A stretch of 64,000 nucleotides of DNA. Source: Dehalococcoidales bacterium (GTDB lineage Bacteria; Chloroflexota; Dehalococcoidia; Dehalococcoidales; RBG-16-60-22). Position 1 is the first letter of the stretch; each line of letters begins with the position of its first letter. The DNA is taken from contig JAQTQH010000002.1 in the NCBI GenBank assembly GCA_028712355.1, positions 5,398-69,397 of the forward strand, written 5' to 3'. Under the pieces are notes generated by a model that was given only the letters and a program-made list of their open reading frames with translations, was not told the DNA's origin and did not search any database. Position numbers and translations under genes: made by a program. Positions 1-64,000 of this stretch are shown piece by piece.

Positions 1-1279
1 GCGCATTTTCAAAATTCCTTCCGAAAAATGATTCCGGGTGCCGCATGAAATACTGGTCGAGCGGATTGTCCAGCGCGACGAGGAAGCTCAGCGACTCGCT
101 TTCCCGCCGTCCGCTCCGTCCCGCCTGCTGCCAGGTGCTGGCGATACTGCCCGGGTAGCCGGTGAGCACGGTGGCTTCCAGCCCGCCGCTGTCTATGCCC
201 AGTTCCAGAGCGTTGGTCGCCACCACCCCCAGCAGCCTCCCCCCAAAAAGCTCCCGCTCGATTTTCCGTCTTTCTTCCGGCAGATAGCCACCGCGGTAAG
301 GTCTTATCAACTTCGCCAGCTCGGGATTGGTCTTTTCCAGTTCCCGCTTGGCAAAAATATAAATGAATTCGGTCAGCCGCCGCGTGCGCACGAAGGTCAG
401 CGAGCGTATTCCTTTATTAACCAGCTCGGTGAAGAGGAAGGTAGTCTCGCTGTTGGCGCTGCGCCGCAGGCTTTTCGCCGCATCGATGACAGGGGGGTTC
501 CAAAAGACAAAGTCCTTGCCACCGTGCGGAGAGCCGTCTCCGGTCACCACTTCAAACGGTAAACCTACCAGCCTTTCGGCAAGCTCATGTGGATTGGCAA
601 TCGTTGCCGAAGCGAGGATAAACTGCGGTTTCGCTCCATATAGTTCACAGAGCCTTCGCAGGCGGCGCAGCACCCCCGCCACGTGCGACCCGAAGACGCC
701 GCGGTAGATATGGGCTTCATCTACCACCACGTAGCGCAAGCGGCGCAGGAGCGACGCCCATGCCGCATGGTTGGGCAGGATACCAACATGCAGCATATCC
801 GGATTGGTCAGTACGATGCGGGATTGCTTTCTCACATCTGCCCGTTCTTCGCGGGGCGTATCCCCGTCAAAAGTGGCGAACTCAGTCGGCGGGAACAGGT
901 CGGGGCTGAAGGTTTCCCTCAGGCTGCGCAGTTGGTCCTGCGCCAGCGCCTTGGTGGGGAAGAGATAAATGGCACGGCTGCCCGGCCCGGTGAGCAATGC
1001 CTGCATTATCGCGATGTTATAGCACAGGGTCTTGCCGCTGGCGCTGGAAGTAGAAACAATGACGTTTTTGCCCTGCCGTAAATGGTTAACCGCTTCCGCC
1101 TGATGCTGATACAGGCGCGACAGACCGTGTTTATTCAGACACTCCTGTAACTCCATGTCGAGAGTCTCATCCAGTATACCGTATCTCGCTTCACGGGGCC
1201 AGATATGTTCGATGTAAGCAATCTGCTTCTGGTAATCGGAATGAGCACGGAGATGATTGAGGAAGGCGGTAGCATTCAT
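1..1279 (-). CDS. DEAD/DEAH-box helicase, YprA/MrfA-like (5' part only; gene runs off the left edge)
   Basis: Absent from the ORF track because it has no stop in the window. Hand translation of the reverse strand from ATG 1279-1277 gives MNATAFLNHLRAHSDYQ...LYQHQAEAVNHLRQGKNVIVSTSSASGKTLCYN (Walker A), LFPTKALAQDQ (motif Ia), VVVDEAHIYRG (DEAH box) and QQAGRSGRR (motif VI). The + strand ORFs at 38..1081 are its antisense shadows. Confidence 0.85.
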   Translation of the reverse strand, partial: MNATAFLNHLRAHSDYQKQIAYIEHIWPREARYGILDETLDMELQECLNKHGLSRLYQHQAEAVNHLRQGKNVIVSTSSASGKTLCYNIAIMQALLTGPGSRAIYLFPTKALAQDQLRSLRETFSPDLFPPTEFATFDGDTPREERADVRKQSRIVLTNPDMLHVGILPNHAAWASLLRRLRYVVVDEAHIYRGVFGSHVAGVLRRLRRLCELYGAKPQFILASATIANPHELAERLVGLPFEVVTGDGSPHGGKDFVFWNPPVIDAAKSLRRSANSETTFLFTELVNKGIRSLTFVRTRRLTEFIYIFAKRELEKTNPELAKLIRPYRGGYLPEERRKIERELFGGRLLGVVATNALELGIDSGGLEATVLTGYPGSIASTWQQAGRSGRRESESLSFLVALDNPLDQYFMRHPESFFGRNFENA

Positions 1280-1294
1280 AAGTTATTCATACCT

Positions 1295-1372
1295 GTCATT
1301 CCGAGGAGTCATAGCGACGAAGCAATCTCGCTGACCCATCGGAAGGGATTGCTTCGCTGCGCTCGCAATGAC
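1295..1372. repeat. palindromic REP/MITE-like intergenic element, copy A
   Basis: Left arm is gtcattccgagg..cgacgaagcaatc and right arm is gattgcttcgctgcgctcgcaatgac, forming an imperfect inverted repeat around a ~19-nt loop. The same architecture occurs at 28346 and 38254. Confidence 0.75.
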
Positions 1373-1392
1373 AAAAACGGTATCCACTTCAC

Positions 1393-1683
1393 TTAGACCG
1401 TCAGGATTTCTATCTCATAGTCGAGCATCTCTACGTCGAGATGGCTGCCCTCGACGAAGTTAACGATATGGGAAAGAACTTGATTGGTGTGCCGTTTATC
1501 GTTGCTGATGCAGCAGATGCCGATGGTGGCAATTTGCCAGACATCCTGGTCTTCCACTTCGGCGACGGCGACTTCGAACTTGTTACGGATGCGCGAGGTA
1601 ATGGACTTCAGCACCTGCCGCTTGCCCTTGAGTGACTCGTTTTCCGGGATGCGGAAACTTATTTTCAATACGCCGATGTCCAT
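1393..1683 (-). CDS. DUF503 family protein (YlxP-like)
   Basis: 96 aa. IGVLKISFRIPENESLKGKRQVLKSITSRIRNKFEVAVAEVEDQDVWQ follows the DUF503 pattern (SLKxKR ... R.R..F.V.VAEV..QD.W). Confidence 0.75.
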   Translation of the reverse strand: MDIGVLKISFRIPENESLKGKRQVLKSITSRIRNKFEVAVAEVEDQDVWQIATIGICCISNDKRHTNQVLSHIVNFVEGSHLDVEMLDYEIEILTV

Positions 1684-1821
1684 ATTACCTCAGGATTCAT
1701 GGTAACACCTGTGCCCCAGCCTTGCAACAACTTGCTTGCCCGCTAGGAAAAGAATGTGTTACCATAAAAATATCAGGAGTGTATTTCAATACTCTGCAAG
1801 ATTCCGCCCGGGAGAAAACCG

Positions 1822-3060
1822 ATGCCTAAAATTTATCTTATTGATGTCACCAACCGTGATGGCGTCCAGACCGCCAAGCTGGGGCTATCCAAGCTGGAAA
1901 AGACCATGATTAACCTATACCTGAACGAAATGGGCGTTTTCCAGTCCGAATTCGGTTTCCCCACCACTCGCCACGAGACTAACTATTTACAGGCTAACCT
2001 GGAGCTTGCCGAGATGGGCGTGCTGAAACCTATCCGGCTGGAAGGGTGGATTCGCGCTATTGTGGAAGATGTGGAACTGTCCTTCAAACGCGTGCCCGGC
2101 ATCCGGCACTTGAACCTCTCCATATCCACTTCCGACCAGATGATTAACGGCAAGTTCCACGGCAAGAAGACCCGAGACAGCATCATCGGAGAAATGACCG
2201 ATGCAGTGGACGCCGCACGTAAACACGGTGCCGAAAGCATCGGCGTCAATGCTGAGGACGCTTCCCGGACTAATATAGATTTTCTGGTCAAGTTCGGCTT
2301 AGCGGCTAAAGCACATGGCGCCATGCGCCTGCGCTATTGCGATACCCTCGGTTACGATAATCCCTTTTCGATTTACGAGTCATGTAAAAAGCTTGCCGAA
2401 AATACCAGCATGCCGATTGAAATCCACTGCCATGGCGACCTCGGTATGGCGGTAGCAAACTCAATCGCCGGCGCCAAGGGTGCACTTGACGGCGGGCAGG
2501 ACTCTTATATTAACACCACTGTCAACGGCATCGGGGAAAGAGCCGGCAACGCCGACCTGATTGCCGTCATCCTGGCGCTAACCAAATCCAAGCAATTTGC
2601 CGAAAAATACCCTCTGGGCAACAAGATTGACCTGTGCCGCTCCTGGGAAATCGCTAAGTTCACCAGCTACGCCTTCGACGTGCCGATTCCCATAAACCAG
2701 CCGGGCGTGGGCGCCAACGCCTTTGCCCACTCTTCCGGTATCCACGCCGACGGCGTCCTTAAAGACCCGGAAAACTACGAATTGTACAGCTATGAAGACC
2801 TGGGAAGAGGTGAACCGGTTAAAGTGGAGACCGGCCGGGAAATCATCACCGGGCAGTACAGCGGCATTTCCGGGTTCAGCCATGTCATGGGACAAATGGA
2901 TGTCAAATTTAAATCCCGTGAAGAGGCAAACGAGGTACTGGAACTAGTGCGCTACGCTAACGTAGAATCACACAAGCCGCTCGTCGAGGATGAGTTAGTC
3001 TTTATCGCGAAATACCCCCAGATTGCCAAGAAGCTCCTCACCATGACGCCGCTGGAATAG
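1822..3060 (+). CDS. HMGL-like (pyruvate carboxyltransferase) enzyme of the homocitrate / 2-isopropylmalate / citramalate / Re-citrate synthase family
   Basis: 412 aa. It has an N-terminal DVTNRDGVQT motif (a variant of DTTLRDGEQ) and HCHGDLGMAVANSIAGA (the H.H.D.G.A.AN metal site). The exact substrate cannot be called from sequence. Confidence 0.75.
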   Translation: MPKIYLIDVTNRDGVQTAKLGLSKLEKTMINLYLNEMGVFQSEFGFPTTRHETNYLQANLELAEMGVLKPIRLEGWIRAIVEDVELSFKRVPGIRHLNLSISTSDQMINGKFHGKKTRDSIIGEMTDAVDAARKHGAESIGVNAEDASRTNIDFLVKFGLAAKAHGAMRLRYCDTLGYDNPFSIYESCKKLAENTSMPIEIHCHGDLGMAVANSIAGAKGALDGGQDSYINTTVNGIGERAGNADLIAVILALTKSKQFAEKYPLGNKIDLCRSWEIAKFTSYAFDVPIPINQPGVGANAFAHSSGIHADGVLKDPENYELYSYEDLGRGEPVKVETGREIITGQYSGISGFSHVMGQMDVKFKSREEANEVLELVRYANVESHKPLVEDELVFIAKYPQIAKKLLTMTPLE

Positions 3061-3073
3061 GTGAGAAGAATTA

Positions 3074-3535
3074 ATGGTTGCAGAACCGTCTGTTTTCACG
3101 GTCAAGCCCATCGGTTTCGTACGTAACAAAATCAAGGAAACCGGGCATCATGACAATGACCGGATAATTTCCGAGATTGTGGTAAACGACGACCTTACCG
3201 ACGCATTGGACAATTTGGACGAATTCTCCCACATCATTGTGCTCTACTGGATGCATCGCGCCCCGAAGCCGTTCCCGATGAAAGTGCATCCCCGCCGCGA
3301 CTCTGCCATCCCCGAAAAAGGGGTCTTTTCCAGCCGCTCGCCAAGCCGCCCCAATCCCATCGGCAAAGATACCGTCCCGCTTCTGGAGCGCCGCGGTAAT
3401 ATCCTCAAGGTACAGGGGTTGGAAGCTATCGACGGAACCCCTGTTATTGATATCAAGCCCTATATCCCGGGGCATGACTCGGTTGACGATGCCAAAGCGC
3501 CGCCATGGATAAGACACCACCAGCGCAAACTCTGA
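3074..3535 (+). CDS. trmO: tRNA (N6-threonylcarbamoyladenosine(37)-N6)-methyltransferase TrmO (TsaA/YaeB family)
   Basis: 153 aa with FSSRSPSRPNPIG and IDGTPVIDIKPYIP, which are typical of the YaeB/TsaA fold. Confidence 0.8.
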   Translation: MVAEPSVFTVKPIGFVRNKIKETGHHDNDRIISEIVVNDDLTDALDNLDEFSHIIVLYWMHRAPKPFPMKVHPRRDSAIPEKGVFSSRSPSRPNPIGKDTVPLLERRGNILKVQGLEAIDGTPVIDIKPYIPGHDSVDDAKAPPWIRHHQRKL

Positions 3536-4194
3536 CCCAAATCTATCAGCGCCTGCTGACCCGCTACGGTCTCCAGCACTGGTGGCCTGCGGAAACTCCT
3601 TTCGAGGTCATGGCAGGCGCGATTCTCACCCAGTCCACCGCCTGGGTCAACGTCGAAAAAGCTATCGGCAATCTGAAAGCCGCCGGAGCATTATCACCAC
3701 AGGCCCTGCGTGATTTGCCGCCACACGAGCTTGCTAATCTAATCCACCCCTGCGGGTATTACAATATGAAAGCCGCCAAACTCAAGGCCATGGCAGAATG
3801 GCTGCGTGAATACCATGATAATCTGGAAAAAACCTTTTCCCTCAGCCTGAGCGACCTTCGGGAAGAACTACTCGCGATATACGGCATCGGTGAAGAGACT
3901 GCCGATTCCATTATCCTATATGCCGCAAATAAACCCGCCTTCGTCATTGACGCTTATACCCGCCGCATCATGAGCCGGCTTGGTTTCAAACCATCAGAAG
4001 AAACCTATACCGCTTACCAGCGCCTTTTCATGGAAAATTTACCCCCTGATGCATCTCTTTTCAATGAGTTCCATGCTCTGCTAGTCACTCTCGCCAAAGA
4101 TGCCTGCCGTAAAAAACCATTGTGTAATTATTGCTGTCTAAAAGATATTTGCATTGCGACAGGTAGTCTGCTAAGCTTTCAAACGAGAAAGTAA
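3505..4194 (+). CDS. endonuclease III-like HhH-GPD domain protein with C-terminal Fe-S Cys cluster
   Basis: 229 aa. It has the helix-hairpin-helix segment LLAIYGIGEETADSIILYA and a C-terminal CRKKPLCNYCCLKDIC cluster. It overlaps trmO by 31 nt. Confidence 0.75.
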   Translation: MDKTPPAQTLTQIYQRLLTRYGLQHWWPAETPFEVMAGAILTQSTAWVNVEKAIGNLKAAGALSPQALRDLPPHELANLIHPCGYYNMKAAKLKAMAEWLREYHDNLEKTFSLSLSDLREELLAIYGIGEETADSIILYAANKPAFVIDAYTRRIMSRLGFKPSEETYTAYQRLFMENLPPDASLFNEFHALLVTLAKDACRKKPLCNYCCLKDICIATGSLLSFQTRK

Positions 4195-4199
4195 GAGCA

Positions 4200-5138
4200 A
4201 TGAAGCACACCCCAGATTTATCCGTCCAGCTGGCTCCCTGCAACAAGCATGGCTTGATGCTACGGAACCCGGTAATGACTGCCTCCGGAACCTTCGGCTA
4301 TGGCACGGAATACGAACATACCTTTGACATCCAGAAGTTGGGCGCTATTGTCTGTAAAGGCACTACACTCAAGCCGCGCGATGGTAATTCCCAGCCGCGG
4401 CTCGTTGAGACTGCCTCAGGTTTAATCAACTCCATCGGCCTGCAGAACATCGGCGTGGATGCTCTCATCAGCGAAAAGGCACCGGTCTGGTCGAAATGGC
4501 GGGTGCCGGTTATCGTCAATATCGCCGGCTCTTCTATCGAAGAATACGGCGATATAGCCAAGAAGCTGGACAGCGTTCCCGGTGTGAGCGGCATCGAGGT
4601 GAATATCAGCTGCCCCAACGTCAAGGAAGGCGGCGCCGAGTTCGGTGCGAGTGCTGGTCCGGCGGCGGCCGTGACGCGTGTCGTCCGGGCTGCCACCTCG
4701 CTGCCAATCATCGTGAAGCTCACGCCCAACACCGGCGAGATAGTGCCAATCGCGCGCGCCGTCGCCGATGCCGGTGCCGATGCTATTTGCCTTATCAACA
4801 CGCTGAAAGCCACCGTCATCGACATTAAGAAGCGCCGTCCCGTGCTGGGTAACATCACCGGAGGTCTTTCCGGTCCCGCCATCAAGCCGGTGGCGCTATA
4901 CATGGTTTACACCGTCGCAGGTGCGGTAAAAATACCCATAGTAGGCTGCGGCGGCATCGCTAATGGTAACGATGCCATCGAGTTCATCATGGCGGGTGCC
5001 AGCGCCGTTGAAGTCGGCACGATGAGCTTCGCTAACCCACGCGCCCCGCAGGACGTTTTGGAAGGCATCGCCAGTTTTCTGGAGCAGGAAAACATATTTG
5101 GTTTAGCCGGGATTACCGGCGCCGCCCGTAATAAGTGA
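4200..5138 (+). CDS. pyrD: dihydroorotate dehydrogenase, class 1 catalytic subunit
   Basis: 312 aa with NISCPNV (active-site Cys), GGLSGPAIKP and IVGCGGI. No pyrK-like partner gene is adjacent. Confidence 0.9.
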   Translation: MKHTPDLSVQLAPCNKHGLMLRNPVMTASGTFGYGTEYEHTFDIQKLGAIVCKGTTLKPRDGNSQPRLVETASGLINSIGLQNIGVDALISEKAPVWSKWRVPVIVNIAGSSIEEYGDIAKKLDSVPGVSGIEVNISCPNVKEGGAEFGASAGPAAAVTRVVRAATSLPIIVKLTPNTGEIVPIARAVADAGADAICLINTLKATVIDIKKRRPVLGNITGGLSGPAIKPVALYMVYTVAGAVKIPIVGCGGIANGNDAIEFIMAGASAVEVGTMSFANPRAPQDVLEGIASFLEQENIFGLAGITGAARNK

Positions 5139-5149
5139 GTGAGGAAAAT

Positions 5150-5929
5150 ATGGACTACGAAGGATTGACCCTGGAAAAAGCTGACGGCATCGCCACACTG
5201 ACTTTCAACCGTCCTGAGAAGCTCAATGCTTTCACCGACGCTATCGCCAGAGGGATGGAGGAACTGCTGCCTCAACTGAGCCTTGATGATGATGTTAAAG
5301 CGCTGATTATCACCGGTGCAGGGCGGGGTTTCTGCGCCGGACTGGATGCTAATGACCTTGCCCGGTTACGCCGCAAACCGCTTGACGAACTTTACCATCT
5401 GCTCAAAGACCTGACCCTCACCCTGGATAATTTCACAAAACCTATGATTGCCGCCATTAACGGCGTGACCGCCGGTGCAGGGCTCGCCATCGCCATCTTC
5501 TGTGATTTCCGCATCGCCGTGCCAGAAGCCAAATTCTTCGCCGGCTATAACCGCATGGCGATAACGCCAGATATCGGGATGACCTACAACCTGCCCCGCA
5601 TAGTGGGACCGACCAAGGCTACCGAAATCATGATCATCGGCGAGCCGTTGACCGCCACCGAAGCACTGCAAATCGGGCTGCTCAACCGCATCGTGCCCGC
5701 CGCCGACTTGATGCAGACCGCCCGCGAGCTTGCCGGGAAAATCGCCCGCGGACCTACAGTGTCAATCAATCTGACCCGCCAGGCGCTGAAAAAAAGCCGG
5801 GAAAACAACATAACGCAGCAGATTGACGTGGAGTTCGCCACCATGGCGACCTGCGTCAAGACGGCAGACCACGAAGAGGGCTTAAATGCTTTTCTGGAAA
5901 AACGCCCGCCCGAATTTCAGGGTAAATAG
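5150..5929 (+). CDS. enoyl-CoA hydratase/isomerase (crotonase) family protein
   Basis: MDYEGLTLEKADGIATLTFNRPEKLNAF and ITGAGRGFCAGLD are present. I prefer ATG 5150 (GAGGA 5 nt upstream) over the track start GTG 5135, which overlaps the pyrD stop. Confidence 0.85.
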   Translation: MDYEGLTLEKADGIATLTFNRPEKLNAFTDAIARGMEELLPQLSLDDDVKALIITGAGRGFCAGLDANDLARLRRKPLDELYHLLKDLTLTLDNFTKPMIAAINGVTAGAGLAIAIFCDFRIAVPEAKFFAGYNRMAITPDIGMTYNLPRIVGPTKATEIMIIGEPLTATEALQIGLLNRIVPAADLMQTARELAGKIARGPTVSINLTRQALKKSRENNITQQIDVEFATMATCVKTADHEEGLNAFLEKRPPEFQGK

Positions 5930-6583
5930 CTAACCGCGGACGGCATTCTGCTCTTTTCGATAAGCGACGAACGAATATATCACGGATACAATCGCCGCGC
6001 CGAGGATCGGCACCATTATCAATGTAATCGCGTATTTCGGGAAGAATATCCCGAGCAGCGCAATAACTCCCGCTGCTTTAAACAGTTTCCCGCCGATACG
6101 GTGCGTTTTTTCCCAGACGCTATCGCTGTTCAAAGTCCAGATTGTCCTGATGCCGATAAACCAATTCCGCTTGGCTTTTTCAATCAAAGCACCGGAGCAG
6201 TAGATTAAAAGGCCCATCGCAGGAGTCATCAACTGCGTGATATCGAACCGGGCGCCAAGGTTCCAGAGAATGGTCAGCAAATAGACGTAAAAAAGGAACA
6301 GAAAAAAAATTACCAGGAAGCGGTGGTAGGATTTCCGTAAAGTCTCAAAATTCTTTTTCAGCAGGTCGATATTAGGTAGCAGGACAAGCAAAAAAGAGAG
6401 CCCCAGCGAGAGAAACGGCATGAAGAAAAGCCCCCAGAAGCGCGACATATAGCCATTGACATTCCCCTGAGCATCCCAGTGGGAAGCCATCCGGTCCGGC
6501 ATCTGAGGATAATAATAGATGCCGATGATAAAAGATGCGATGATGATGACGGAAATGATTATCAGGCTTTTATTGAATTTCAT
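5930..6583 (-). CDS. SdpI/YhfL-like integral membrane protein (DUF1648 + SdpI)
   Basis: 217 aa and multi-TM. It has the N-terminal YPQMPDRMASHWDAQGNVNGY motif typical of DUF1648/SdpI proteins. It is convergent with the crotonase gene with zero spacer. Confidence 0.7.
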   Translation of the reverse strand: MKFNKSLIIISVIIIASFIIGIYYYPQMPDRMASHWDAQGNVNGYMSRFWGLFFMPFLSLGLSFLLVLLPNIDLLKKNFETLRKSYHRFLVIFFLFLFYVYLLTILWNLGARFDITQLMTPAMGLLIYCSGALIEKAKRNWFIGIRTIWTLNSDSVWEKTHRIGGKLFKAAGVIALLGIFFPKYAITLIMVPILGAAIVSVIYSFVAYRKEQNAVRG

Positions 6584-6656
6584 ATAGATATTAGCATAGC
6601 AAATCAGAAACTGTTATGCCAGTCATTATTGGCCTATCCTTTTCTCCTGACTTTCT

Positions 6657-6685
6657 TTGAGCAAAGCGCCACATTATGATATATT
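6657..6685 (+). promoter_or_regulatory. putative sigma70-type promoter for tRNA-Ser
   Basis: TTGAGC (6657-6662), a 17-nt spacer, then TATATT (6680-6685), about 24 nt upstream of the tRNA 5' end. Confidence 0.4.
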
Positions 6686-6708
6686 TAATTGGATAACAGC
6701 GACCCTAC

Positions 6709-6801
6709 GGAGGGATCGCATAGTGGTCTAGTGCGGGCGCCTGCTAAGCGCTTACCCTGGGTTTTCTGGGGTCGTGGGTTCGAATCCCACTCCCTCCGCC
6801 A
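6709..6801 (+). tRNA. tRNA-Ser (anticodon GCU), CCA encoded
   Basis: Acceptor stem GGAGGGA pairs with TCCCTCC. The anticodon stem-loop is GGCGC-CTGCTAA-GCGCT, with a long variable arm, a GGTTCGAATCC T-loop and a terminal GCCA. Confidence 0.9.
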
Positions 6802-6894
6802 GCCTGCGTTAAGAGCTCCGGATGGTAGACCGGCCGGATTTTTTCCTTGTGATGCCTTTCTTAAAGAGCTATATTTATTTCAGGACGGAATGGC

Positions 6895-8166
6895 ATGCCC
6901 GCTTACTATATCTGGACCATCGGCTGTCAGATGAATAAGGCAGAATCAGAACGGCTGGGCGCCTGCTTTGCAGGGCTCGGCTATCAGCCTGTGGAGACTG
7001 CTGATAACGCCGATATTATTATTCTGAACAGCTGTGTAGTACGGCAGAGCGCCGAAAGCCGCGTCAGCAACAAAATCGCATTATTGAAAAAATTAAAAAA
7101 TGAGCATCCTGATAAACTGCTGGCGGTAACCGGATGCTTTATCGATTCCGATATGGAACATCTCAAAAAGCGTTACCCCCATGTCGATTATTTTTTCAAG
7201 GCGGGAGACAGCCCGCCCTGGTTAGCCAATGTTATGTCAATTGTTTCCCTGCCGGCACGTCCCGCTCCTATAACCTACGTTCCCATTGCGCAGGGCTGCA
7301 ACAACTTTTGCTCCTATTGCATCGTACCCTACCGGCGCGGGCGGGAACGCAGCCGGACGTTTAATGACATCACCTGTGAAGTCGCCGAACTGGTGCGGCG
7401 GGGTACCCGGGAAATTGTCCTGGTGGGGCAAAACGTGGACTCCTACGGGCATGACCTGCCCGGCAAACCGGAACTGGCTGACCTATTGACGGAATTAAAC
7501 CCGATTGACGGGCTGTTCCGCCTTCGGTTTCTCACCAACCATCCCAAAGATATGAGCCCGAGGCTGATTAAAGCTATCGCTGATTTAGATAAAGTCTGCG
7601 AACAGATTAATCTGCCCGTGCAGTCTGGCAGCGATGCGATTTTAAAGCTGATGCGACGCGGCTACGCTGTCGAACACTATCGCCGTTTAGTAGAGCGGAT
7701 ACGTATCACTGTTCCTGACATCGCTCTCAGTACTGATGTGATTGTCGGTTTTCCTTCGGAAACTCACGAGCAATTCCAGGAGACGGTGGATTTGCTTTCT
7801 GAAATCAAGTTTGATACAGTCCATGTAGCCGCATATTCGACGCGCCCCGGTACTATCGCGGCCCGGGAACTTAACGACGATGTGCCGCGAGCGGTAAAAC
7901 AGGAGCGCTTACACTCTGTTGAGACGCTCCAGGAACAAATCATCTCGGAAATTAATGCTGGGTTGCTGGGTAAAACAATTGAAGTGCTGGTCGAAGGCAA
8001 AAATAAGGGTAAATGGTATGGACGCAGCCGCACTGATAAACTGGTATTTTTCACGGATAAAGACGACCATACCGCAAAACTAGTCAACATCAATATCACG
8101 AAAACCAGCCCGTGGTCGCTTCAGGGTAAACTGGAACCGAACGTCTCCACGAGGAGGACAGGATAG
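6895..8166 (+). CDS. miaB: tRNA-2-methylthio-N6-dimethylallyladenosine synthase
   Basis: 423 aa with N-terminal YIWTIGCQMNKAESE, the radical-SAM motif CNNFCSYCIVPYRRG and a C-terminal TRAM domain. Confidence 0.9.
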   Translation: MPAYYIWTIGCQMNKAESERLGACFAGLGYQPVETADNADIIILNSCVVRQSAESRVSNKIALLKKLKNEHPDKLLAVTGCFIDSDMEHLKKRYPHVDYFFKAGDSPPWLANVMSIVSLPARPAPITYVPIAQGCNNFCSYCIVPYRRGRERSRTFNDITCEVAELVRRGTREIVLVGQNVDSYGHDLPGKPELADLLTELNPIDGLFRLRFLTNHPKDMSPRLIKAIADLDKVCEQINLPVQSGSDAILKLMRRGYAVEHYRRLVERIRITVPDIALSTDVIVGFPSETHEQFQETVDLLSEIKFDTVHVAAYSTRPGTIAARELNDDVPRAVKQERLHSVETLQEQIISEINAGLLGKTIEVLVEGKNKGKWYGRSRTDKLVFFTDKDDHTAKLVNINITKTSPWSLQGKLEPNVSTRRTG

Positions 8167-8167
8167 C

Positions 8168-8536
8168 ATGTTAACGCTCGCATTACTGGCAGGATTAATT
8201 ATCACGATACTGGCATTAGCAGCGGGGTGTGCTGTTCCCGCAGGTACAGCGACGGGTGGCGGTGATACCAGCAGCACAATTCTGATGTTTGCTTTCATAA
8301 TTGGAATGTTTGGCGTTTTGTATTTTCTCATGATTCGCCCGCAGAAAAAGCGCCAGAAGCAGCACCAGACGCTGGTGGAGGGCTTGCAAAAAGGCGACCA
8401 CGTCGTCACCATCGGCGGGATACACGGACAGATTGAAAGCATCGATCAAAACAGTATCGTCCTGAAGGTGGAATCCGGCGCCAACATCCGCTTTGTCAAG
8501 GATGCTATCTCCGGTAAGGTAACTACGCATCAATAA
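8168..8536 (+). CDS. yajC: preprotein translocase subunit YajC (with N-terminal extension carrying a lipobox-like LAAGC)
   Basis: YFLMIRPQKKRQKQHQTLVEGLQKGDHVVTIGGIHGQI is the YajC signature. The start lies 1 nt after the miaB stop. Confidence 0.85.
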   Translation: MLTLALLAGLIITILALAAGCAVPAGTATGGGDTSSTILMFAFIIGMFGVLYFLMIRPQKKRQKQHQTLVEGLQKGDHVVTIGGIHGQIESIDQNSIVLKVESGANIRFVKDAISGKVTTHQ

Positions 8537-8572
8537 TAGCTGCCCGTTTTTCCGGATGAGGTCACCGATATT

Positions 8573-10117
8573 ATGAAAAAGCACTACGATTATATCATCG
8601 TCGGGAGCGGCATCGCCGGGCTGTACACCGCCCTGCTCGCCAGAGAACTGGGCAGCGTGCTCATCATCACCAAGGGCAGCATCAGCGAATGCAACACCAA
8701 ATATGCCCAGGGCGGCATCGCGGCAGCCATCGGCCGGGGAGACTCCCCGGAACTGCACTTCCGTGATACTATCAATGCCGGCGATGGTCTGTCTGCCGAA
8801 GAAGCCGTACGCATCCTGGTCACCGAAGCCCCCGACCGCATCACCGATCTGGTCCATTTCGGCGTGCCGTTCGATACTCTGGAGGGGCAAATTGCCCTCA
8901 CGATGGAAGCCGCCCACAGCATGCCCCGCATCCTTCACGCCGGCGGCGATGCTACCGGCGAATACATCGAGCTTACGCTGAGCCGTCAGGTGCTATCGAC
9001 CAAAATACCCGTCCTGGAAAATGTCCTCGCTACCGAGATAGTCATGGAGCGCGGTTGCGCCTGCGGCATCAAAACCCTCGATTGTAAAACGGGTGTCCGG
9101 CAGGAATTCGGCGGGCGCTTCCTGATTGTGGCGACCGGCGGCGCCGGACAGCTTTATAAATTCAACACCAACTCGGAAATCGCCACCGGCGATGGCATCG
9201 CGCTGGCATGGCAAGCCGGTGCTGAAATTGCTGATATGGAGTTCTACCAGTTCCACCCCACCGCCCTGCATATGCCCGGTGTACCGGTCTTTCTTATTAC
9301 CGAAGCCGTGCGCGGCGAGGGCGGCATCCTGCGCAACAACCACGGGCGCGCCTTCATGCATGACTATACTCCTCAGGGAGAGCTGGCACCGCGGGATATC
9401 GTCGCGCGGAGTATTATTTATGAAATGGCAAAGACCGGCACGGATAACGTTTTTCTTGATGTCACACACCTGCCGCGCCAGCTCGTCACAACACGCTTCC
9501 CGCATATCTATCAATTTTGCTTGAGTCACGGTCTGGATATTACGAAGGAACCCATACCCGTAGCACCGGCAGCCCACTACATGATGGGCGGTATTAAAAC
9601 CAATGCCTGGGGAGAGAGCAGTATTCCGGGGCTGTTCGCGGCGGGTGAAGTCGCCTGCACCGGTGTACACGGGGCTAATCGCCTTGCGTCCAATTCCATG
9701 CTGGAAGTAGTTGTTTTCAGCAAGCGGATTGTCGAAAAAACGCGCGTCAAGGAAACCAGAAATTCCTCTGCCCTCAAGAAAAGTAACGATATTCGCACGA
9801 CGCTCAGCGAACTTAAGGGAGTAACAGAATCGCTGCCCAGCTTCACCGCTCTCCAGCAGGTTATGTGGGAGAATGTCGGTGTGATTCGCAACCGGGAAGG
9901 ACTGACCCGCGCGGCGGCTACGCTGGCGACCTGGCAGAAGTCACTCCCCGCTCCAGCTGACCGCCCTTCTTACGAGATGCATCACCTGGTGCTGACCGCC
10001 CGATTGGTCACCGAAGCAGCGTCACTGCGCGAGGAGAGCCGCGGAGCACACTTCCGCGATGATTTCCCTCAGCATTCCCCAGACTGGCAGAAACACATTA
10101 TATTTACAAATGCTTGA
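8573..10117 (+). CDS. nadB: L-aspartate oxidase
   Basis: 514 aa with YDYIIVGSGIAGL (FAD-binding), HPTAL and ESRGAHFRDDFP. Confidence 0.92.
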   Translation: MKKHYDYIIVGSGIAGLYTALLARELGSVLIITKGSISECNTKYAQGGIAAAIGRGDSPELHFRDTINAGDGLSAEEAVRILVTEAPDRITDLVHFGVPFDTLEGQIALTMEAAHSMPRILHAGGDATGEYIELTLSRQVLSTKIPVLENVLATEIVMERGCACGIKTLDCKTGVRQEFGGRFLIVATGGAGQLYKFNTNSEIATGDGIALAWQAGAEIADMEFYQFHPTALHMPGVPVFLITEAVRGEGGILRNNHGRAFMHDYTPQGELAPRDIVARSIIYEMAKTGTDNVFLDVTHLPRQLVTTRFPHIYQFCLSHGLDITKEPIPVAPAAHYMMGGIKTNAWGESSIPGLFAAGEVACTGVHGANRLASNSMLEVVVFSKRIVEKTRVKETRNSSALKKSNDIRTTLSELKGVTESLPSFTALQQVMWENVGVIRNREGLTRAAATLATWQKSLPAPADRPSYEMHHLVLTARLVTEAASLREESRGAHFRDDFPQHSPDWQKHIIFTNA

Positions 10118-10988
10118 ATTTGATATACCCGAAGAACAAATTAATACCGTTATCAATTTTGCGCTGGCGGAAGACTCTGGCCACGGTGATGTCACCAGCG
10201 AAGCCATTATTCCCGCCAATCTGGAGGGTACCGCTGCACTGCTGGTCAAAGCCGAAGGCGTGCTCGCCGGCGGGGAAGTCTTCCGGAAGGTCTTTGCAAA
10301 GATAGACCCAACGCTGAAGATAGAAATCCTTATTCCCGACGGAATGAATATCAAACACGGTGACATCGCCGTCACAATCTCAGGCAAGGTACGCAGCATC
10401 CTGAAAGGCGAGCGGACGGCGCTCAATTTTATCCAGCGGCTGAGCGGCATCGCCACGCTGACGCGCCAGTACGTAAATGAAATCAGCGGTACCAGAGCAG
10501 GTATCTATGACACGCGCAAGACAACGCCGGGATTAAGGCTGCTTGAGAAGTATGCCGTGCGCGCCGGCGGCGGGAGAAACCACCGTCTGCATCTCGGCGA
10601 TGCTGTCCTGATAAAGGACAACCACCTCGCGGCACTGCGCAAACCCGGCCTGAGTTTTAAGGAAATCATGGCCCGGGCGAAGCAAAATGCGCCCCGGGGA
10701 ATTATTATTGAAATAGAAGTAACCACTCCGCAGGAAGCTCAGGAGGCGGCAGCGGCAGGCGCGAATATCGTCATGCTGGACAACATGAGCCTCGAGGCGA
10801 TGCAAGAAGCAGTGAAGCTGGTACGTGGGCGATGCCGGATTGAAGCTTCGGGGGGAATCAACCTGTCCAATGTCCGTCAAGTCGCCACGACCGGAGTGGA
10901 TATCATCTCCATCGGGGCGCTGACCCATTCTCCGAAGGCGCTGGACATCAGTCTGGAGCTTGAGCCGGAGAGCATGAAGCTGAGCTAG
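10110..10988 (+). CDS. nadC: nicotinate-nucleotide pyrophosphorylase (carboxylating)
   Basis: It contains DTRKTTPGLRLLEKYAVRAGGGRNHR. I chose ATG 10110 (MLEFDIPEEQ), which overlaps the nadB stop as ATGCTTGA. The track start at 10059 adds 17 codons inside nadB. Confidence 0.9.
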   Translation: MLEFDIPEEQINTVINFALAEDSGHGDVTSEAIIPANLEGTAALLVKAEGVLAGGEVFRKVFAKIDPTLKIEILIPDGMNIKHGDIAVTISGKVRSILKGERTALNFIQRLSGIATLTRQYVNEISGTRAGIYDTRKTTPGLRLLEKYAVRAGGGRNHRLHLGDAVLIKDNHLAALRKPGLSFKEIMARAKQNAPRGIIIEIEVTTPQEAQEAAAAGANIVMLDNMSLEAMQEAVKLVRGRCRIEASGGINLSNVRQVATTGVDIISIGALTHSPKALDISLELEPESMKLS

Positions 10989-11179
10989 TCTTTCAAGTCC
11001 ACCAGAGTAATCGTGTGGTTCAGGAAGTCCACTTCTTTGAGGCTGGCGTTAATCTCTTTCCGTTCGCCGAAGAGGGTTTTTAACGTGACTTTTCCCCCTT
11101 GCACTGCCAGCGAGGCCACTTCTTCCATCAGGAGCTCACGTTCTGTACCCTGCTCAACATACAACTTGGAAAGGCACAT
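10985..11179 (-). CDS. CooT-like small nickel-binding/RNA-chaperone-fold protein
   Basis: 64 aa. The N-terminal Met-Cys (MCLSKLYVE) and the ~63-aa size are hallmarks of the CooT family. This rests on recollection of the family, not on a search. Confidence 0.55.
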   Translation of the reverse strand: MCLSKLYVEQGTERELLMEEVASLAVQGGKVTLKTLFGERKEINASLKEVDFLNHTITLVDLKD

Positions 11180-11182
11180 CTT

Positions 11183-11410
11183 TCATCCTCCCAGTTTCTT
11201 TAAGGCTTGCAAAAGATAATCGCCAGAGCGGTGCATTTCCCGGGCCGCTTTCTGCATCAGGTTATCAACCTCAGCTTCGCCGAGAATTTTCGCTTTCTCC
11301 GCCCACTCCCGGAACTCGTCACGGTGCTCGTTATTATGTTCGACCCAGTGCGCCAGCAGGATTTTAAGCTTTTCGCGGTCACTGTTAGCCACGACTTTCA
11401 CCCCACTCAT
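11183..11410 (-). CDS. hypothetical small helical protein with His-rich HWVEHNNEH motif
   Basis: 75 aa. It overlaps the dtd stop by 4 nt and ends 3 nt before the CooT-like gene, consistent with an operon. I recognise no family with confidence. Confidence 0.55.
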   Translation of the reverse strand: MSGVKVVANSDREKLKILLAHWVEHNNEHRDEFREWAEKAKILGEAEVDNLMQKAAREMHRSGDYLLQALKKLGG

Positions 11411-11868
11411 TCCGGCAACGGCATTTTGTCCCGGCTATCCAGCATGATAGTCACCGGGCCGTCATTATGAATTGCTACCATCATATGCTGTTGAAACCGC
11501 CCGGTGGCTACTCTAAGTCCGGTCTCGCGCGCCAGGCGGACGAATTCGTTGAACAGTTCCTCCGCCTGCCCCGGCGGAGCGGCATCCGTAAAGCTGGGGC
11601 GCCGACCTTTGCGTGCGTCTGCCAGCAAAGTGAACTGGCTCACCAGCAGCAGTTCGCCGCCAGTGTCCTGTGCGGAAAGGTTAAATTTACCCTGAGCATC
11701 CTCAAAGATACGCAGGCCGGCAATCTTGTCCACAAGGTATTGCGCATCTTTAACCGTATCACCATTGGCGACTCCCACCAGGACTACCAGCCCCCGCCCG
11801 ATACTGCCGACTTCCTCGCCGCCAACGCTGACCGAGGCATAGCTGACCCGCTGAAGGAGCGCCTTCAT
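11407..11868 (-). CDS. dtd: D-aminoacyl-tRNA deacylase
   Basis: 153 aa with MKALLQRVSYASVSV...GRGLVVLVGV and SQFTLLADARKGRRPSF. Confidence 0.9.
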   Translation of the reverse strand: MKALLQRVSYASVSVGGEEVGSIGRGLVVLVGVANGDTVKDAQYLVDKIAGLRIFEDAQGKFNLSAQDTGGELLLVSQFTLLADARKGRRPSFTDAAPPGQAEELFNEFVRLARETGLRVATGRFQQHMMVAIHNDGPVTIMLDSRDKMPLPE

Positions 11869-11872
11869 GCTG

Positions 11873-12148
11873 TCATTTTCCTTTGGCGGGCTCCGTTGAC
11901 GTGCTTGCTTCAGGGGTTTCCGCTTTCGGAGCAGCTGGCTTGGGAGTATCTACTTCTCGCGGTTCCTTACCTTTACGGCTCTCCGTAATATAAAAGCCGC
12001 CCGCTTTAAAAAGAATGGGCGCGGGATGCAGCACACGCCGGGCTTTACCACCGCAGGCGGAGCAGGTCGTCACCGGTTCGGCATCAAAGCCCTGCTTCAA
12101 CTCGAAACGGCAGCGGCACCTACCGCATTCGTATTCATAGATAGGCAT
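11873..12148 (-). CDS. FmdB-family zinc-ribbon protein
   Basis: MPIYEYECGRCRCRFE...CSACGG is the classic FmdB/CxxC-CxxC ribbon. Confidence 0.8.
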   Translation of the reverse strand: MPIYEYECGRCRCRFELKQGFDAEPVTTCSACGGKARRVLHPAPILFKAGGFYITESRKGKEPREVDTPKPAAPKAETPEASTSTEPAKGK

Positions 12149-12385
12149 GCCACATCACCTCAAATACTATTTCTCCATTTATTTTAGCGCAACAGCTTCG
12201 GGATAGGCAAACATTTATCGTCCTCTGGACTTGACGCCGAAAAAGAGTTATTATTAATCAGTAAAACTTGGGAGGCAGGTAACATGTATTTGGTTGGTCC
12301 CGCCTTTCCTGTTCATATTGTCAGAGAGAATAGAAGCACTGTGCTGTCATAAGCCAGTGCTTTATAGTTTTAAGGAGGTATTGCC

Positions 12386-12649
12386 ATGATGCAGTCAAGC
12401 CTGATTGGAAAAGTTGAAAAAGCCAAACGATACGCCCAGGAGACTGAACGGGTTACCTTCCTTGACCTTGCCGTGAATTTCCGCGGTGAAAACAGCACTT
12501 ATCAGACTGCCTACAAGGATGGCAAATGGCAGTGTTCCTGCTCTTTCTTCGCCAGCTGGGGCCTGTGCTGCCACACGATGGCAATGGAAAAAATCCTGGG
12601 CAAAATGCTGCCGGCTGAGGCGCTGACCACGCCCGTCGAGATGCGATAG
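12386..12649 (+). CDS. stand-alone SWIM zinc-finger protein
   Basis: 87 aa. WQCSCSFFASWGLCCHTMAM fits the CxCxnCxH SWIM signature. A strong SD (TAAGGAGG) lies 7 nt upstream. Confidence 0.7.
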   Translation: MMQSSLIGKVEKAKRYAQETERVTFLDLAVNFRGENSTYQTAYKDGKWQCSCSFFASWGLCCHTMAMEKILGKMLPAEALTTPVEMR

Positions 12650-12691
12650 TCTCTGAATAAGGCAGATTTTTCGCTGAAGGCAGGTAAAATT

Positions 12692-13498
12692 GTGAATTTT
12701 ATCGCCAAGCTGGCAGATGCCGCACGGAATAATAAAAGCCTCGTTTGTGTCGGGCTCGATCCCGACCCCAGGCTGATGCCCCCGGGAGTAGAACTGGCCG
12801 AGTTTAACCGGACGATTATCGATGCCACCGCCGACCTCGTCTGCGCTTACAAGCCCAACCTTGCCTTTTATGAAGCTCTGGGCGTCCCCGGACTGGAAGC
12901 TTTACAGGAGACGGTCCGCCATGTCCCGAAGAATATCCCTGTTATCGGCGATGCCAAGCGGGGGGACATCGGCAATACCGCCAAAGCTTACGCCCGCGCC
13001 CTTTTCGATAATTTCAACTTCGATGCGGCAACCGTCAGCCCTTATCTTGGCTTTGATTCTGTCGAGCCTTTCCTGCAATATCAAGACCGCGGCATCTTTA
13101 TCCTTTGCCGCACTTCCAACAAAGGCGCCACCGATTTCCAGTCGCTCCAGGTACAACCGGACAATCTTCCCTTGTTCGAGATAGTCGCCCGCAAAGCCAG
13201 CCAGTGGAACACCGGCGGCAACATCGGGCTGGTGGTCGGCGCGACCTACCCCGAAGAGCTCAAACAAATTCGGCAGACGTACCCCGATATGCCGCTGCTG
13301 ATTCCCGGCGTCGGCGCGCAGGGCGGCGACCTGGCGCAGGTGGTCAGTTACGGCGTTGATGCCCGGCGGGAAAAGACCATCATCAATTCTTCACGGGGTA
13401 TTCTATATGCCTCGTCGGGCAAGGACTTCGCCACAGCGGCGCGGCGGGCGGCCAGAGAACTGCGCTACCAGATAAACCAGCTCCTTGACAAGGGATAG
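12692..13498 (+). CDS. pyrF: orotidine 5'-phosphate decarboxylase (type 2)
   Basis: 268 aa with a GTG start. It contains LVCVGLDP, DAKRGDIGNT and PGVGAQGGD. Confidence 0.9.
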   Translation: MNFIAKLADAARNNKSLVCVGLDPDPRLMPPGVELAEFNRTIIDATADLVCAYKPNLAFYEALGVPGLEALQETVRHVPKNIPVIGDAKRGDIGNTAKAYARALFDNFNFDAATVSPYLGFDSVEPFLQYQDRGIFILCRTSNKGATDFQSLQVQPDNLPLFEIVARKASQWNTGGNIGLVVGATYPEELKQIRQTYPDMPLLIPGVGAQGGDLAQVVSYGVDARREKTIINSSRGILYASSGKDFATAARRAARELRYQINQLLDKG

Positions 13499-13500
13499 GA

Positions 13501-13692
13501 ATGGTCGTTGAACTGCGCCTCGGCGATGTCGTCCGCCTCAAGAAACTCCACCCCTGCGGCGGCGATAGCTGGGTGGTGGTGCGGCTGGGAGCGGATATCG
13601 GCATCGTTTGTCTCAAGTGCCAGCACCGCATTCTCATCGCCCGCAGCACCCTAGAACGCCGCATCAAAGAGTTCATCACGCGGGGGAAATAA
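13501..13692 (+). CDS. DUF951 family protein
   Basis: 63 aa. LGDVVRLKKLHPCGGDSWVVVRLGADIGIVCLKCQHRILIARSTLERRIK matches the DUF951 pattern. Confidence 0.75.
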   Translation: MVVELRLGDVVRLKKLHPCGGDSWVVVRLGADIGIVCLKCQHRILIARSTLERRIKEFITRGK

Positions 13693-14912
13693 TGGCGCGC
13701 CGCATCATGCTTATTGACCTCGATGCCTTCTTTGTTTCGGTAGAACAGGTGCTTAATCCCGAACTCAAAGGCAAGCCAGTCGTCGTGGGGGGCAAGCCCG
13801 ACCGCCGCGGCGTGGTCGCCGCCGCTTCCTACGAAGCCCGCACCTTCGGTCTGCGCTCCGGAATGCCGCTGGCTACCGCCGTCCGCCTCTGTCCGCAGGC
13901 AATCTTCATCGAGGGTAATTTCCACCGCTACCGGGAGTTTTCCGAAAAGTTCATGGCAATACTCGCCGATTTTTCCCCGTTCCTGGAACCTGCCGGTTTG
14001 GACGAAGCTTACCTGGATGCCACCGGATTCGAATCGCTGCACGGCTCGGCAAGCATGATGGCAAAGAAAATAAAACAGCGTGTCAAAGATGAGCTCGGTC
14101 TGCCGGTTTCCATCGGCATCGCTTCCGGTAAAGTAATTGCCAAGGTCGCCTGTGAACAGTCCAAGCCGGACGGTCTGCTGGAAACAGCCCCCGGCAGCGA
14201 AGGAGATTTTCTCCGTCCCCTGCCGGTGGGCAGGCTGCCCGGCATCGGCAAAAAGAGCGAGGCGGTTTTAAAAGGTCTGGGTATCACTACCATCGGTGAA
14301 CTGGCTAAAGCGCCGGTGAAGTTGCTCGGGCATTACTTCGGCTCTTACGCGACAGTCCTCCACGAACACGCCAGCGGCATCGATGAAAGCCCGGTAACGC
14401 CGCCCGGCCCGGCGAAGTCCATAAGTCGTGAGACGACCTTTGCTAAAGATACCCGCGACCTTACTTTTTTGCTGGCGACACTGCGCTACCTCGCTGAGCA
14501 GGTGGGCAGTGAATTAAGAGAAACCGGTAAGCAAGCCCGCTGTATCAACATCAAGCTCAGGTACGCCGATTTTACCACCATCACCCGCCAGCATACTCTG
14601 GAACAACCCGCCTCCGCCGACCAGACTATTTTTGAAACCGGCGCCAGACTGTTGGAGAAGGAGCTGCGCACTGAAAAACAAAGGGTGCGGCTTATCGGCA
14701 CCGGAGTAAGCAACCTGGTGGAAGGCAGCCAGCAGACCAGCATGCTGGATACCAGGACGCCGCGGCTGGCAAAGCTCAACGCCACCATCGACCGCATCCG
14801 GGAGCGGTACGGTTTTACCGCCATCCAGACCGGGCGTACTTTCCTGTTGAAAGACCTTTTTGAAAAAGACGAAGACGGATATTCCCTGCACACGCCGGGA
14901 CTTTCCGGTTAG
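13692..14912 (+). CDS. dinB: DNA polymerase IV
   Basis: It contains MARRIMLIDLDAFFVSVEQ and SIGIASGKVIAKVA. ATG 13692 overlaps the DUF951 stop as TAATG. The track start at 13608 adds 28 codons inside DUF951. Confidence 0.9.
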   Translation: MARRIMLIDLDAFFVSVEQVLNPELKGKPVVVGGKPDRRGVVAAASYEARTFGLRSGMPLATAVRLCPQAIFIEGNFHRYREFSEKFMAILADFSPFLEPAGLDEAYLDATGFESLHGSASMMAKKIKQRVKDELGLPVSIGIASGKVIAKVACEQSKPDGLLETAPGSEGDFLRPLPVGRLPGIGKKSEAVLKGLGITTIGELAKAPVKLLGHYFGSYATVLHEHASGIDESPVTPPGPAKSISRETTFAKDTRDLTFLLATLRYLAEQVGSELRETGKQARCINIKLRYADFTTITRQHTLEQPASADQTIFETGARLLEKELRTEKQRVRLIGTGVSNLVEGSQQTSMLDTRTPRLAKLNATIDRIRERYGFTAIQTGRTFLLKDLFEKDEDGYSLHTPGLSG

Positions 14913-14915
14913 TAA

Positions 14916-15404
14916 CTACTTCTTGTTCTCCAGTTCGATATAGATATCGCCACTGATGGGGTAGATTAACTCCAGGAAAGCGGTTACCTTAGTTTCTTCG
15001 TCACTCGTAGACGGATTGGTGAAAGTGAGAGTATAGCTCATGCCCTGTCCCTGCATAGCGGTAAAAGAAAAACGGTCGGAACTGACTCTACTGCCTGAGG
15101 TACCCGCCGGTTCCGTTCTATAAATGATAGAACTGCCTGCTACCTGAAAATTTACGTTGTTACCCTTCTCCAGATAGAAATACCCATCGACTTTGTCGCC
15201 ATCCGCCAGCTTCAGGAGCACCGGCACGCTCTGACCGGGCGCCACCTCGATTTTTAAATGATATAACTGCCATCTGCCATTAATTTCTGCCTTACGCAGT
15301 ATTTGCGGCCGTGCCGCGCTTGAAGAGATCCCGGATATCTCCCCACAACCTGCCGCAAATGTTACAAGAAACAGGATAATTACCAGAAAAACTTTTTTAG
15401 TCAT
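14916..15404 (-). CDS. hypothetical lipoprotein
   Basis: 162 aa. It has a signal peptide plus lipobox, MTKKVFLVIILFLVTFAAGC. Confidence 0.65.
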   Translation of the reverse strand: MTKKVFLVIILFLVTFAAGCGEISGISSSAARPQILRKAEINGRWQLYHLKIEVAPGQSVPVLLKLADGDKVDGYFYLEKGNNVNFQVAGSSIIYRTEPAGTSGSRVSSDRFSFTAMQGQGMSYTLTFTNPSTSDEETKVTAFLELIYPISGDIYIELENKK

Positions 15405-15519
15405 TCTAGAAAACTCATCTTAATGTTTTTCTTCTCCTAGCATATAACTGCAGGGAAGGTTAGTCAAACCTATTGTTATTTCACATTTTTACGTTTATAA
15501 TAACCACAAGGAGACCGAA

Positions 15520-15702
15520 ATGCCTGATATGAAACTGGCGATTACGGCGGTCGAGTATATCATCGGTACCGTTATCGCTATCGCGCTGGGCGATTACCTT
15601 GGCTATAAGATAGGCAGAATGCGTCTGGCGATTATCCTGGGAATCATCGCACTGGCAATCGTTGTACTCTTTACCATCTACGCCGCCGTCGTACTTGCCT
15701 GA
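15520..15702 (+). CDS. hypothetical small membrane protein (2 TM)
   Basis: 60 aa and hydrophobic. An AAGGAG SD lies 6 nt upstream of the ATG. Confidence 0.45.
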   Translation: MPDMKLAITAVEYIIGTVIAIALGDYLGYKIGRMRLAIILGIIALAIVVLFTIYAAVVLA

Positions 15703-15709
15703 TATTGAA

Positions 15710-16501
15710 ATGCAGGGTAAAGCAGTAGTCCTTGCCGTTGATGGCATACGAATTGCCGGTCAGCTTTATTTACCTGTCAGTGATAAGCCTCCGCCCGTAG
15801 TCTGCATCTGTCACGGAATACCATCCGGCAATCCGCCCGATCCGGCGGACGGCGGCTACCCGGCGTTGGCGGAAAAGTTCACCAGCTCCGGCTTCGCCGC
15901 ATTCATCTTTAACTTCCGAGGTTGCCGTAACAGCGGTGGCAACTTCGATATCCTGGGCTGGAGCCGCGACCTTCAGGCTGTACTGGGTTATCTTTACCGG
16001 CAGCCAGAAATCGATAAGACGCACATGGCCTTGCTGGGCTTCAGCGCCGGGGCGGCGGTTTCTGCTTACGTTGCCGCCGGAAACCCTCGCATTTCCTGCG
16101 TCGCGCTATGCGCCGGTCCGGCGGAGTTCAGCTTCCTCAATGATCCGTCCCAGTCCCTCCTCGACCATTTCCGCCGCATCGGCATCATCCGCGACGCTGG
16201 TTTTCCCGTTTCTACCGAGGACTGGGCCGACGGATTTAAAACCGTGACACCCGCCAATCACATCGCCGGGATTGCGCCGCGCCCGCTACTCATCATTCAC
16301 GGTACCAGTGATGATGTCGTAGACATCAGTCATGCGCGGCGACTTTACGCCGCAGCTGGAGAGCCGAAGCAGATGATTATCATCGAAGGCGCCGGGCACC
16401 GTCTGCGGCAGGACGAGCAGGCCATGAAGCTCGTCCTGGATTGGCTCAAATTGCGGCAAAGTACAATCTTCCCTGTATCATTAGGCACTCTCCCCGCTTA
16501 A
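15710..16501 (+). CDS. alpha/beta-fold hydrolase (dienelactone hydrolase / prolyl oligopeptidase-like); 3' end altered by island insertion
   Basis: It contains LLGFSAGAA (nucleophile elbow GxSxG), IIHGTSDDVVD and EGAGHRL. The start is taken at ATG 15710 (MQGKAVVL). The last 3 codons and the stop are supplied by the inserted element. Confidence 0.8.
   Translation: MQGKAVVLAVDGIRIAGQLYLPVSDKPPPVVCICHGIPSGNPPDPADGGYPALAEKFTSSGFAAFIFNFRGCRNSGGNFDILGWSRDLQAVLGYLYRQPEIDKTHMALLGFSAGAAVSAYVAAGNPRISCVALCAGPAEFSFLNDPSQSLLDHFRRIGIIRDAGFPVSTEDWADGFKTVTPANHIAGIAPRPLLIIHGTSDDVVDISHARRLYAAAGEPKQMIIIEGAGHRLRQDEQAMKLVLDWLKLRQSTIFPVSLGTLPA
16481..16491. repeat. left copy of 11-bp direct repeat TTAGGCACTCT
   Basis: The identical 11-mer occurs at 18991-19001. 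The two copies bracket the low-GC island. Confidence 0.8.
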
Positions 16502-17377
16502 TGGTAATTGCTCTGAGGGGTGAAACGGAATTACTTCATGAACACTGGTAACTGTATAATCTGTATCAGTTAAATTGCCATCCCCATCATATTTTTCCTC
16601 AATATCCATAGTTACTCTTAAAGCATCTTGCGGTTGTATATTAAATTCTCTAGCCTGAAATTTTAATAGCCATGATTTATCAGCCATTTTAGCCATGATG
16701 TTTTTATCCCCAAACCTAAACTCCCACATAGATTCCCCTAACAAATCGGGTTTCTTTACCTTAATTATCATTCCCCTTTGTGATTTTATCGTATTAGCAG
16801 TTAATAATTCCTGTAGTTTTTCTGGAGTCAGATTAAACGTTAAATTGAATGATGCTCGCTCTTGAGGGGTTATATAAGAAACTTTGTCCTGTGGTCTTAA
16901 ATATGAGACACCAGAAGATATTTTTTGGATGCTATCTAATAATTGGGTTAGGTCTATCGGGTTGTATATCGGCAGCCATCTGGAATTACTGTTTTTAGCT
17001 TCATTTAATAATTTTTCTCTTAATGGTTGTAATTCTGTAATATTGGTAATAGTCGTTTTCCCATTCAAATAATCTATGATGTAATACTTAGCTTTGACTA
17101 AATATTTACCGACTTGCGGTTTCCAATCAAGATGGTGTAAAGCACTATCGTCAACAGCATTCAAAGCATTACTAAGCCACGTTTTTATTGAACCTGTTTC
17201 TATGTCTTGTAAAATGAGAATGGTCTCAATATTATTATCAATCGATTTAGTCAATGCTTTATCAACACTTTGGAAAGTCTCTATCAGCTCCGTCATTGCC
17301 TTAAAAACTCTCTCAGGATTTGATGTGTTTTTTTCATAGTTTATTTCTAGGCAAAAATCAGCATTCGGCTTGTTCAT
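16481..17377 (-). CDS. hypothetical protein (298 aa), island cargo
   Basis: Long low-GC ORF whose ATG lies 1 nt after the transposase stop. I recognise no Walker A, nuclease or other motif. Its last codons and stop fall inside the left direct repeat. Confidence 0.6.
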   Translation of the reverse strand: MNKPNADFCLEINYEKNTSNPERVFKAMTELIETFQSVDKALTKSIDNNIETILILQDIETGSIKTWLSNALNAVDDSALHHLDWKPQVGKYLVKAKYYIIDYLNGKTTITNITELQPLREKLLNEAKNSNSRWLPIYNPIDLTQLLDSIQKISSGVSYLRPQDKVSYITPQERASFNLTFNLTPEKLQELLTANTIKSQRGMIIKVKKPDLLGESMWEFRFGDKNIMAKMADKSWLLKFQAREFNIQPQDALRVTMDIEEKYDGDGNLTDTDYTVTSVHEVIPFHPSEQLPLSGESA

Positions 17378-17378
17378 T

Positions 17379-18413
17379 TTAGCCCACCTTCTTTAAGGGT
17401 ATCAGGGTAGCATCCATTACAGGCTTACCCTTCTTTACCGATTTACGGCGTGTTAGTCTAACCTGATAGTCTTTATCGGTTTCCCCTTCTGGTATAACAA
17501 TGTCATTCCAGTCTTTACAAGGCACTACCTTGCTTGCCGCTTGTGCTGGCGGGATATTCCCGCAACCTTCATTCTGCTTAAAGAAGTTGTAATTGATTAA
17601 CCAGCCGCTAGTTAAGAGCTTGATTGTCTCCATATCATCGTATTTCTGAAATACCTTAGTCCTTTGTTCCAGTGTCCTATGGAATCGTTCAATCTCTGCT
17701 GTTGATTCCCCGCTTGATACTGTTTTAAATGGGCCGCCCCGCCTGTGTACGGTACGGCAACCGAATTCGTCACCTACACCCATGATGTAGGAATTTAGCT
17801 TGTCAGTTACCACCACTTTCGGGTATCTCCCCGCCTTTATCCTTGCCAAGCGCATTAGTATATGGGCATCCCCGCCACTTCGGGAAAATGACGGGTGCGT
17901 AGCTAGAATGAAGTTAGTCTTGGAATCTATTATGTCCCAGAAATAGACAGTCTTACCTTCTAGCTTCATGTACGTTTCGTCTGCTATCCACGTATCACCT
18001 ATGTTTTCTGGTTTAAACTTCTTAGTCTGAGCAATAGCCTGTTTGGTAAACCGCTTTACCCAGTTCCAATAGTTACTTTCGCTCATATCTAAGTCGTGGT
18101 CTTGTCTGAATTGTTGCTGGATAGCATCAAGGGACATACCGCCATAGTACATACCAAGAGCGGAAGCTATCTGCTTTGATGGTGTTTTCATTTTGGCAAT
18201 CCGAGCGGGTTTTACCGCAATATCCGGAGCGGTCTTAGAAACTACCATTGAAGCACTACCAGAAGCACCAAGACCAGAAGAATGGCGGGTTGACCGACCA
18301 ATGTATCTAATATATTTCTGTATGACCTTGTTACCCTTGTGGATGGTTTCCACTTCGTAGTCATACCAGTTGCCTGAGCGTGGTGGTATTTCTTTAGCTC
18401 GTATGAATGTCAT
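17379..18413 (-). CDS. DDE transposase, IS6/IS240-like catalytic core with N-terminal extension
   Basis: 344 aa. The core reads TWIADETYMKLEGKTVYFWDIID ... KVVVTDKLNSY ... TAEIERFHRTLEQRTK, giving the D, D and E of an IS6-type DDE core. The N-terminus WYDYEVETIHKGNKVIQKYIRYIGR resembles transposase DNA-binding hairpins. Confidence 0.75.
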   Translation of the reverse strand: MTFIRAKEIPPRSGNWYDYEVETIHKGNKVIQKYIRYIGRSTRHSSGLGASGSASMVVSKTAPDIAVKPARIAKMKTPSKQIASALGMYYGGMSLDAIQQQFRQDHDLDMSESNYWNWVKRFTKQAIAQTKKFKPENIGDTWIADETYMKLEGKTVYFWDIIDSKTNFILATHPSFSRSGGDAHILMRLARIKAGRYPKVVVTDKLNSYIMGVGDEFGCRTVHRRGGPFKTVSSGESTAEIERFHRTLEQRTKVFQKYDDMETIKLLTSGWLINYNFFKQNEGCGNIPPAQAASKVVPCKDWNDIVIPEGETDKDYQVRLTRRKSVKKGKPVMDATLIPLKKVG

Positions 18414-18439
18414 TGCTACATCCCCTTCCCAACATTAAT

Positions 18440-18940
18440 TTATAAATTACTACCAATGATTGCACCAATAATGCCACCAATAATTGCACTACCAATCATC
18501 AAAAATAGATTCCCCCCAAATTCGTCTTTATCCTTGATGGTGAACTCTGTAACGTCAAAAAATGAGCTTGCTTTATCGCCATCTGTAAGTCTCATCTGCA
18601 ATTTGTATTGATTTTTCTTTAGCCTTCCAATATCAATAGCTTTACTCTTAAATTTCAGAACCCATAGTCTGTGAAGCTTTATCTCCCCCGCACCATACTT
18701 ATTTGAAACCTGCTCATCTGTCTCACTATTAACTAAACGCCACTCATAGCCTAATGTTTTCTTGGTTAGCAAGGTATTACGCCGTATCATTAGTTCATAA
18801 CTTATATATGTGGAATAGAAAAATGGGATGATGTCTGTTTGGTAAAAGAATGAGTACATCTTGCTTAATAAATGTGTTAGTCCTTCACAATTGACCTGAA
18901 CGGCATAGTCTCCCCATTTGATAGGATAATAAGTAGCCAT
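18440..18940 (-). CDS. hypothetical tail-anchored membrane protein (166 aa) with C-terminal glycine zipper, island cargo
   Basis: There is no signal peptide. The C-terminus FLMIGSAIIGGIIGAIIGSNL is a single GxxxG-rich TM. An SD (AAGGGGGA) lies upstream of the ATG. Confidence 0.55.
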   Translation of the reverse strand: MATYYPIKWGDYAVQVNCEGLTHLLSKMYSFFYQTDIIPFFYSTYISYELMIRRNTLLTKKTLGYEWRLVNSETDEQVSNKYGAGEIKLHRLWVLKFKSKAIDIGRLKKNQYKLQMRLTDGDKASSFFDVTEFTIKDKDEFGGNLFLMIGSAIIGGIIGAIIGSNL

Positions 18941-18979
18941 GCCAATCCCCCTTAACCAATTATTTAGCTTGTTAAGAGG

Positions 18980-19008
18980 ATTATACCTACTTAGGCACTC
19001 TTTGGCAA
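18980..19008 (-). promoter_or_regulatory. putative junction promoter reading into the island operon
   Basis: On the minus strand: TTGCCA (19008-19003, outside the repeat), a 17-nt spacer spanning the right direct repeat, then TATAAT (18985-18980, inside the element). Confidence 0.45.
18991..19001. repeat. right copy of 11-bp direct repeat TTAGGCACTCT
   Basis: Identical to 16481-16491. Confidence 0.8.
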
Positions 19009-19036
19009 GAGTGAACTTTGCCCAAATTGCACTGCG

Positions 19037-19066
19037 TTGACCAGTTGGGAACGCATAAGCTATAAT
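19037..19066 (+). promoter_or_regulatory. putative purF promoter
   Basis: TTGACC (19037-19042), an 18-nt spacer, then TATAAT (19061-19066). Confidence 0.45.
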
Positions 19067-19109
19067 GACAATGTAGAATTCGTTCTGACAGGTTAAGAGG
19101 CGGATTAGC

Positions 19110-20531
19110 TTGCACGAATCTTGTGCAGTATTTGGTGTTTATGCCCCAAATGAAGATGTAGCCCGGCTCACCTTCTTCGGACTATTTGCCCTGCAGCACC
19201 GCGGTCAGGAAAGCTCAGGCATAGCTACTGCTGACGGTAAGAAAATCAACCTCTTCGCTGGCATGGGGCGTGTTTCCAGCGTCTTCAGCGAAGAATCGCT
19301 GAGCCGGCTGACCGGCCACATCGCTATCGGGCACAACCGCTATTCCACCGCCGGTTCCAGCCGTATCAGCAATGCCCAGCCCATTGTCGTCGGCGCGGAT
19401 GATAACGCCATTGCTATCGCCCACAACGGAAACATCATCAACGCCCGCTACCTCCGCGAGGAACTTTCCGGGCAGGGTTACGTCTTTAAAACCACCACCG
19501 ATACCGAGGTGATTGCCAACCTGATACTGTCTTCCCCCGAAAAGGACTGCGTCGGCAAGATTCAATATGCCATGCGCCGTATCCAAGGCGCCTATTCCCT
19601 GGTGCTGATGACGAAAGACCGGCTCTTTGCCGTGCGCGATCCCTTCGGCGTGCGGCCGCTGTGTCTGGGCAAGGTTGATGGCGGATATGTCGTCTCTTCC
19701 GAAAGCTGTGCCCTCGACCATATCGGCGCAGATTTTATCCGCGAAATCACGCATGGTGAGATTGTCGCTATCGGCACCAACGGTATTGAAAGCCACCGTA
19801 TTGAATCACCACGGCAGGGTCTGTGCATTTTTGAATTTATCTACTTCGCCCGCCCGGACAGCGTGATTAACGGCCGTCTGCTTTATCCCGCCCGCCAGGC
19901 AATGGGCGCTACATTAGCCCAGGAACATCCGGTGGCGGCAGACATCGTCATGGGCGTGCCGGACTCGGCGACTGCCGCCGGAATCGGCTATGCCCATGAA
20001 TCTGGTATTCCTATCGCCGAGGGGCTTATCAAGAACCGCTACGTGGGGCGTACCTTTATTGAGCCAGACCAACGCCTGCGCGACCTGGGCGTTAAGCTGA
20101 AATTCAATCCCCTCCCGCAGATGCTGGACGGTAAGCGGTTGGTGGTCGTCGATGACAGCATTGTGCGCGGCACGACGACACCCAGTGTCGTCCGCATCCT
20201 GAAAAAAGCAGGGGCGAAGGAAATACATATGCGTATCTGTGCGCCGCCCATCCGCTACCCGTGCTTCTTCGGAGTGGATATGGCAACCCGCCGTGAACTG
20301 ATTGCCGCGCAGAAAAGCGTCGAGGAAATCCGACAGTTCATCGGTGCCGATTCCTTAGGTTATATCAGCATCCCGGGGCTGATTAAGTCAGTGGGACTAC
20401 CTCAGGATATTTTCTGCCTGGCGTGCTTCACCGGGGATTATCCCATCCCCGTCCAGCTCGAGATGGACAAGCTGGAGATGGAAAATCACACCGAAAGTGA
20501 AGGCAAGTGCATCACGACGGTCGAGTCCTAA
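19110..20531 (+). CDS. purF: amidophosphoribosyltransferase
   Basis: 473 aa with a TTG start. It has a short propeptide followed by CAVFGVY (the Ntn Cys), and VVVDDSIVRGTT (PRPP loop). Confidence 0.92.
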   Translation: MHESCAVFGVYAPNEDVARLTFFGLFALQHRGQESSGIATADGKKINLFAGMGRVSSVFSEESLSRLTGHIAIGHNRYSTAGSSRISNAQPIVVGADDNAIAIAHNGNIINARYLREELSGQGYVFKTTTDTEVIANLILSSPEKDCVGKIQYAMRRIQGAYSLVLMTKDRLFAVRDPFGVRPLCLGKVDGGYVVSSESCALDHIGADFIREITHGEIVAIGTNGIESHRIESPRQGLCIFEFIYFARPDSVINGRLLYPARQAMGATLAQEHPVAADIVMGVPDSATAAGIGYAHESGIPIAEGLIKNRYVGRTFIEPDQRLRDLGVKLKFNPLPQMLDGKRLVVVDDSIVRGTTTPSVVRILKKAGAKEIHMRICAPPIRYPCFFGVDMATRRELIAAQKSVEEIRQFIGADSLGYISIPGLIKSVGLPQDIFCLACFTGDYPIPVQLEMDKLEMENHTESEGKCITTVES

Positions 20532-21786
20532 ACCCAAGCATGGCGATTTTCTACCGCAGGACTCATACCCTCAGGTAAAACAGGAGCATCGCAACGTGCC
20601 CGAATGGAAAAGGAACCTTTACGCAATTGTTGCCGCCGAGTTCATCGTGCTCATCGGCTTCAACTCCGCTATCTCTTTCTTGGCGCTCTTCATCCAGGAG
20701 CTTGGCGACTTCAGTAACCAGGAAGCCACCCTTTGGACCGGCATCGCCACCGGCAGCAGCGGCATCGCCATGTTCTTCACTGCTCCTATCTGGGGCATCC
20801 TCGCTGACCGCTGGGGGCGGAAACCCATGCTGCTCCGTTCTCAATTCGGCGCTGCGGTCGTCATGGCGCTGATGGCAGTTTGCCCGAATATTTACCTTTT
20901 TATTGGCCTGCGTATCGCCCTGGGCACCCTCGCCGGTACAATCGCCGCCGCTTCCGCCCTCGTCGCCACGACTACGCCACGAGAAAAGGTCCCCTACGCA
21001 ATGGGGCTAATCATGGTGGCAGTATTCTCAGGACAAAGCTTCGGTCCCCTGCTGGGAGGATTTGTCGCGCACGGCTTCGGCTACCGGGCGGCTTTCTTCG
21101 CCACCGCTTTTCTTCTGGCCGCCGGCGGTTTTATCGTTTTGTTCATGGTCAAGGAAAAGTTCGAACGCCCGCCGTCCCATGCTCATGCCAGCCTGACCGA
21201 TGTGATGAGTTTAATCAGCTCCCGCCAGATGCTGGCGCTGCTCGCCGTTCTCTTTACTATCCAGGCGGGTCCGCAGATGATAGCTCCCATTCTCCCGCTT
21301 TTCTTTAAATCACTTGATCCCACCGGTGCCGCAGCAGCTTCCGCCGGTCTTGCTTTCTCCATGATGGGTATTCTCGCCGCTGCTTCCGCTTTAATCATCG
21401 GACGGTTCGGCAAGAACATTCCTCTTAAAAAGATACTGATATACTCCTGTCTCGGCAGTTGCCTGCTTTACTTGCCTCCTATTTTTGCGGCAAATAGCGT
21501 TTACTTGATTATTTTCTTTGGCTTAACCGGGATATTCGTCGGTGGCCTGATGATGTCCTCCAATGCTCTAGTCGCACTTACTGTACCCCTTAGCCGACAG
21601 GGTATCGCCTACGGAATAGCGCAGAGCGCTAACGCCTTAGGAGGCGGACTCGGTCCTCTCATCGGAGGAAGCATCGCAACCGCAGTTGGCTTCCGCCCGG
21701 TTTTTGGAGTCACCTCAGGCATATTTCTGTTACTCGGCGGTTTTGTAGCAAAGGCGCTGCTTAAGCAGCCTATTGATGCCAAATAA
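20497..21786 (+). CDS. MFS transporter
   Basis: About 12 TM with LADRWGRKPML (MFS loop 2-3 motif). The start is uncertain: ATG 20497 overlaps purF by 35 nt, and in-frame GTG 20596 is an alternative. Confidence 0.8.
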   Translation: MKASASRRSSPKPKHGDFLPQDSYPQVKQEHRNVPEWKRNLYAIVAAEFIVLIGFNSAISFLALFIQELGDFSNQEATLWTGIATGSSGIAMFFTAPIWGILADRWGRKPMLLRSQFGAAVVMALMAVCPNIYLFIGLRIALGTLAGTIAAASALVATTTPREKVPYAMGLIMVAVFSGQSFGPLLGGFVAHGFGYRAAFFATAFLLAAGGFIVLFMVKEKFERPPSHAHASLTDVMSLISSRQMLALLAVLFTIQAGPQMIAPILPLFFKSLDPTGAAAASAGLAFSMMGILAAASALIIGRFGKNIPLKKILIYSCLGSCLLYLPPIFAANSVYLIIFFGLTGIFVGGLMMSSNALVALTVPLSRQGIAYGIAQSANALGGGLGPLIGGSIATAVGFRPVFGVTSGIFLLLGGFVAKALLKQPIDAK

Positions 21787-21800
21787 TGCAACTCAAGCTA

Positions 21801-21829
21801 TTGACAAAGTTCTTCCATTACGTTATCAT
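21801..21829 (+). promoter_or_regulatory. lexA promoter
   Basis: TTGACA (21801-21806), a 17-nt spacer, then TATCAT (21824-21829). Confidence 0.6.
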
Positions 21830-21831
21830 TC

Positions 21832-21845
21832 AGAACAGATGTTCG
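21832..21845. promoter_or_regulatory. LexA operator (Cheo-type SOS box AGAACAGATGTTCG)
   Basis: A GAAC-N4-GTTC palindrome lies immediately downstream of the -10 element and 19 nt upstream of the lexA ATG. Confidence 0.7.
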
Positions 21846-21863
21846 CTACCATTTGATGGCTGA

Positions 21864-22505
21864 ATGAAGACAGTATCTACCAAGCAGCAGCAAATCCTCG
21901 GTTTTATCCGCCGTTTTCTGGCGGAGCAGGACTATCCGCCCTCGTTGCGGGACATTCAGGAAGGCTGCCACATTAGTTCGACGTCTGTCGTCGATTATAA
22001 CCTCAAAGCACTGGAGAGGCTCGGCTTCATCCGCCGCCATCCTGAAATATCGCGCGGAATCGTCCTGAACTCCGATTCCACGATTCCTTTATCTATGACG
22101 CCCGTTCCTATCATCGGCATGATTGCCGCAGGTTCACCGATTCCCGTTCCCACACCCGATACTTGGGACGTTTCCGCCGCAGCGGAGACCATCAACATCA
22201 GCCGCGAATTGACCGGAGATGCCGAGGGAATCTACGCTCTCAAGGTCAAGGGTGAATCCATGATAGATGCCCTGATTAACGACGGCGATATCGTCCTGAT
22301 GCAATACACTAATACCGCAGACAACGGCGATATGGTTGCCGCCTGGCTAAAAGCGGAAAAAGAAGCAACGCTCAAGAAAGTATATATTGAATCCGACCGT
22401 GTCCGCCTGCAACCGGCTAACCGCCATATGCAGCCCATTTATGTCTCCCCGGACAACCTTGAAATCCAGGGCAAAGTCATCGGCGTCATCCGAAAATTAT
22501 CCTGA
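21864..22505 (+). CDS. lexA: LexA repressor
   Basis: 213 aa. It has an N-terminal winged-helix region (PPSLRDIQEGCHISSTSVVDYNLKALE), the GESMIDALINDGDIVLMQ Ser nucleophile region and a TLKKV Lys. Confidence 0.92.
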   Translation: MKTVSTKQQQILGFIRRFLAEQDYPPSLRDIQEGCHISSTSVVDYNLKALERLGFIRRHPEISRGIVLNSDSTIPLSMTPVPIIGMIAAGSPIPVPTPDTWDVSAAAETINISRELTGDAEGIYALKVKGESMIDALINDGDIVLMQYTNTADNGDMVAAWLKAEKEATLKKVYIESDRVRLQPANRHMQPIYVSPDNLEIQGKVIGVIRKLS

Positions 22506-22734
22506 AAACCCGATTGCCTTTCCTCTATATAAAATTTGAAGCCCATCGCAAGAATCTAACCCTGCATTTCCTCTCCAGATTTAACCTGTCCTCACCTCCC
22601 TTGCCCCCTCCACAAATGAAGCTGGGAAAAGTCAGAGGAGACGGATTACAAAATCATTGTCTTGGCTTGATTTGACTTTTACTACGCCTTTGGTCTTAAA
22701 TGAGGACAAGACTTTGGGCAAAGCCGAGGTAAAG

Positions 22735-23307
22735 ATGTTTTTATCCCAATTCCAATCCGTCGGGCGCGACCTTTTCAACCGCGGGCTGGTCTCCTCCAGC
22801 AGCGGTAACTTGAGCATCCGCATGGGCGAGCACCTAATCATCACCCGCCGCGGCAGTATGCTAAACAGCCTATCCGAGCACGACCTCATTGAGACCGGGG
22901 TCACCCGCAATAATCGCGCCACGCCGCTCGCCTCGGTTGAGTTACCTGTCCACCGCACCATATACCAGAAGACGCAGGCACTGGCAATCGTACATGCACA
23001 CCCGCCCCATGCCGTAGCTCTCTCACTGACCGAAAGAGAGATAGTACCGACCAACTTCGAGGGGAAATATTATCTGGGCAGGATACCGGTCCTTGGGTTT
23101 AACGAAGAAATAAAAGCCGGTGGGCTGGCGGACGTCATCGCCGAGGCACTGACCCAGCGCAAGATTGTCATGGTATACGGGCACGGGTGTTTCGCTATCG
23201 GCCAGCTTATGGAAGAAGCCTACAACCTCACCACCGCTTTCGAGGAAGCCTGCCATGTGCTCTGCCTGTTGAAATCAATGCAGGCGGCAATTCCAGTGAT
23301 AAAGTAG
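22735..23307 (+). CDS. class II aldolase/adducin-family protein
   Basis: It contains SSSGNLSIR and the AIVHAHPPHAVALS metal-binding His cluster. I prefer ATG 22735 (GAGGT SD) over the track start at 22657. Confidence 0.75.
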   Translation: MFLSQFQSVGRDLFNRGLVSSSSGNLSIRMGEHLIITRRGSMLNSLSEHDLIETGVTRNNRATPLASVELPVHRTIYQKTQALAIVHAHPPHAVALSLTEREIVPTNFEGKYYLGRIPVLGFNEEIKAGGLADVIAEALTQRKIVMVYGHGCFAIGQLMEEAYNLTTAFEEACHVLCLLKSMQAAIPVIK

Positions 23308-23308
23308 G

Positions 23309-24223
23309 TTACTTATATACTGGCGTACACCAGTCCAAATATTTTGAATTGTTACCCCGGATGACATCGGCGTAGATTTCCTGCAGCTTCTTGGTTATCG
23401 GGCCGATTTCGCCGTCACCCACCTTGCGATGGTCTACTTCCGAGACAGGCGTCAGGTGTGCCGCAGTTCCGGTCAGGAAGCATTCTTCGGCGGTATAAAG
23501 CTCGCTCCGGTCGATTGGCCTTTCCATTACGGTCAGGCCCAATTCCTTCAATGCCAGTTCAATAACGGTATCGCGGGTGATACCCTTGAGAATGTTATTG
23601 TAGACCGCGGGCGTCACCAGTTTGCCCTGTTCGACCAGAAAGATATTTTCCCCGCTGCCCTCGGAAACATGGCCGTCCGGCGTCAGCATGATTGCCTCAT
23701 CGTAGCCATTCTCAATCGCCTCGGTCTTGGCAAGGGCATTGTTGACGTAAATGCCGGTGGACTTGATTTGCGGCGGATTGACGTTATCGCCGGGACGCTG
23801 CCACGAGGAGATGCAACAATGCACCTTATCCTTGTCCAGATACGGTCCCCAGGGAAAGGCGAAGACCAGAAAATCATCTTCCAGATTATGTAAACGCACT
23901 CCCAGCGCCTGGCTGCTCTTGTAAGCCAGGGGACGGACATAAATATCTTCCTTAAAGCCGCACTTCTGCGCCATTTCCACCGTGATGCGGCAAAGCTCGT
24001 CAACGGAATAAGCCAGATTCATTTTCATGACGCGGCAGCCTCTTGCCAAACGCTCGTAATGCTCCCTCATCCTGAACAGGTACATCTGCTTTTTGGGGCT
24101 ATTCCAGTTGCCGCGGATGCCCTCAAAGATTGCGGTGCCGTAGTGCAAGGCATGGGTCATGACTCCCATCTTGGCGTCCGGGAGCGGCATGAACTGTTTT
24201 TGAAAGTAAGCATATGAAGGCAT
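23309..24223 (-). CDS. ilvE: branched-chain amino acid aminotransferase (fold type IV)
   Basis: 304 aa with YGTAIFEGIRG, KSTGIYVNNALAKTEA and GITRDTVIELA. Confidence 0.9.
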   Translation of the reverse strand: MPSYAYFQKQFMPLPDAKMGVMTHALHYGTAIFEGIRGNWNSPKKQMYLFRMREHYERLARGCRVMKMNLAYSVDELCRITVEMAQKCGFKEDIYVRPLAYKSSQALGVRLHNLEDDFLVFAFPWGPYLDKDKVHCCISSWQRPGDNVNPPQIKSTGIYVNNALAKTEAIENGYDEAIMLTPDGHVSEGSGENIFLVEQGKLVTPAVYNNILKGITRDTVIELALKELGLTVMERPIDRSELYTAEECFLTGTAAHLTPVSEVDHRKVGDGEIGPITKKLQEIYADVIRGNNSKYLDWCTPVYK

Positions 24224-24252
24224 ATGATGATACCCCCTTTGTTATACCGTTC

Positions 24253-24281
24253 ATTATAGCTAGAATAAGAAGACAAGACAA
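24253..24281 (-). promoter_or_regulatory. putative ilvE promoter
   Basis: On the minus strand: TTGTCT, a 17-nt spacer, then TATAAT, ending about 30 nt before the ilvE ATG. Confidence 0.4.
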
Positions 24282-24558
24282 GTTACCGTACTAAATCATA
24301 TGATTGGTAACATCTCTCAGCTTAACCTAACCACCTTCTCGCAAAACAGCCCCTTCCACTGATTTTACAGGAGAAAATAACATAGAGGTTAGGGTTACTA
24401 CTTTTGGAAATGGGTGCTGCCCATGTTGACACACCCTCAAAGTTTACAAAAACTTCGTGAAACCTTTATGGATTCTTTATAACTTTTATGAGGGACTTTA
24501 CACCGGCATGTTAAATTTGAATTAAAAGGACAAATACGGGTCAGATTGCAGGTGTGAA

Positions 24559-24786
24559 ATGAAAATAGAAACCGCGACGATAAACTTTCCTTGCCCCAAG
24601 TGCAACCAGGAATTCCCGGTAAGCCTGTTCCAGCTCCATGAGGGCGGGATCATCACCTGCCCCTGGTGCCTCGCCAGCAATGTTGAAAATGAGCTGAGCG
24701 GATTGGAGCACAACCTGGAGAGCCTGGGGCGTTCCCTGCAAAACCTGAAGCGCTGCATGGAGAAGAAGCAGCGCACCAACCAGTAA
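24559..24786 (+). CDS. hypothetical zinc-ribbon protein with C-terminal helix
   Basis: 75 aa with the CPKC...CPWC ribbon and an AGGTG SD. It is convergent with mfd. Confidence 0.5.
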   Translation: MKIETATINFPCPKCNQEFPVSLFQLHEGGIITCPWCLASNVENELSGLEHNLESLGRSLQNLKRCMEKKQRTNQ

Positions 24787-24791
24787 ACGCA

Positions 24792-27700
24792 TTATACGCT
24801 GAATCGCCGCACCACTTCTTCCAGTGTTGCCTGCCATTGTCCGTCCATTCGCTGATAATCTATTGTTACCTGTCTTATTCCTGCATGTACGCCTTCGCTT
24901 AATATACCCTTAAGTTTCTGTTTATCCAGTGCCATCCCATCAAACAGCCTGATGGCAATCCGCCCTTCTTCAATAGCAATAGACTCAACTCCTGCCCGGG
25001 ACGCCGCCAGCTTAATCCTGATGGCGTACAGCAGATTCCTCACTTCTTCCGGCAGCGCGCCGAAGCGGTCGCTCAGTTCCTGCACTAAGTCGTCAATCTG
25101 CTCCGGTCTTTCCAGCTTCGCCATCTTTTGGTAAAGCTCCAGCCGCATGTTGATGTCCGCAACATAACCCTCCGGAATAAATGCCGGCAGAGGCAGGCCG
25201 ATGACAGGCGGCGGGAGCCTGGGTGGCGGCTCTTTTTCCCCGGAGCGGCGCGCTTTCTGTACCTCTACTGCTTCTGCCAGAAGCCGGCTGTAGAGACTAA
25301 AACCCACGGCGGTGATATGACCGCTCTGCCTGGCACCCAGCAGATTGCCTGCGCCGCGGATTTCCAGGTCCTTCATGGCGATGCCGAATCCTGCGCCCAG
25401 CTCGGTAGCTTCATAAATCGTGCGCAGGCGCTTCCGGGCAACGGGCGTAAGCTGTTTTTTACCATCGTAAAGCAGGTAGGCATAAGCGAGATTGCCGCCC
25501 CGCCCCACCCTGCCCCGCAGTTGATAAAGCTGCGCCAGTCCCAGGCGGTCTGCTTGGTTAATGATGATAGTATTGGCATTGGGTACATCCAGACCCGACT
25601 CGATAATCGTGGTGCAGACCAGCACATTGTATTTGCCTTGGGTGAAATCAGTCATCACGTTTTCCAATACTTCGGGAGACATCCGCCCATGCGCCACGGC
25701 AAACTTTGCTTCGGGGACAAGCAGTCGCAGCTCCGTGGCGATTATCTCAATGCTCTGCACGCGGTTATGCACGAAAAAGACCTGCCCATTGCGCTCCATC
25801 TCGCGCAGGATAGCTTCCCTCACGATGCGCCCGCCGTACCCGGCGACATAGGTCTTGATGGGCAGGCGGTCTTCGGGTGGCGTCTCCATGGTGCTCATGT
25901 CCCGCACGCCCACCAGCGACATATGCAGGGTGCGCGGGATGGGAGTGGCGCTAAGGGTAAGCACATCAACAGATTGCCGCATCTTCTTGAGGTACTCTTT
26001 ATGCGCCACACCGAAGCGCTGCTCTTCGTCGATGATAAGTAATCCCAGGTCTTTGAAGATAATATCTTTCTGTAAAAGGCGGTGCGTACCGATGCAGATA
26101 TCTATTTTACCGCCCGCCAGCCCGGCGATGACAGCATCCTGCTCTCTTGGCGATTTGAACCGGCTGAGCGCCTCGACCCGCAACGGGAAAGCCTCCATAC
26201 GCTGCTTGAACGTGACATAGTGCTGTTCGGCGAGGACGGTCGTCGGCACCAGCACGGCGACCTGCTTGCCGCCCATCACAGCTTTGAATGCGGCGCGCAC
26301 GGCAACCTCGGTTTTGCCATAGCCGACATCTCCGCAGACGAGCCGGTCCATCGGTCGCGTTTTCTCCATATCTTCCTTGACCTCGCGCTGAACCTCCATC
26401 TGGTCGGGCGTCTCAACATAGGGAAAAGAGGCTTCCAGTTCCTGTTGCCAAACGGTGTCCCGCGCGAAAGCATAGCCCGGCACCACCTCCCGCGAAGCGT
26501 AAAGCTCCAACAGTTCCCGGGCAAGCTCAACGGCAGCCTCCTTTGCTTTTTGCTTGATAGTCGTCCATTCCTGCGTGCCGAGCCGGCTCAAAGTCGGCGG
26601 TTTATTACCCGCGCCTATGTAGCGGTTGACACGGTCAATCTGGTCGGTGGGAACATAGAGCCTATCGCCGGCGGCATACTGTAAAACGAGATATTCTTTT
26701 CCCCCACCGGACGTACTCATGGTAACCACACCCGTAAATTTGCCGATACCGTGCTCCACGTGAACCACGTAGTCTCCCGGGGCAATATCCACAAACAGCT
26801 TGTGTCGCGCCACAGGCCGGCGCCTGGTAAGCCGCCTCTGCTTTACAAAGCCAAAGATTTCGGCATCGGTGAACAGATAAGTATCTCCATTCATCACCCA
26901 GCCATCCGCCAGCGACCCTTGAAATAGAGTAATTGAGTTTTTCGCCGGCAGCTTTTCTATTTCATTCGCGGGTGCGGTGATGATGCCAGCTTCTCCAAAC
27001 AACTCTGATAAGCGGTTCGCCTGGTGGCTCACTATCAGCAGTCGATTGCCCTGCTCTTTGAGCCGCTTTGCCCTGGAGATAAAGGGCGGCAGTTGCCCGG
27101 CGAAAGACGGTGCCGAGGTGAACGCCAGCGAATGTCCTTCTGTACCCCAGTTATTCAAAATCAACCGCCAGCGGCTTTCAATTTGCGGCATCAAGTCTGC
27201 CCACGTGAAATAAGGGCGGGGAAAGTTGCGGGGCAACTCTCCGCCTGCAATCTCATCATCCCGCAGTTGTGCCGCTTCCGCATCCAGTTCACCGATAGAC
27301 TGTTCTATTTGCAGCGGTTCATCAACGATAACGAGAGCATCCGCCGGTAAGTAGCTCAGGATATTATCATGATTGAACAGTGGAGTGTAGAACTGTTCAT
27401 TACGCCGCTCTTCACAGGCAAGCAAAGCAATAATTTCCCGTTCAAACTGCGCTCTGGTCTCCGCAGTGCAATTTGAGAAGTCTAAGTTATTGACGTTAGC
27501 CTTAAGCCAGTCCGCATCTTTTTGCGAAGGTATCAGTCTTTCCGCAGCGGGTACTACCAGCAGTGAAGTAACATCACGGAGGGAGCGCTGCGTAACAGGG
27601 TCAAAGAGACGGATACGGTCGATGGTATTCCCGAAGAACTCCAGCCGTGCGGGAAGGTCGCTGGTGGGCGGATAAATGTCCACAATACCGCCGCGGTGGC

Positions 27701-28253
27701 TGATGGCGCCCGGCACCTCAACGATGCTTTCCATGCGATAGCCCATCTGTTCCCATTTCCGCAGCAGCGGAAAAGGCTCAATCATCATACCAGTTTCGAT
27801 AGTATGGCAGGCTGAAGCGAAATCATCCGCCGCTAACACCCTGCTGATAAGCGATGGCGCAGAGATAATAACGATAGGCGCAGCCCCTTCAGCCGTACAG
27901 TTACGCAGGCTGGCAAGTACCTTCACCCGCTCTAGTTCTGTCGCAACGTCACTGGCGATGCGCTCATAGGGTAAAACGTCCGGCTCCGGAAACACTTTTA
28001 CAAAAGCATCGGCAGACCACACCGCCAGTTGTTCCTGCAATTTACGGGCGTCTTCGGGACGGGTGGTAACAACTACGACCGGCAACTGCAGGTTGCGCCA
28101 GAGTGCGGCAATAAGATACGGTTTGGCAGCTTCCGGCACTACCGCCGTACTTGCCCCAGACTCTTTTTTTAACTCATTGAGAAGCTGCTTATAGGCAGAC
28201 ATCCCTCCGATAAGCTCCAGAAACCCGGTTAAGTTTGAAGCCATCTTTCCCAA
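24792..28253 (-). CDS. mfd: transcription-repair coupling factor
   Basis: 1153 aa with a CarD-like segment (VVHVEHGIGKF), GDVGYGKTEVA (Walker A), LLIIDEEQRFG and QLRGRVGR. Confidence 0.95.
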   Translation of the reverse strand: MGKMASNLTGFLELIGGMSAYKQLLNELKKESGASTAVVPEAAKPYLIAALWRNLQLPVVVVTTRPEDARKLQEQLAVWSADAFVKVFPEPDVLPYERIASDVATELERVKVLASLRNCTAEGAAPIVIISAPSLISRVLAADDFASACHTIETGMMIEPFPLLRKWEQMGYRMESIVEVPGAISHRGGIVDIYPPTSDLPARLEFFGNTIDRIRLFDPVTQRSLRDVTSLLVVPAAERLIPSQKDADWLKANVNNLDFSNCTAETRAQFEREIIALLACEERRNEQFYTPLFNHDNILSYLPADALVIVDEPLQIEQSIGELDAEAAQLRDDEIAGGELPRNFPRPYFTWADLMPQIESRWRLILNNWGTEGHSLAFTSAPSFAGQLPPFISRAKRLKEQGNRLLIVSHQANRLSELFGEAGIITAPANEIEKLPAKNSITLFQGSLADGWVMNGDTYLFTDAEIFGFVKQRRLTRRRPVARHKLFVDIAPGDYVVHVEHGIGKFTGVVTMSTSGGGKEYLVLQYAAGDRLYVPTDQIDRVNRYIGAGNKPPTLSRLGTQEWTTIKQKAKEAAVELARELLELYASREVVPGYAFARDTVWQQELEASFPYVETPDQMEVQREVKEDMEKTRPMDRLVCGDVGYGKTEVAVRAAFKAVMGGKQVAVLVPTTVLAEQHYVTFKQRMEAFPLRVEALSRFKSPREQDAVIAGLAGGKIDICIGTHRLLQKDIIFKDLGLLIIDEEQRFGVAHKEYLKKMRQSVDVLTLSATPIPRTLHMSLVGVRDMSTMETPPEDRLPIKTYVAGYGGRIVREAILREMERNGQVFFVHNRVQSIEIIATELRLLVPEAKFAVAHGRMSPEVLENVMTDFTQGKYNVLVCTTIIESGLDVPNANTIIINQADRLGLAQLYQLRGRVGRGGNLAYAYLLYDGKKQLTPVARKRLRTIYEATELGAGFGIAMKDLEIRGAGNLLGARQSGHITAVGFSLYSRLLAEAVEVQKARRSGEKEPPPRLPPPVIGLPLPAFIPEGYVADINMRLELYQKMAKLERPEQIDDLVQELSDRFGALPEEVRNLLYAIRIKLAASRAGVESIAIEEGRIAIRLFDGMALDKQKLKGILSEGVHAGIRQVTIDYQRMDGQWQATLEEVVRRFSV

Positions 28254-28345
28254 ACACCTTTAGGGCTGATGTCTCATAACCAGCCCTTCAGATAGATTGT
28301 AACATATTCAAGATGTGGCATGAATTGTTCCTGTGCATTAGGAGT

Positions 28346-28443
28346 GTCATTTTGAGGAACACATTCGCTTCACTCAGAGTAAATTCCACGACGAAGCAAT
28401 CCCGACCGCAATTAAGAGATTGTTTCGCTCCGATCACGATGAC
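28346..28443. repeat. palindromic REP/MITE-like intergenic element, copy C (left arm carries extra ~30 nt)
   Basis: gtcattttgagg...cgacgaagcaatc / gattgtttcgctccgatcacgatgac. It lies in the mfd/proB divergent spacer. Confidence 0.65.
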
Positions 28444-28513
28444 AACAAATTCATCCTTGTCCAAACTCATATAGTAGCGCTATAATGGGGCTAAAAAGAT
28501 TACGGAATAATGA

Positions 28514-29659
28514 ATGAATACGAAGAAAACAACCGCAAGCCTGCCTTATAAGCGCATCGTGGTCAAGTTCGGCACCAGCCTGCTGACCGGCGGCAGCGAC
28601 CACCTGAATCAGGAAATCATGTCCAGCCTCGTAGGCCAGATGTCCCAGCTCCATTGGCGCGGCGTCGACCAGATTCTCGTCTCCTCGGGAGCGATTGCCT
28701 CCGGGCGCCACAAGCTGGGTATCTCCAAACGGCAGCACCTCCGCGATATTCCTCTCAAACAGGTGCTTGCTTCGGTAGGGCAGAGCCGTCTGATGTACGC
28801 CTACGAGCAACTCTTCGGGCAGTACGATATTACCGTGGCACAAGCCCTTCTTACCCGGGCTGACCTCGCCGACCGCAACGGATACTTGAACACCCGCAAT
28901 ACCCTGCTGGCTCTGTTCGATCTACGAGTCATCTGCATCGTTAACGAAAATGATGTGGTCGCCGTGGATGAAATCAAGGGCGCCAAGTTCGGAGATAATG
29001 ACAACCTTTCCGCGATGGTCGCCAACCTGGTCGATGCTGACCTGCTCGTCATTTTGAGCAATATCGAAGGTTTGTATACCGCCGACCCCCACCATGACCC
29101 CGCCGCAAGGCTAATCCCGCAGGTCGACCGCATCGATGCGAAAATAATGCGCATGGCGCACGACACGACAAGCAAGCAAGGTACCGGCGGCATGATTACC
29201 AAGATAGAAGCCGCCCGCCTCGCCACCAACTCCGGAGTTACAGTAGTTATCGCCAGCGGCACAGAAAAAGACATCCTCACGCGGCTGGCGTCCGGCGAGC
29301 AAATCGGCACTCACTTCCTGCCGACTAACACCCGGCTGGAGAGCCGCGAGCGCTGGATGCTCTCCGGTCTCTGCACGGCAGGCAAGGTGCTGGTTGATGA
29401 TGGCGCCGCACTGGCACTCAAAAAACAGAAGAGCAGCCTGCTTTCCGCCGGCATCATGGAGGTCGAGGGCAGCTTCGACCGGGGTGAAGTCGTCGATGTT
29501 CATGATGCGGAGGGCAATCACATCGGCTGCGGCATAACCAACTATGGCGCGGCGGACATCGCTAAAATCAAGGGAGTGCAATCAACCAGGATCGCGTCCT
29601 TGCTCGGTTACGATTACGGCTCCGAGGTTATCCACCGCAACAACCTGGTCGTCTTTTAG
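28514..29659 (+). CDS. proB: glutamate 5-kinase (with PUA domain)
   Basis: 381 aa with IVVKFGTSLLT, NENDVVAVDEIKGAKFGDNDNLSA and a C-terminal PUA domain (GEVVDVHDAEGNHIGCGITNY). Confidence 0.92.
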   Translation: MNTKKTTASLPYKRIVVKFGTSLLTGGSDHLNQEIMSSLVGQMSQLHWRGVDQILVSSGAIASGRHKLGISKRQHLRDIPLKQVLASVGQSRLMYAYEQLFGQYDITVAQALLTRADLADRNGYLNTRNTLLALFDLRVICIVNENDVVAVDEIKGAKFGDNDNLSAMVANLVDADLLVILSNIEGLYTADPHHDPAARLIPQVDRIDAKIMRMAHDTTSKQGTGGMITKIEAARLATNSGVTVVIASGTEKDILTRLASGEQIGTHFLPTNTRLESRERWMLSGLCTAGKVLVDDGAALALKKQKSSLLSAGIMEVEGSFDRGEVVDVHDAEGNHIGCGITNYGAADIAKIKGVQSTRIASLLGYDYGSEVIHRNNLVVF

Positions 29660-29671
29660 GAGGAACACAAA

Positions 29672-29950
29672 TTGTCTACGGGCAAACTCTACTTACCGAA
29701 CGGCGAGTTGAAAGCGCTGGAAATTGATTACCAACTCCACAGCGAGTCGGGGACGAGCTGGTGGGGTGAGCTTTCCCTCGTCGAATACAAGAAAATCACC
29801 GAGGGCGGCGGCTACACCATCGAACTGGAAGACCGGCGCCGGGGACACTGCTACCTGCAAAAGCGGGTCAACCGCGCCGTGACCGGCATCCCGCCGCGCT
29901 ATGTTTACCGCTTCACGGGCAGCGGGGCGTTCAGTAACGGAGAAGAGTAA
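29672..29950 (+). CDS. hypothetical protein wedged between proB and proA
   Basis: 92 aa with a TTG start. An AGGAGG SD lies 8 nt upstream and overlaps the proB stop. I recognise no family. Confidence 0.5.
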   Translation: MSTGKLYLPNGELKALEIDYQLHSESGTSWWGELSLVEYKKITEGGGYTIELEDRRRGHCYLQKRVNRAVTGIPPRYVYRFTGSGAFSNGEE

Positions 29951-30049
29951 CGAAAATACCCTCTTCAATTCTCTCTTTTCCAAAAAGGGAAACTCCACAG
30001 CTTCTCCCCGTGAAAAGGGGAGACCTGAAAGGGATTTAAGGAGCACATT

Positions 30050-31324
30050 ATGAAATCAGCCGTTGAGGAGCTTAAAGCCCAGGGACAGGCGGCTAAAGCC
30101 GCTTCCCGGCGGCTGGCTAATACCAGTACGGATGTTAAAAATAAAGCCCTCCAGAATATTTCCGAAGACCTCATCAAGCGTAAGAGCGAGATTATCGCCG
30201 CCAATAAAATCGATTACAAAGCCGCCGAAGCCGCCGGCATGAGCGCCGCCATGCGCGACCGGCTCATGCTGGACACCGCCCGCATCGAAGGCATGGCGAA
30301 AGACGTTCTCACCGTAGCAGCCCTGCCCGACCCCGTCGGCGAGATGATTGAAATGCGCACCCTGCCCAACGGGCTGCTCCTCGGTAAAAAACGCGTGCCG
30401 CTGGGAGTCATCGCTGCTCTTTATGAAAGCCGTCCCAACGTTACCATCGATATTTCCATCCTCTGCCTGAAAGCGGGCAACGCGGTCATATTGCGGGGCG
30501 GCAAGGAAGCCATCAACTCCAATCGCGCCCTCGTCAAGATTGTGCAGGAAGCCGCCGCCCGCGCCGGGCTGCCGGCAGGAGCGGTGCAATTTATCGATAA
30601 TACCGACCGTGCCCTGGTCAACGAACTGCTCAAAATGAGCGGCGTAATAAATCTCGTTATCCCGCGCGGCGGCGCCGACCTGATTAAATTCGTGGCGGAA
30701 AACGCCTGCATGCCGGTGGTCACCGGGGGCATCGGCGTATGCCATCTCTATGTGGACAAGAATGCCGATATCAGCAAGGCGGTCGCCATCGCCTATAATG
30801 CCAAGGTGCAGCGTCCTACCGTGTGCAACGCCCTCGATTGCGTCCTCATCCATAAGGAGATTGCACAGAGCGGTCTGCCCGTTATTGCCGCGGAGTGGGC
30901 TAAAGCCGGCGTGGAGATTCACGGCGACAAGCGCGCTCTGGCGATTCTGAAAGCCAACGCTTCGTTGAAAGTGAAATCAGCCGTACCCGCGGACTGGGGC
31001 AAAGAGTTCCTCGCTCTGGTGGCGGCGGTCAAGGTGGTCGATTCGCTGGACGAGGCGCTGGTTCACATCGAGCGCTACGGCTCCGGCCACTCCGAAGCCA
31101 TCGTTACCGAGGACTATCAGTCGGCGCTGCGCTTCCTCAATGAGGTGGATGCCGCCTGTGTCTACGCCAATGCCAGCACTCGCTTTACCGACGGCGGACA
31201 GTTCGGGCTGGGGGCGGAGGTAGGCATCAGCACGCAGAAGATGCACGCCCGCGGACCGATGGGATTAAAAGAGCTGACTTCTTACAAGTGGATTGTCTTC
31301 GGCAGCGGGCAGATCAGGCCTTAA
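30050..31324 (+). CDS. proA: glutamate-5-semialdehyde dehydrogenase
   Basis: 424 aa with [13 protein letters not shown] and [21 protein letters not shown]. Confidence 0.92.
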
Positions 31325-32090
31325 GCTTGGCGGCCAAAAGCGCCTCCTCCTGGACATGAAATAACTGCCGGATACCTTTTTCCGCCAGCGCCAGCAGGTC
31401 GTTGACCGCCTGCTTGTTGAACGGTTTACCCTCGGCGGTGCCCTGCACTTCCACGAACTCGCCACTGCTGGTCATGACCACATTAAAATCCACCGAAGCA
31501 TGAAAGTCCTCGTCATAGCAAAGGTCGAGCAGCATATTGTTATTCACAATCCCGACACTTGTGGCGGCGACAGCATTCTTAATTGGTATCGATGAAATCA
31601 CGCCCATATTCGCCAGCGTCACCAGTGCCTGGTACAGCGCAACATAGGCACCGGTTACGGCGGCGGTGCGCGTACCGCCGTCTGCCTGGATGACATCACA
31701 ATCCACGATGAGAGTCCTCTCCCCCAGAGCGGCAAGGTTGGTTACCGCCCGCAGCGAACGCCCGATGAAGCGCTGGATTTCCTGGCTTCGCCCGGATACC
31801 TTCCCGGCGCTGTCACGCGGGCTGCGCGTTAGAGTCGAACGGGGCAGCATGGAGTACTCGGCGGTGACCCAGCCGCTGCCGCCACCCTTAAGAAAGTTCG
31901 CCACCCTTTCTTCCACGCTGGCGGCACAGATAACCCTGGTCTTACCCAGCTCAATCAGCGCCGAGCCTTCGGCAAATTTTTGAAAACCGGGAATTATCTT
32001 AATCTCTCTTAATTCATCAAAAACACGCCCGTCAATTCTCTTCAAGCTAAGGGCTCCCTTCCGGTCAATAATATGTGAGTATAGCATCAT
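31314..32090 (-). CDS. rph: ribonuclease PH
   Basis: It contains [30 protein letters not shown] and [14 protein letters not shown]. The N-terminal ~17 codons are uncertain. Confidence 0.9.
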
Positions 32091-32120
32091 CTGAGCGTGA
32101 ATAGCAATTGAGTGACAAAT

Positions 32121-32145
32121 AAAAAGGCGGGAGCAAGCTCCCGCC
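32121..32145 (-). terminator. rho-independent terminator
   Basis: A perfect 9-bp GC-rich stem, GGCGGGAGC-aa-GCTCCCGCC (32126-32145), is followed on the minus strand by TTTTT (32125-32121). It lies just after the 77-aa membrane gene. Confidence 0.75.
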
Positions 32146-32173
32146 TCGTGAATTTTTAAGGTATCTTAAATTA

Positions 32174-32407
32174 TTAAGGCTTCTTGCCGAATTCTACCTC
32201 TACGGCTACTCGTCTAGCTTTCGGTTCGCGCATCTTCAGCCCGGAAAAGACCGCGATGAGAATGCCAATCGCCGCGGCGAACAGCGCCATCGCCCTTTCT
32301 TCGTTAAGGTGGGGCAACATCCATGACAGCCCCAGAAGAACAATACCGGGAGCACCGAACAAGACCATCAATACGATATTCAGCGATTTATCTTTCATAG
32401 CCCTCAC
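32174..32407 (-). CDS. hypothetical small membrane protein (2 TM)
   Basis: 77 aa with a GAGGTGAGG SD upstream and a terminator downstream. Confidence 0.55.
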   Translation of the reverse strand: MRAMKDKSLNIVLMVLFGAPGIVLLGLSWMLPHLNEERAMALFAAAIGILIAVFSGLKMREPKARRVAVEVEFGKKP

Positions 32408-32459
32408 CTCGCGTGGTTCCTAACATATATAACGTAAAGTGAGGGTTTTGGTTAGTTTC

Positions 32460-32864
32460 TCACGGCAAAACTCGCGACAGTACTTCTATATACTTGGGGA
32501 CAGTTTCGTAATTGGCCAGTTCCGCTGGTTTTATCCATTGATATTCTTTATGTTCCCAGTCGATACTAATTTGTTTGTGGACTTTAATGTGAAACAAATA
32601 CGGATAAATCACCCACCGTACACCTAACTGCTCATCATCAAAAACCAGCGGCTCTCCCTTTTTTCGTAGAACCACTTCCGTATCAAGCAAACCTGTCTCT
32701 TCTCTTATCTCAATAAGAGCCTGCTCATCGGGTGTGGTTTCGACATAACCGCTCACTCCTGCCCAGCGCCAGCGGTAAGTCCCCACTTTTTCGCTGCGGC
32801 GCAGGATGAGTATCTTGTCATCCGATTCCAGAAAACAGGTCACGACATGCTTTTCCGGAAGCAT
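32460..32864 (-). CDS. NUDIX hydrolase
   Basis: 134 aa with the Nudix box GVSGYVETTPDEQALIEIREETGL. Confidence 0.85.
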   Translation of the reverse strand: MLPEKHVVTCFLESDDKILILRRSEKVGTYRWRWAGVSGYVETTPDEQALIEIREETGLLDTEVVLRKKGEPLVFDDEQLGVRWVIYPYLFHIKVHKQISIDWEHKEYQWIKPAELANYETVPKYIEVLSRVLP

Positions 32865-32882
32865 CGGTGATGCCTCAACTCT

Positions 32883-34157
32883 TTATGTCAATTTACGTCT
32901 CTGAGGAGGTTTGAGCGTCAGGCTCAAGAAGAATGCCAGTGTCATCGCAACCGCCACGGCAACAAAAGCGAGATAGTACCGCCCGGTAATATCAAAGATA
33001 TAACCCGCCGCCAGAGGACCGATGGCGCCGCCAATCGTATAAGCCATAGTCATCATGCCAAAGATACCACCTATCGATTTAGTCCCGAAATATTCGCCGG
33101 CGATAGTCGGCATCATCGGCGGAACGCCACCGTAGAATAGCCCGTAAGCGGCAGCGATAAGATAGAAAGCAGAAATGCTATGCGCTCCTGCGAGCAAAAA
33201 TAGGAGCGCCCCCTGCGCCGCGAGGCAGTAATTCAGCACTTTTTTATTGCCAAGCCGAGCTGTTACAGTACTGATAGCAAGCCGTCCCGAGGTATTGGTA
33301 ATACCTGCGATAGTCAGGACAATCGCCGCCGCCGTGGCACTGATACCGGCATCCATCGCGGCAGCCACGATGTGAATGGTAATGACCTGGTAGCAAATAG
33401 CAACTACGACATAGCATGCCAATAGATTCAACAAAGCGGGCGTCCGCAAGGCTTCCGCCAAAGTCCAGTGATTTTCTTCCAGTATCGATTTTGAGACAGT
33501 CGCGGTGTCCACCTCAGAGCCGGACAAAACCGTTTTTAATGCCGGTTCCGCAGGTACCCTGATAAAATACCAGACCACAATGCCGCCCAGCCATGCCAGT
33601 GCCGCAAAACCCAGGAAACACGTTGACCATCCTTGGTTCAGGATAACTACCGTGGCGACGGGTGGCAGCACCACCTGCGCCAGGCTAAAACCGCTGAAGA
33701 CAATACCATTGGCGACCGCGGATTTTCCCCCGAACCAGCGGGTGACCGTGGCGACACTGGGTACCACAAACATGCTTATACCCAGCCCGGTTATCAATCC
33801 CAAAAACAGGTACAACTCCCACAGTTCGCTGACCTGAGAGATCAGAAGATAACTCAAGCCAATCAGAATCGCTCCGGCAAGGATGAATCTCCTCGCACCG
33901 AGACGGTCACTCAAAGATCCGGCGAGCGGCGAAAGCGCGGCGGTTACAATGTTACGCAGCGAGACCGAACCGGAAATAGCGGCGCGCGACCAGCCGAAGG
34001 TATCGATGAGCGGACGGAAAAATACCCCGAAGATGTATTGGAAATTACCCGTGGTGAACATACCCAGCGCGGCAACCAGCGTTACCACCCAGGCATAGGA
34101 CAGCCTGCGATCTGACTTTGCCGCCCCACCATCCCTACCCTGTATTACTGATAGCAT
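32883..34157 (-). CDS. MFS transporter (oxalate/formate antiporter-like)
   Basis: 424 aa, about 12 TM, with GSLSDRLGARRF. Confidence 0.8.
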   Translation of the reverse strand: MLSVIQGRDGGAAKSDRRLSYAWVVTLVAALGMFTTGNFQYIFGVFFRPLIDTFGWSRAAISGSVSLRNIVTAALSPLAGSLSDRLGARRFILAGAILIGLSYLLISQVSELWELYLFLGLITGLGISMFVVPSVATVTRWFGGKSAVANGIVFSGFSLAQVVLPPVATVVILNQGWSTCFLGFAALAWLGGIVVWYFIRVPAEPALKTVLSGSEVDTATVSKSILEENHWTLAEALRTPALLNLLACYVVVAICYQVITIHIVAAAMDAGISATAAAIVLTIAGITNTSGRLAISTVTARLGNKKVLNYCLAAQGALLFLLAGAHSISAFYLIAAAYGLFYGGVPPMMPTIAGEYFGTKSIGGIFGMMTMAYTIGGAIGPLAAGYIFDITGRYYLAFVAVAVAMTLAFFLSLTLKPPQRRKLT

Positions 34158-34216
34158 GGCAGCGATTCTCTTCTCTAATCACCTACCATCCGCGGCCGGT
34201 GATTCACAATACCGAA

Positions 34217-34699
34217 TTATGCCGGCAGACCCAGCAAATAATTTTTCAGCAGTTCCAGCGCAGCCCGTGCCGCCGTCTGCTTGTTCTGTAATCGGTTACC
34301 CTGAAAAATATGCTTCTCACTGGAAGTTCCTTTCCCGTGAGCGATTCCCAGATAGAAAAGTCCTAAAGGTTTGGTTTCGGTAGCACCCCCTGGCCCGGCG
34401 ATGCCGGTATCCGCCACGCAAATATCTACGCCGAGGACTTTTTTGCCGCCCTCCGCCATTTCTTGGGCGACTTCGTAGCTTACCGCGCCGTGCTCTTTCA
34501 GAGTGGCGGCTTTTACCCCGACCACACGGGTCTTGATTTCATTACTGTAAGCGACTATGCCGCCCTTGAAGTAATCAGAGCTACCGGAGATATTGGTGAT
34601 AAGGTGAGAAATCAGTCCGCCGGTGGCAGATTCGACCATGCCCAGAGTCAGCGACTTCCGGCGCAACAACTCCCCGATTTCTTCTTCCAGCGACGGCAT
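34217..34699 (-). CDS. CinA C-terminal domain protein / nicotinamide-nucleotide amidohydrolase PncC-like
   Basis: 160 aa with ESATGGLISHLITNISGSSDYFKGGIVAYSNE and TGIAGPGG. Confidence 0.85.
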   Translation of the reverse strand: MPSLEEEIGELLRRKSLTLGMVESATGGLISHLITNISGSSDYFKGGIVAYSNEIKTRVVGVKAATLKEHGAVSYEVAQEMAEGGKKVLGVDICVADTGIAGPGGATETKPLGLFYLGIAHGKGTSSEKHIFQGNRLQNKQTAARAALELLKNYLLGLPA

Positions 34700-34701
34700 A
34701 T

Positions 34702-35841
34702 TTAGACGAACCTCTGCATGAATTCATAAAGCTTGTCTTCGTCGATACCGTCGTCATTCTTGCGGATGCGGCTGACCACACCATCCACGGCAGACCGCTT
34801 GCGCGGGTCTTTTATATCGTCCAGGCAGGTATAGATGCCCACCCGGCGCCCTACCCGGAAATTGGTGCGCTCCGCCAGCGGCATCGACTGGAAACGGTTG
34901 ATGATTGCCAGCATCTTTTCCTTGTCTTGCGGCAGTTTCCCTTCGACTTCCTGGAGAAGATTGTCGATATGGTCGCTGACGACATTCGAACTGCAATTCA
35001 GGTTTTCGATGAGAAGTTTCAGTTCCGTAACAACTTCCTCATCAGTCGCCAATTCCCATTTCCCGCCCGGCAGGTCTTCATCATACATCGGCATCCCCGG
35101 TTTGAGCACCATGGTACGAAAACGAATGTAGTCCGGGTTAATCTCGTTCAAAACGCGGGCGGTTTCCAGGGCGTGTTCCCGCCACATGCTTTTACCGCCT
35201 AATCCAAGCAAAACATATTCGCTAAGAGAAATACCAGATGCAACTACTCTTTTGCCGCCTTCCACATGGTGCGCTGCAGTGGCGCCTTTTTCCGTGAACT
35301 TAAGTAGCGGGTCGTAGCCGGTTTCCAGCCCGATGTGCAGCCGGGACAGCCCTGCCTCGTGCAGGCGGGTAAGTTCTGCCACCGTTTTCTTGGCGGCCGT
35401 CTGGGAACGGGCATAGCTGGTAACACGCTCGATACTGGGAAAAGTCGCTTTAAGGTACTTGAGGACTTCCTCCAGGTCGTCGGTGCGCATGATCAGAGTA
35501 TTGGCATCCTGCAGAAAGGCGCTGGTGCCGCCGGCGTACATCCAGAGCGCCACGTTGCGGTAAGAATCGTTAGGCGGGCTGTTGTAGACCATGGCAGCAA
35601 CCTCATCGATAGCGCTGCCCCGCCCCGATTTACCGGCGAGTTCCCTGATTTCATCGTAAATCGCCTTTGCGGTGTCAATATCCTCTTTTATATCCGCCAC
35701 CGGCCGGAGTTCAAACTTCTTTCCACGATAAGTATCGCAAAAACGGCAGCGGTTCCACGAGCAGTTCCGCGTCGCCCGAATCAACAGTGAATAAGCCTCG
35801 CTCGGCGGGCGGATCGGTCCTAATTCATATTGTCCCTTCAT
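34702..35841 (-). CDS. radical SAM-like protein with non-canonical CX4CX2C cluster motif
   Basis: 379 aa. GPIRPPSEAYSLLIRATRNCSWNRCRFCDTY was verified by hand translation of the DNA. Confidence 0.7.
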   Translation of the reverse strand: MKGQYELGPIRPPSEAYSLLIRATRNCSWNRCRFCDTYRGKKFELRPVADIKEDIDTAKAIYDEIRELAGKSGRGSAIDEVAAMVYNSPPNDSYRNVALWMYAGGTSAFLQDANTLIMRTDDLEEVLKYLKATFPSIERVTSYARSQTAAKKTVAELTRLHEAGLSRLHIGLETGYDPLLKFTEKGATAAHHVEGGKRVVASGISLSEYVLLGLGGKSMWREHALETARVLNEINPDYIRFRTMVLKPGMPMYDEDLPGGKWELATDEEVVTELKLLIENLNCSSNVVSDHIDNLLQEVEGKLPQDKEKMLAIINRFQSMPLAERTNFRVGRRVGIYTCLDDIKDPRKRSAVDGVVSRIRKNDDGIDEDKLYEFMQRFV

Positions 35842-35851
35842 CCTGCCTCCC

Positions 35852-36511
35852 TCATAGTCCTTTCAATATATCCTGTATATCCTGGAAATTTTGCTGTACT
35901 TTCTCTTTACCGGCCACAATTTCCATGTGGCCGGGCAGCAGGTATTCGATATCTAGCTGTGCCAGCTTGTTTATCGTTTCAATCAATTGGTCGATATCGC
36001 CGCCGGGTAAATCCCAGCGACCGAGATTGCCGCGGAAAAGCACATCTCCACTAATGAGTACCTTCTCCTCCGCACTGTAATAGCACACGCTCTCCGGCGA
36101 GTGTCCCGGGCAGTGAATAAGCTCAAAATCAATTTTACTCGTGATTATCCGTCCATCGTCAAATGCTCCGTCCGGAGTGAACTCGATGGCCGGCAACCGG
36201 AAAAAACGCGCGGTCTCCACCACGGCAACTTTATAAAATTGCTGCTGCGAGCGGTGCAGCAGAATACGCGCCCCGGAAATTTCTTTAAAAGCCTCGTTGG
36301 CGCCGCAGTGGTCGCCATGGAGATGAGTATTGGCAATCACCCCGATGTCTACCGGCATGATGCCGTCCTCACGCATCTGCTGTACCCGCTTGTTAAGAAA
36401 AAACCTGGCTCCGGGATCAATGATGATACCAGGCTTGCCCCGGACGACGTAAACGTTACAATCCAGCGTACCCATCTCGGGATAGTAATATAGATTATCT
36501 GTAATTTTCAT
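35852..36511 (-). CDS. MBL-fold metallo-hydrolase
   Basis: 219 aa with the NTHLHGDHCG (HxHxDH) motif. Confidence 0.85.
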   Translation of the reverse strand: MKITDNLYYYPEMGTLDCNVYVVRGKPGIIIDPGARFFLNKRVQQMREDGIMPVDIGVIANTHLHGDHCGANEAFKEISGARILLHRSQQQFYKVAVVETARFFRLPAIEFTPDGAFDDGRIITSKIDFELIHCPGHSPESVCYYSAEEKVLISGDVLFRGNLGRWDLPGGDIDQLIETINKLAQLDIEYLLPGHMEIVAGKEKVQQNFQDIQDILKGL

Positions 36512-36581
36512 GCTATTATGAAGCTAACACCCACTATCTTATTATATAACAGGAATGAGATAAATTTAAAAGGAGGCGCTT

Positions 36582-36770
36582 ATGGGAGCAATCGCAGCAA
36601 TCATCGGAGCGGTGGGGGGACTCAGCGCCGTGATGGGCATTCTCGATGCATTTCAAATCGTACCGCAGGTCAGCCCGCAGCTCACTTGGGCTTTCTGGTT
36701 CCAGCTGGCAATCATACTGTTACTGGCGGCAATTGCCCTCGCGCTGGGACGGCACGGCAGCTTTGACTAA
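36582..36770 (+). CDS. hypothetical small membrane protein
   Basis: 62 aa, 2 TM, with an AGGAGG SD 7 nt upstream. Confidence 0.5.
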   Translation: MGAIAAIIGAVGGLSAVMGILDAFQIVPQVSPQLTWAFWFQLAIILLLAAIALALGRHGSFD

Positions 36771-36784
36771 GCATATTTCAAATC

Positions 36785-37048
36785 ATGGATAGTTGCCGTT
36801 TGAACTTATACGTTCGCCCTGGCGCCCATAAAAATGAGGTGATTGGCTTTACCCGGGAGGTGCTCGAGGTCAGAGTAGCCGCACCGCCCTTCAAGGGCAA
36901 AGCCAATCAGGAATTAATTGACTTTCTCAGTAAAACCCTCGGCATCAGCAAGAGCAGCCTTAACATTATTAAAGGTCTCACCAGCCGCCACAAGCTGCTC
37001 GCCGTCACCGGTTTGACTCAGGAAGAAGTCCTCCACCGCCTTGGTTAA
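36785..37048 (+). CDS. DUF167 (YggU) family protein
   Basis: 87 aa with LYVRPGAHKNEV ... VRVAAPPFKGKANQELIDFLSKTLG. Confidence 0.8.
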   Translation: MDSCRLNLYVRPGAHKNEVIGFTREVLEVRVAAPPFKGKANQELIDFLSKTLGISKSSLNIIKGLTSRHKLLAVTGLTQEEVLHRLG

Positions 37049-38172
37049 GCCTTCTTTCTGCGGCGCCGCCAGAAGAATAGGAAGATACCGCCGCCGATAA
37101 GCCACACCGGGCTGAAAATCAGCACCCAGATAATGATATCCGCTACCGCTCTGCCGAAGAGTACCAGCCCATTCCAGGCGCTACTGAAAACCGCCCCGAT
37201 ATCCCAGGCCGGTATGACGGTAATGTATTTCTCACGGATTTCCGTATCGGTGTTGCCGCGGTCGTCAGTTACCTTGAGGGATACCGTATAGGTACCGGAT
37301 GACTTATAAGTATAGCGGGGCGCCGCTTCGGTGGAAGTGCGCCCGTCGCCGAAGTCCCAAAAGTAGCTGTAAGGACCAAATCCGCCGGCGATTTTGCCGG
37401 AGAACCGTATTTCTTCTCCCGCCTTGACGCTCGAACGGTTGGCGGTGAAGTCAACGCTGAGTTCGGACTGTTGCAACTGTATTTCAATTATGGATGTCGA
37501 AGAGGTGCGTTCCAGGTACTGCATCCTGCCTTTAGTCTGCTCTATTTGTCCGCGAGTATTGGTCAGCTCGCGCTGAATGGCCAGGATATCTTCAACTTTT
37601 TGCGCCTTCTCCAGCAGCTTTACGAGTTGTGCCTCGGCGGCTTCCAGGTTCTTCAGACGGGAAGTAAGGTCGGTGTATTCTTCCGTGACATCTTTGCTGG
37701 AAGTTGTCTCGGACTGCACATCGACCGCAATGTTGCGGAAGGCTGCGATAGCTTCGGTAAAGCGCTCCACCGGCACGCGCACGGCAATGGTGCCGACCAG
37801 CCGGTCGCCGTCTTTCCAGCTATTGGAGGACACGACATACCCACCATAGTCTTCGGTCAGCCGGGTTATCTGTTCGATAGTAGACGCCACGTCTTCCACT
37901 ATCAGAGCAAGGTTGCCGGTACGTACAATCATCCGGTCGGACGCGGCCGCCTGGTTAGCGTCAAAAACTGCTTCGCCTTTACCCTGAGTAACAGTGGTAG
38001 GTGCGGGGACAATTGTCGGCGCGGGTACCTGCGTTAAGGTAATGCCGCCCGGTTTGGCGGGTGCGGGGGCGGGTACGGTCATTGTCGATGGCGCAACCGA
38101 TGCCGATTGGGCGCATCCAAATGCCGTGAGCAGTAAAACTACCGTAATCAGGATTATGACCAGCTTTTTCAT
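37045..38172 (-). CDS. DUF4349 domain protein with PKD domain and C-terminal TM
   Basis: 375 aa. It has a lipobox (LTAFGC), the DUF4349-like RMIVRTGNLALIVEDV followed by a coiled coil, and a PKD segment (YFWDFGDGRTS...YTVSLKVTDDRGNTD). Confidence 0.7.
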   Translation of the reverse strand: MKKLVIILITVVLLLTAFGCAQSASVAPSTMTVPAPAPAKPGGITLTQVPAPTIVPAPTTVTQGKGEAVFDANQAAASDRMIVRTGNLALIVEDVASTIEQITRLTEDYGGYVVSSNSWKDGDRLVGTIAVRVPVERFTEAIAAFRNIAVDVQSETTSSKDVTEEYTDLTSRLKNLEAAEAQLVKLLEKAQKVEDILAIQRELTNTRGQIEQTKGRMQYLERTSSTSIIEIQLQQSELSVDFTANRSSVKAGEEIRFSGKIAGGFGPYSYFWDFGDGRTSTEAAPRYTYKSSGTYTVSLKVTDDRGNTDTEIREKYITVIPAWDIGAVFSSAWNGLVLFGRAVADIIIWVLIFSPVWLIGGGIFLFFWRRRRKKA

Positions 38173-38253
38173 TGAGCGCTCCTTTACACAAGTTGACTCT
38201 TACAAATAGTATAACGCCCGTATTGAAAAAAGGATAGCATACCAAACCATTAT

Positions 38254-38333
38254 GTCATTGCGAGGGGCGCCAACGATGAAGCAATCCCTTACAATCGGAA
38301 ATAGAGATTGCTTCGCCTTCGGCTCGCAATGAC
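38254..38333. repeat. palindromic REP/MITE-like intergenic element, copy B
   Basis: gtcattgcgaggggcgccaacgatgaagcaatc / gattgcttcgccttcggctcgcaatgac. The loop shares AATCGGAA with copy A. Confidence 0.75.
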
Positions 38334-38371
38334 ACGGCACGCCGGTACAATTACGAAAAATTTTCTAATGC

Positions 38372-39148
38372 TTAGTAAATCAGGAATCCGCCGTCCACGG
38401 CAATCGCCTGACCGGTTACATAGCTGCCGGCATCGGACGCCAGGTAAATCATCGAATTGGCGATATCCGCCGGTTCACCGAAACGCGCCAGCGGAATTTC
38501 TTTGAGCGCCTCTTCTTTAGAGGTAATCGCCCAGCGGGCTTCCAGCATGCGCGTCTGCGTCAGTCCCGGCGCGATGACATTGGCGCGGATTTTATATTTC
38601 GCCAGTTCCTGGGCAAGCACTTTTGTTGCCATGATGACGCCCGCCTTGGCGATGGAATAGAAGCCAACCTCAAATTCCGGCTTAAAGCCGAAGATAGAAG
38701 CCACGTTGATAATGGCGCCGCCGCCATGGTCTTTCATCACTTTCGCCACTGCCTGGCTCAGGAAAAACAAGCCCTTCAGGTTTAAATTCATCACCGCATC
38801 CCACTGTTTTTCATCACCGCCGAACACCGGAGTATGCATGCTGGTCCCCGCCGCATTGACCAGGATATCAATCCTGCCGAATTTGGCGACCACTTTATCC
38901 ACCAGCGGCTGAATCTGCTCCGTGTGTCCGACGTGCGCAGGGATTGCCATTGATTTTCGGCCCAGCTTGGCGATTTCGGCAGCGGCATCTTCCAGGGTGG
39001 GTAATCCGCGGCCTGGCGTATCCCGTGAAGCTATCGCCACATCCGCGCCGGCTTTAGCAAAGCCGATTGCCGCCGCCTTTCCTATGCCCCGGCTGCCGCC
39101 GGTGACCAGCGCGACTTTACCTTCCAGTGAGAACTGCGAAACATTCAT
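38372..39148 (-). CDS. short-chain dehydrogenase/reductase (FabG-like)
   Basis: It contains MNVSQFSLEGKVALVTGGSRGIGKA and YSIAKAG (YxxxK). ATG 39148 is preceded by AGGAG. The track ORF start at 39382 adds 78 implausible codons. Confidence 0.88.
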   Translation of the reverse strand: MNVSQFSLEGKVALVTGGSRGIGKAAAIGFAKAGADVAIASRDTPGRGLPTLEDAAAEIAKLGRKSMAIPAHVGHTEQIQPLVDKVVAKFGRIDILVNAAGTSMHTPVFGGDEKQWDAVMNLNLKGLFFLSQAVAKVMKDHGGGAIINVASIFGFKPEFEVGFYSIAKAGVIMATKVLAQELAKYKIRANVIAPGLTQTRMLEARWAITSKEEALKEIPLARFGEPADIANSMIYLASDAGSYVTGQAIAVDGGFLIY

Positions 39149-39263
39149 TGCAACACTCCTTTTTGCTTTTTGCTGTTCCAAATTTAGCACATAGCATAAG
39201 GTAATACAATCTTTTTTACCGGGTATCTGGCGGAAGGCACGGGAAACAACTATAATTAAGGGT

Positions 39264-39857
39264 ATGGAAGAAGCTATTTCCACCGGTGATGCCCGCAAGC
39301 TCGCCATCAGCCTCCATAAGCTTCCCGAACCGGAAATCAAACCCGCGCTGGTCGCGGTCAGCGGCTTGCCCGGCACCGGCAAGACGCATTTCTACGCCAG
39401 ATTGGCGGAACGGCTGCCTTTCGCTATCCTGGAAAGCGACGCGCTGCGCAAAACGCTTTTTCCATCACCGGGCTACACCCACGAAGAAAACACGCGGCTC
39501 TTCCATGCCATCCACCTGCTTATCGAAGACCTGCTGGGAAAGGGTATTCCCGTCATTCTGGACGCCACCAATCTTTCCGAGCAGAACCGGAGCCACCTTT
39601 ACAGCATCGCTGAGCGCCAGAACGCCCGGCTCATCCTGATCAATGTCCGGGCACCCCCGGAAGTCGTCGCTGAACGCCTCCGCTCCCGGGTTGCCGCACG
39701 GAAGCTCGGAGAACAATCGGACGCTGATTAGGCAGTCTACGAGATGATGAAGCCCCGAGTAGAGGAAATCAACCGCCGCCACTATGTTGTCGATACCTCG
39801 CAGGACATCAATCCGGTACTGGATAAAATCATCCGCGAGATACGGAAAGGAGCTTAG
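39264..39857 (+). pseudogene. AAA_33/P-loop kinase-like gene interrupted by one in-frame TAG (39729-39731)
   Basis: The Walker A is VSGLPGTGKTHF. After the TAG, the same frame stays open for 41 more codons (AVYEMMKPRVEEINRRHYVVDTSQDINPVLDKIIREIRKGA) and ends at TAG 39855-39857, immediately before the pepA start. Confidence 0.65.
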
Positions 39858-41366
39858 TTGGAAATCAAGATTGTTACCGATACTATCACGAACGTCGCCG
39901 CCGATGCCCTCATCGTCGATTATTACGAAGGCGCCGAAAAGATTGAGGGCAACACTGCGGAAATAGACAAGGCGCTCGGCGGCGCTATTTCCCAGATGGC
40001 GAAGCAGGGAGACATCAAAGGCAAGTCCGGCGAAATCAACCTGATCCCCACACAGGATAAAATCGCTGCCGCGCGCGTCGTCGTCTGCGGCATGGGCAAG
40101 CCGAAAGACCTGAGCCTCAACAAGATAAGAGAGACTATCGCGGAGACCTGCCGCTGGCTGCGCAAAAAGAGTGTTAAAAACATCGCTACCATAGTCCCGG
40201 GCGCCGGTATGAACGGTATTACCACTAAGGATGCGGCACAGGCAATCGCCGAGGGTGCGGTGCTCGGCCTCTATACCTTCCGCAAGTACATTACAAAAAA
40301 GGACGATGATTTCGGCGAGATAGCCGAACTGAAGATAATCACCGATGTTAAAAACAAGCCAGCCGCCGGGCAGACCGCCGCCACCGGACAAATAATCGCC
40401 GAGGCAACCAATTTTGCCAGGGGCATGGCCAATGAACCATCTAACTACATGACGCCTGCTTTGATGGCGGAGACCGCCGCCGGTCTTGCCCGGAAGCACG
40501 GCCTGGAAATAACGGTTTTTGACCGCGCGGAGATGCAGGAGCTGGGCATGGGTGGACTGCTCGGTGTCGCCCAGGGCAGCCAGCAGCCGCCTAAATTCAT
40601 CACTCTGAAATACCAGGGCCGGAAATCAAATGATATTGACCTGGCGCTGGTCGGTAAAGGCATCACCTTCGATTCCGGCGGCATCTCCATCAAACCCTCG
40701 GAAGGCATGGCGGACATGAAGGGAGACATGGCAGGGGGCGCCGCAGTCATGGCAACCGTCAGCGTCCTGGCTCAACTTAAAGTAGCTCTGAATGTCACCG
40801 CGCTGGTACCCGCCACGGAAAATATGCCCTCCGGCAGCGCGCTGAAACCGGGCGATATCATCACCACATCGGGCGGCAAGACCGTCGAGGTGCTCAACAC
40901 CGATGCCGAGGGGCGGCTCATCCTCGCCGATGCCCTGTGCTATGCCAATAAGCTGGGGGCAAAGCGCATTATTGATATCGCTACCCTCACCGGCGCCTGC
41001 GCAGTCGCGCTGGGCACCATCTGCTCCGGTGCCTTCACCAATAACCAGGAACTGCTGGACAAAGTACTTGCCGCCGGCAAAGAGGCGGGAGAATACATCT
41101 GGCAGCTCCCTCTTTTCGACGAGTACCGCGAGATGATTAAAGGCAGTGTGGCGGACATCAAGAACACCGGCAACCGCTACGGCGGCGCCATTACCGCCGC
41201 CAAGTTCCTCCAGGAGTTCGCCGGCGACACCCCCTGGGTGCACCTGGACATTGCCGGGACCAATGATACCGATAAAGACAAGGGCTACCAGGTAAAAGGC
41301 GCTACCGGCGTGCCCGTGCGCACGCTGGTGAACTTCGCCGTGGCTCTGGCGCAAAACATTTCATAG
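39858..41366 (+). CDS. pepA: leucyl aminopeptidase (M17)
   Basis: 502 aa with a TTG start. It contains VGKGITFDSGGISIKP and NTDAEGRLILADAL. Confidence 0.92.
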   Translation: MEIKIVTDTITNVAADALIVDYYEGAEKIEGNTAEIDKALGGAISQMAKQGDIKGKSGEINLIPTQDKIAAARVVVCGMGKPKDLSLNKIRETIAETCRWLRKKSVKNIATIVPGAGMNGITTKDAAQAIAEGAVLGLYTFRKYITKKDDDFGEIAELKIITDVKNKPAAGQTAATGQIIAEATNFARGMANEPSNYMTPALMAETAAGLARKHGLEITVFDRAEMQELGMGGLLGVAQGSQQPPKFITLKYQGRKSNDIDLALVGKGITFDSGGISIKPSEGMADMKGDMAGGAAVMATVSVLAQLKVALNVTALVPATENMPSGSALKPGDIITTSGGKTVEVLNTDAEGRLILADALCYANKLGAKRIIDIATLTGACAVALGTICSGAFTNNQELLDKVLAAGKEAGEYIWQLPLFDEYREMIKGSVADIKNTGNRYGGAITAAKFLQEFAGDTPWVHLDIAGTNDTDKDKGYQVKGATGVPVRTLVNFAVALAQNIS

Positions 41367-41376
41367 GAGGCCTCGC

Positions 41377-42018
41377 ATGAAGATTAAATGGCTCGGGCAC
41401 GCCTCATTCCTGATTACCTCGGTAGCGGGAACCAGAATCATCACCGACCCTTTTACTCCCGGTGGAGAGCTGAGCTACGGGAAAATCACCGAGTCCGCGG
41501 ACATCGTCACCGTCAGCCACGAGCACAACGACCATAATGACACCTCATCTATCCCGGGGAACCCACGCGTCGTCAGGAGCAGCGCGGAAATCAAAGGCAT
41601 CAAGATTAAAGCTATCCCCGCCTACCACGATGATGCTCAGGGCAAGAAACGGGGCAGCAACATCATTTTCTGCTTCGATATTGACGGCATCAGAATCTGC
41701 CATGCCGGCGACCTCGGCCAGGAACTCAGCGAGAAACAGCGTGCCGAAATCGGCAAAGTGGATATCCTCCTCGTGCCGGCGGGCGGCTTCTATACCATGG
41801 AAGTCCCGGCGGCGAATAAAGTCTGTGACCAGCTCAAGCCCGCCGTAATCATCCCCATGCATTTCAAGACACCAAAGTGCCACTACCCCATTGCGCCCGT
41901 GGACGAATTCCTCAAAGGTAAAGTAAATATTGTCCTCGCGGACGGCAGTGAGATTGAATTCCGCGCGGGAGCTCTACCCGAAAAAACGCAAATTATTGTG
42001 CTTAAACCAGCTTTATAA
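41377..42018 (+). CDS. MBL-fold metal-dependent hydrolase (UPF0173-like)
   Basis: 213 aa with MKIKWLGHASFLI and VSHEHNDHND. Confidence 0.8.
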   Translation: MKIKWLGHASFLITSVAGTRIITDPFTPGGELSYGKITESADIVTVSHEHNDHNDTSSIPGNPRVVRSSAEIKGIKIKAIPAYHDDAQGKKRGSNIIFCFDIDGIRICHAGDLGQELSEKQRAEIGKVDILLVPAGGFYTMEVPAANKVCDQLKPAVIIPMHFKTPKCHYPIAPVDEFLKGKVNIVLADGSEIEFRAGALPEKTQIIVLKPAL

Positions 42019-42089
42019 AGCCCCAAATCATTGACGATTTATGGTAAAATATTATGTTCAGGGATAATCTGGGAAAATAAGAAAATATC

Positions 42090-42698
42090 TTGGGCACAAG
42101 CGGAATCGTTCTGGCGGGAGGCAAGAGCTCGCGACTGGGACGGGATAAGACACGAGAGACATTCGACGGGAAAAGCCTCCTGCAGAGAGTAATCGAGCGG
42201 ATACGGCCGCTCTGTGATGATATTCTTGTAGTTACTTCTCAGGAGCTGGCGGCCGCCAAGGCTTCGCAGATAGACTTTAAAATAGCAGTCGATATTTTCC
42301 CCAACCGGGGACCGCTGGGCGGTATTTATACCGGATTGGTCAACTCCGAATCGGCGCAAAACCTGGTTGTGGCGGGGGACTTGCCTTTTTTGAACCGGGG
42401 ACTGCTGAGTTACATGTTACAGATGAGCAATGACTATGAATTAGTGGTGCCGAGAACAGAAAGGAATATCGAACCGCTCCATGCTATTTATGCACGTAGT
42501 TGTACCGGACCTATCCAGAAGATGCTGGAGCAGAATCGCCTGGGTGTCAACGAACTTGCGCAGACCATGAGAACGCGCTATATCGAGCTTGAGGAGATTG
42601 ACCGCTTCGACCCGGAGCACCTGAGTTTCTTCAACATCAATACCCAGGCTGACCTAGACAGGGCGCGGGAATTAGCCCTGAAAGAAATCGAGAAGTGA
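42090..42698 (+). CDS. mobA: molybdenum cofactor guanylyltransferase
   Basis: 202 aa with a TTG start. It contains GIVLAGGKSSRLGRDK and GPLGGIYTGL. Confidence 0.85.
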   Translation: MGTSGIVLAGGKSSRLGRDKTRETFDGKSLLQRVIERIRPLCDDILVVTSQELAAAKASQIDFKIAVDIFPNRGPLGGIYTGLVNSESAQNLVVAGDLPFLNRGLLSYMLQMSNDYELVVPRTERNIEPLHAIYARSCTGPIQKMLEQNRLGVNELAQTMRTRYIELEEIDRFDPEHLSFFNINTQADLDRARELALKEIEK

Positions 42699-43942
42699 TA
42701 ACCGTAGAAGAGGCACTGACAAAAATCCTGGAACATGCCCGAGTACTTGAAACGGAGAAAGTCCCCATCCTGGACTCTCTGGGGCAGGTACTGGCAGAAG
42801 ACATTATTTCCGAAATCAATATTCCACCGCTGGACAATTCTGCCATGGATGGATACGCCGTGCGCGCCGGGGATACCTCCGGTGCCAGCCGGCAATCACC
42901 CATGCTTCTCAAAGTGATAGATACCGTCAGCGCCGGTGCCCTTGCCGCGAAAGAGGTAACCGCAGGCACAGCTGTCCGTATTATGACAGGAGCGCCGGTG
43001 CCGCATGGCGCAGATGCCGTGGTCAGATTTGAAGACACCGATGAAAACCGGAGAAAACAACCCATCAGTGAAATTGGCATACTGTATCCTGCCAGTGCCG
43101 GATTGAATCTCCGCTACGCCGGAGAAGACATTGCGAAAGGCGCTGCGGTGCTGAATAAAGGCACCGTCATCCGCGCCGCGGAAATCGGGGTACTGGCTTC
43201 GCTGGGACGGCAAAAAGTAAGTGTTATCCGCCGTCCGGTGGTGGCGGTTCTGGCGACCGGCAATGAACTTGTGGAAATCGGGCAGCCTCTCGCGCCGGGT
43301 AAAATCTACAATAGCAACAGCTACAGTGTTGCCGCGCTGGTAAAAAAATACGGCGGTATTCCCCGGATACTGGGCATCGCCCGCGATAGTGCCGATGAAT
43401 TGACTGCCAAAATCCGCCAGGGCATTGAGGCCGATATGCTCATAACCTCCGGCGGCGTTTCCGCCGGAGACTACGACATCGTGAAAGAAGTCCTCGCTAA
43501 AGAGGGAGAAATCGGATTCTGGACGGTGCGGATGAAACCAGGCAAGCCGCTGGCTTTCGGAACTATTAAAGGCAAAAATAAACTCATCCCCCATCTCGGC
43601 TTTCCCGGCAACCCGGTGAGCACCATGATTACCTTCGAAATGTTTGCACGCCCCGCTCTATTGAAGATGATGGGTAAACAAAAGCTTGATAAACCCATGG
43701 TTAGCGCGATTCTGGAAGACCCGGTAATCAATACCGATGAAAGGCGGATTTTCGCGCGTGCTATTGTGAGCAAGCGCAACGGCCAGTATTTCGCGCGGCT
43801 CACCGGACCGCAGGGCTCGGGAATCCTGACTTCCATGAGTCAGGCTAACGGACTGGCCATCATCCCGGAAGACCGCAAAGGAGCAAGTAAAGGCGAGACC
43901 GTCCGCGTGATAATGCTGGATTGGAATGAGGAAGTAAACTGA
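42695..43942 (+). CDS. moeA: molybdopterin molybdenumtransferase
   Basis: 415 aa with PPLDNSAMDGYAV and ITSGGVSAGDYDIVKE. It overlaps mobA by 4 nt. Confidence 0.9.
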   Translation: MITVEEALTKILEHARVLETEKVPILDSLGQVLAEDIISEINIPPLDNSAMDGYAVRAGDTSGASRQSPMLLKVIDTVSAGALAAKEVTAGTAVRIMTGAPVPHGADAVVRFEDTDENRRKQPISEIGILYPASAGLNLRYAGEDIAKGAAVLNKGTVIRAAEIGVLASLGRQKVSVIRRPVVAVLATGNELVEIGQPLAPGKIYNSNSYSVAALVKKYGGIPRILGIARDSADELTAKIRQGIEADMLITSGGVSAGDYDIVKEVLAKEGEIGFWTVRMKPGKPLAFGTIKGKNKLIPHLGFPGNPVSTMITFEMFARPALLKMMGKQKLDKPMVSAILEDPVINTDERRIFARAIVSKRNGQYFARLTGPQGSGILTSMSQANGLAIIPEDRKGASKGETVRVIMLDWNEEVN

Positions 43943-44586
43943 TGCAGCCGATAATCTCCATTATAGGCAAATCGGAATCAGGAAAGACAACCCTGCTCGA
44001 AGCGCTCATCGCCGAACTCAAGCAGCGAGGATACCGGGTGGCAGTCATCAAACATACTGGCACCGGCTATGATTTTGATACTCCTAATAAAGATTCCTGG
44101 CGCTTCCGCCGGGCAGGCGCAGGAATATCTGCCATCGCCTCGGCAGAACAGGTTGCTATTTTTAAAAAGGCGGAAAACTACAGTCCTGAAGAGTTTGCCC
44201 GCCTGGCCCGGGACTGCGACCTCATCCTGACAGAAGGATACAAGCAGAGTAACTACCCCCGTATTGAAGTGCACCGTAAAGAGCAGGGCGCCGGATTACT
44301 GAGCCGCCCGGAGCAGTTGATTGCCGTGGTTACCGATGAGCCGCTCGACATTAATGTGCCGCAGTTCACCCCGGATAATATCACGGCGATTGCCGGTTTG
44401 ATTGAAAGTAGATTTCTAAAACAGACGGCAAGTAGGGATATTGACATTTTGTGTAACGGTAGTCCCATCACCACGACGCCGTTTTTCCTTGATTTGCTGG
44501 CGCGGACGCTGGAAGCCATCGTGCCCGGCGCTGTTGCCTGCGGGAAAATAACTGATCTACAAATTTCCCTTAGGAGGCTACGTTGA
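43942..44586 (+). CDS. mobB: molybdopterin-guanine dinucleotide biosynthesis protein B with ~55-aa C-terminal extension
   Basis: It contains IISIIGKSESGKTTL (P-loop) and VAVIKH. Its ATG overlaps the moeA stop as TGATG. Confidence 0.85.
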   Translation: MQPIISIIGKSESGKTTLLEALIAELKQRGYRVAVIKHTGTGYDFDTPNKDSWRFRRAGAGISAIASAEQVAIFKKAENYSPEEFARLARDCDLILTEGYKQSNYPRIEVHRKEQGAGLLSRPEQLIAVVTDEPLDINVPQFTPDNITAIAGLIESRFLKQTASRDIDILCNGSPITTTPFFLDLLARTLEAIVPGAVACGKITDLQISLRRLR

Positions 44587-45314
44587 TATTCGAATCAGCG
44601 GACTTCACTTTTCCGGTACCTCCCGTTGTATCGAGGGCGAGGCGTGTCCTGATTAAACCATGTGCCGCCTACCCTGCTCCTTACCCGGTCACTACCCGCC
44701 CTGAAATGCTCGCTACTATCATCGCCAGTATCCGCAAGGTAAGCGATGCGGATATTCTGTTGCTGGAAGGCACTCATGGCGGCGGCCCAATCCAGCCCAT
44801 CTTCCAATCCCTCAGCTATGATTTCCCGCGGGTCCTGCTGGTGGATGTGAAAGACTGCACGCTGGTCGAAGTGGACAACCCCCTACCGAAACCTTTTATC
44901 GTCCCCACCTTCTGGGTACCCAATGTCATCCTCTCCAGCGACTACCTGATAACCGTTGCTCCGCTCAAGATAGTCAAAGACATACCCAGCCTGAGTATCA
45001 GGAATCTGCTTACGCTGTTGCCGATAACCAAGTACCGCGGCGAAGCAGAACACGGCTGGGGCAGCCTGTACGGACTGGGCATCGATAAAGTACTCGCCGA
45101 CCTCTATTTCACGCTGCCCTTCGACCTGGCGGTCATCGATGGCACACAAAAGTTCACCAGCGGTGATGACCCTGCCGAAGGCACCAGCGAAGACTACGGC
45201 AAGATATTCCTGGGGGAACCGTTTGAAGTCGATTCGGAAGTCAATGAAACTCTAGGGCTAGAATCAGAATACCTGGAACTGATTAAGAGCGCCAAAGCCG
45301 AATTGGAAGGATAA
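44583..45314 (+). CDS. DUF362 domain protein
   Basis: 243 aa with a TTG start after GGAGG. RRVLIKPCAAYPAPYPVTTRPEML resembles the DUF362 N-terminus. It overlaps mobB by 4 nt. Confidence 0.65.
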   Translation: MIFESADFTFPVPPVVSRARRVLIKPCAAYPAPYPVTTRPEMLATIIASIRKVSDADILLLEGTHGGGPIQPIFQSLSYDFPRVLLVDVKDCTLVEVDNPLPKPFIVPTFWVPNVILSSDYLITVAPLKIVKDIPSLSIRNLLTLLPITKYRGEAEHGWGSLYGLGIDKVLADLYFTLPFDLAVIDGTQKFTSGDDPAEGTSEDYGKIFLGEPFEVDSEVNETLGLESEYLELIKSAKAELEG

Positions 45315-45338
45315 AGAACCTTTAACCCGGAAACCGTA

Positions 45339-45590
45339 TTAATACTCGATGGTAAACTCGGAATATTGTCCGGACTCCTCGCTCCAGTCAACCTCTATTG
45401 AGTCAACATGAGCGTGAGACGGCCCTTCTCTAAGATACTCCAGGAGTTTTTCCAGTTGCCCCCGGTCGCCCTCCGCCCGGGTCTCCACAGAACCATCTTC
45501 GCGATTGCGCACGTATCCGGTCACACCCAGCCTCTGCGCCGTCTGCCGGGTGAAAGCCCGGAAGAACACCCCCTGCACCCTGCCTCGCAC
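45339..45590 (-). CDS. acyP: acylphosphatase (start codon uncertain)
   Basis: It contains GRVQGVFFRAFTRQTAQRLGVTGYVRNREDGSVE. The GTG start at 45590 leaves only 2 residues before GRVQGV. The in-frame upstream codons (ATA GTC TCA CTC AAG GCA ATC) would supply the missing beta-1 strand. Confidence 0.8.
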   Translation of the reverse strand: MRGRVQGVFFRAFTRQTAQRLGVTGYVRNREDGSVETRAEGDRGQLEKLLEYLREGPSHAHVDSIEVDWSEESGQYSEFTIEY

Positions 45591-45607
45591 GATTGCCTTG
45601 AGTGAGA

Positions 45608-45763
45608 CTATTCCTCCTCACCTTCCTTCGGCTTCTTCCCCTTCGTCTTGATTACTTCCACTTCGGGAGAAGTTGTGATGATATCGATAGCAGGAGCTAT
45701 CTTCTTGGCATCTTTTTTGGGTTTCCTGTTTTCATGCCGCTGATAATTTCCCATTCTCGCCAT
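45608..45763 (-). CDS. possible small basic protein (51 aa)
   Basis: Below the ORF-track size cutoff. Hand translation gives MARMGNYQRHENRKPKKDAKKIAPAIDIITTSPEVEVIKTKGKKPKEGEEE. An AAGGAG SD lies 7 nt upstream of ATG 45763. Confidence 0.35.
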   Translation of the reverse strand: MARMGNYQRHENRKPKKDAKKIAPAIDIITTSPEVEVIKTKGKKPKEGEEE

Positions 45764-45827
45764 AACAGAACTCCTTTCTGACTTACCATTCTTTCAGATT
45801 TCTGTTAGAAGTTTAGCAAAGAGCGGT

Positions 45828-46529
45828 TTACGATGTAAAGTCCTCACCAAGGTTCACCAGCGCTTGCTGAGCCGCCCCGCTTTCCGCCGCCTTCTTGCTC
45901 TTTCCTGAGCCGGTACCCGCCACCCTGCCGTCTACCAGCACTTCGACGGTAAAAATGCGGTCATGGTCGGGACCCGTTGTCGCCACCACCCGGTATATTG
46001 GTGATGATTTTCCGCGTGATTGCACCAACTCCTGCAGCCATGACTTATAATTTACCTCGGTGCCGCGATCTACCGCCTCTTTCAATTCAGTATAGAACCA
46101 TTTCAGCACGAATTCACGAGCTGACGCCAGACCCCGGTCAAGATAAATTGATGCGATGAATGCTTCAAGAGCTCTTGCCAGATTCGCCGGCCGGCTCCGG
46201 CCTCCCCCGGCTTCCTCGCCCCTGCCCAGACAGAGATACTCCCCGAGATTGAGCGCCTTCGCCACGCGTGCCAGGGTATCCTCCCGCACCAATGCCGAAC
46301 GCAGCTTGGTCATGCTGCCTTCATCAAGAGCAGGATAGTCAAGGTAGAGTTTTTCCGCGACGATTAGCCCCAGCACAGCATCGCCCAGGAACTCCAAACG
46401 TTCGTTGGATTGGGGGGCAAGGTCGGGGTACTCATGGCAATATGAGCTATGGCTCAAAGCCTGCTGCAACAGCAACTGGTTCTTGAAAGCTATTCCGCTT
46501 GTCTTTTGTAAATCTTCCGGGGCAGGCAT
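45828..46529 (-). CDS. rnc: ribonuclease III
   Basis: 233 aa with NERLEFLGDAVLG and a C-terminal dsRBD (GSGKSKKAAESGAAQQAL). Confidence 0.92.
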   Translation of the reverse strand: MPAPEDLQKTSGIAFKNQLLLQQALSHSSYCHEYPDLAPQSNERLEFLGDAVLGLIVAEKLYLDYPALDEGSMTKLRSALVREDTLARVAKALNLGEYLCLGRGEEAGGGRSRPANLARALEAFIASIYLDRGLASAREFVLKWFYTELKEAVDRGTEVNYKSWLQELVQSRGKSSPIYRVVATTGPDHDRIFTVEVLVDGRVAGTGSGKSKKAAESGAAQQALVNLGEDFTS

Positions 46530-46590
46530 ATCAACCTCGCTTCATAAAAAGGATAATTCGCCACGATGGCGATGTCAAGATAGCCTGCAC

Positions 46591-46620
46591 TTGATTTGTT
46601 CCTATCTATTGCAGTAAAAT
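46591..46620 (+). promoter_or_regulatory. putative promoter for tRNA-Ile
   Basis: TTGATT (46591-46596), an 18-nt spacer, then TAAAAT (46615-46620), 12 nt before the tRNA 5' end. Confidence 0.45.
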
Positions 46621-46632
46621 TAATAGTCAATT

Positions 46633-46709
46633 GGGCCATTAGCTCAGCTGGTTAGAGCACAGTCCTGATAAGACTGGGGTCTCTGGTTCGAGTCCAGAAT
46701 GGCCCACCA
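46633..46709 (+). tRNA. tRNA-Ile (anticodon GAU), CCA encoded
   Basis: Acceptor stem GGGCCAT pairs with ATGGCCC. It has the D-loop AGCTCAGCTGGTTAGAGC, the anticodon loop CTGATAA, a GGTTCGAGTCC T-arm and a terminal ACCA. Confidence 0.92.
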
Positions 46710-47008
46710 CTAGCACATCTTGAACAATTCAACAATATAAAATTCGCACAACTACCGCGCACAAGATAAATTCTACATCAGTTTTAGGTCTCAGGATTCA
46801 TCCCAATTTTCGTTTTCATCCTTAAGATTTTCAATCGACTGTTAACAATTATCTACAGATAGACCCCAATTTAATCGTTATTTGGTAACATGGATGATGA
46901 CCATACCCGATATGATATAATCAAGTTTATCGATTTAAAGCCTTAGTTTTTGCAAGATTATAGAGTGTTCAGGTAAACCCGTTAATGAAACTATAAGAGG
47001 AAATTGAT

Positions 47009-47500
47009 ATGCAGCCAAGAATTGAAGCTGTACAAGAAAAGAAACTAGTTGGGAAATGCCTTAAAATGTCTTTTTCTAAAAACAGAACTATGGAATTATG
47101 GCGAAGTTTTGCGCCGCGTATCAAAGAGATAAAGAATAGCGCAGATTCAGATTTATACTCTGTTGAAGTTTATGAATCGGGATTTTTTGATAATTTTATT
47201 CCTGAAAGAGAATTTGATAGATGGGCGGCTATTGAAGTAACAGACTTCAATGAAATTCCTGATGAAATGGAAAACATTACCTTACCGGGTGGGCTTTATG
47301 CTGTCTTTATATATATAGGACCTGCCAGCGCAGCATCAATAATCTATCAGGCTATTTTGGGAACATGGTTGCCAAAATCCGAATTCTTATTGGATAACCG
47401 GCCTCATTTTGCCTTGATGGGAACAGAATATAAAGGGGAAGACCCGGGTTCTGAAGAAGAAATTTGGATACCCATAAAACGGAAAATTAATAACAAATAA
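47009..47500 (+). CDS. GyrI-like small-molecule-binding domain protein (AraC effector-binding fold)
   Basis: 163 aa with KLVGKCLKMSF ... LPGGLYAVFIYIGP ... EIWIPI. The gene is low-GC and sits in an AT-rich stretch. Confidence 0.65.
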   Translation: MQPRIEAVQEKKLVGKCLKMSFSKNRTMELWRSFAPRIKEIKNSADSDLYSVEVYESGFFDNFIPEREFDRWAAIEVTDFNEIPDEMENITLPGGLYAVFIYIGPASAASIIYQAILGTWLPKSEFLLDNRPHFALMGTEYKGEDPGSEEEIWIPIKRKINNK

Positions 47501-47721
47501 TACTGAAATGAATCTGATTATGTTTTAAAAAGTCGAACTATCTGAATCCTAATAACCTGAATCTAAGCCCGAACAATTTAGTTCTTGATATTGTGCAGTA
47601 CCGCCCATTACTGTTTTACCTCATCGCCTTTTCGCAGACTCTTCATCGGATGTGCTACAATAATCTTAAGCTTTTTTTATCTGAAAACTGGAACATTTTT
47701 CGCGCTTAAGGAGGGATTTCC

Positions 47722-48675
47722 ATGAATTGTCTGGTCACCGGCGGCACTGGCTTCATCGGCACTTATATCATCAAGGAACTGATTAAGGATGGCGAGCAGA
47801 TAATCGCCTATGATACCTACCCGTCAACCGAACTCCACGAGAAGGTGCTTGGTAAACCGGAAAGAGAAAAAATCAAGCATGTCCAGGGCGATGTGACCGA
47901 CCTCGCCCAGCTTGTCCGCACGGTTAAAGAACACAAAATCGATAAGATAGTCCACATGGCTTATATCCTGACCAATGATACTACTGCAAACCCGCCTCTG
48001 GGTCTGAGGGTGAATATCATGGGCACAAATAACATCTTTGAGACCGCCCGGATAATGGATATTCAGAAAGTGGTCTGGGCCAGCAGTATCAGCGTTTACG
48101 GACCCGCCAGCAAATATAAGGAGAAAGTCCTCCCCAACGACGCGCCGCAATACGGGGCAAACCCCTACGGCGCCTGCAAGTCATTTAATGAACAGATGGC
48201 GACCCACTACTTCAACCGCTTCGGCGTGGACAGTATCGCGATACGTTTTGCCTGGATTTACGGTCCCGGTCAAAGGGGTACGGGCGCCAGCGCCACCATC
48301 ACCCGCGGACTCATGGAAAATCCGGGTCTGGGTAAGGAAGGACTGGTCCCCGATGGCGAAAGCATGGCGAACTGGCTTTTCGTTGAGGATGCCGCCCGTT
48401 CCGTGGCGCTTGCCTGCAAAGCAGGCAAGACCGAAACGAGAGCTTTCAATATCAGCGGGGACATCCGATCCATGAAAGAGGCTGCCGATTATGTAAAGTC
48501 TATCATCCCCGGCGCGAAGATTACTCTATCGCCCGGCAAAGGGGTACAGGCATACGCCTATGACGTAAGCCTTATCGAAAAGGAACTCGGCTTTAAACCC
48601 AAATGGTCTATGGAAGCCGGCATGAAGCAAACGATTAATACCATCCGGAAATGGCATGGCCTGCCGCCTGTCTAG
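47722..48675 (+). CDS. NAD-dependent epimerase/dehydratase (extended SDR)
   Basis: 317 aa with MNCLVTGGTGFIG and YGACK (YxxxK). Confidence 0.85.
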   Translation: MNCLVTGGTGFIGTYIIKELIKDGEQIIAYDTYPSTELHEKVLGKPEREKIKHVQGDVTDLAQLVRTVKEHKIDKIVHMAYILTNDTTANPPLGLRVNIMGTNNIFETARIMDIQKVVWASSISVYGPASKYKEKVLPNDAPQYGANPYGACKSFNEQMATHYFNRFGVDSIAIRFAWIYGPGQRGTGASATITRGLMENPGLGKEGLVPDGESMANWLFVEDAARSVALACKAGKTETRAFNISGDIRSMKEAADYVKSIIPGAKITLSPGKGVQAYAYDVSLIEKELGFKPKWSMEAGMKQTINTIRKWHGLPPV

Positions 48676-48710
48676 GTACGTTCAGGAGCATACTCGTAGA
48701 AACCTGTCGG

Positions 48711-48763
48711 GAGCCGCGGTGATAGACGATTTGAATCATCGGGGCTCTTTGTTCTTGTTTTTT
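48711..48763 (+). terminator. putative rho-independent terminator
   Basis: The imperfect hairpin GAGCCGCGGTGAT...ATCATCGGGGCTC is followed by TTTGTTCTTGTTTTTT. Confidence 0.5.
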
Positions 48764-48822
48764 AACCGCCATTCCTCGTATAGTATTATCGGTTTCTTTA
48801 TTATGCATCAGGGTAGATACGA

Positions 48823-50067
48823 TTGATTCCGGAACTGGCTGGATTTATCACTCGCCGCGAGGGCAGGAAGTTCCTCCGGTTGCGCCCCGCCATCGATGAA
48901 TCGGTGGTTACGGGGTCAGGAGTCGATGAGGGCATCTCGCTGTATATTCACATCCCTTTCTGCCGCACCCTCTGTCCCTTCTGCTGCTTCAACCGCTACC
49001 TGTTCAAAGAAGACCAGGCAAGAAGCTATTTCGTTTCTCTCCGTAAAGAACTGGATTTCTACATTCAGCGGGGCTTCCGCTTTTCAGATTTCTATTTCGG
49101 CGGCGGCACACCCACCATCATGATGGATGAGCTTCTCTCTTTTATCGACTATTTGAATCAAAACTTCACCGTGAAGCGGATTTCCCTTGAGACCACGCCG
49201 CGCGACATAAGCGAAGAGACCGTGCGCCAGCTTAAAGCGGCGGGCGTTAACCGCCTTTCCGTGGGTGTGCAGAGCTTCGATGACCGCATCCTGAAAGCGA
49301 TGGGCAGGCTGTTCATCACCGGAGAAGAAGCGAAAGAGCGGTTGCGCTTGGTGCAGGGTAAATTCGATACTGTCAACGTGGACTTCGTTTTTAATTTTCC
49401 CGGGCAATCGCTTACCCAATTCGAGGCGGATGTCCGTACTTTCCGGGAACTGGTCATCGATCAGGCGACCTTCTATCCTCTGATGGCTTCGCCGCACAAG
49501 CGGGACGCCATGGAGCGCCGCTTCAACCGCATCGATACCTCACGGGAGAAAAAGTTTTACAACATTATTCTCAGGGAGCTTTTTCCCGCCGGGTATCAAT
49601 CATCGACGGCATGGTGCTTCTCCCGCGGCGACCGCATGCTGGCGGAATACATCATCGATTCGGATGACTATATCGGCATCGGCGCCGGCTCGGTGAGCAT
49701 TGTAAAAGGCAACTTTTTCGTCAACTCGTTTTCGCTGGAGAAGTACGCCGCAATGATAGACAGCGGCAGGTTACCCGTCGTCGGCTGGCGTAGCTTATCA
49801 CCCGCGGAGCACCTGCGCTATTACCTGCTTACCAAGCTCTTCGGTCTTGAAATAAGCGAGGAGAAATTCCGCAGGCGGTTTGATACCGGTCTTTACCGGA
49901 AACTGGGCGCAGAACTGACTCTGCTGCGTCTGGCGGGGGTGCTGCGCGGGCAGACAGACGGATTTAAGGTGACCCGCCGGGGCATGTACACCGTGAGCGT
50001 CATGATGCGTGACTTCTTCGCCTCTTTAAACACCCTGCGCGAGCACTATATAGAGCGCCAGGTTTAG
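48823..50067 (+). CDS. radical SAM protein, HemN/HemW (oxygen-independent coproporphyrinogen oxidase-like) family
   Basis: It contains LYIHIPFCRTLCPFCCF (CX3CX2C) and YFGGGTPT. The start is uncertain: TTG 48823 or GTG 48904. Confidence 0.8.
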   Translation: MIPELAGFITRREGRKFLRLRPAIDESVVTGSGVDEGISLYIHIPFCRTLCPFCCFNRYLFKEDQARSYFVSLRKELDFYIQRGFRFSDFYFGGGTPTIMMDELLSFIDYLNQNFTVKRISLETTPRDISEETVRQLKAAGVNRLSVGVQSFDDRILKAMGRLFITGEEAKERLRLVQGKFDTVNVDFVFNFPGQSLTQFEADVRTFRELVIDQATFYPLMASPHKRDAMERRFNRIDTSREKKFYNIILRELFPAGYQSSTAWCFSRGDRMLAEYIIDSDDYIGIGAGSVSIVKGNFFVNSFSLEKYAAMIDSGRLPVVGWRSLSPAEHLRYYLLTKLFGLEISEEKFRRRFDTGLYRKLGAELTLLRLAGVLRGQTDGFKVTRRGMYTVSVMMRDFFASLNTLREHYIERQV

Positions 50068-50074
50068 ACAGGGT

Positions 50075-50791
50075 TTACTTCACCGCAACGTGAATCCCGG
50101 CCGCGCCGAAAAACAGCGGACAGTAGGAGACCGACTTAAAACCGACTCCAATAAGCAGTTCCCTGACCTCCGCCGGTGTATAGAAGCGTACCATTGATTC
50201 CGCCAGATATTCATACGCTGACCGGTTCCCGGAAAGCAGATACCCTATGTTGAAAACGAAGCCGCGCAGGTAGAGCCGGAAAAACCATCTGATAAATTGT
50301 GATGACGGCTGGCTGCTCTCCACGATGACGAACCTGCCACCCGGCGCCAGTACCCGGAGCACCTCCTCCAATGCTGTCTGTGTAATGGGATTATGGTAAG
50401 TCAGGTTGCGGAAGGCAAAGGAAATTCCCACAATATCAAAATTTTCCTCGGGAAAGGGCAGTCGGGTGGCATCGCCAAGAACAAAATCAGGGCTGTTGGC
50501 GACGAGTCTGGCGGCTTTTTTGCGGGCAATCTCCAGCATCGGCTCGCTATAATCCAGACCGATAATTTCCAGTTTGCCTTTCGCCTGCCGGGAGATGGCA
50601 ATAGACAGGTCTCCGGTGCCGCAGGCAAGATCGAGAATGCGCTGCGGAGTAAAAGCCAGGCATGTCCGGGCGGCAGCCCGGCGCCAGTTACGATCCATCC
50701 CCAGCGTAATGACGTGATTAATAAGGTCGTAGCTGGGTGGCACGGCGGTAAACATACCGTGCAAAGGTCTGCCCTGTGCCGAATCAGCCAC
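50075..50791 (-). CDS. class I SAM-dependent methyltransferase, UbiE/MenG-like
   Basis: 238 aa with YDLINHVITLGMDRNWRR and LDLACGTGDL. Confidence 0.8.
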   Translation of the reverse strand: MADSAQGRPLHGMFTAVPPSYDLINHVITLGMDRNWRRAAARTCLAFTPQRILDLACGTGDLSIAISRQAKGKLEIIGLDYSEPMLEIARKKAARLVANSPDFVLGDATRLPFPEENFDIVGISFAFRNLTYHNPITQTALEEVLRVLAPGGRFVIVESSQPSSQFIRWFFRLYLRGFVFNIGYLLSGNRSAYEYLAESMVRFYTPAEVRELLIGVGFKSVSYCPLFFGAAGIHVAVK

Positions 50792-51682
50792 CTAGAAAAC
50801 CACCGCCAGAATATAGCCGATGCCCAGAAAAAACTGCGTCAGTAGCACGACCATGACGTTACTCGCCATGGCGGGCACGAGGTAATTCATGTTCCCGAAG
50901 CGTAAAGCACCCTTAATTGCCTTAACCGCCATCGGTATGGTGAGCAGACCCAGCAGCGTGAAGACAGGCATTACTCCAGCGGCAACCCATGCTACTATCC
51001 AGACATAGACGAGGATAGTCAGCGCGGCATATATCCTGCTGGAACGCGTCCGGTTTAGAGTGATGGGCATGGTCTTGCGGTTGGCAATCTTATCCGCCTC
51101 GACGTCGGGAAATTCATTTAAAAAAAGAAGGTTATGCACTAAAATACCGGACGGCACCGCCGCCACCAGCGCAGGCCAGGTGTACGTTCCGGACTGCACA
51201 AAGTAGGCGCCGAGCACCGGCAGAATCCCCAATCCCAGCCCCGCCGATAGCTCCGGCCAGGGCAACTTGAGAATAAAAGGGCTATAGAGCACGATACAAA
51301 ACACCGCGACGAGCAGTAAAGGCAACAACTGCCAGCCTACCGTAACGGTGAAATATATTCCGATGAGCGCCGCCGCGAGCAGTGAGCCAAGTCCCAGCCA
51401 GAGCACCTGCGCCGGCTGCAACTTTGCTTCCGGCAGCATACCGCTGCCGCCGCTGAACGGTGTCCGCTGCGTCGCTTTGTCCACGCCGCTGCGGTAATCG
51501 AAATAATCGTTCAGGGTATTGACGCTGACATGCGCCATGACCAGCCCGAAAGTGGCGAGCAATGCATAGCCAAGATGAAAATAGCCGTGATACCAGGCGA
51601 TAGCAATACCCAGAAACGCCAGTACAATAGAAAGAATTAAAAATTGCGGACGGGTCTCCCGAAAAAATAACTTAAGGATCAC
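50792..51682 (-). CDS. UbiA-family prenyltransferase (MenA-like)
   Basis: 296 aa and multi-TM, with NTLNDYFDYRSGVD (first Asp-rich motif) and DVEADK (second). It abuts the methyltransferase gene with zero spacer. Confidence 0.75.
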   Translation of the reverse strand: MILKLFFRETRPQFLILSIVLAFLGIAIAWYHGYFHLGYALLATFGLVMAHVSVNTLNDYFDYRSGVDKATQRTPFSGGSGMLPEAKLQPAQVLWLGLGSLLAAALIGIYFTVTVGWQLLPLLLVAVFCIVLYSPFILKLPWPELSAGLGLGILPVLGAYFVQSGTYTWPALVAAVPSGILVHNLLFLNEFPDVEADKIANRKTMPITLNRTRSSRIYAALTILVYVWIVAWVAAGVMPVFTLLGLLTIPMAVKAIKGALRFGNMNYLVPAMASNVMVVLLTQFFLGIGYILAVVF

Positions 51683-51814
51683 CGCTGTCTCCTTGCGTTA
51701 AAAAGTTCCTCCGTCTGGCAGAGTAGCAGACAGAATACATCCCTGTCAATATCCGGAAAATCCGCTCTGGACTTTATCCCGCCGTTAGCTTAGAATGTCC
51801 TTGTTTGTTATCAC

Positions 51815-52576
51815 ATGAATACCAACGACACGGATATTATCGTCGGCCGCAACCCGGTTATCGAAGCGCTGAAATCGGGACGCCCTATCAACAAAGTCCT
51901 GCTGTCGCGCAATAGCGAGCGGCACAGCGCAATTGCCGAAATACTAAGGCTGACGCATGGAAAAGGCATTCCGGTAGAGTATGTGTTTTCCAGCACCCTG
52001 GACGAAGTAAGCCCCACTATTACCCACCAGGGCGTCCTTGCCTACGCCGCTGTCAAAGGTTATGCGAGCATGGAAGACCTGCTGGCCGTCTCCAGAGATA
52101 AGAACGAGCCGCCGTTATACTGCATTCTTGACGGCGTGGAAGACCCGCAAAATCTGGGCGCCATTATCCGCACCGCCGAAGCGAGCGGCATTCACGGAAT
52201 TATCATCCGCGCACGGCGGGCAGTGGGACTTACGGCGGCCGTCGCCCGGGCTTCCGCCGGTGCGGTGGAGTATGTGCCAGTCGCCCGGGTAAACAATATC
52301 GCACAGTCTATTGAAACACTGAAAAAGGAACAGGTCTGGGTAATCGGCATTGAAAAAGAAGGACATACCGATTATACGCAGGTCGATTATAAAATACCGA
52401 CGGCGATAGTCATCGGCGGAGAAGGCAAGGGGCTATCCGATTTAGTCAAGAAGCGCTGCGACTATCTGGCAGCCATCCCGATGGTGGGTAAAATTACCTC
52501 GCTCAACGCCTCCATCGCGGCGGCACTCGTCATGTACGAAGCCCTCCGCCAGAGGAATTCATCCACGCACCATTGA
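51815..52576 (+). CDS. rlmB: 23S rRNA (guanosine-2'-O)-methyltransferase, SpoU/TrmH family
   Basis: 253 aa with DGVEDPQNLGAIIRTAEA and SLNASIAAALVMYE. Confidence 0.85.
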   Translation: MNTNDTDIIVGRNPVIEALKSGRPINKVLLSRNSERHSAIAEILRLTHGKGIPVEYVFSSTLDEVSPTITHQGVLAYAAVKGYASMEDLLAVSRDKNEPPLYCILDGVEDPQNLGAIIRTAEASGIHGIIIRARRAVGLTAAVARASAGAVEYVPVARVNNIAQSIETLKKEQVWVIGIEKEGHTDYTQVDYKIPTAIVIGGEGKGLSDLVKKRCDYLAAIPMVGKITSLNASIAAALVMYEALRQRNSSTHH

Positions 52577-52601
52577 CAGATATGCTTCTATAGTGCATAA
52601 T
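52573..52601 (+). promoter_or_regulatory. putative rpsP promoter
   Basis: TTGACA (52573-52578), a 17-nt spacer ending in TG, then CATAAT (52596-52601). The -35 element overlaps the rlmB stop. Confidence 0.55.
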
Positions 52602-52638
52602 TAATTACGAAAAATTTAAATGACAAGGCTAGGTGGGA

Positions 52639-52908
52639 ATGGTAAGAATTAGATTACGCCGCATGGGGGGCAAGAAGCAACCCAGCTACCGACTGGTAGT
52701 CACAGATATCCGTACGCCCCGCAATGGTGCCTTCGTAGATGTCATCGGAAACTATAATCCCCGGACGAATCCGGAAACAGTGGTGATAGAGGAAGAGAAA
52801 GCCTTACACTGGCTCAAGCAGGGAGCCCAACCTACGGCTACGGTTGCCAGGCTGCTTAACAAGACTGGCATTATGGCAAAGTTCAAACCTGTCAAGGAGA
52901 AAGCATGA
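52639..52908 (+). CDS. rpsP: 30S ribosomal protein S16
   Basis: It begins MVRIRLRRMGGKKQPSYRLVV. I prefer ATG 52639 to the track GTG 52633. Confidence 0.92.
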   Translation: MVRIRLRRMGGKKQPSYRLVVTDIRTPRNGAFVDVIGNYNPRTNPETVVIEEEKALHWLKQGAQPTATVARLLNKTGIMAKFKPVKEKA

Positions 52909-53132
52909 AAGAACTTGTAGAGTACATCGCCAAATCAATCGTCAATGTCCCGGACAGCGTCAAAATCGAAGAGGAAACCAACGAAGAAGGCATCACACTG
53001 AAACTTTCGGTTGCGGATGAGGATAAGGGACGGATTATTGGCAAACAGGGTCAGGTTGCCCAGGCAATGCGCACCCTGCTCCGGGTGAAAGCCGCCAAAG
53101 CCGCCACTAAAGTCAGACTTGAAATCATCTAG
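52905..53132 (+). CDS. KH-domain RNA-binding protein (YlqC-like)
   Basis: 75 aa with RIIGKQGQVAQAMRTLL. It overlaps rpsP by 4 nt. Confidence 0.85.
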   Translation: MKELVEYIAKSIVNVPDSVKIEEETNEEGITLKLSVADEDKGRIIGKQGQVAQAMRTLLRVKAAKAATKVRLEII

Positions 53133-53160
53133 TCTTTAATACTTAATACTAAACCAGACT

Positions 53161-53220
53161 AGCTTCACTTCCCTGTGATAGGTTTAAAAGAAAGTCACCA
53201 GGGAGTGGAGCTTTTTATTT
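53161..53220 (+). terminator. putative rho-independent terminator of rpsP-KH operon
   Basis: AGCTTCACTTCCCTG pairs imperfectly with CAGGGAGTGGAGCT around a long loop, and is followed by TTTTTATTT. Confidence 0.5.
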
Positions 53221-53334
53221 AGAGATTGATTTTCGTGCGGTCAATCAAGGAAATACTGAGAGACATTAACCTGATTTGATATGAAAAGCAAATCGTAACA
53301 GGAATCAGCGTTGAAAAATGGCGGAAGAAGAATC

Positions 53335-53757
53335 TTACAAATTGCGCCGGCGGCGTTTGACCTTTTCCGCAATTTTGAGGCGTGCCACCGCGCGCGCCAA
53401 GGCTGCCTGAGCGGCTTCTTCATCAACTGCCGCCGGATGATGCGCCAACCTATCCTGTGCCTTTTGCCGGGCAGCTTCCGCCCGCGCCACATCAATTTCG
53501 TCAGCTCGCTCCGCCGCATCCGCCAGTACGATGACCCGGGTCGGTCTTACTTCTAAAAATCCCCCGCTGATGGCGAGAACCGTCTCGTCATCGCCTTTTC
53601 TAATACGCAGCTCGCCAGGCAGGAGCGTGGTCATCAGCGGGGTATGGTGCGGCAGAATACCCAGTTCCCCCATCAGTCCGGGGGCAACTATCATGTCCAC
53701 ATCCTCGGAGAAGACCACCTTTTCAGCAGTAACGATATCCAGCTTAAAACTTGCCAT
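53335..53757 (-). CDS. atpC: F1 ATP synthase subunit epsilon
   Basis: 140 aa with KLDIVTAEKVVFSEDVDMIVAPG..GELGILPHHTPL. Confidence 0.9.
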   Translation of the reverse strand: MASFKLDIVTAEKVVFSEDVDMIVAPGLMGELGILPHHTPLMTTLLPGELRIRKGDDETVLAISGGFLEVRPTRVIVLADAAERADEIDVARAEAARQKAQDRLAHHPAAVDEEAAQAALARAVARLKIAEKVKRRRRNL

Positions 53758-53765
53758 GAATCAAC

Positions 53766-56020
<2,255 letters not shown>

Positions 56021-56034
56021 AATTATCCTCTTGA

Positions 56035-57549
56035 CTATTTAGCGGCGAAGGTCTGTTTAAACTCCTGGATTGCCGCTTTCAGTGCTTTTTCCGTTGCCTC
56101 GCTAAGCGTTTTTTCCTTAAGAATAGCATCGCCGATTTCAGGATGGGCGGTCGCCATATATTTATGTAAACTTGCTTCAAAAGTGGTTACTTTGTCAACC
56201 GGGACATCATCCAGCATGGCATTAATCGTCGCGTAAAGAATCATCACCTGCTGCTCTACCGGTACCGGGGCGGACAGCGGCTGTTTTAATACTTCACGAA
56301 TGCGGTGACCGCGCTCCAGCTGCGCCCGCGTCGCCTTGTCCAGCTCGGAAGTTCCGAACTGGGCGAAAGCCGCCAGCTCGCGGTACTGAGCCAGCTCCAG
56401 CCTCAACCGACCAGCGACCTGCTTCATCGCCTTAATCTGTGCGGAGCTGCCGACACGCGACACCGACAAGCCCACATTAAGCGCCGGGCGGATGCCGGCG
56501 TTGAACAGGTCGGTTTCCAGATACATCTGCCCATCCGTGATGGAGATAACGTTGGTCGGAATATAAGCCGACATATCACCCGCCTGCGTCTCGATGATGG
56601 GCAGCGCCGTCAGAGAACCACCGCCGTATTCCTGAGCGTACTTGGCGGCGCGCTCCAGCAGGCGGCTGTGCAGATAAAAAACATCACCGGGGTAGGCTTC
56701 CCGTCCCGGCGGACGGCGCAGCAGCAGAGAAAGCTGGCGATAAGCCCAGCTATGCTTGGAGAGGTCATCATAGACCACCAGAGCGTCTTTGCCCTGCTCC
56801 ATGAATTCTTCACCCATGGCACAGCCGGAATAAGGTGCCAGGTATTGCATCGCTACGGAATCAGCAGCGCTGGCCACCACGACGATGGTATGCGCCATCG
56901 CGCCGTGCTCTTCCAAAGCCGCCACGACGCGCGCTACCTTGGACGCCTTCTGCCCGATGGCGACATAGACGCAAATGAGATCGCCGCCCTTCTGGTTGAT
57001 GATAGTATCGAGGGCGATGGCAGTCTTTCCGGTAGAGCGATCACCGATGATAAGCTCACGCTGACCGCGCCCGATGGGGATAAGGCTATCGACCGCCTTG
57101 ATGCCGGTCTGTACCGGCGTGTCCACCGATTTACGCAGCACCACGTTGGGTGCAACACGCTCGACCGGGCGGGTCCTCTCAGCTTTTATCGGACCTTTGC
57201 CATCGAGCGGTCTGCCCAAAGCATCAACAACACGTCCGATGAGCGCCTCGCCCACCGGCACTTCGACAATACGTCCCGTGCAACGGACTTCATCGCCTTC
57301 TTTTATGGAAGCATAGTCGCCCAAAACGACAGCAGCGACACTATCCTCTTCCAGGTTCAGCGCGATGCCCATGATTTCATTGGGGAACTGAAGTAGTTCG
57401 TTATATTTGGCTGCCGCCAGTCCGCTGATGCGGGAGATGCCGTCACCCACTTCAATAACGGTACCCACGTCCACCATGGTCACCGCCATGCCGAACTGCT
57501 CAATTTCCTTTTTGATTACCGATACAATGTCCTGCCCTCGTTTTTCCAC
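56035..57549 (-). CDS. atpA: F1 ATP synthase subunit alpha
   Basis: 504 aa with a GTG start. It contains GDRSTGKTA (P-loop) and YDDLSKH. Confidence 0.95.
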
Positions 57550-57592
57550 CTGGCTTTACCTCCAATAGAGTTTAGCAGGCAAACAGCGCAAA

Positions 57593-58159
57593 CTATGCTC
57601 TGGGCAGCTTCCCGATGGGCAGCACCCAGCGCCCGTATTTATCGTTCAAGATAACCGCAGCAGAAGTATAGATTGCCGCACCGGCGCAGATAAGGCCTTC
57701 CCAACCCGCCACCGCCGCCGGAATAAGACCAAAAAAGTGGAGCGCCAGCAGACCAAAGAGAATCACGAGCGTGCCGAAGATAATCGCGTGGGCAATCGAA
57801 ATACGGAGAGTAGCCAGTCCCATGTAAAACGTAAACATGCCCCAGGCAATCATCACCCAGGCAAGTCCCGGATTATCCAGTGTAACCACGCCCAGGAACG
57901 ACATCAGGAAAGCAAAGCTCAAACCAATCCAGAAAAAGCCGAAAGAGATGAAGGCCGTCATCCCGAAGGTATCTCCCCGCTTGCCGTCAATAATACCGGC
58001 GATAACCTGGGCGGCGCCGCCCCAGAAAAAGCCATACATGAGAGGGAAAATACTGGTGATTAAACCGATGTTGTGAATCTGCAGCAAAAAAGTGGTAAAC
58101 CCAAAAGCTGCCAGCCCCATCGCCCCGGGATTACCCCATTTCGTTTCTTCGTTTGCCAT
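57593..58159 (-). CDS. acetate uptake channel, GPR1/FUN34/YaaH (SatP) family
   Basis: 188 aa, 6 TM, with an N-terminal NPGAMGLAAFGFTTFLL (NPxxLGL signature). Confidence 0.8.
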   Translation of the reverse strand: MANEETKWGNPGAMGLAAFGFTTFLLQIHNIGLITSIFPLMYGFFWGGAAQVIAGIIDGKRGDTFGMTAFISFGFFWIGLSFAFLMSFLGVVTLDNPGLAWVMIAWGMFTFYMGLATLRISIAHAIIFGTLVILFGLLALHFFGLIPAAVAGWEGLICAGAAIYTSAAVILNDKYGRWVLPIGKLPRA

Positions 58160-58242
58160 GTAATTACCAAAACCTCCAAATATATTTCTATATTCCTTAT
58201 GTATTCTCGCTTAGTTTCTTAGGCTTGCATAAATATAACTAT

Positions 58243-58321
58243 GTCAACCTGAATGGAGCGAAGTGCCTCGTTCTCCGAAGTGTAACCAGGCTCTCCAGCC
58301 GCTTCGCTCCTTCAGAATGAC
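58243..58321. repeat. palindromic REP-like element, diverged copy D
   Basis: On the minus strand: gtcattctgaaggagcgaagc ... cttcgctccattcaggttgac. It lies in the acs-satP spacer and shares the GTCATTCNGA..GCGAAG arm start with copies A-C. Confidence 0.6.
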
Positions 58322-58336
58322 ATCTTCAACTATTTT

Positions 58337-60304
58337 CTATTGCTTACCCTCAACCAGCGTATTGACCACCGACGGGTCAGCGAGCGTACTGGTATCGCCC
58401 ATGTTGCCCACATCACCGGAGGCTATCTTGACCAGGATACGGCGCATAATTTTGCCGCTGCGAGTCTTGGGTAGAGCATCCGTAAACTGGATTTTATCCG
58501 GAGTCGCGATAGGGCCGATTTGCTTGCGCACCTGGGCAACCAGGTCCTTCTTGAGGTCTTCACTACCCTGATGACCGGCTTTCAGCGTTACATAGGCATA
58601 GATGCCCTCGCCCTTGATGGCATGAGGCATTGGCACCACTGCCGCTTCGGCAACCTTGGGATGAGAAACCAGAGCGCTCTCCACCTCGGCAGTACCGATA
58701 CGGTGTCCGGAGACCTTGATAACATCATCGATACGGCCCATAAGCCAGTAGTAGCCATCCTCATCTTTTCGAGCGCCATCACCGGTAGTATAAACTCCGG
58801 GGAACCGGGTGAAGTAAGTATTCTTAAACCGCTCAGCATCACCGTAAACACGCCGCATCAATCCCGGCCATGGCTTCTTGATAACCAGATAGCCACCCTC
58901 GTTCACGCCTGCCTCGGAGCCGTCCTCACGCAAAATAGCCGGCTGGATGCCGGGGAAGGGCACCGTTGCCGAGCCCGGCTTGGTGGGAATAGCACCGGGC
59001 AGCGGGGTAATCAGAATACCGCCAGTCTCAGTCTGCCACCAGGTATCCACAATCGGGCAACGTGCCTTACCGATGACATTGTAGTACCACATCCATGCTT
59101 CGGGGTTGATAGGTTCACCTACGCTGCCCAGGATGCGCAGAGAACTCATATCATGCTTGTTGGGCCAATCTTCACCTTCACGCATGATGGAGCGGATTAC
59201 CGTAGGGGCAGTGTAAAAGATATTTACCCTGTATTTCTCGACAATTGTCCAGAACCGGTCGGGACCCGGATACGTGGGCACACCTTCAAACATAACACTG
59301 GTCGCTCCCAGTGACAGCGGGCCATAGACAATATAGCTATGTCCGGTAATCCAGCCGATATCAGCAGTGCACCAATAAGTATCATCATCTTTGATATCGA
59401 ATATCCACTTTGCCGTTTGAGTAACATAAAGCAAATAACCCGCCTGGGTATGCAGCACACCCTTGGGTTTACCGGTGGAGCCGCTGGTGTACAGGATGAA
59501 CAACGGGTCTTCAGCATCCATCACTTCCGGTTCGCAGACATCCTTGATATCTTCTGCTGCCATTAATTCATGCCACCAATGGTCCCGTCCTGCCTTCATT
59601 TCAACGCCCGCGTTCGCACGCTGCACGACAATCACCGACTTTACATCGGGGCAGGAGTTGAGCGCGGCGTCGGCATTATCTTTACTGCGGATGGTCTTGC
59701 CGCTGCGATAGTAGCCATCGGAGCAAACCAGCAACTTGGACTCGCAGTCCAGAATCCGGTCTTTAAGAGCATCCGTGCTGAATCCGCCGAAAACGATGCT
59801 GTGGATCGCGCCGATACGGGCGCAGGCAAGCATGGCAATAGCGAGCTCCGGAATCATCGGCAGGTAGATGGAAACGCGATCGCCTTTCTTGATGCCGAAT
59901 TTCTTCAAGACGTTGGCAAACTTGGAGACCTCACGGCAAAGCTGCTGGTAGGTCAGGGTGCGGCTGTCCCCGATATCGCCTTCCCAGATGATGGCTGCTT
60001 TATTCTTCCGCCAGGTCTTGAGATGCCGGTCAAGACAGTTGTACGCAACATTCAATTTGCCGCCGACGAACCATTCGTGTTCGGCATCTTTAAATTTGTC
60101 CACACAGACCTTATCCCACTTTTTGAACCAATCCAGCTGATTAGCGGCTTCCGCCCAGAATGCCTCCGGGTCATCTATCGACCGCTTGTAAATCTTTTTA
60201 TACTCTTCCATGCTCTTGATGTACGCCGATTTACTTAGCGATTCCGGAGGATTAAATTTCCGTTTTTCCTCCATCATCGAAGTAATCGTTTTCATTTCTG
60301 CCAT
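58337..60304 (-). CDS. acs: acetyl-CoA synthetase (AMP-forming)
   Basis: 655 aa with [22 protein letters not shown] and [13 protein letters not shown]. Confidence 0.95.
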
Positions 60305-60366
60305 ATTTCCTCTCCTTTTGTCTTACACTCCTGCGCTAAAGCGCAACAGCGTTATTTCCCGAATCC

Positions 60367-60906
60367 CTATTTCCCCGCCCCCGCCACCACCTTTTTAAGC
60401 GCCGCCAGCCGGCTGCGCGTGCTTCCATCCAGCAACTTTCCATCGATACGGGCAACAATCCCCCCAATTAACGCCGGTTCGATACCGGTATTAACCAGTA
60501 TTTTTTTGCCGGTAATTTTTTCGAGTTGAGCGATAACTTTCTTCTGCTCATCATGCCCGAGGGAAACAGCAGTGATAACTTGTGCCCGTTCGATTCCGTG
60601 ATAACGGTCAGCCAGACGGCGGTATTCCTCCGTAACATCGCCCAGAATGTTTATTTTACCTCTTGTTATCAATAAACGTACCAGATTGAGCGCCAGAGGA
60701 TTGACTATCTTAAGCCGTTCCGCCAGCTTTTGCTCTTTATCCGCAAAACGCACTTTTGGACTCTCCAGGTACGCGGCAAAAGCGGCATCACCGATAACCC
60801 CGGTAATCGTAACAAGATCTTCCTGCCATTTATCGATCTGGTTTGCCGCCAGGGCAAGCTCAAATACCGCCTGGGCATAGCGCCGGGATTGAGATTTCCT
60901 CGCCAT
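60367..60906 (-). CDS. atpH: F1 ATP synthase subunit delta (OSCP)
   Basis: 179 aa with RRYAQAVFELA, a C-terminal LIGGIVARIDGKLLDGSTRSRL, and a position after atpF. Confidence 0.88.
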   Translation of the reverse strand: MARKSQSRRYAQAVFELALAANQIDKWQEDLVTITGVIGDAAFAAYLESPKVRFADKEQKLAERLKIVNPLALNLVRLLITRGKINILGDVTEEYRRLADRYHGIERAQVITAVSLGHDEQKKVIAQLEKITGKKILVNTGIEPALIGGIVARIDGKLLDGSTRSRLAALKKVVAGAGK

Positions 60907-60911
60907 ATTAC

Positions 60912-61421
60912 TTATTGTTTCTTCCCTGTGAGCCCTTCCGCCAGAACCTTTTCGATAAGCTCACGGTGTCCTTCCTTATCCAGAGTCCGGTCAATGACCT
61001 TTCCTGCCGCCAGAATAGTCAGCCCGGCAAATTCACGGCGCAGCCCGCCGATGGCTTCGTCCCGCTCCTGCTGGATTTCCGACCGCGCCCGGTTCAGCAG
61101 TACTTCGGCTTCTTTCTTCGCTTCGTCACGCGCTTTCTGCTTCATTTCCTCGGCGATGGTTGTCGCCCGCTCAATCCGTTCCTGTCCCTGGACGGCGGCA
61201 GATTTGAGCTGTTTTTCAATTTCCCTGTCTATCTCACTTGCCTTTTGCTTCATAGTCTCGGCTTGTGCCATGCTTTCTTTAACACGGCTAGACCTTTCGT
61301 CAAGTATTTTCAAAAACTTTTTATAGACGAACAGGTACAACAGCCCCAGCAGCACGCCGAAGTTCACCAGCTGCGCTATCAGGGTTGCCGGGTTAAAACC
61401 AAGCTTAACAAACCCCTCCAT
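60912..61421 (-). CDS. atpF: Fo ATP synthase subunit b
   Basis: 169 aa. It has one N-terminal TM followed by a long charged helix, and sits between atpE and atpH. Confidence 0.88.
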   Translation of the reverse strand: MEGFVKLGFNPATLIAQLVNFGVLLGLLYLFVYKKFLKILDERSSRVKESMAQAETMKQKASEIDREIEKQLKSAAVQGQERIERATTIAEEMKQKARDEAKKEAEVLLNRARSEIQQERDEAIGGLRREFAGLTILAAGKVIDRTLDKEGHRELIEKVLAEGLTGKKQ

Positions 61422-61460
61422 GGCTCTCCTCCTCAGCCTCAGTCTTTCTTAGGCTGCGAT

Positions 61461-61574
61461 TTACCTGACGCCTGCGAAGATCGACGCCAGGACAATAGCA
61501 ATCAGGAGCATGGAACCGAAAATTACGCCAACCGCGAGCAACGCTATCGACATGGGGATTCCGTCTTGTCCCAT
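61461..61574 (-). CDS. possible 37-aa single-TM peptide inside the atp operon
   Basis: Below the ORF-track cutoff. Hand translation gives MGQDGIPMSIALLAVGVIFGSMLLIAIVLASIFAGVR. An AAGGAG SD starts directly after the atpE stop (TAAAGGAGAAATACGATG). Confidence 0.45.
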   Translation of the reverse strand: MGQDGIPMSIALLAVGVIFGSMLLIAIVLASIFAGVR

Positions 61575-61586
61575 CGTATTTCTCCT

Positions 61587-61814
61587 TTATACAAACGCCA
61601 GAATTAAAGCAATAATTAAGGCATAGATACCGATTGCTTCGGCAAAGGCAGTGACCAGTATCATCGCGGTCTGAATACGGCCACCCGCCTCGGGATTGCG
61701 TGCCAGTCCCTGCAGTGCTGAGTAGCCGATGAGTCCGATCGCCAGCGCCGGCCCCATCAGTCCCAGGCTGGCTGCCAGTCCTACCGCTAAAAGTTTCATC
61801 GTTGCCGGATCCAT
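61587..61814 (-). CDS. atpE: Fo ATP synthase subunit c
   Basis: 75 aa with the GLARNPE loop and AFAEAIGIYALI (ion-binding Glu). Confidence 0.93.
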   Translation of the reverse strand: MDPATMKLLAVGLAASLGLMGPALAIGLIGYSALQGLARNPEAGGRIQTAMILVTAFAEAIGIYALIIALILAFV

Positions 61815-61838
61815 TCTTGTCCTCCTTCTTTTTAAGGT

Positions 61839-62735
61839 CTATTCACCGTGATGAGCAGTTGCCAGGGTAAGAAATACCAGCGTCAATATACTGAAGATAA
61901 GCGCCTGGATAAATCCCACGAACAGTTCAAGTCCATAAAATACCGTAACAACTGTAAACGGCACCAGAAAAACCACAATCAGAATAAGAATTTCGCCCGC
62001 GGTCATATTTCCGAATAAACGAAGGGTGAAACTAAGGATACGCACGAAATGGCTGAACAGTTCCAGAATTCCGACGAATAACAGGATAAAACCGGTGACC
62101 AATCCGTTGAGCCCGCTTTTGACCTTGCCGGTAATTATCTGCCCGATACTGCGGAAAAGCGGCCCGAAATTGAAAAACTCGCTCAGATAACGCACGCCGT
62201 GCGCCCTCAGCCCGAAAAATTCAACGCAGAAAAAGGAAATCAGAGCTATGGCGAGCGGGGTATTGATATCCGTATTAGCGCCGCGCAATAATTCAACCTC
62301 GTGCTCCCCGGTAAACACTTCCAGAGAACCGAATCCGGGGAACAGGCTCAGCCACGCATTGAACAGGACGAACAGGAAAATGGTCACGACAATCGGGAAG
62401 AATTTCCGCCCCCACTTTTCGCCGGCGATGCTCTCACACAGGCCATAGCACATTCCGAGGAGCATTTCGAAAGCCGCCTGCAGGCGTCCCGGCACCAGCT
62501 TCATGCGCCGGGTAACGAGTATGCCGATTACCAGCAGCACCGCCATGGTCACCCAGGTGGCAATGACACTGTTGGAAATAGGAAAGCCGGCAATATTAAA
62601 GACTTCAGCAGCAGGAAGGTGAATCGCAGGCTTGTGACGCTCAAAGGGTAAAAAGAAACCCACCGCCAGAAGAATGGCGATAGAAACAAAAAAGATGGAA
62701 CGCGAAGAGAGAATTCGGCGTCCTTGCCCGGACAC
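61839..62735 (-). CDS. atpB: Fo ATP synthase subunit a
   Basis: 298 aa with LSFTLRLFGNMTAGE (essential Arg). Confidence 0.92.
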   Translation of the reverse strand: MSGQGRRILSSRSIFFVSIAILLAVGFFLPFERHKPAIHLPAAEVFNIAGFPISNSVIATWVTMAVLLVIGILVTRRMKLVPGRLQAAFEMLLGMCYGLCESIAGEKWGRKFFPIVVTIFLFVLFNAWLSLFPGFGSLEVFTGEHEVELLRGANTDINTPLAIALISFFCVEFFGLRAHGVRYLSEFFNFGPLFRSIGQIITGKVKSGLNGLVTGFILLFVGILELFSHFVRILSFTLRLFGNMTAGEILILIVVFLVPFTVVTVFYGLELFVGFIQALIFSILTLVFLTLATAHHGE

Positions 62736-62959
62736 TAGTTCCGCTCCTCGTCCTGCTTGCTATTTAGAAGAGGTAACAGCATTTGATACACACCAAAACC
62801 CGCCACTATTATTCCTAATAAAAGACCAATCAGCATAAAAGCCGGCCTGGTATTTAATTTGCCGTCAATCCAGATTCCGCCCACCACCCCCAGGAAAATG
62901 GCTCCCCCGATGAAGAAGCCCACCCCCGTCAGCCGCAGCGCCAGCACCCATTTCGGCAT
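62735..62959 (-). CDS. AtpZ/AtpI-like small membrane protein
   Basis: 74 aa, 2 TM, with LRLTGVGFFIGGAIFLGVVGGIWIDGKL. It is the first gene of the atp operon and overlaps atpB by 1 nt. Confidence 0.75.
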   Translation of the reverse strand: MPKWVLALRLTGVGFFIGGAIFLGVVGGIWIDGKLNTRPAFMLIGLLLGIIVAGFGVYQMLLPLLNSKQDEERN

Positions 62960-63032
62960 GACGACCTCAACAATTAATAGCCCTCAACAGCTTATCAGAT
63001 TGGGCGTCCCGGGTCAAGTTGCTTCAGGTACT

Positions 63033-63063
63033 AAAAAAGCCCTGACTAATGTGAAGTCCGGGC
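63033..63063 (-). terminator. putative rho-independent terminator upstream of the atp operon
   Basis: On the minus strand: GCCCGGAC-ttcacatta-GTCAGGGC followed by TTTTTT. Confidence 0.55.
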
Positions 63064-63093
63064 TTCCCCAGGTTACCATCTTTCCGTTTAAAT

Positions 63094-63426
63094 TCAGGTC
63101 TTCTGGCTCTCAAAAAGACCGGTAAAATCACCATCAAACGCTTTCAAATATTCATGCATCTGGAGCAGGTCATCGCTACTCACCGCTCCGCTTACCATAA
63201 ATTTACCCATTTCTGACTTGTTCAGGTCAGTCAACGGTGCCGATTGCCGCTCTTTACGCACCATTGCCACCACGAGCGACTGGGTATGGCAGGAAGAGCA
63301 GAGCGCCTGGACGAACCACATCTCATCGCTGCAGCCCAGCACTTCCACATTCTGCGCCTCGTAGGGCTGCCCGCAGGAACTGCACTTAATCGAGCAGATG
63401 AGTTTCCGTAGCACCCTTTCTTCCAT
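63094..63426 (-). CDS. hypothetical Cys-rich (zinc-ribbon-like) protein
   Basis: 110 aa from ATG 63426 (GAGGGA SD). It contains CSIKCSSCGQ ... CSSCH. The track start at 63489 overlaps the upstream gene. Confidence 0.55.
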   Translation of the reverse strand: MEERVLRKLICSIKCSSCGQPYEAQNVEVLGCSDEMWFVQALCSSCHTQSLVVAMVRKERQSAPLTDLNKSEMGKFMVSGAVSSDDLLQMHEYLKAFDGDFTGLFESQKT

Positions 63427-63436
63427 CTTATATCCC

Positions 63437-63988
63437 TCAGGATTTCCGCTTATCAAAATCATCGAGGTCAAGAGTGTTGATGAAGTCATAAAAAGCTGAC
63501 ATCTTCTTTTTCATTTCTTCATCGTTAACGCGCTTTTCCTTACCGCCGGGCTCCTTTTCTCCCTCCACCACCGGCTTACCCGTTTCGCTGTCCAGATAAA
63601 TACCCGCTTTGTCCAGCACTGCTTCTTCGGCATAGATAGGCACTTCAGCTCTCACGGCAAGCGCCAGAGCATCGCTGGGGCGGGAGTCAACTTCCACCTG
63701 GTTGCCATCGACACTGAGGACCAGCTTCGCAAAGAAAGTGTCGTTTTTGAGGTCATTGACCACGATGTAATCAATAGTGACACCCAGCGTATCAATCACC
63801 GAACGCAGCAGATCATGGGTGAGGGGACGCGGCACGGTCACCCCCTGCAGCTTGACCGCGATGGCATCGGCTTCCGCAGGGCCAATCCAGATGGGCAGAT
63901 AGCGCTCCGATTCTTTCTCCTTTAAAATCACAACCCGCTGGTAGTTCATCAGGCTGACGCGGATACTATCAATACTCATCTCAATCAT
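63437..63988 (-). CDS. bifunctional nuclease (BFN/DUF151) family protein
   Basis: 183 aa with LPIWIGPAEADAIA ... RPLTHDLL ... VDSRPSDALALAVR. Confidence 0.8.
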   Translation of the reverse strand: MIEMSIDSIRVSLMNYQRVVILKEKESERYLPIWIGPAEADAIAVKLQGVTVPRPLTHDLLRSVIDTLGVTIDYIVVNDLKNDTFFAKLVLSVDGNQVEVDSRPSDALALAVRAEVPIYAEEAVLDKAGIYLDSETGKPVVEGEKEPGGKEKRVNDEEMKKKMSAFYDFINTLDLDDFDKRKS

Positions 63989-64000
63989 AATCTGGTCACT

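Follow-up and report, generated by a model that had tools for sequence, protein, structure and literature searches.

A low-GC island in a Dehalococcoidales genome is very probably an intact, passenger-carrying IS6-family insertion sequence with an internal 11-bp repeat

Taken as a whole, the evidence makes it very probable that positions 16455-19022 of the window (the whole 64-kb stretch of Dehalococcoidales DNA analysed here) are a single, apparently intact insertion sequence (IS) of the IS6 family, with textbook ends, an 8-bp target-site duplication (TSD) and passenger genes. We regard it as a textbook IS6-family insertion because it has terminal inverted repeats (TIRs), an exact 8-bp TSD and an empty orthologous site. 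This removes a false lead, since an IS6-type element is present here and no new transposition chemistry: a conserved internal motif that looks like a border repeat had hidden the real ends, a caution for interpreting direct repeats located at GC steps. The features of the locus, by position in the window, are as follows.

15710-16501, plus strand: alpha/beta-hydrolase gene, at present 263 aa; 16455-16501, comprising the final 15 codons and the stop, belong to the IS
16447-16454, no strand: TSD copy 1, CAAATTGC, the final native hydrolase codons before the IS
16455-19022, minus strand: complete IS6-family element, 2568 bp, 39.3% GC, bounded by TIRs and TSD and exactly absent from orthologous loci
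16455-16470, plus strand: terminal inverted repeat IRR, transposase-distal, GGCAAAGTACAATCTT; a zero-mismatch match to the family IR pattern, conserved in 43 elements
16481-16491, minus strand: subterminal motif AGAGTGCCTAA, right-end copy (repeat 1), about 10 nt inside IRR in 43/43 unique elements
16481-17377, minus strand: ORF1, LAPAL-family passenger (NCBIfam NF053583), 298 aa, downstream of the transposase
17379-18413, minus strand: DDE transposase of IS6/IS240 type, 344 aa (Pfam PF13610, NCBIfam IS6, homologs)
18440-18940, minus strand: ORF3, upstream passenger, 166 aa, with a C-terminal hydrophobic segment, in an upstream slot that no family member leaves empty
18980-19008, minus strand: left-end promoter-like site TTGCCA-17-TATAAT, whose spacer contains the motif; 11/12 consensus match
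18991-19001, minus strand: subterminal motif AGAGTGCCTAA, left-end copy (repeat 2), located across the family +24 to +28 from the IRL tip
19007-19022, minus strand: terminal inverted repeat IRL, transposase-proximal, GGCAAAGTTCACTCTT on the minus strand, from an inverted-repeat search, family comparison and the IR pattern
19023-19030, no strand: TSD copy 2, CAAATTGC, an identical 8-mer
19037-19066, plus strand: purF promoter-like site TTGACC-18-TATAAT, native and intact immediately beyond the IS, conserved in the related loci L029 and L031

Ends of the element and target duplication

An earlier note on this DNA had found no terminal inverted repeats. TIRs are nevertheless present, IRL and IRR being complementary at 13/16 positions and both lying inside a 25-nt, 80% inverted pair (I1); TIRs directly inside the 11-mers were sought and none was seen, the true element ends being 26-21 bp outside the 11-mer copies. 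Each IR tip adjoins one of the two identical copies of the 8-mer CAAATTGC, which is the duplication made by the insertion, in place of the 11-bp one suggested before. The IR consensus for the element's transposase clade is GGCAAAGT[A/T]CA[A/C]TCTT (16-bp imperfect). Inverted repeats of the IS6 family are short (15-20 bp), with GG tips and cTGTt and caaa blocks (PMC7986276); those of the element are 16 bp, with the GG tips and the CAAA block present and the cTGTt block absent. Members of the family produce 8-bp direct repeats, have GG tips and form cointegrates that are resolved by homologous recombination (PMC7986276, PMC6807381). On this model the DDE transposase would recognise the 16-bp imperfect TIRs and its insertion would have duplicated 8 bp of the target, the simple insertion arising, as expected of the family, from a copy-in cointegrate that is then resolved by homologous recombination. 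With TIRs in place and a duplication of the canonical 8 bp, there is no call for the non-textbook mobilisation chemistry that had been proposed.

Searches of the 64-kb window with blastn, tblastn and the IR pattern returned no further copies of the element. A 1-mismatch match to the IR pattern at 52875 has no adjoining motif and looks like chance.

The insertion site

That a mobile, horizontally acquired element with an IS6-like transposase lies in the 3' end of an alpha/beta-hydrolase gene, as the earlier note had it, is supported. The insertion point precedes the hydrolase stop by 11 codons and the purF promoter by 7 bp, and only the last few residues of the protein were altered, as had been anticipated, with the tail HCVDQLGTHKL swapped for the IS-encoded RQSTIFPVSLGTLPA. 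The database protein P0121 is the identical 263-aa hydrolase product and starts at MQGK; an exact-product look-up of the 279-aa hydrolase ORF, the called start of which differs from that of P0121, returned no match. Removal of 16455-19030 yields a 259-aa hydrolase ending ...LKLHCVDQLGTHKL, and the ortholog P0122, 71% identical, is also 259 aa long and ends ...LKAHCVDPSRTHKL. The empty site had previously been reconstructed by joining the flanks at the 11-mer; translation of this join indeed ends in ...SLGTLWQE before a TGA at 19012-19014, but the join leaves 47 bp of IS sequence inside and misses the true end, ...LKLHCVDQLGTHKL.

At L029 and L031 the hydrolase gene and purF are contiguous, and the DNA passes the junction without a break and continues into the conserved promoter of purF. 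Relatives with an empty orthologous site therefore exist, but these sites are without any copy of the 11-mer; the predicted junction of the empty allele is GGCTCAAATTGCACTGCGTTGACC. An empty allele from the same species did not turn up; L030, which alone among public sequences is nearly identical, is the filled allele.

A conserved subterminal motif

The repeat TTAGGCACTCT is exact in both of the places reported for it, 16481-16491 and 18991-19001, and the island between the copies is real: 16492-18990 has 39.1% GC versus 53.5% for the rest of the window and is its lowest-GC 2.5-kb stretch, about 4.4 sd under the mean of 52.9%. The GC profile has its steepest step at the 11-mer copies, although the DNA immediately outside is 54-60% GC and not the roughly 68% first estimated by hand. 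The three ORFs of the element, listed above, are all on the minus strand, as stated earlier. In the window alone the 11-mer pair is only marginally above chance, with 2 matches to its 9-mer core versus 0.31 expected and two or more matches in 5 of 100 shuffles; it is not a chance match, because the motif is found at both ends of 43/43 related elements.

These 43 distinct elements were collected from Dehalococcoidia genomes and metagenomes, and comparison of their sequences indicates that the 11-mer is a conserved motif, (A)GTGCCTAA, inside the element. It is not a target duplication, because the same motif occurs at unrelated sites and a target duplication would vary by site; nor does it mark the borders, since in the related elements it is subterminal. 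The right-end copy supplies the stop codon of ORF1 (...ESA*), its opposite strand being part of the new hydrolase tail; among the elements this copy is read in two frames (SA* or VPN), and the motif is therefore conserved at the DNA level. The left-end copy is direct in 31/43 elements and inverted in 12/43, and the left-end promoter with the motif in its spacer has the same layout in relatives. We infer that the motif may serve the transposase as a second binding site and, in its left-end copy, may also allow this enzyme to repress its own promoter. The direct orientation in 31/43 elements is odd for a transposase-binding site and counts against such a role. Third, internal motif copies also occur, and direct motif copies delimit additional upstream modules in L002, L003/L036, L011, L015, L055 and L062.

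Transposase and family assignment

The transposase matches Pfam PF13610 with 50.1 bits (cutoff 27) and NCBIfam IS6 (NF033587), by far its best family, with 102.2 bits (E 3e-29) over profile positions 3-202 of 202; the latter score is below the cutoff of 125, which would mark the protein as a deep-branching IS6 relative. More than 630 homologs share 65-91% identity with it, and D145, D204 and E242 are invariant in 31 of the homologs. Identity to the IS26 Tnp is only about 23% over 121 residues; this and the sub-cutoff score speak against the IS6 assignment, as do the missing cTGTt block and the size and ORF number given below. No exact-product match to the transposase was retrieved, no solved structure had a sequence relationship to it, and its family was absent from IMG/VR viral contigs.

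With IS26, IS257 and IS6100 the element shares an IS240-type DDE domain after an HTH, short GG-tipped TIRs and the 8-bp TSD. It differs from them in being 2568 bp long versus a norm of 700-890 bp, three times the usual length; in having three ORFs versus one transposase ORF; in IRs that lack the cTGTt block and are accompanied by an extra conserved subterminal motif; and in a transposase that scores under the NCBIfam cutoff and has a conserved, family-specific N-terminal stretch of about 40 aa ahead of a variable linker rich in Ser and Gly. Longer elements, and one that carries a passenger (ISDsp3), are recognised as IS6-family members (PMC7986276, PMC6807381). ISDsp3, from Dehalococcoides sp. 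BAV1 (ISfinder; NC_009455), is the sole recorded IS6 member with a passenger gene; it is 1456 bp long, with an enlarged 319-aa transposase, an 8-bp TSD and long IRs (28/36), and forms a 'solo' branch (PMC7986276, PMC6807381). By its published description, it resembles our element in its Dehalococcoidia host, 8-bp TSD, passenger gene and enlarged transposase, and its 36-bp IR would cover the terminal block plus subterminal motif of the inverted-type left ends seen here; the present element, in contrast, is 2568 bp long, has a transposase of 344 aa and carries a further passenger downstream.

Alternative explanations

The reading from which the analysis started, an island at 16492-18990 with an 11-bp target duplication, no TIRs and a non-canonical mechanism, is almost certainly wrong. 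The exact 11-mers at the steepest GC step and the open reading frame kept by a join there speak for it, but 43 elements at unrelated loci have the same 9-11 bp on either side of the gene block, conserved IRs and then site-specific 8-bp duplications lie further out, and the orthologous empty sites are without the 11-mer. A nested arrangement, in which an inner block entered the motif of a pre-existing miniature IRL-motif-IRR shell by site-specific integration, the motif being duplicated in the manner of an att core, is very unlikely. Excising the DNA between the motifs would leave a compact 57-bp IRL-motif-IRR unit, and both the upstream modules bounded by direct motif copies and a transposase-less mini element in L001 would suit this idea; against it, the DDE transposase is the only recombinase that the element encodes, the transposase matching the outer IRs sits between the motifs in 43/43 elements, the 769 kb of related loci hold 0 empty 50-60 bp IRL-motif-IRR shells, and the left motif is inverted in 12/43, unlike a duplicated att core.

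We consider it extremely unlikely that the element is an old immobile remnant, that is, a domesticated or decayed IS now fixed, with its low GC due to relaxed selection. Such a remnant would be in keeping with the one copy in the 64-kb window and with the filled allele in L030, but the TSD is perfect, the IRs agree with the family consensus, the full-length transposase keeps every invariant residue, the site is empty in related species, and low GC is common to the whole IS family whatever the host. An integrase-type genomic island with an att core was also considered and was rejected on the lack of a recombinase and on the empty sites of L029 and L031, which are without the 11-mer; scans of the three element ORFs against Pfam, NCBIfam, PHROGs and PADLOC returned no tyrosine or serine recombinase domain.

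Passenger genes of this copy

We return to the IS6-family reading and to the two genes that accompany the transposase. ORF1 matches NCBIfam NF053583 (LAPAL) with 100.2 bits (cutoff 60) over residues 30-284, and its C-terminal ~100 residues alone have a weak match to PADLOC PDC-S42 (27.6 bits, E 4.8e-7). The literal string LAPAL is absent from the protein. ORF1 is missing from all other elements of the family and is unique to the present copy; its homologs have been located on viral contigs, within integrase/Prim-Pol elements and in a defence island. The AF2 model of ORF1 (pLDDT 88) gave nothing below E 0.01 in a Foldseek search of the PDB, where the weak matches were OB-fold proteins, and matched uncharacterised proteins only in a viral library; a literature search yielded no paper on the LAPAL motif or on PDC-S42. 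ORF3, a small putative membrane protein, has one predicted TM segment and no family match in Pfam, NCBIfam, PHROGs or PADLOC; it is 29% identical to the ORFs in the upstream position of L012 and L061.

A Dehalococcoidia clade with a filled upstream slot

The IS6 clade of the element is large and, so far, confined to Dehalococcoidia, a little-studied class of environmental importance. Each of the 43 unique elements, located at unrelated sites, has the IRs and the motif; of the 48 related insertions with both flanks, 37 have exact 8-bp TSDs, which represent 32 distinct sequences, and the elements are 37-45% GC irrespective of a flank GC of 41-58%. The upstream slot, between the left-end promoter and the transposase gene, is filled in 43/43 elements, on the same strand and often with translational coupling. 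Its cargo is very diverse and consists mostly of small membrane proteins, the 73 cargo ORFs falling into 49 sequence clusters. A Pfam scan of 20 upstream ORFs from relatives gave no matches, and profile-profile comparison linked only a few clusters (c1-s7-s8 and c5-c7); the upstream ORFs are therefore not one detectable family. Some members carry downstream cargo, either an orphan DNA methyltransferase or, in the present copy, the LAPAL gene.

A transporter IS (tIS) is an IS that carries passenger genes within its IRs. The present element is alike in that its passengers are enclosed by the IRs and travel together with the transposase; the difference is that the clade's upstream slot is filled in all 43 elements and looks built-in rather than like occasional cargo. 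Passengers have been described in a single IS6 member, and here a whole clade (43 unique elements examined, more than 630 transposase homologs) always carries them, including membrane proteins, orphan methyltransferases and a gene otherwise of phages, integrative elements and defence islands. The clade is a tractable case for the pickup and shuffling of accessory genes by small insertion sequences. A more speculative suggestion, which we put forward tentatively and think rather doubtful, is that the clade is specialised for shuttling genes, its elements having a cargo slot built in and the 11-mer being both a transposase site and the recombination seam of a modular system. Modules might then be gained when tandem mini and full elements, as in L001, are fused by deletion between directly repeated 9-11 bp motifs, which would account for the third, internal motif copies.

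Two sets of loci give an indirect hint of cointegrates: L001 contains a tandem pair in which one 8-mer is shared three times, and L013 and L014, from one genome, have common right ends and different left modules, L014 having no TSD.

Composition and true ends of the island

The low-GC segment in the 3' end of the alpha/beta-hydrolase gene is a real mobile-element insertion, which the earlier note rightly spotted and wrongly delimited. The 11-mer TTAGGCACTCT that it took as the border does have two exact copies in the window (16481-16491 and 18991-19001), and the three enclosed genes all lie on the minus strand. GC content between the two copies is 39.1% versus 53.5% in the remaining window, which is the lowest value of any 2.5-kb stretch there (~4.4 sd under the mean); the DNA immediately outside the repeats has 54-60% GC and not the 68% estimated by hand. 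The second-lowest stretch, at about 45600-48100, has about 44.6% GC over 2.5 kb.

The first three related loci that we fetched carry AGAGTGCCTAA, the reverse complement of the repeat, or its core AGTGCCTAA, at each end of every low-GC block, and they lie in unrelated genomic contexts. Outside this motif the related loci have conserved inverted repeats, GG[C/T]AAAGT[A/T]CA[A/C]TCTT, directly abutted on their outer side by site-specific 8-bp direct repeats. The window's element is built as follows:

16447-16454 and 19023-19030: target duplication CAAATTGC, 8 bp, exact
16455-19022: whole element with its inverted repeats, flanked by the target duplication, 2568 bp
16455-16470: transposase-distal inverted repeat (IRR), GGCAAAGTACAATCTT, zero mismatches to the family pattern
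16481-17377, minus strand: ORF1, 298 aa, ending in the motif (...GESA-stop)
17379-18413, minus strand: middle ORF, transposase, 344 aa
18440-18940, minus strand: ORF3, 166 aa
19008-18980: promoter-like TTGCCA-17-TATAAT, 11/12 consensus, with the motif inside the spacer
19007-19022, reverse complement: transposase-proximal inverted repeat (IRL), GGCAAAGTTCACTCTT, zero mismatches to the family pattern

In transposase orientation the order is IRL, promoter-like site, ORF3, transposase, ORF1, a 10-nt spacer and IRR. IRL and IRR, which had been missed in the initial reading, match at 13/16 positions, and both fall within a longer inverted pair found in the window.

These ends refute the proposal that the island is bordered by an 11-bp target duplication: the 11-mer cannot be one because the same sequence recurs at different, unrelated insertion sites, inverted repeats and 8-bp duplications lie outside it, and the empty orthologous sites lack it. 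When the ends of related elements were compared (25 genome-assembly loci and 80 metagenome loci), the 11-mer was subterminal, and the flanking duplications were 8 bp: exact in 37 of the 48 insertions for which both ends and both flanks are present, with 32 different sequences, and matching at 7/8 positions in 4 more. With short GG-tipped inverted repeats and an 8-bp duplication, there is no call for the non-textbook mobilisation once suspected. A fixed, dead remnant of an IS is also unlikely, given the perfect target duplication, consensus inverted repeats and intact transposase.

The empty site and flanking genes

Deleting 16455-19030 in silico yields a 259-aa hydrolase ending ...LDWLKLHCVDQLGTHKL; P0122, at 71% identity the nearest ortholog apart from identical ones, also has 259 aa and ends ...LDWLKAHCVDPSRTHKL. 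In two loci, L029 and the Dehalococcoidales MAG locus L031, the hydrolase gene and purF are contiguous, the DNA aligns uninterrupted over the deletion junction into the conserved TTGACC-18-TATAAT purF promoter, and both the 11-mer and the inverted repeats are absent. The empty site is seen in these relatives; no same-species empty allele was found. The filled allele has a 100% identical copy in an independent assembly (L030), and ORF1 has an exact protein match in a Dehalococcoidales MAG. The join offered in the earlier note translates to ...SLGTLWQE as it stated, but is not the ancestral state because it keeps 47 bp of IS sequence. Its view that only the hydrolase tail was altered stands, 11 native C-terminal residues having been exchanged for 15 IS-encoded ones, and judging from the sequence the enzyme is probably still functional, because the remaining orthologs terminate at the WLK position or just beyond.

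The native purF promoter-like site (19037-19066), 7 bp past the duplicated target and kept in the orthologous loci, was left intact by the insertion; purF itself is at 19110-20531, and no IS-derived outward promoter was seen. Immediately 5' of the hydrolase gene, a 60-aa hydrophobic ORF (15520-15702, plus strand) is called at the equivalent position in L029 and L030 (60 aa) and in L031 and L032 (61 aa each), and probably represents a genuine gene for a small membrane protein.

Transposase and placement in the IS6 family

The middle ORF encodes a DDE transposase with an IS240/IS6 domain (PF13610, 50.1 bits, cutoff 27); its best NCBIfam family is the IS6 model (E 3e-29), yet the score of 102 bits is below the curated cutoff of 125. 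The protein is intact, with the invariant DDE residues present in the homolog alignment, and begins with a family-specific conserved N-terminal region of ~40 residues followed by a variable Ser/Gly-rich linker to the rest. One homolog, P0071, has a CxxC...CxxC zinc-ribbon-like insert in this otherwise low-complexity linker (alignment columns 90-118), reminiscent of the IS6 transposases from archaea and clostridia that have zinc-finger extensions. There are more than 630 transposase homologs, with 65-91% identity among the matches listed; those with a named source are all from Chloroflexota/Dehalococcoidia.

The element resembles the IS6 family in its DDE domain type, short GG-tipped inverted repeats and 8-bp duplication, and departs from it in length (2568 bp), gene number (three ORFs), the missing cTGTt inverted-repeat block, the additional subterminal motif and the sub-cutoff transposase score; identity to IS26 Tnp is 23%. 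We conclude that it is a new passenger-carrying IS6-family member with entirely conventional ends. The single listed IS6 member with a passenger gene is ISDsp3 from Dehalococcoides sp. BAV1 (1456 bp, 28/36 IRs, 8-bp duplication, 'solo' tree position; PMC7986276, PMC6807381), which, judged by its description, is in all likelihood the closest relative described so far. Family members transpose by copy-in to a cointegrate that homologous recombination resolves (PMC7986276, PMC6807381), and the same route would have left the single copy and 8-bp duplication seen here. What merits a specialist's eye is the cargo slot shared across the clade, along with the subterminal motif.

A conserved subterminal motif

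The motif, (A)GTGCCTAA, is near the right end in 43/43 non-redundant elements, usually 10 nt inside the inverted repeat, and a second copy lies 24-28 nt inside the left tip, again in 43/43. Orientation is constant at the right end; at the left it is direct in 31/43, the window's element included, and inverted in 12/43. Since its translation varies between elements (...SA-stop or ...VPN...), the motif is conserved as DNA rather than protein. It may be a second transposase-binding block, for which the conserved N-terminal region of the transposase is a candidate reader; the flexible linker might accommodate either orientation, and the left copy could allow autorepression of the element's promoter. 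In both left-end arrangements the motif falls within the spacer of a -35/-10-like pair (e.g. L013 2958-3005 vs window 19022-18975).

Passenger genes

Between its left end and its transposase gene, each of the 43 elements carries one or more ORFs (64-320 aa) on the same strand, mostly spaced from a 4-nt overlap with the transposase start to about 30 nt upstream of it, and nearly all of these ORFs encode 1-4 hydrophobic segments. The cargo is diverse: 73 ORFs form 49 BLAST clusters, only a few of which are linked by profile comparison. ORF3 has a hydrophobic segment at its C-terminus and no family match in Pfam, NCBIfam, PHROGs or PADLOC.

Downstream cargo is only occasional, with small ORFs in several elements and N6/N4 DNA methyltransferases in three. 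Two of these (L006 5056-6507 and L010 2888-4135) are orphan PF01555 enzymes (E 2e-52) 3' of the transposase; the third, a 532-aa ORF 3' of the transposase in L070, is tied to them via BLAST clustering only. All three occupy the slot held by ORF1 in the window's element, the only one of the related elements with a LAPAL gene. ORF1 passes NCBIfam LAPAL_fam (100 bits, cutoff 60), and its match to the PADLOC candidate PDC-S42 is weak. Its homologs, at most 56% identical, occur in three settings: with a restriction-modification methylase on one side and a Metallophos-nSTAND NTPase on the other (L113 1490-8765); within small integrase + Prim-Pol elements (L115-L119), which are present on 24 contigs or more; and, in IMG/VR, on 16 viral contigs (L120-L135). 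The AlphaFold model is confident (pLDDT 88), with no significant match among solved structures and only uncharacterised proteins among viral matches. From genomic context, our guess is an accessory or defence-related role.

Tandem copies and internal motifs

In L001 (the L004 locus), a 462-bp transposase-less mini element (3676-4137) with its own inverted repeats, promoter-like site, motif and 105-aa membrane ORF stands in tandem with a full IS (4146-6074) within 3668-6082; the 8-mer CAATCACG occurs before, between and after the two, resembling IS26-formed arrays. Several relatives (L002 4373, L003 4962 (= L036), L011 3216, L015 3962, L055 and L062) carry a third, internal AGTGCCTAA copy followed by a TATAAT-like box, which marks the limit of an additional cargo module upstream, some 500-585 bp long.

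The mini element and these modules bounded by direct motif copies lend some support to a nested origin, in which a gene block integrated into the motif of a miniature inverted-repeat shell. Against this, there is no recombinase besides the transposase, a search of 769 kb of related loci gave no empty shell, and 12 elements have an inverted left motif. The internal copies would also fit fusion of tandem elements via deletion between directly repeated motifs. Two elements of one MAG (B_CHL_03), L013 and L014, have identical right ends but differ in left-end type, and their upstream ORFs are unrelated; L014 lacks a target duplication (0/8). This points to the copies having recombined with each other, or to an intramolecular event.

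Follow-up and report, generated by a model that had tools for sequence, protein, structure and literature searches.

Three tightly spaced minus-strand genes in the 64,000-nucleotide window (the whole stretch of DNA that was analysed) raise the question as to whether a transposase and the two proteins encoded on either side of it work together, or whether the flanking genes are passengers that travel with it. The open reading frames run in the order 166 aa (18940-18440), 344 aa (18413-17379) and 298 aa (17377-16481), with gaps of 26 nt and 1 nt respectively, as the first-pass annotation had described, and a Shine-Dalgarno-like GGAGG/GGGGA stretch precedes each of the three starts. The best explanation, to which we assign as a whole a probability of roughly 75%, is that the three genes constitute one complete transposable element that moved as a single unit, that the flanking genes would occupy two independently varying cargo slots and form no pair, and that the 166-aa protein is cargo, outside the transposition machinery. 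The features of the locus are the following.

16455-19022, minus strand: complete IS6-like passenger-carrying element of 2,568 bp and 39% GC, with termini GGCAAAGT... at either end
16447-16454, no strand: target-site duplication CAAATTGC, copy at the right end of the element, the same 8-mer as at 19023-19030
19023-19030, no strand: target-site duplication CAAATTGC, copy at the left end of the element
19004-19022, minus strand: left terminal inverted repeat (IRL), GGCAAAGTTCACTCTTGCC
16455-16473, minus strand: right terminal inverted repeat (IRR)
18980-19008, minus strand: promoter-like site TTGCCA-17 nt-TATAAT (11/12) inside the left end
18991-19001, minus strand: left sub-terminal motif AGAGTGCCTAA, conserved across the family
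16481-16491, minus strand: right sub-terminal motif AGAGTGCCTAA, encoding the final codons and stop (..ESA*) of the 298-aa gene
18440-18940, minus strand: upstream passenger gene for a 166-aa protein, predicted to be a β-sandwich with a C-terminal membrane anchor
17379-18413, minus strand: IS6-like DDE transposase of 344 aa with an N-terminal extension without cysteine (PF13610, NF033587, alignment to IS26 TnpA)
16481-17377, minus strand: downstream passenger gene for a 298-aa LAPAL-family / PDC-S42-like protein
15662-16501, plus strand: host α/β-hydrolase-like open reading frame, its 3' end struck by the insertion

The boundaries of the element and its target duplication are directly visible in the DNA. 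The terminal inverted repeats are GG-initiated, carry GGCAAAGTWCAMTCTT at either end and are identical at 16 of their first 19 nucleotides; the 8-bp duplication is perfect, and a single 8-mer match would arise by chance with a probability of 1.5e-5. Because the repeats and the duplication bracket all three genes, the trio is one mobile, co-oriented unit, as had been proposed, and two non-transposition genes are enclosed within the terminal repeats, which is the arrangement that defines a tIS. The ends of the element and the duplication lie just outside the span 16481-18940 to which the first-pass annotation had referred. Insertion took place at the 3' end of the hydrolase gene, upstream of purF, and when the element and one copy of the duplication are removed in silico, a 275-aa open reading frame with another C-terminal tail is restored. 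The region is also a compositional island, with 39.3% GC against 53.5% for the genome. As the terminal motif is found nowhere else in the 64,000-nt window, the window holds no second copy of the element.

The motifs read earlier as those of an IS6-like DDE transposase, ADETY (D145), VTDK (D204) and AEIERFH (at residue 239), are present in the middle gene, whose product matches PF13610 (DDE_Tnp_IS240) with 50 bits, over the cutoff of 27. It also aligns with the entire NCBIfam IS6 profile NF033587 (E=3e-29), at 102 bits and thus under the curated cutoff of 125, while BLASTP against IS26 TnpA gives E=6e-8 over a segment spanning the DETY and TDK motifs. A PDB sequence-profile search with the transposase returned no match. 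Its homologues number more than 630, chiefly in Chloroflexota, and about 100 of these loci were surveyed, short contigs being the limiting factor.

Might all three gene products act as a single system, for instance a membrane toxin and a partner needing the transposase? Their tight, operon-like spacing and the single promoter-like site would suit such a system, but the exact trio was not found at any other surveyed locus, the flanking genes vary independently, and relatives of the 298-aa protein are solo genes in many contexts, all of which makes this reading extremely improbable. A search for co-occurrence elsewhere had been suggested; what recurs with the transposase is the 166-aa family, while the 298-aa relatives are found without such a transposase, and conservation of the trio nowhere else is the outcome that the first-pass annotation had itself named as refuting its proposal. 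The left-end promoter would probably yield a single transcript of all three genes, and no minus-strand terminator-like site was found inside the element. A TATAAT/TATACT box lies at the same position in nearly all left ends of the element family; since the scan as a whole yields no excess of promoter-like sites over shuffles (5 found against 7.1 expected), the weight of the site comes solely from its position and this family-wide conservation. The left sub-terminal motif is able to pair with CACTCT of IRL, and the right one keeps an invariant place about 10 nt inside IRR in all 34 complete elements of the survey, where it is used by whichever gene comes last.

These 34 elements, which share the same termini, measure 1,664-3,558 bp, and 25 of them have perfect 8-bp duplications. 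Every one carries at least one open reading frame between IRL and the transposase, and in 33 this upstream slot holds a membrane protein of some type. Some 18 unrelated families, with no BLAST link between them, account for the upstream open reading frames, and almost all are predicted membrane proteins (by a crude hydropathy window). A single diverged accessory family was considered and rejected, HHalign linking just one pair of clusters (cluster 0 with L056_UP_126, 93% probability). None of the upstream membrane passengers could be credibly assigned through Pfam, NCBIfam or PADLOC; the only Pfam matches (MFS_1, holin-like, DUF4271 and the like) were weak, stayed under cutoff and were treated as hydrophobic-segment noise. 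Exchange appears to be fast: 8 of 10 transposase pairs that are at least 90% identical have different upstream passengers, and the nearest relative (91%) differs in both slots. The downstream slot is optional and holds HEPN_AbiU2 (L001), N6/N4 DNA methyltransferases (L008, L012) or, elsewhere, small TM or uncharacterised proteins.

The 166-aa protein, thought at first to be an orphan, belongs to a family of 119 representatives (E<=1e-3), in which the C-terminal anchor is retained in 108 of 116 members. It has no match in Pfam, PADLOC or PHROG, its best NCBIfam match is negligible (ssl2009, E=0.33, 11.7 bits against a cutoff of 58), and among the upstream passengers the family profile detects solely its own cluster. 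The AF2 model, calculated from a 3-sequence alignment, is of moderate confidence (pLDDT 68), and its Ig-like fold matches suggest an Ig-like β-sandwich with a single C-terminal helix as its tether; such a domain would probably face the cytoplasm while the helix holds it to the membrane. The tail FLMIGSAIIGGIIGAIIGSNL, which contains GGIIGAIIGS, is real, but the pore-forming role once read into its glycine zipper is not backed by the modelled architecture, nor by the relatives, whose anchors are hydrophobic but in many cases without a regular GxxxG zipper; a pore-forming toxin was set aside as unlikely on these predicted structural grounds. The family appears to be a new one, made up of β-sandwich proteins with a tail anchor.

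Members of this family lie beside the transposase in the window copy and at L001, L002, L007, L033 and L064, and beside a 47%-identical transposase with different inverted repeats at L115; at these six other loci the third slot is empty or occupied by other genes. Such recurrence could indicate that the 166-aa protein serves this transposase specifically, as an accessory or regulator that might tether it to the membrane, direct target choice or inhibit it. The gene stands immediately upstream across the 26-nt gap, the pairing at L115 suggests a long association and could mean a functional tie closer than plain cargo, and all but one of the 34 elements have some membrane protein in the slot. 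An accessory of this kind is nevertheless unlikely: transposases 65-96% identical have the roughly 18 unrelated proteins in the slot and still produce fresh 8-bp duplications, no transposase lies alongside the family member P0250 (L116), and canonical IS6 elements require nothing beyond their transposase (PMC7986276). The earlier suggestion that both flanking genes encode transposition or target-selection factors is unlikely too, since target duplications occur with all of the some 18 unrelated proteins in the upstream slot. As one of these interchangeable, mainly membrane-anchored upstream passengers, the 166-aa protein is best regarded as cargo.

The rapid turnover of the upstream slot would accord with flanking open reading frames that selection does not maintain, as passengers in decay or without function. 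This is very improbable, given that both proteins have wide families in which some alignment columns are invariant and the architecture is conserved, that the AF2 model of the 298-aa protein is confident (pLDDT 90), and that at three loci the passengers are still intact although only a stub of the transposase is left.

The 298-aa protein is no more an orphan than its upstream counterpart: it has more than 148 homologues and matches NCBIfam NF053583 (LAPAL_fam) with 100.2 bits against a cutoff of 60, residues 30-284 aligning to positions 23-292 of the 292-position profile; the literal LAPAL string is missing from it. The PADLOC comparison that had been recommended gave nothing for the 166-aa protein and PDC-S42 for this one, both models matching (E=4.8e-7 and 2.5e-4) and covering just the C-terminal ~100 residues. 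PADLOC PDCs are predicted candidates, delineated by their location within BREX, DISARM or type I RM systems; a literature search for 'PDC-S42' and 'LAPAL motif' found no papers. Against the PDB, the model has no significant match, with weak OB-fold matches only, and a sequence-profile search with the family has none.

The family name in NCBIfam, 'putative phage structural protein', invites the view that the gene encodes a phage structural protein and that the IS has captured what remains of a prophage. Matches to phrog_27740 and phrog_3243 in PHROG, both function-unannotated families, and a structural resemblance to BFVD entries for uncharacterised proteins of phages or prophages (E=4e-9 to 6e-6) point the same way. 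The matching phage proteins, however, are not annotated as structural, which adds to the lack of a significant PDB match, and in 9 of 9 homologue contexts examined there are no capsid, tail, portal or terminase genes, the neighbours being RM systems, NTPases, integrases or housekeeping genes. A structural role, which was rejected on this genomic context, is improbable.

The neighbourhoods of the relatives comprise type I-like RM, PLD nuclease, nSTAND NTPase and HaeIII RM genes or integrase/Prim-Pol elements, and the transposase of this clade is absent from them. The closest homologues come immediately behind the methylase/specificity genes of type I-like RM systems; those at L003-L005 follow N6_Mtase/Methylase_S beside a PLD nuclease or nSTAND NTPase, and that at L109 follows the HaeIII RE. 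The window copy lies within an IS, outside any defence island. Most likely, the 298-aa protein, with its OB-like C-terminal half, is a candidate for single-gene defence against phages or invaders, and its gene a stand-alone LAPAL / PDC-S42 family gene that the element would have acquired separately. A second capture is seen at L056, whose upstream slot holds a core LAPAL gene (211 bits); the product of that gene has no BLAST similarity to the 298-aa protein (100 bits), a divergent branch of the family. Two independent captures by a mobile element lend circumstantial support to an adaptive, possibly antiviral role. Of the notion that passenger or defence genes hitch-hike with the transposase, the part concerning the downstream gene fits, while a membrane-toxin or defence pair does not, the slots varying separately.

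The basic unit of this IS6-related clade, found in Dehalococcoidia, runs from IRL with its promoter-like site through a passenger gene and the transposase to IRR; the window copy has a further passenger, placed after the transposase stop and ahead of the conserved right sub-terminal motif. By analogy with IS6/IS26, transposition would proceed through replicative cointegrate formation and then resolution, leaving the 8-bp duplication. A bolder proposal, tentative and rather doubtful, is that this Dehalococcoidia IS6-like clade is a dedicated cargo shuttle with a mandatory, fast-exchanged membrane-protein slot, possibly phage-excluding or envelope-modifying, and a second slot gathering stand-alone defence genes, exchange perhaps occurring at the sub-terminal AGAGTGCCTAA motifs. 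If true, it would be a minimal and hitherto undescribed vehicle spreading immune genes in an uncultured lineage.

In comparison with known systems, the homologues of the 298-aa protein share the RM-adjacent context that defines PDCs such as PDC-S42, whereas the window copy rides inside an IS. Defence and restriction genes are known as cargo of integron cassettes and Tn7-like elements. Like these, the clade mobilises small stand-alone defence-type genes (HEPN_AbiU2, DNA methyltransferase, PDC) in a variable slot; unlike them, the carrier is a minimal IS6-like element, in which no integrase or attC-type site was identified. With IS6/IS26 it shares the DETY and TDK motifs, short GG-initiated repeats (the short terminal inverted repeats of about 14 bp expected of IS6 are conserved across the clade), a left-end promoter, here a promoter-like site, and the 8-bp duplication that is an IS6 hallmark (PMC7986276). 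The transposase is longer, 344 aa against 213-254 aa in canonical IS6, and its N-terminal extension lacks the CxxC zinc finger of IS6 clades h and i, the first cysteine being residue 219. The IS6 family is very homogeneous, consisting of single-gene elements of 0.7-0.9 kb with one known exception (PMC7986276), whereas elements of the clade measure 1.7-3.6 kb (2-4x longer) and have two to four genes; no single transposase gene fills them, the window element having three genes in its 2,568 bp and its relatives at least two. The exception, ISDsp3 of Dehalococcoides sp. BAV1, is the only IS6 member known with a passenger gene, annotated hypothetical (PMC7986276), and is the closest precedent: compared by description only, it likewise carries a passenger, in a host of the same class as the window MAG. 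ISDsp3, however, is a single copy with one passenger, whereas the window clade comprises 34 delimited elements and more than 630 transposase homologues, with an always-occupied, hypervariable upstream slot and an optional second. The element is best seen as an unusual variant of a known transposon family and not a new three-protein machine. A clade with a fast-swapping passenger in every delimited element, some carrying Abi, methyltransferase or candidate defence genes, would change the picture of IS6 and offer a simple natural system for how the smallest transposons gain and exchange cargo.

The three tightly spaced minus-strand open reading frames (ORFs) reported in the first-pass annotation are borne out, and the unit to which they belong is a complete transposable element, the ends of which were placed by aligning the window termini with two related loci. 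NCBI proteins with exact matches in the window assign it to a Dehalococcoidales metagenome-assembled genome.

Window element: genes, termini and flanking repeats
16447-16454 and 19023-19030: perfect 8-bp direct repeat, CAAATTGC
16455 and 19022: element termini, GGCAAAGT…, 16 of the first 19 nt identical
18940-18440, minus strand: 166-aa ORF, upstream passenger
18413-17379, minus strand: 344-aa transposase ORF
17377-16481, minus strand: 298-aa ORF, downstream passenger

Gaps of 26 nt (166-aa ORF to transposase) and 1 nt (transposase to 298-aa ORF) separate the genes, a purine-rich, Shine-Dalgarno-like stretch precedes all three starts, and no minus-strand terminator-like sites were found inside the element. 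The imperfect inverted repeat encloses all three genes, beyond the transposase alone, in an element of 2,568 bp; the TATAAT box at its left end is part of a promoter-like site scoring 11/12. The three-gene block stands out in base composition as an island (39.3% GC versus 53.5% in the remaining window), the chance probability of a single 8-mer match like CAAATTGC is 1.5e-5, and the terminal motif does not recur elsewhere in the window. The insertion falls within the final codons of an α/β-hydrolase-like ORF and shortly before a promoter-like site for purF, and excision of the element in silico restores a 275-aa hydrolase-like ORF.

This strong purF-side site (TTGACC-18 nt-TATAAT, 19037-19066) stands outside the left end of the element and upstream of purF (19110-20531); its -35 box is only 7 bp from the insertion, which might alter purF expression. 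Genes labelled DinB-like (DNA polymerase IV, 13608-14912) and LexA-like (repressor, 21864-22505) by reading their translations lie within about 5 kb on either side. A second low-GC patch (about 40%; 47009-47500) holds a 163-aa ORF beside an NAD-dependent epimerase-like gene; the terminal-repeat motif was not found there.

The window transposase matches PF13610 (DDE_Tnp_IS240) with a score above the cutoff, and the whole NCBIfam IS6 profile (NF033587) at E=3e-29, its 102 bits remaining below the curated cutoff of 125. It can be aligned to IS26 TnpA over DETY (D145) and TDK (D204), an alignment counted as supportive only; AEIERFH begins at residue 239. The N-terminal 70 or so residues form an extension without cysteines, whereas the N-terminal extensions of IS6 clades h and i carry a zinc finger (PMC7986276). 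Among 630 homologues, the best 120 share 64-91% identity and measure about 340-350 aa, and the named organisms among these 120 are Chloroflexota/Dehalococcoidia.

About 100 loci with transposase relatives were retrieved and element limits were set by the terminal motif, yielding 34 complete distinct elements with common termini (1,664-3,558 bp). Perfect 8-bp duplications flank 25 of the 34, or 24 of 33 if loci L019 and L039, which have their duplication in common, represent one insertion; among the others, two lie at contig edges and three have duplications mismatched at one or two positions. The right end does not vary: AGAGTGCCTAA is followed by about 10 nt and the right repeat, and the final codons and stop of the last gene come from AGAGTGCCTAA, whichever gene is last: the ending …ESA* is found in the transposase of L002, the methylase of L012 and the window 298-aa protein. 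A TATAAT/TATACT box just after the left repeat is present in nearly all elements. At the left end, AGAGTGCCTAA stands in direct orientation in most elements and is able to fold into a hairpin with the repeat's CACTCT; within the first 40 nt or so of L008, L011, L015, L043, L052 and L069 it is flipped to TTAGGCACTCT, so that the true inverted repeat is lengthened and spans about 36 nt.

The upstream slot, from left repeat to transposase, is always occupied: at least one ORF of 107-320 aa is present in 34/34 elements, down to the smallest form (L002, 1,664 bp), which consists of passenger and transposase, and a crude hydropathy test predicts at least one membrane protein in this slot in 33 of the 34. 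These ORFs fall into about 18 groups with zero BLAST links and one HHalign link between them, and Pfam, NCBIfam and PADLOC gave no credible assignment for the membrane-protein ORFs. Passenger type is not in step with the transposase tree; passengers differ in eight of ten transposase pairs with at least 90% identity, and locus L117, whose transposase is the closest relative of the window's (91%), differs in both slots. Decayed elements of the same shape occur at L024 (4014-5192), L025 (4117-5147) and L026 (2003-2854), where intact membrane passengers of 302, 265 and 206 aa are followed by a transposase stub (63-76 aa) comprising only the N-terminal 40-76 residues; the DDE remnant and right repeat are absent from all three, while the left repeat is present in L024 and L025 and was not found in L026. 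Either the passenger was retained after transposase loss or the N-terminal domain alone is functional, e.g., as a regulator.

The 166-aa protein of the window occupies this slot. A word-indexed search returned two relatives only, each directly upstream of an IS240-type transposase; an exhaustive HMMER search gave 119 representatives at E≤1e-3 (40 at E≤1e-10), and the protein is no orphan. Its C-terminal hydrophobic segment, kept in 108 of 116 representatives, is preceded in the closest relatives by a conserved FTIKDKDE(F/Y) motif, looser in distant members (KDRD…); the first proposal of a pore-forming tail is not supported. The AlphaFold model (pLDDT 68, shallow alignment) consists of a β-sandwich and then one long helix, for which Foldseek returned generic Ig-like folds (RhoGDI, FN3, adhesin repeats; best E=3.8e-4, TM-score about 0.45); because the protein combines a terminal anchor with the lack of a signal peptide, the sandwich probably faces the cytoplasm. 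A distant member, P0247 at locus L115, lies 3 nt upstream of a transposase that is only 47% identical and has different repeats, an association that keeps alive, as a minority view, the idea that the protein is a transposase accessory; the interchangeability of upstream passengers argues against any need for it in transposition. Another family member, of 206 aa (P0250; L116, 4001-4740), has no transposase nearby. About 110 bp downstream of it lies a right-end-like terminus (…GGTACTTTGCC), and the locus may be a transposase-less derivative.

The downstream slot, from transposase to right repeat, is mostly empty (26-53 bp) and is filled in the following elements.

Passengers of the downstream slot
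Window: LAPAL / PDC-S42 protein, 298 aa
L001: HEPN_AbiU2, 209 aa
L008 and L012: N6/N4 DNA methyltransferases, 483 and 415 aa
L018 and L019: small TM proteins, 80-93 aa
L117, 1263-1571: 102-aa protein, family unknown, no Pfam match

The L117 passenger is joined in the manner seen in the window: here its ATG lies 3 nt beyond the transposase stop, and TGAGAGTGCCTAA leads into the right repeat. The window 298-aa protein, also taken for an orphan, scores 100 bits against NCBIfam LAPAL_fam (NF053583; cutoff 60), has more than 148 homologues with conserved columns, and matches two PHROGs of unknown function and, over its C-terminal 100 or so residues only, PADLOC PDC-S42 (E=4.8e-7); PADLOC PDCs are predicted candidates, picked because they lie within BREX, DISARM or type I RM systems. 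Since the upstream slot of L056 holds a core LAPAL-family gene (211 bits) without BLAST similarity to the window 298-aa protein, the superfamily has been captured at least twice by the clade. The confident model (pLDDT 90) is helical in its N-terminal half, which also includes a β-hairpin sheet, and β-rich in its C-terminal half. PDB sequence and fold searches gave no significant match; the recurrent weak matches are OB folds (tRNA-synthetase anticodon-binding domains, Mpa, ExoVII, SSB), a resemblance to be taken as a lead only, and BFVD returned uncharacterised phage/prophage proteins, one a DUF6575 protein. In nine contexts examined, the homologues are solo genes: directly 3' of type I-like methylase/specificity genes, beside a PLD nuclease or nSTAND NTPase; behind a HaeIII endonuclease that is accompanied by a Dam methylase; within small integrase/Prim-Pol elements; or as single insertions amid housekeeping genes. 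The window-type transposase and phage structural genes each occur in 0/9.

Of the mobile module with passenger originally envisaged, the single mobile unit stands and a defence-type passenger is plausible, while the flanking genes form neither a pair nor a conserved trio, L117 differing in both slots and the 298-aa homologues being solo. The novelty lies in a pattern seen across the clade: a minimal IS with an always-occupied, fast-exchanging membrane-protein slot and an optional defence-gene slot.

The IS6 family is described as homogeneous, with elements of 700-890 bp, one ORF, a transposase of 213-254 aa and 8-bp repeats (PMC7986276). The window element shares its duplication and inverted repeats and, by the PF13610 match, a DDE domain, and appears to work like an IS6 element; it differs in being neither single-gene nor of IS6 size and in its sub-cutoff NCBIfam score. 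The most fitting name for it is IS6-related passenger-carrying IS (tIS). The sole passenger-carrying IS6 member named in the review is ISDsp3 from Dehalococcoides sp. BAV1 (PMC7986276), and the window element is probably of the ISDsp3 type.
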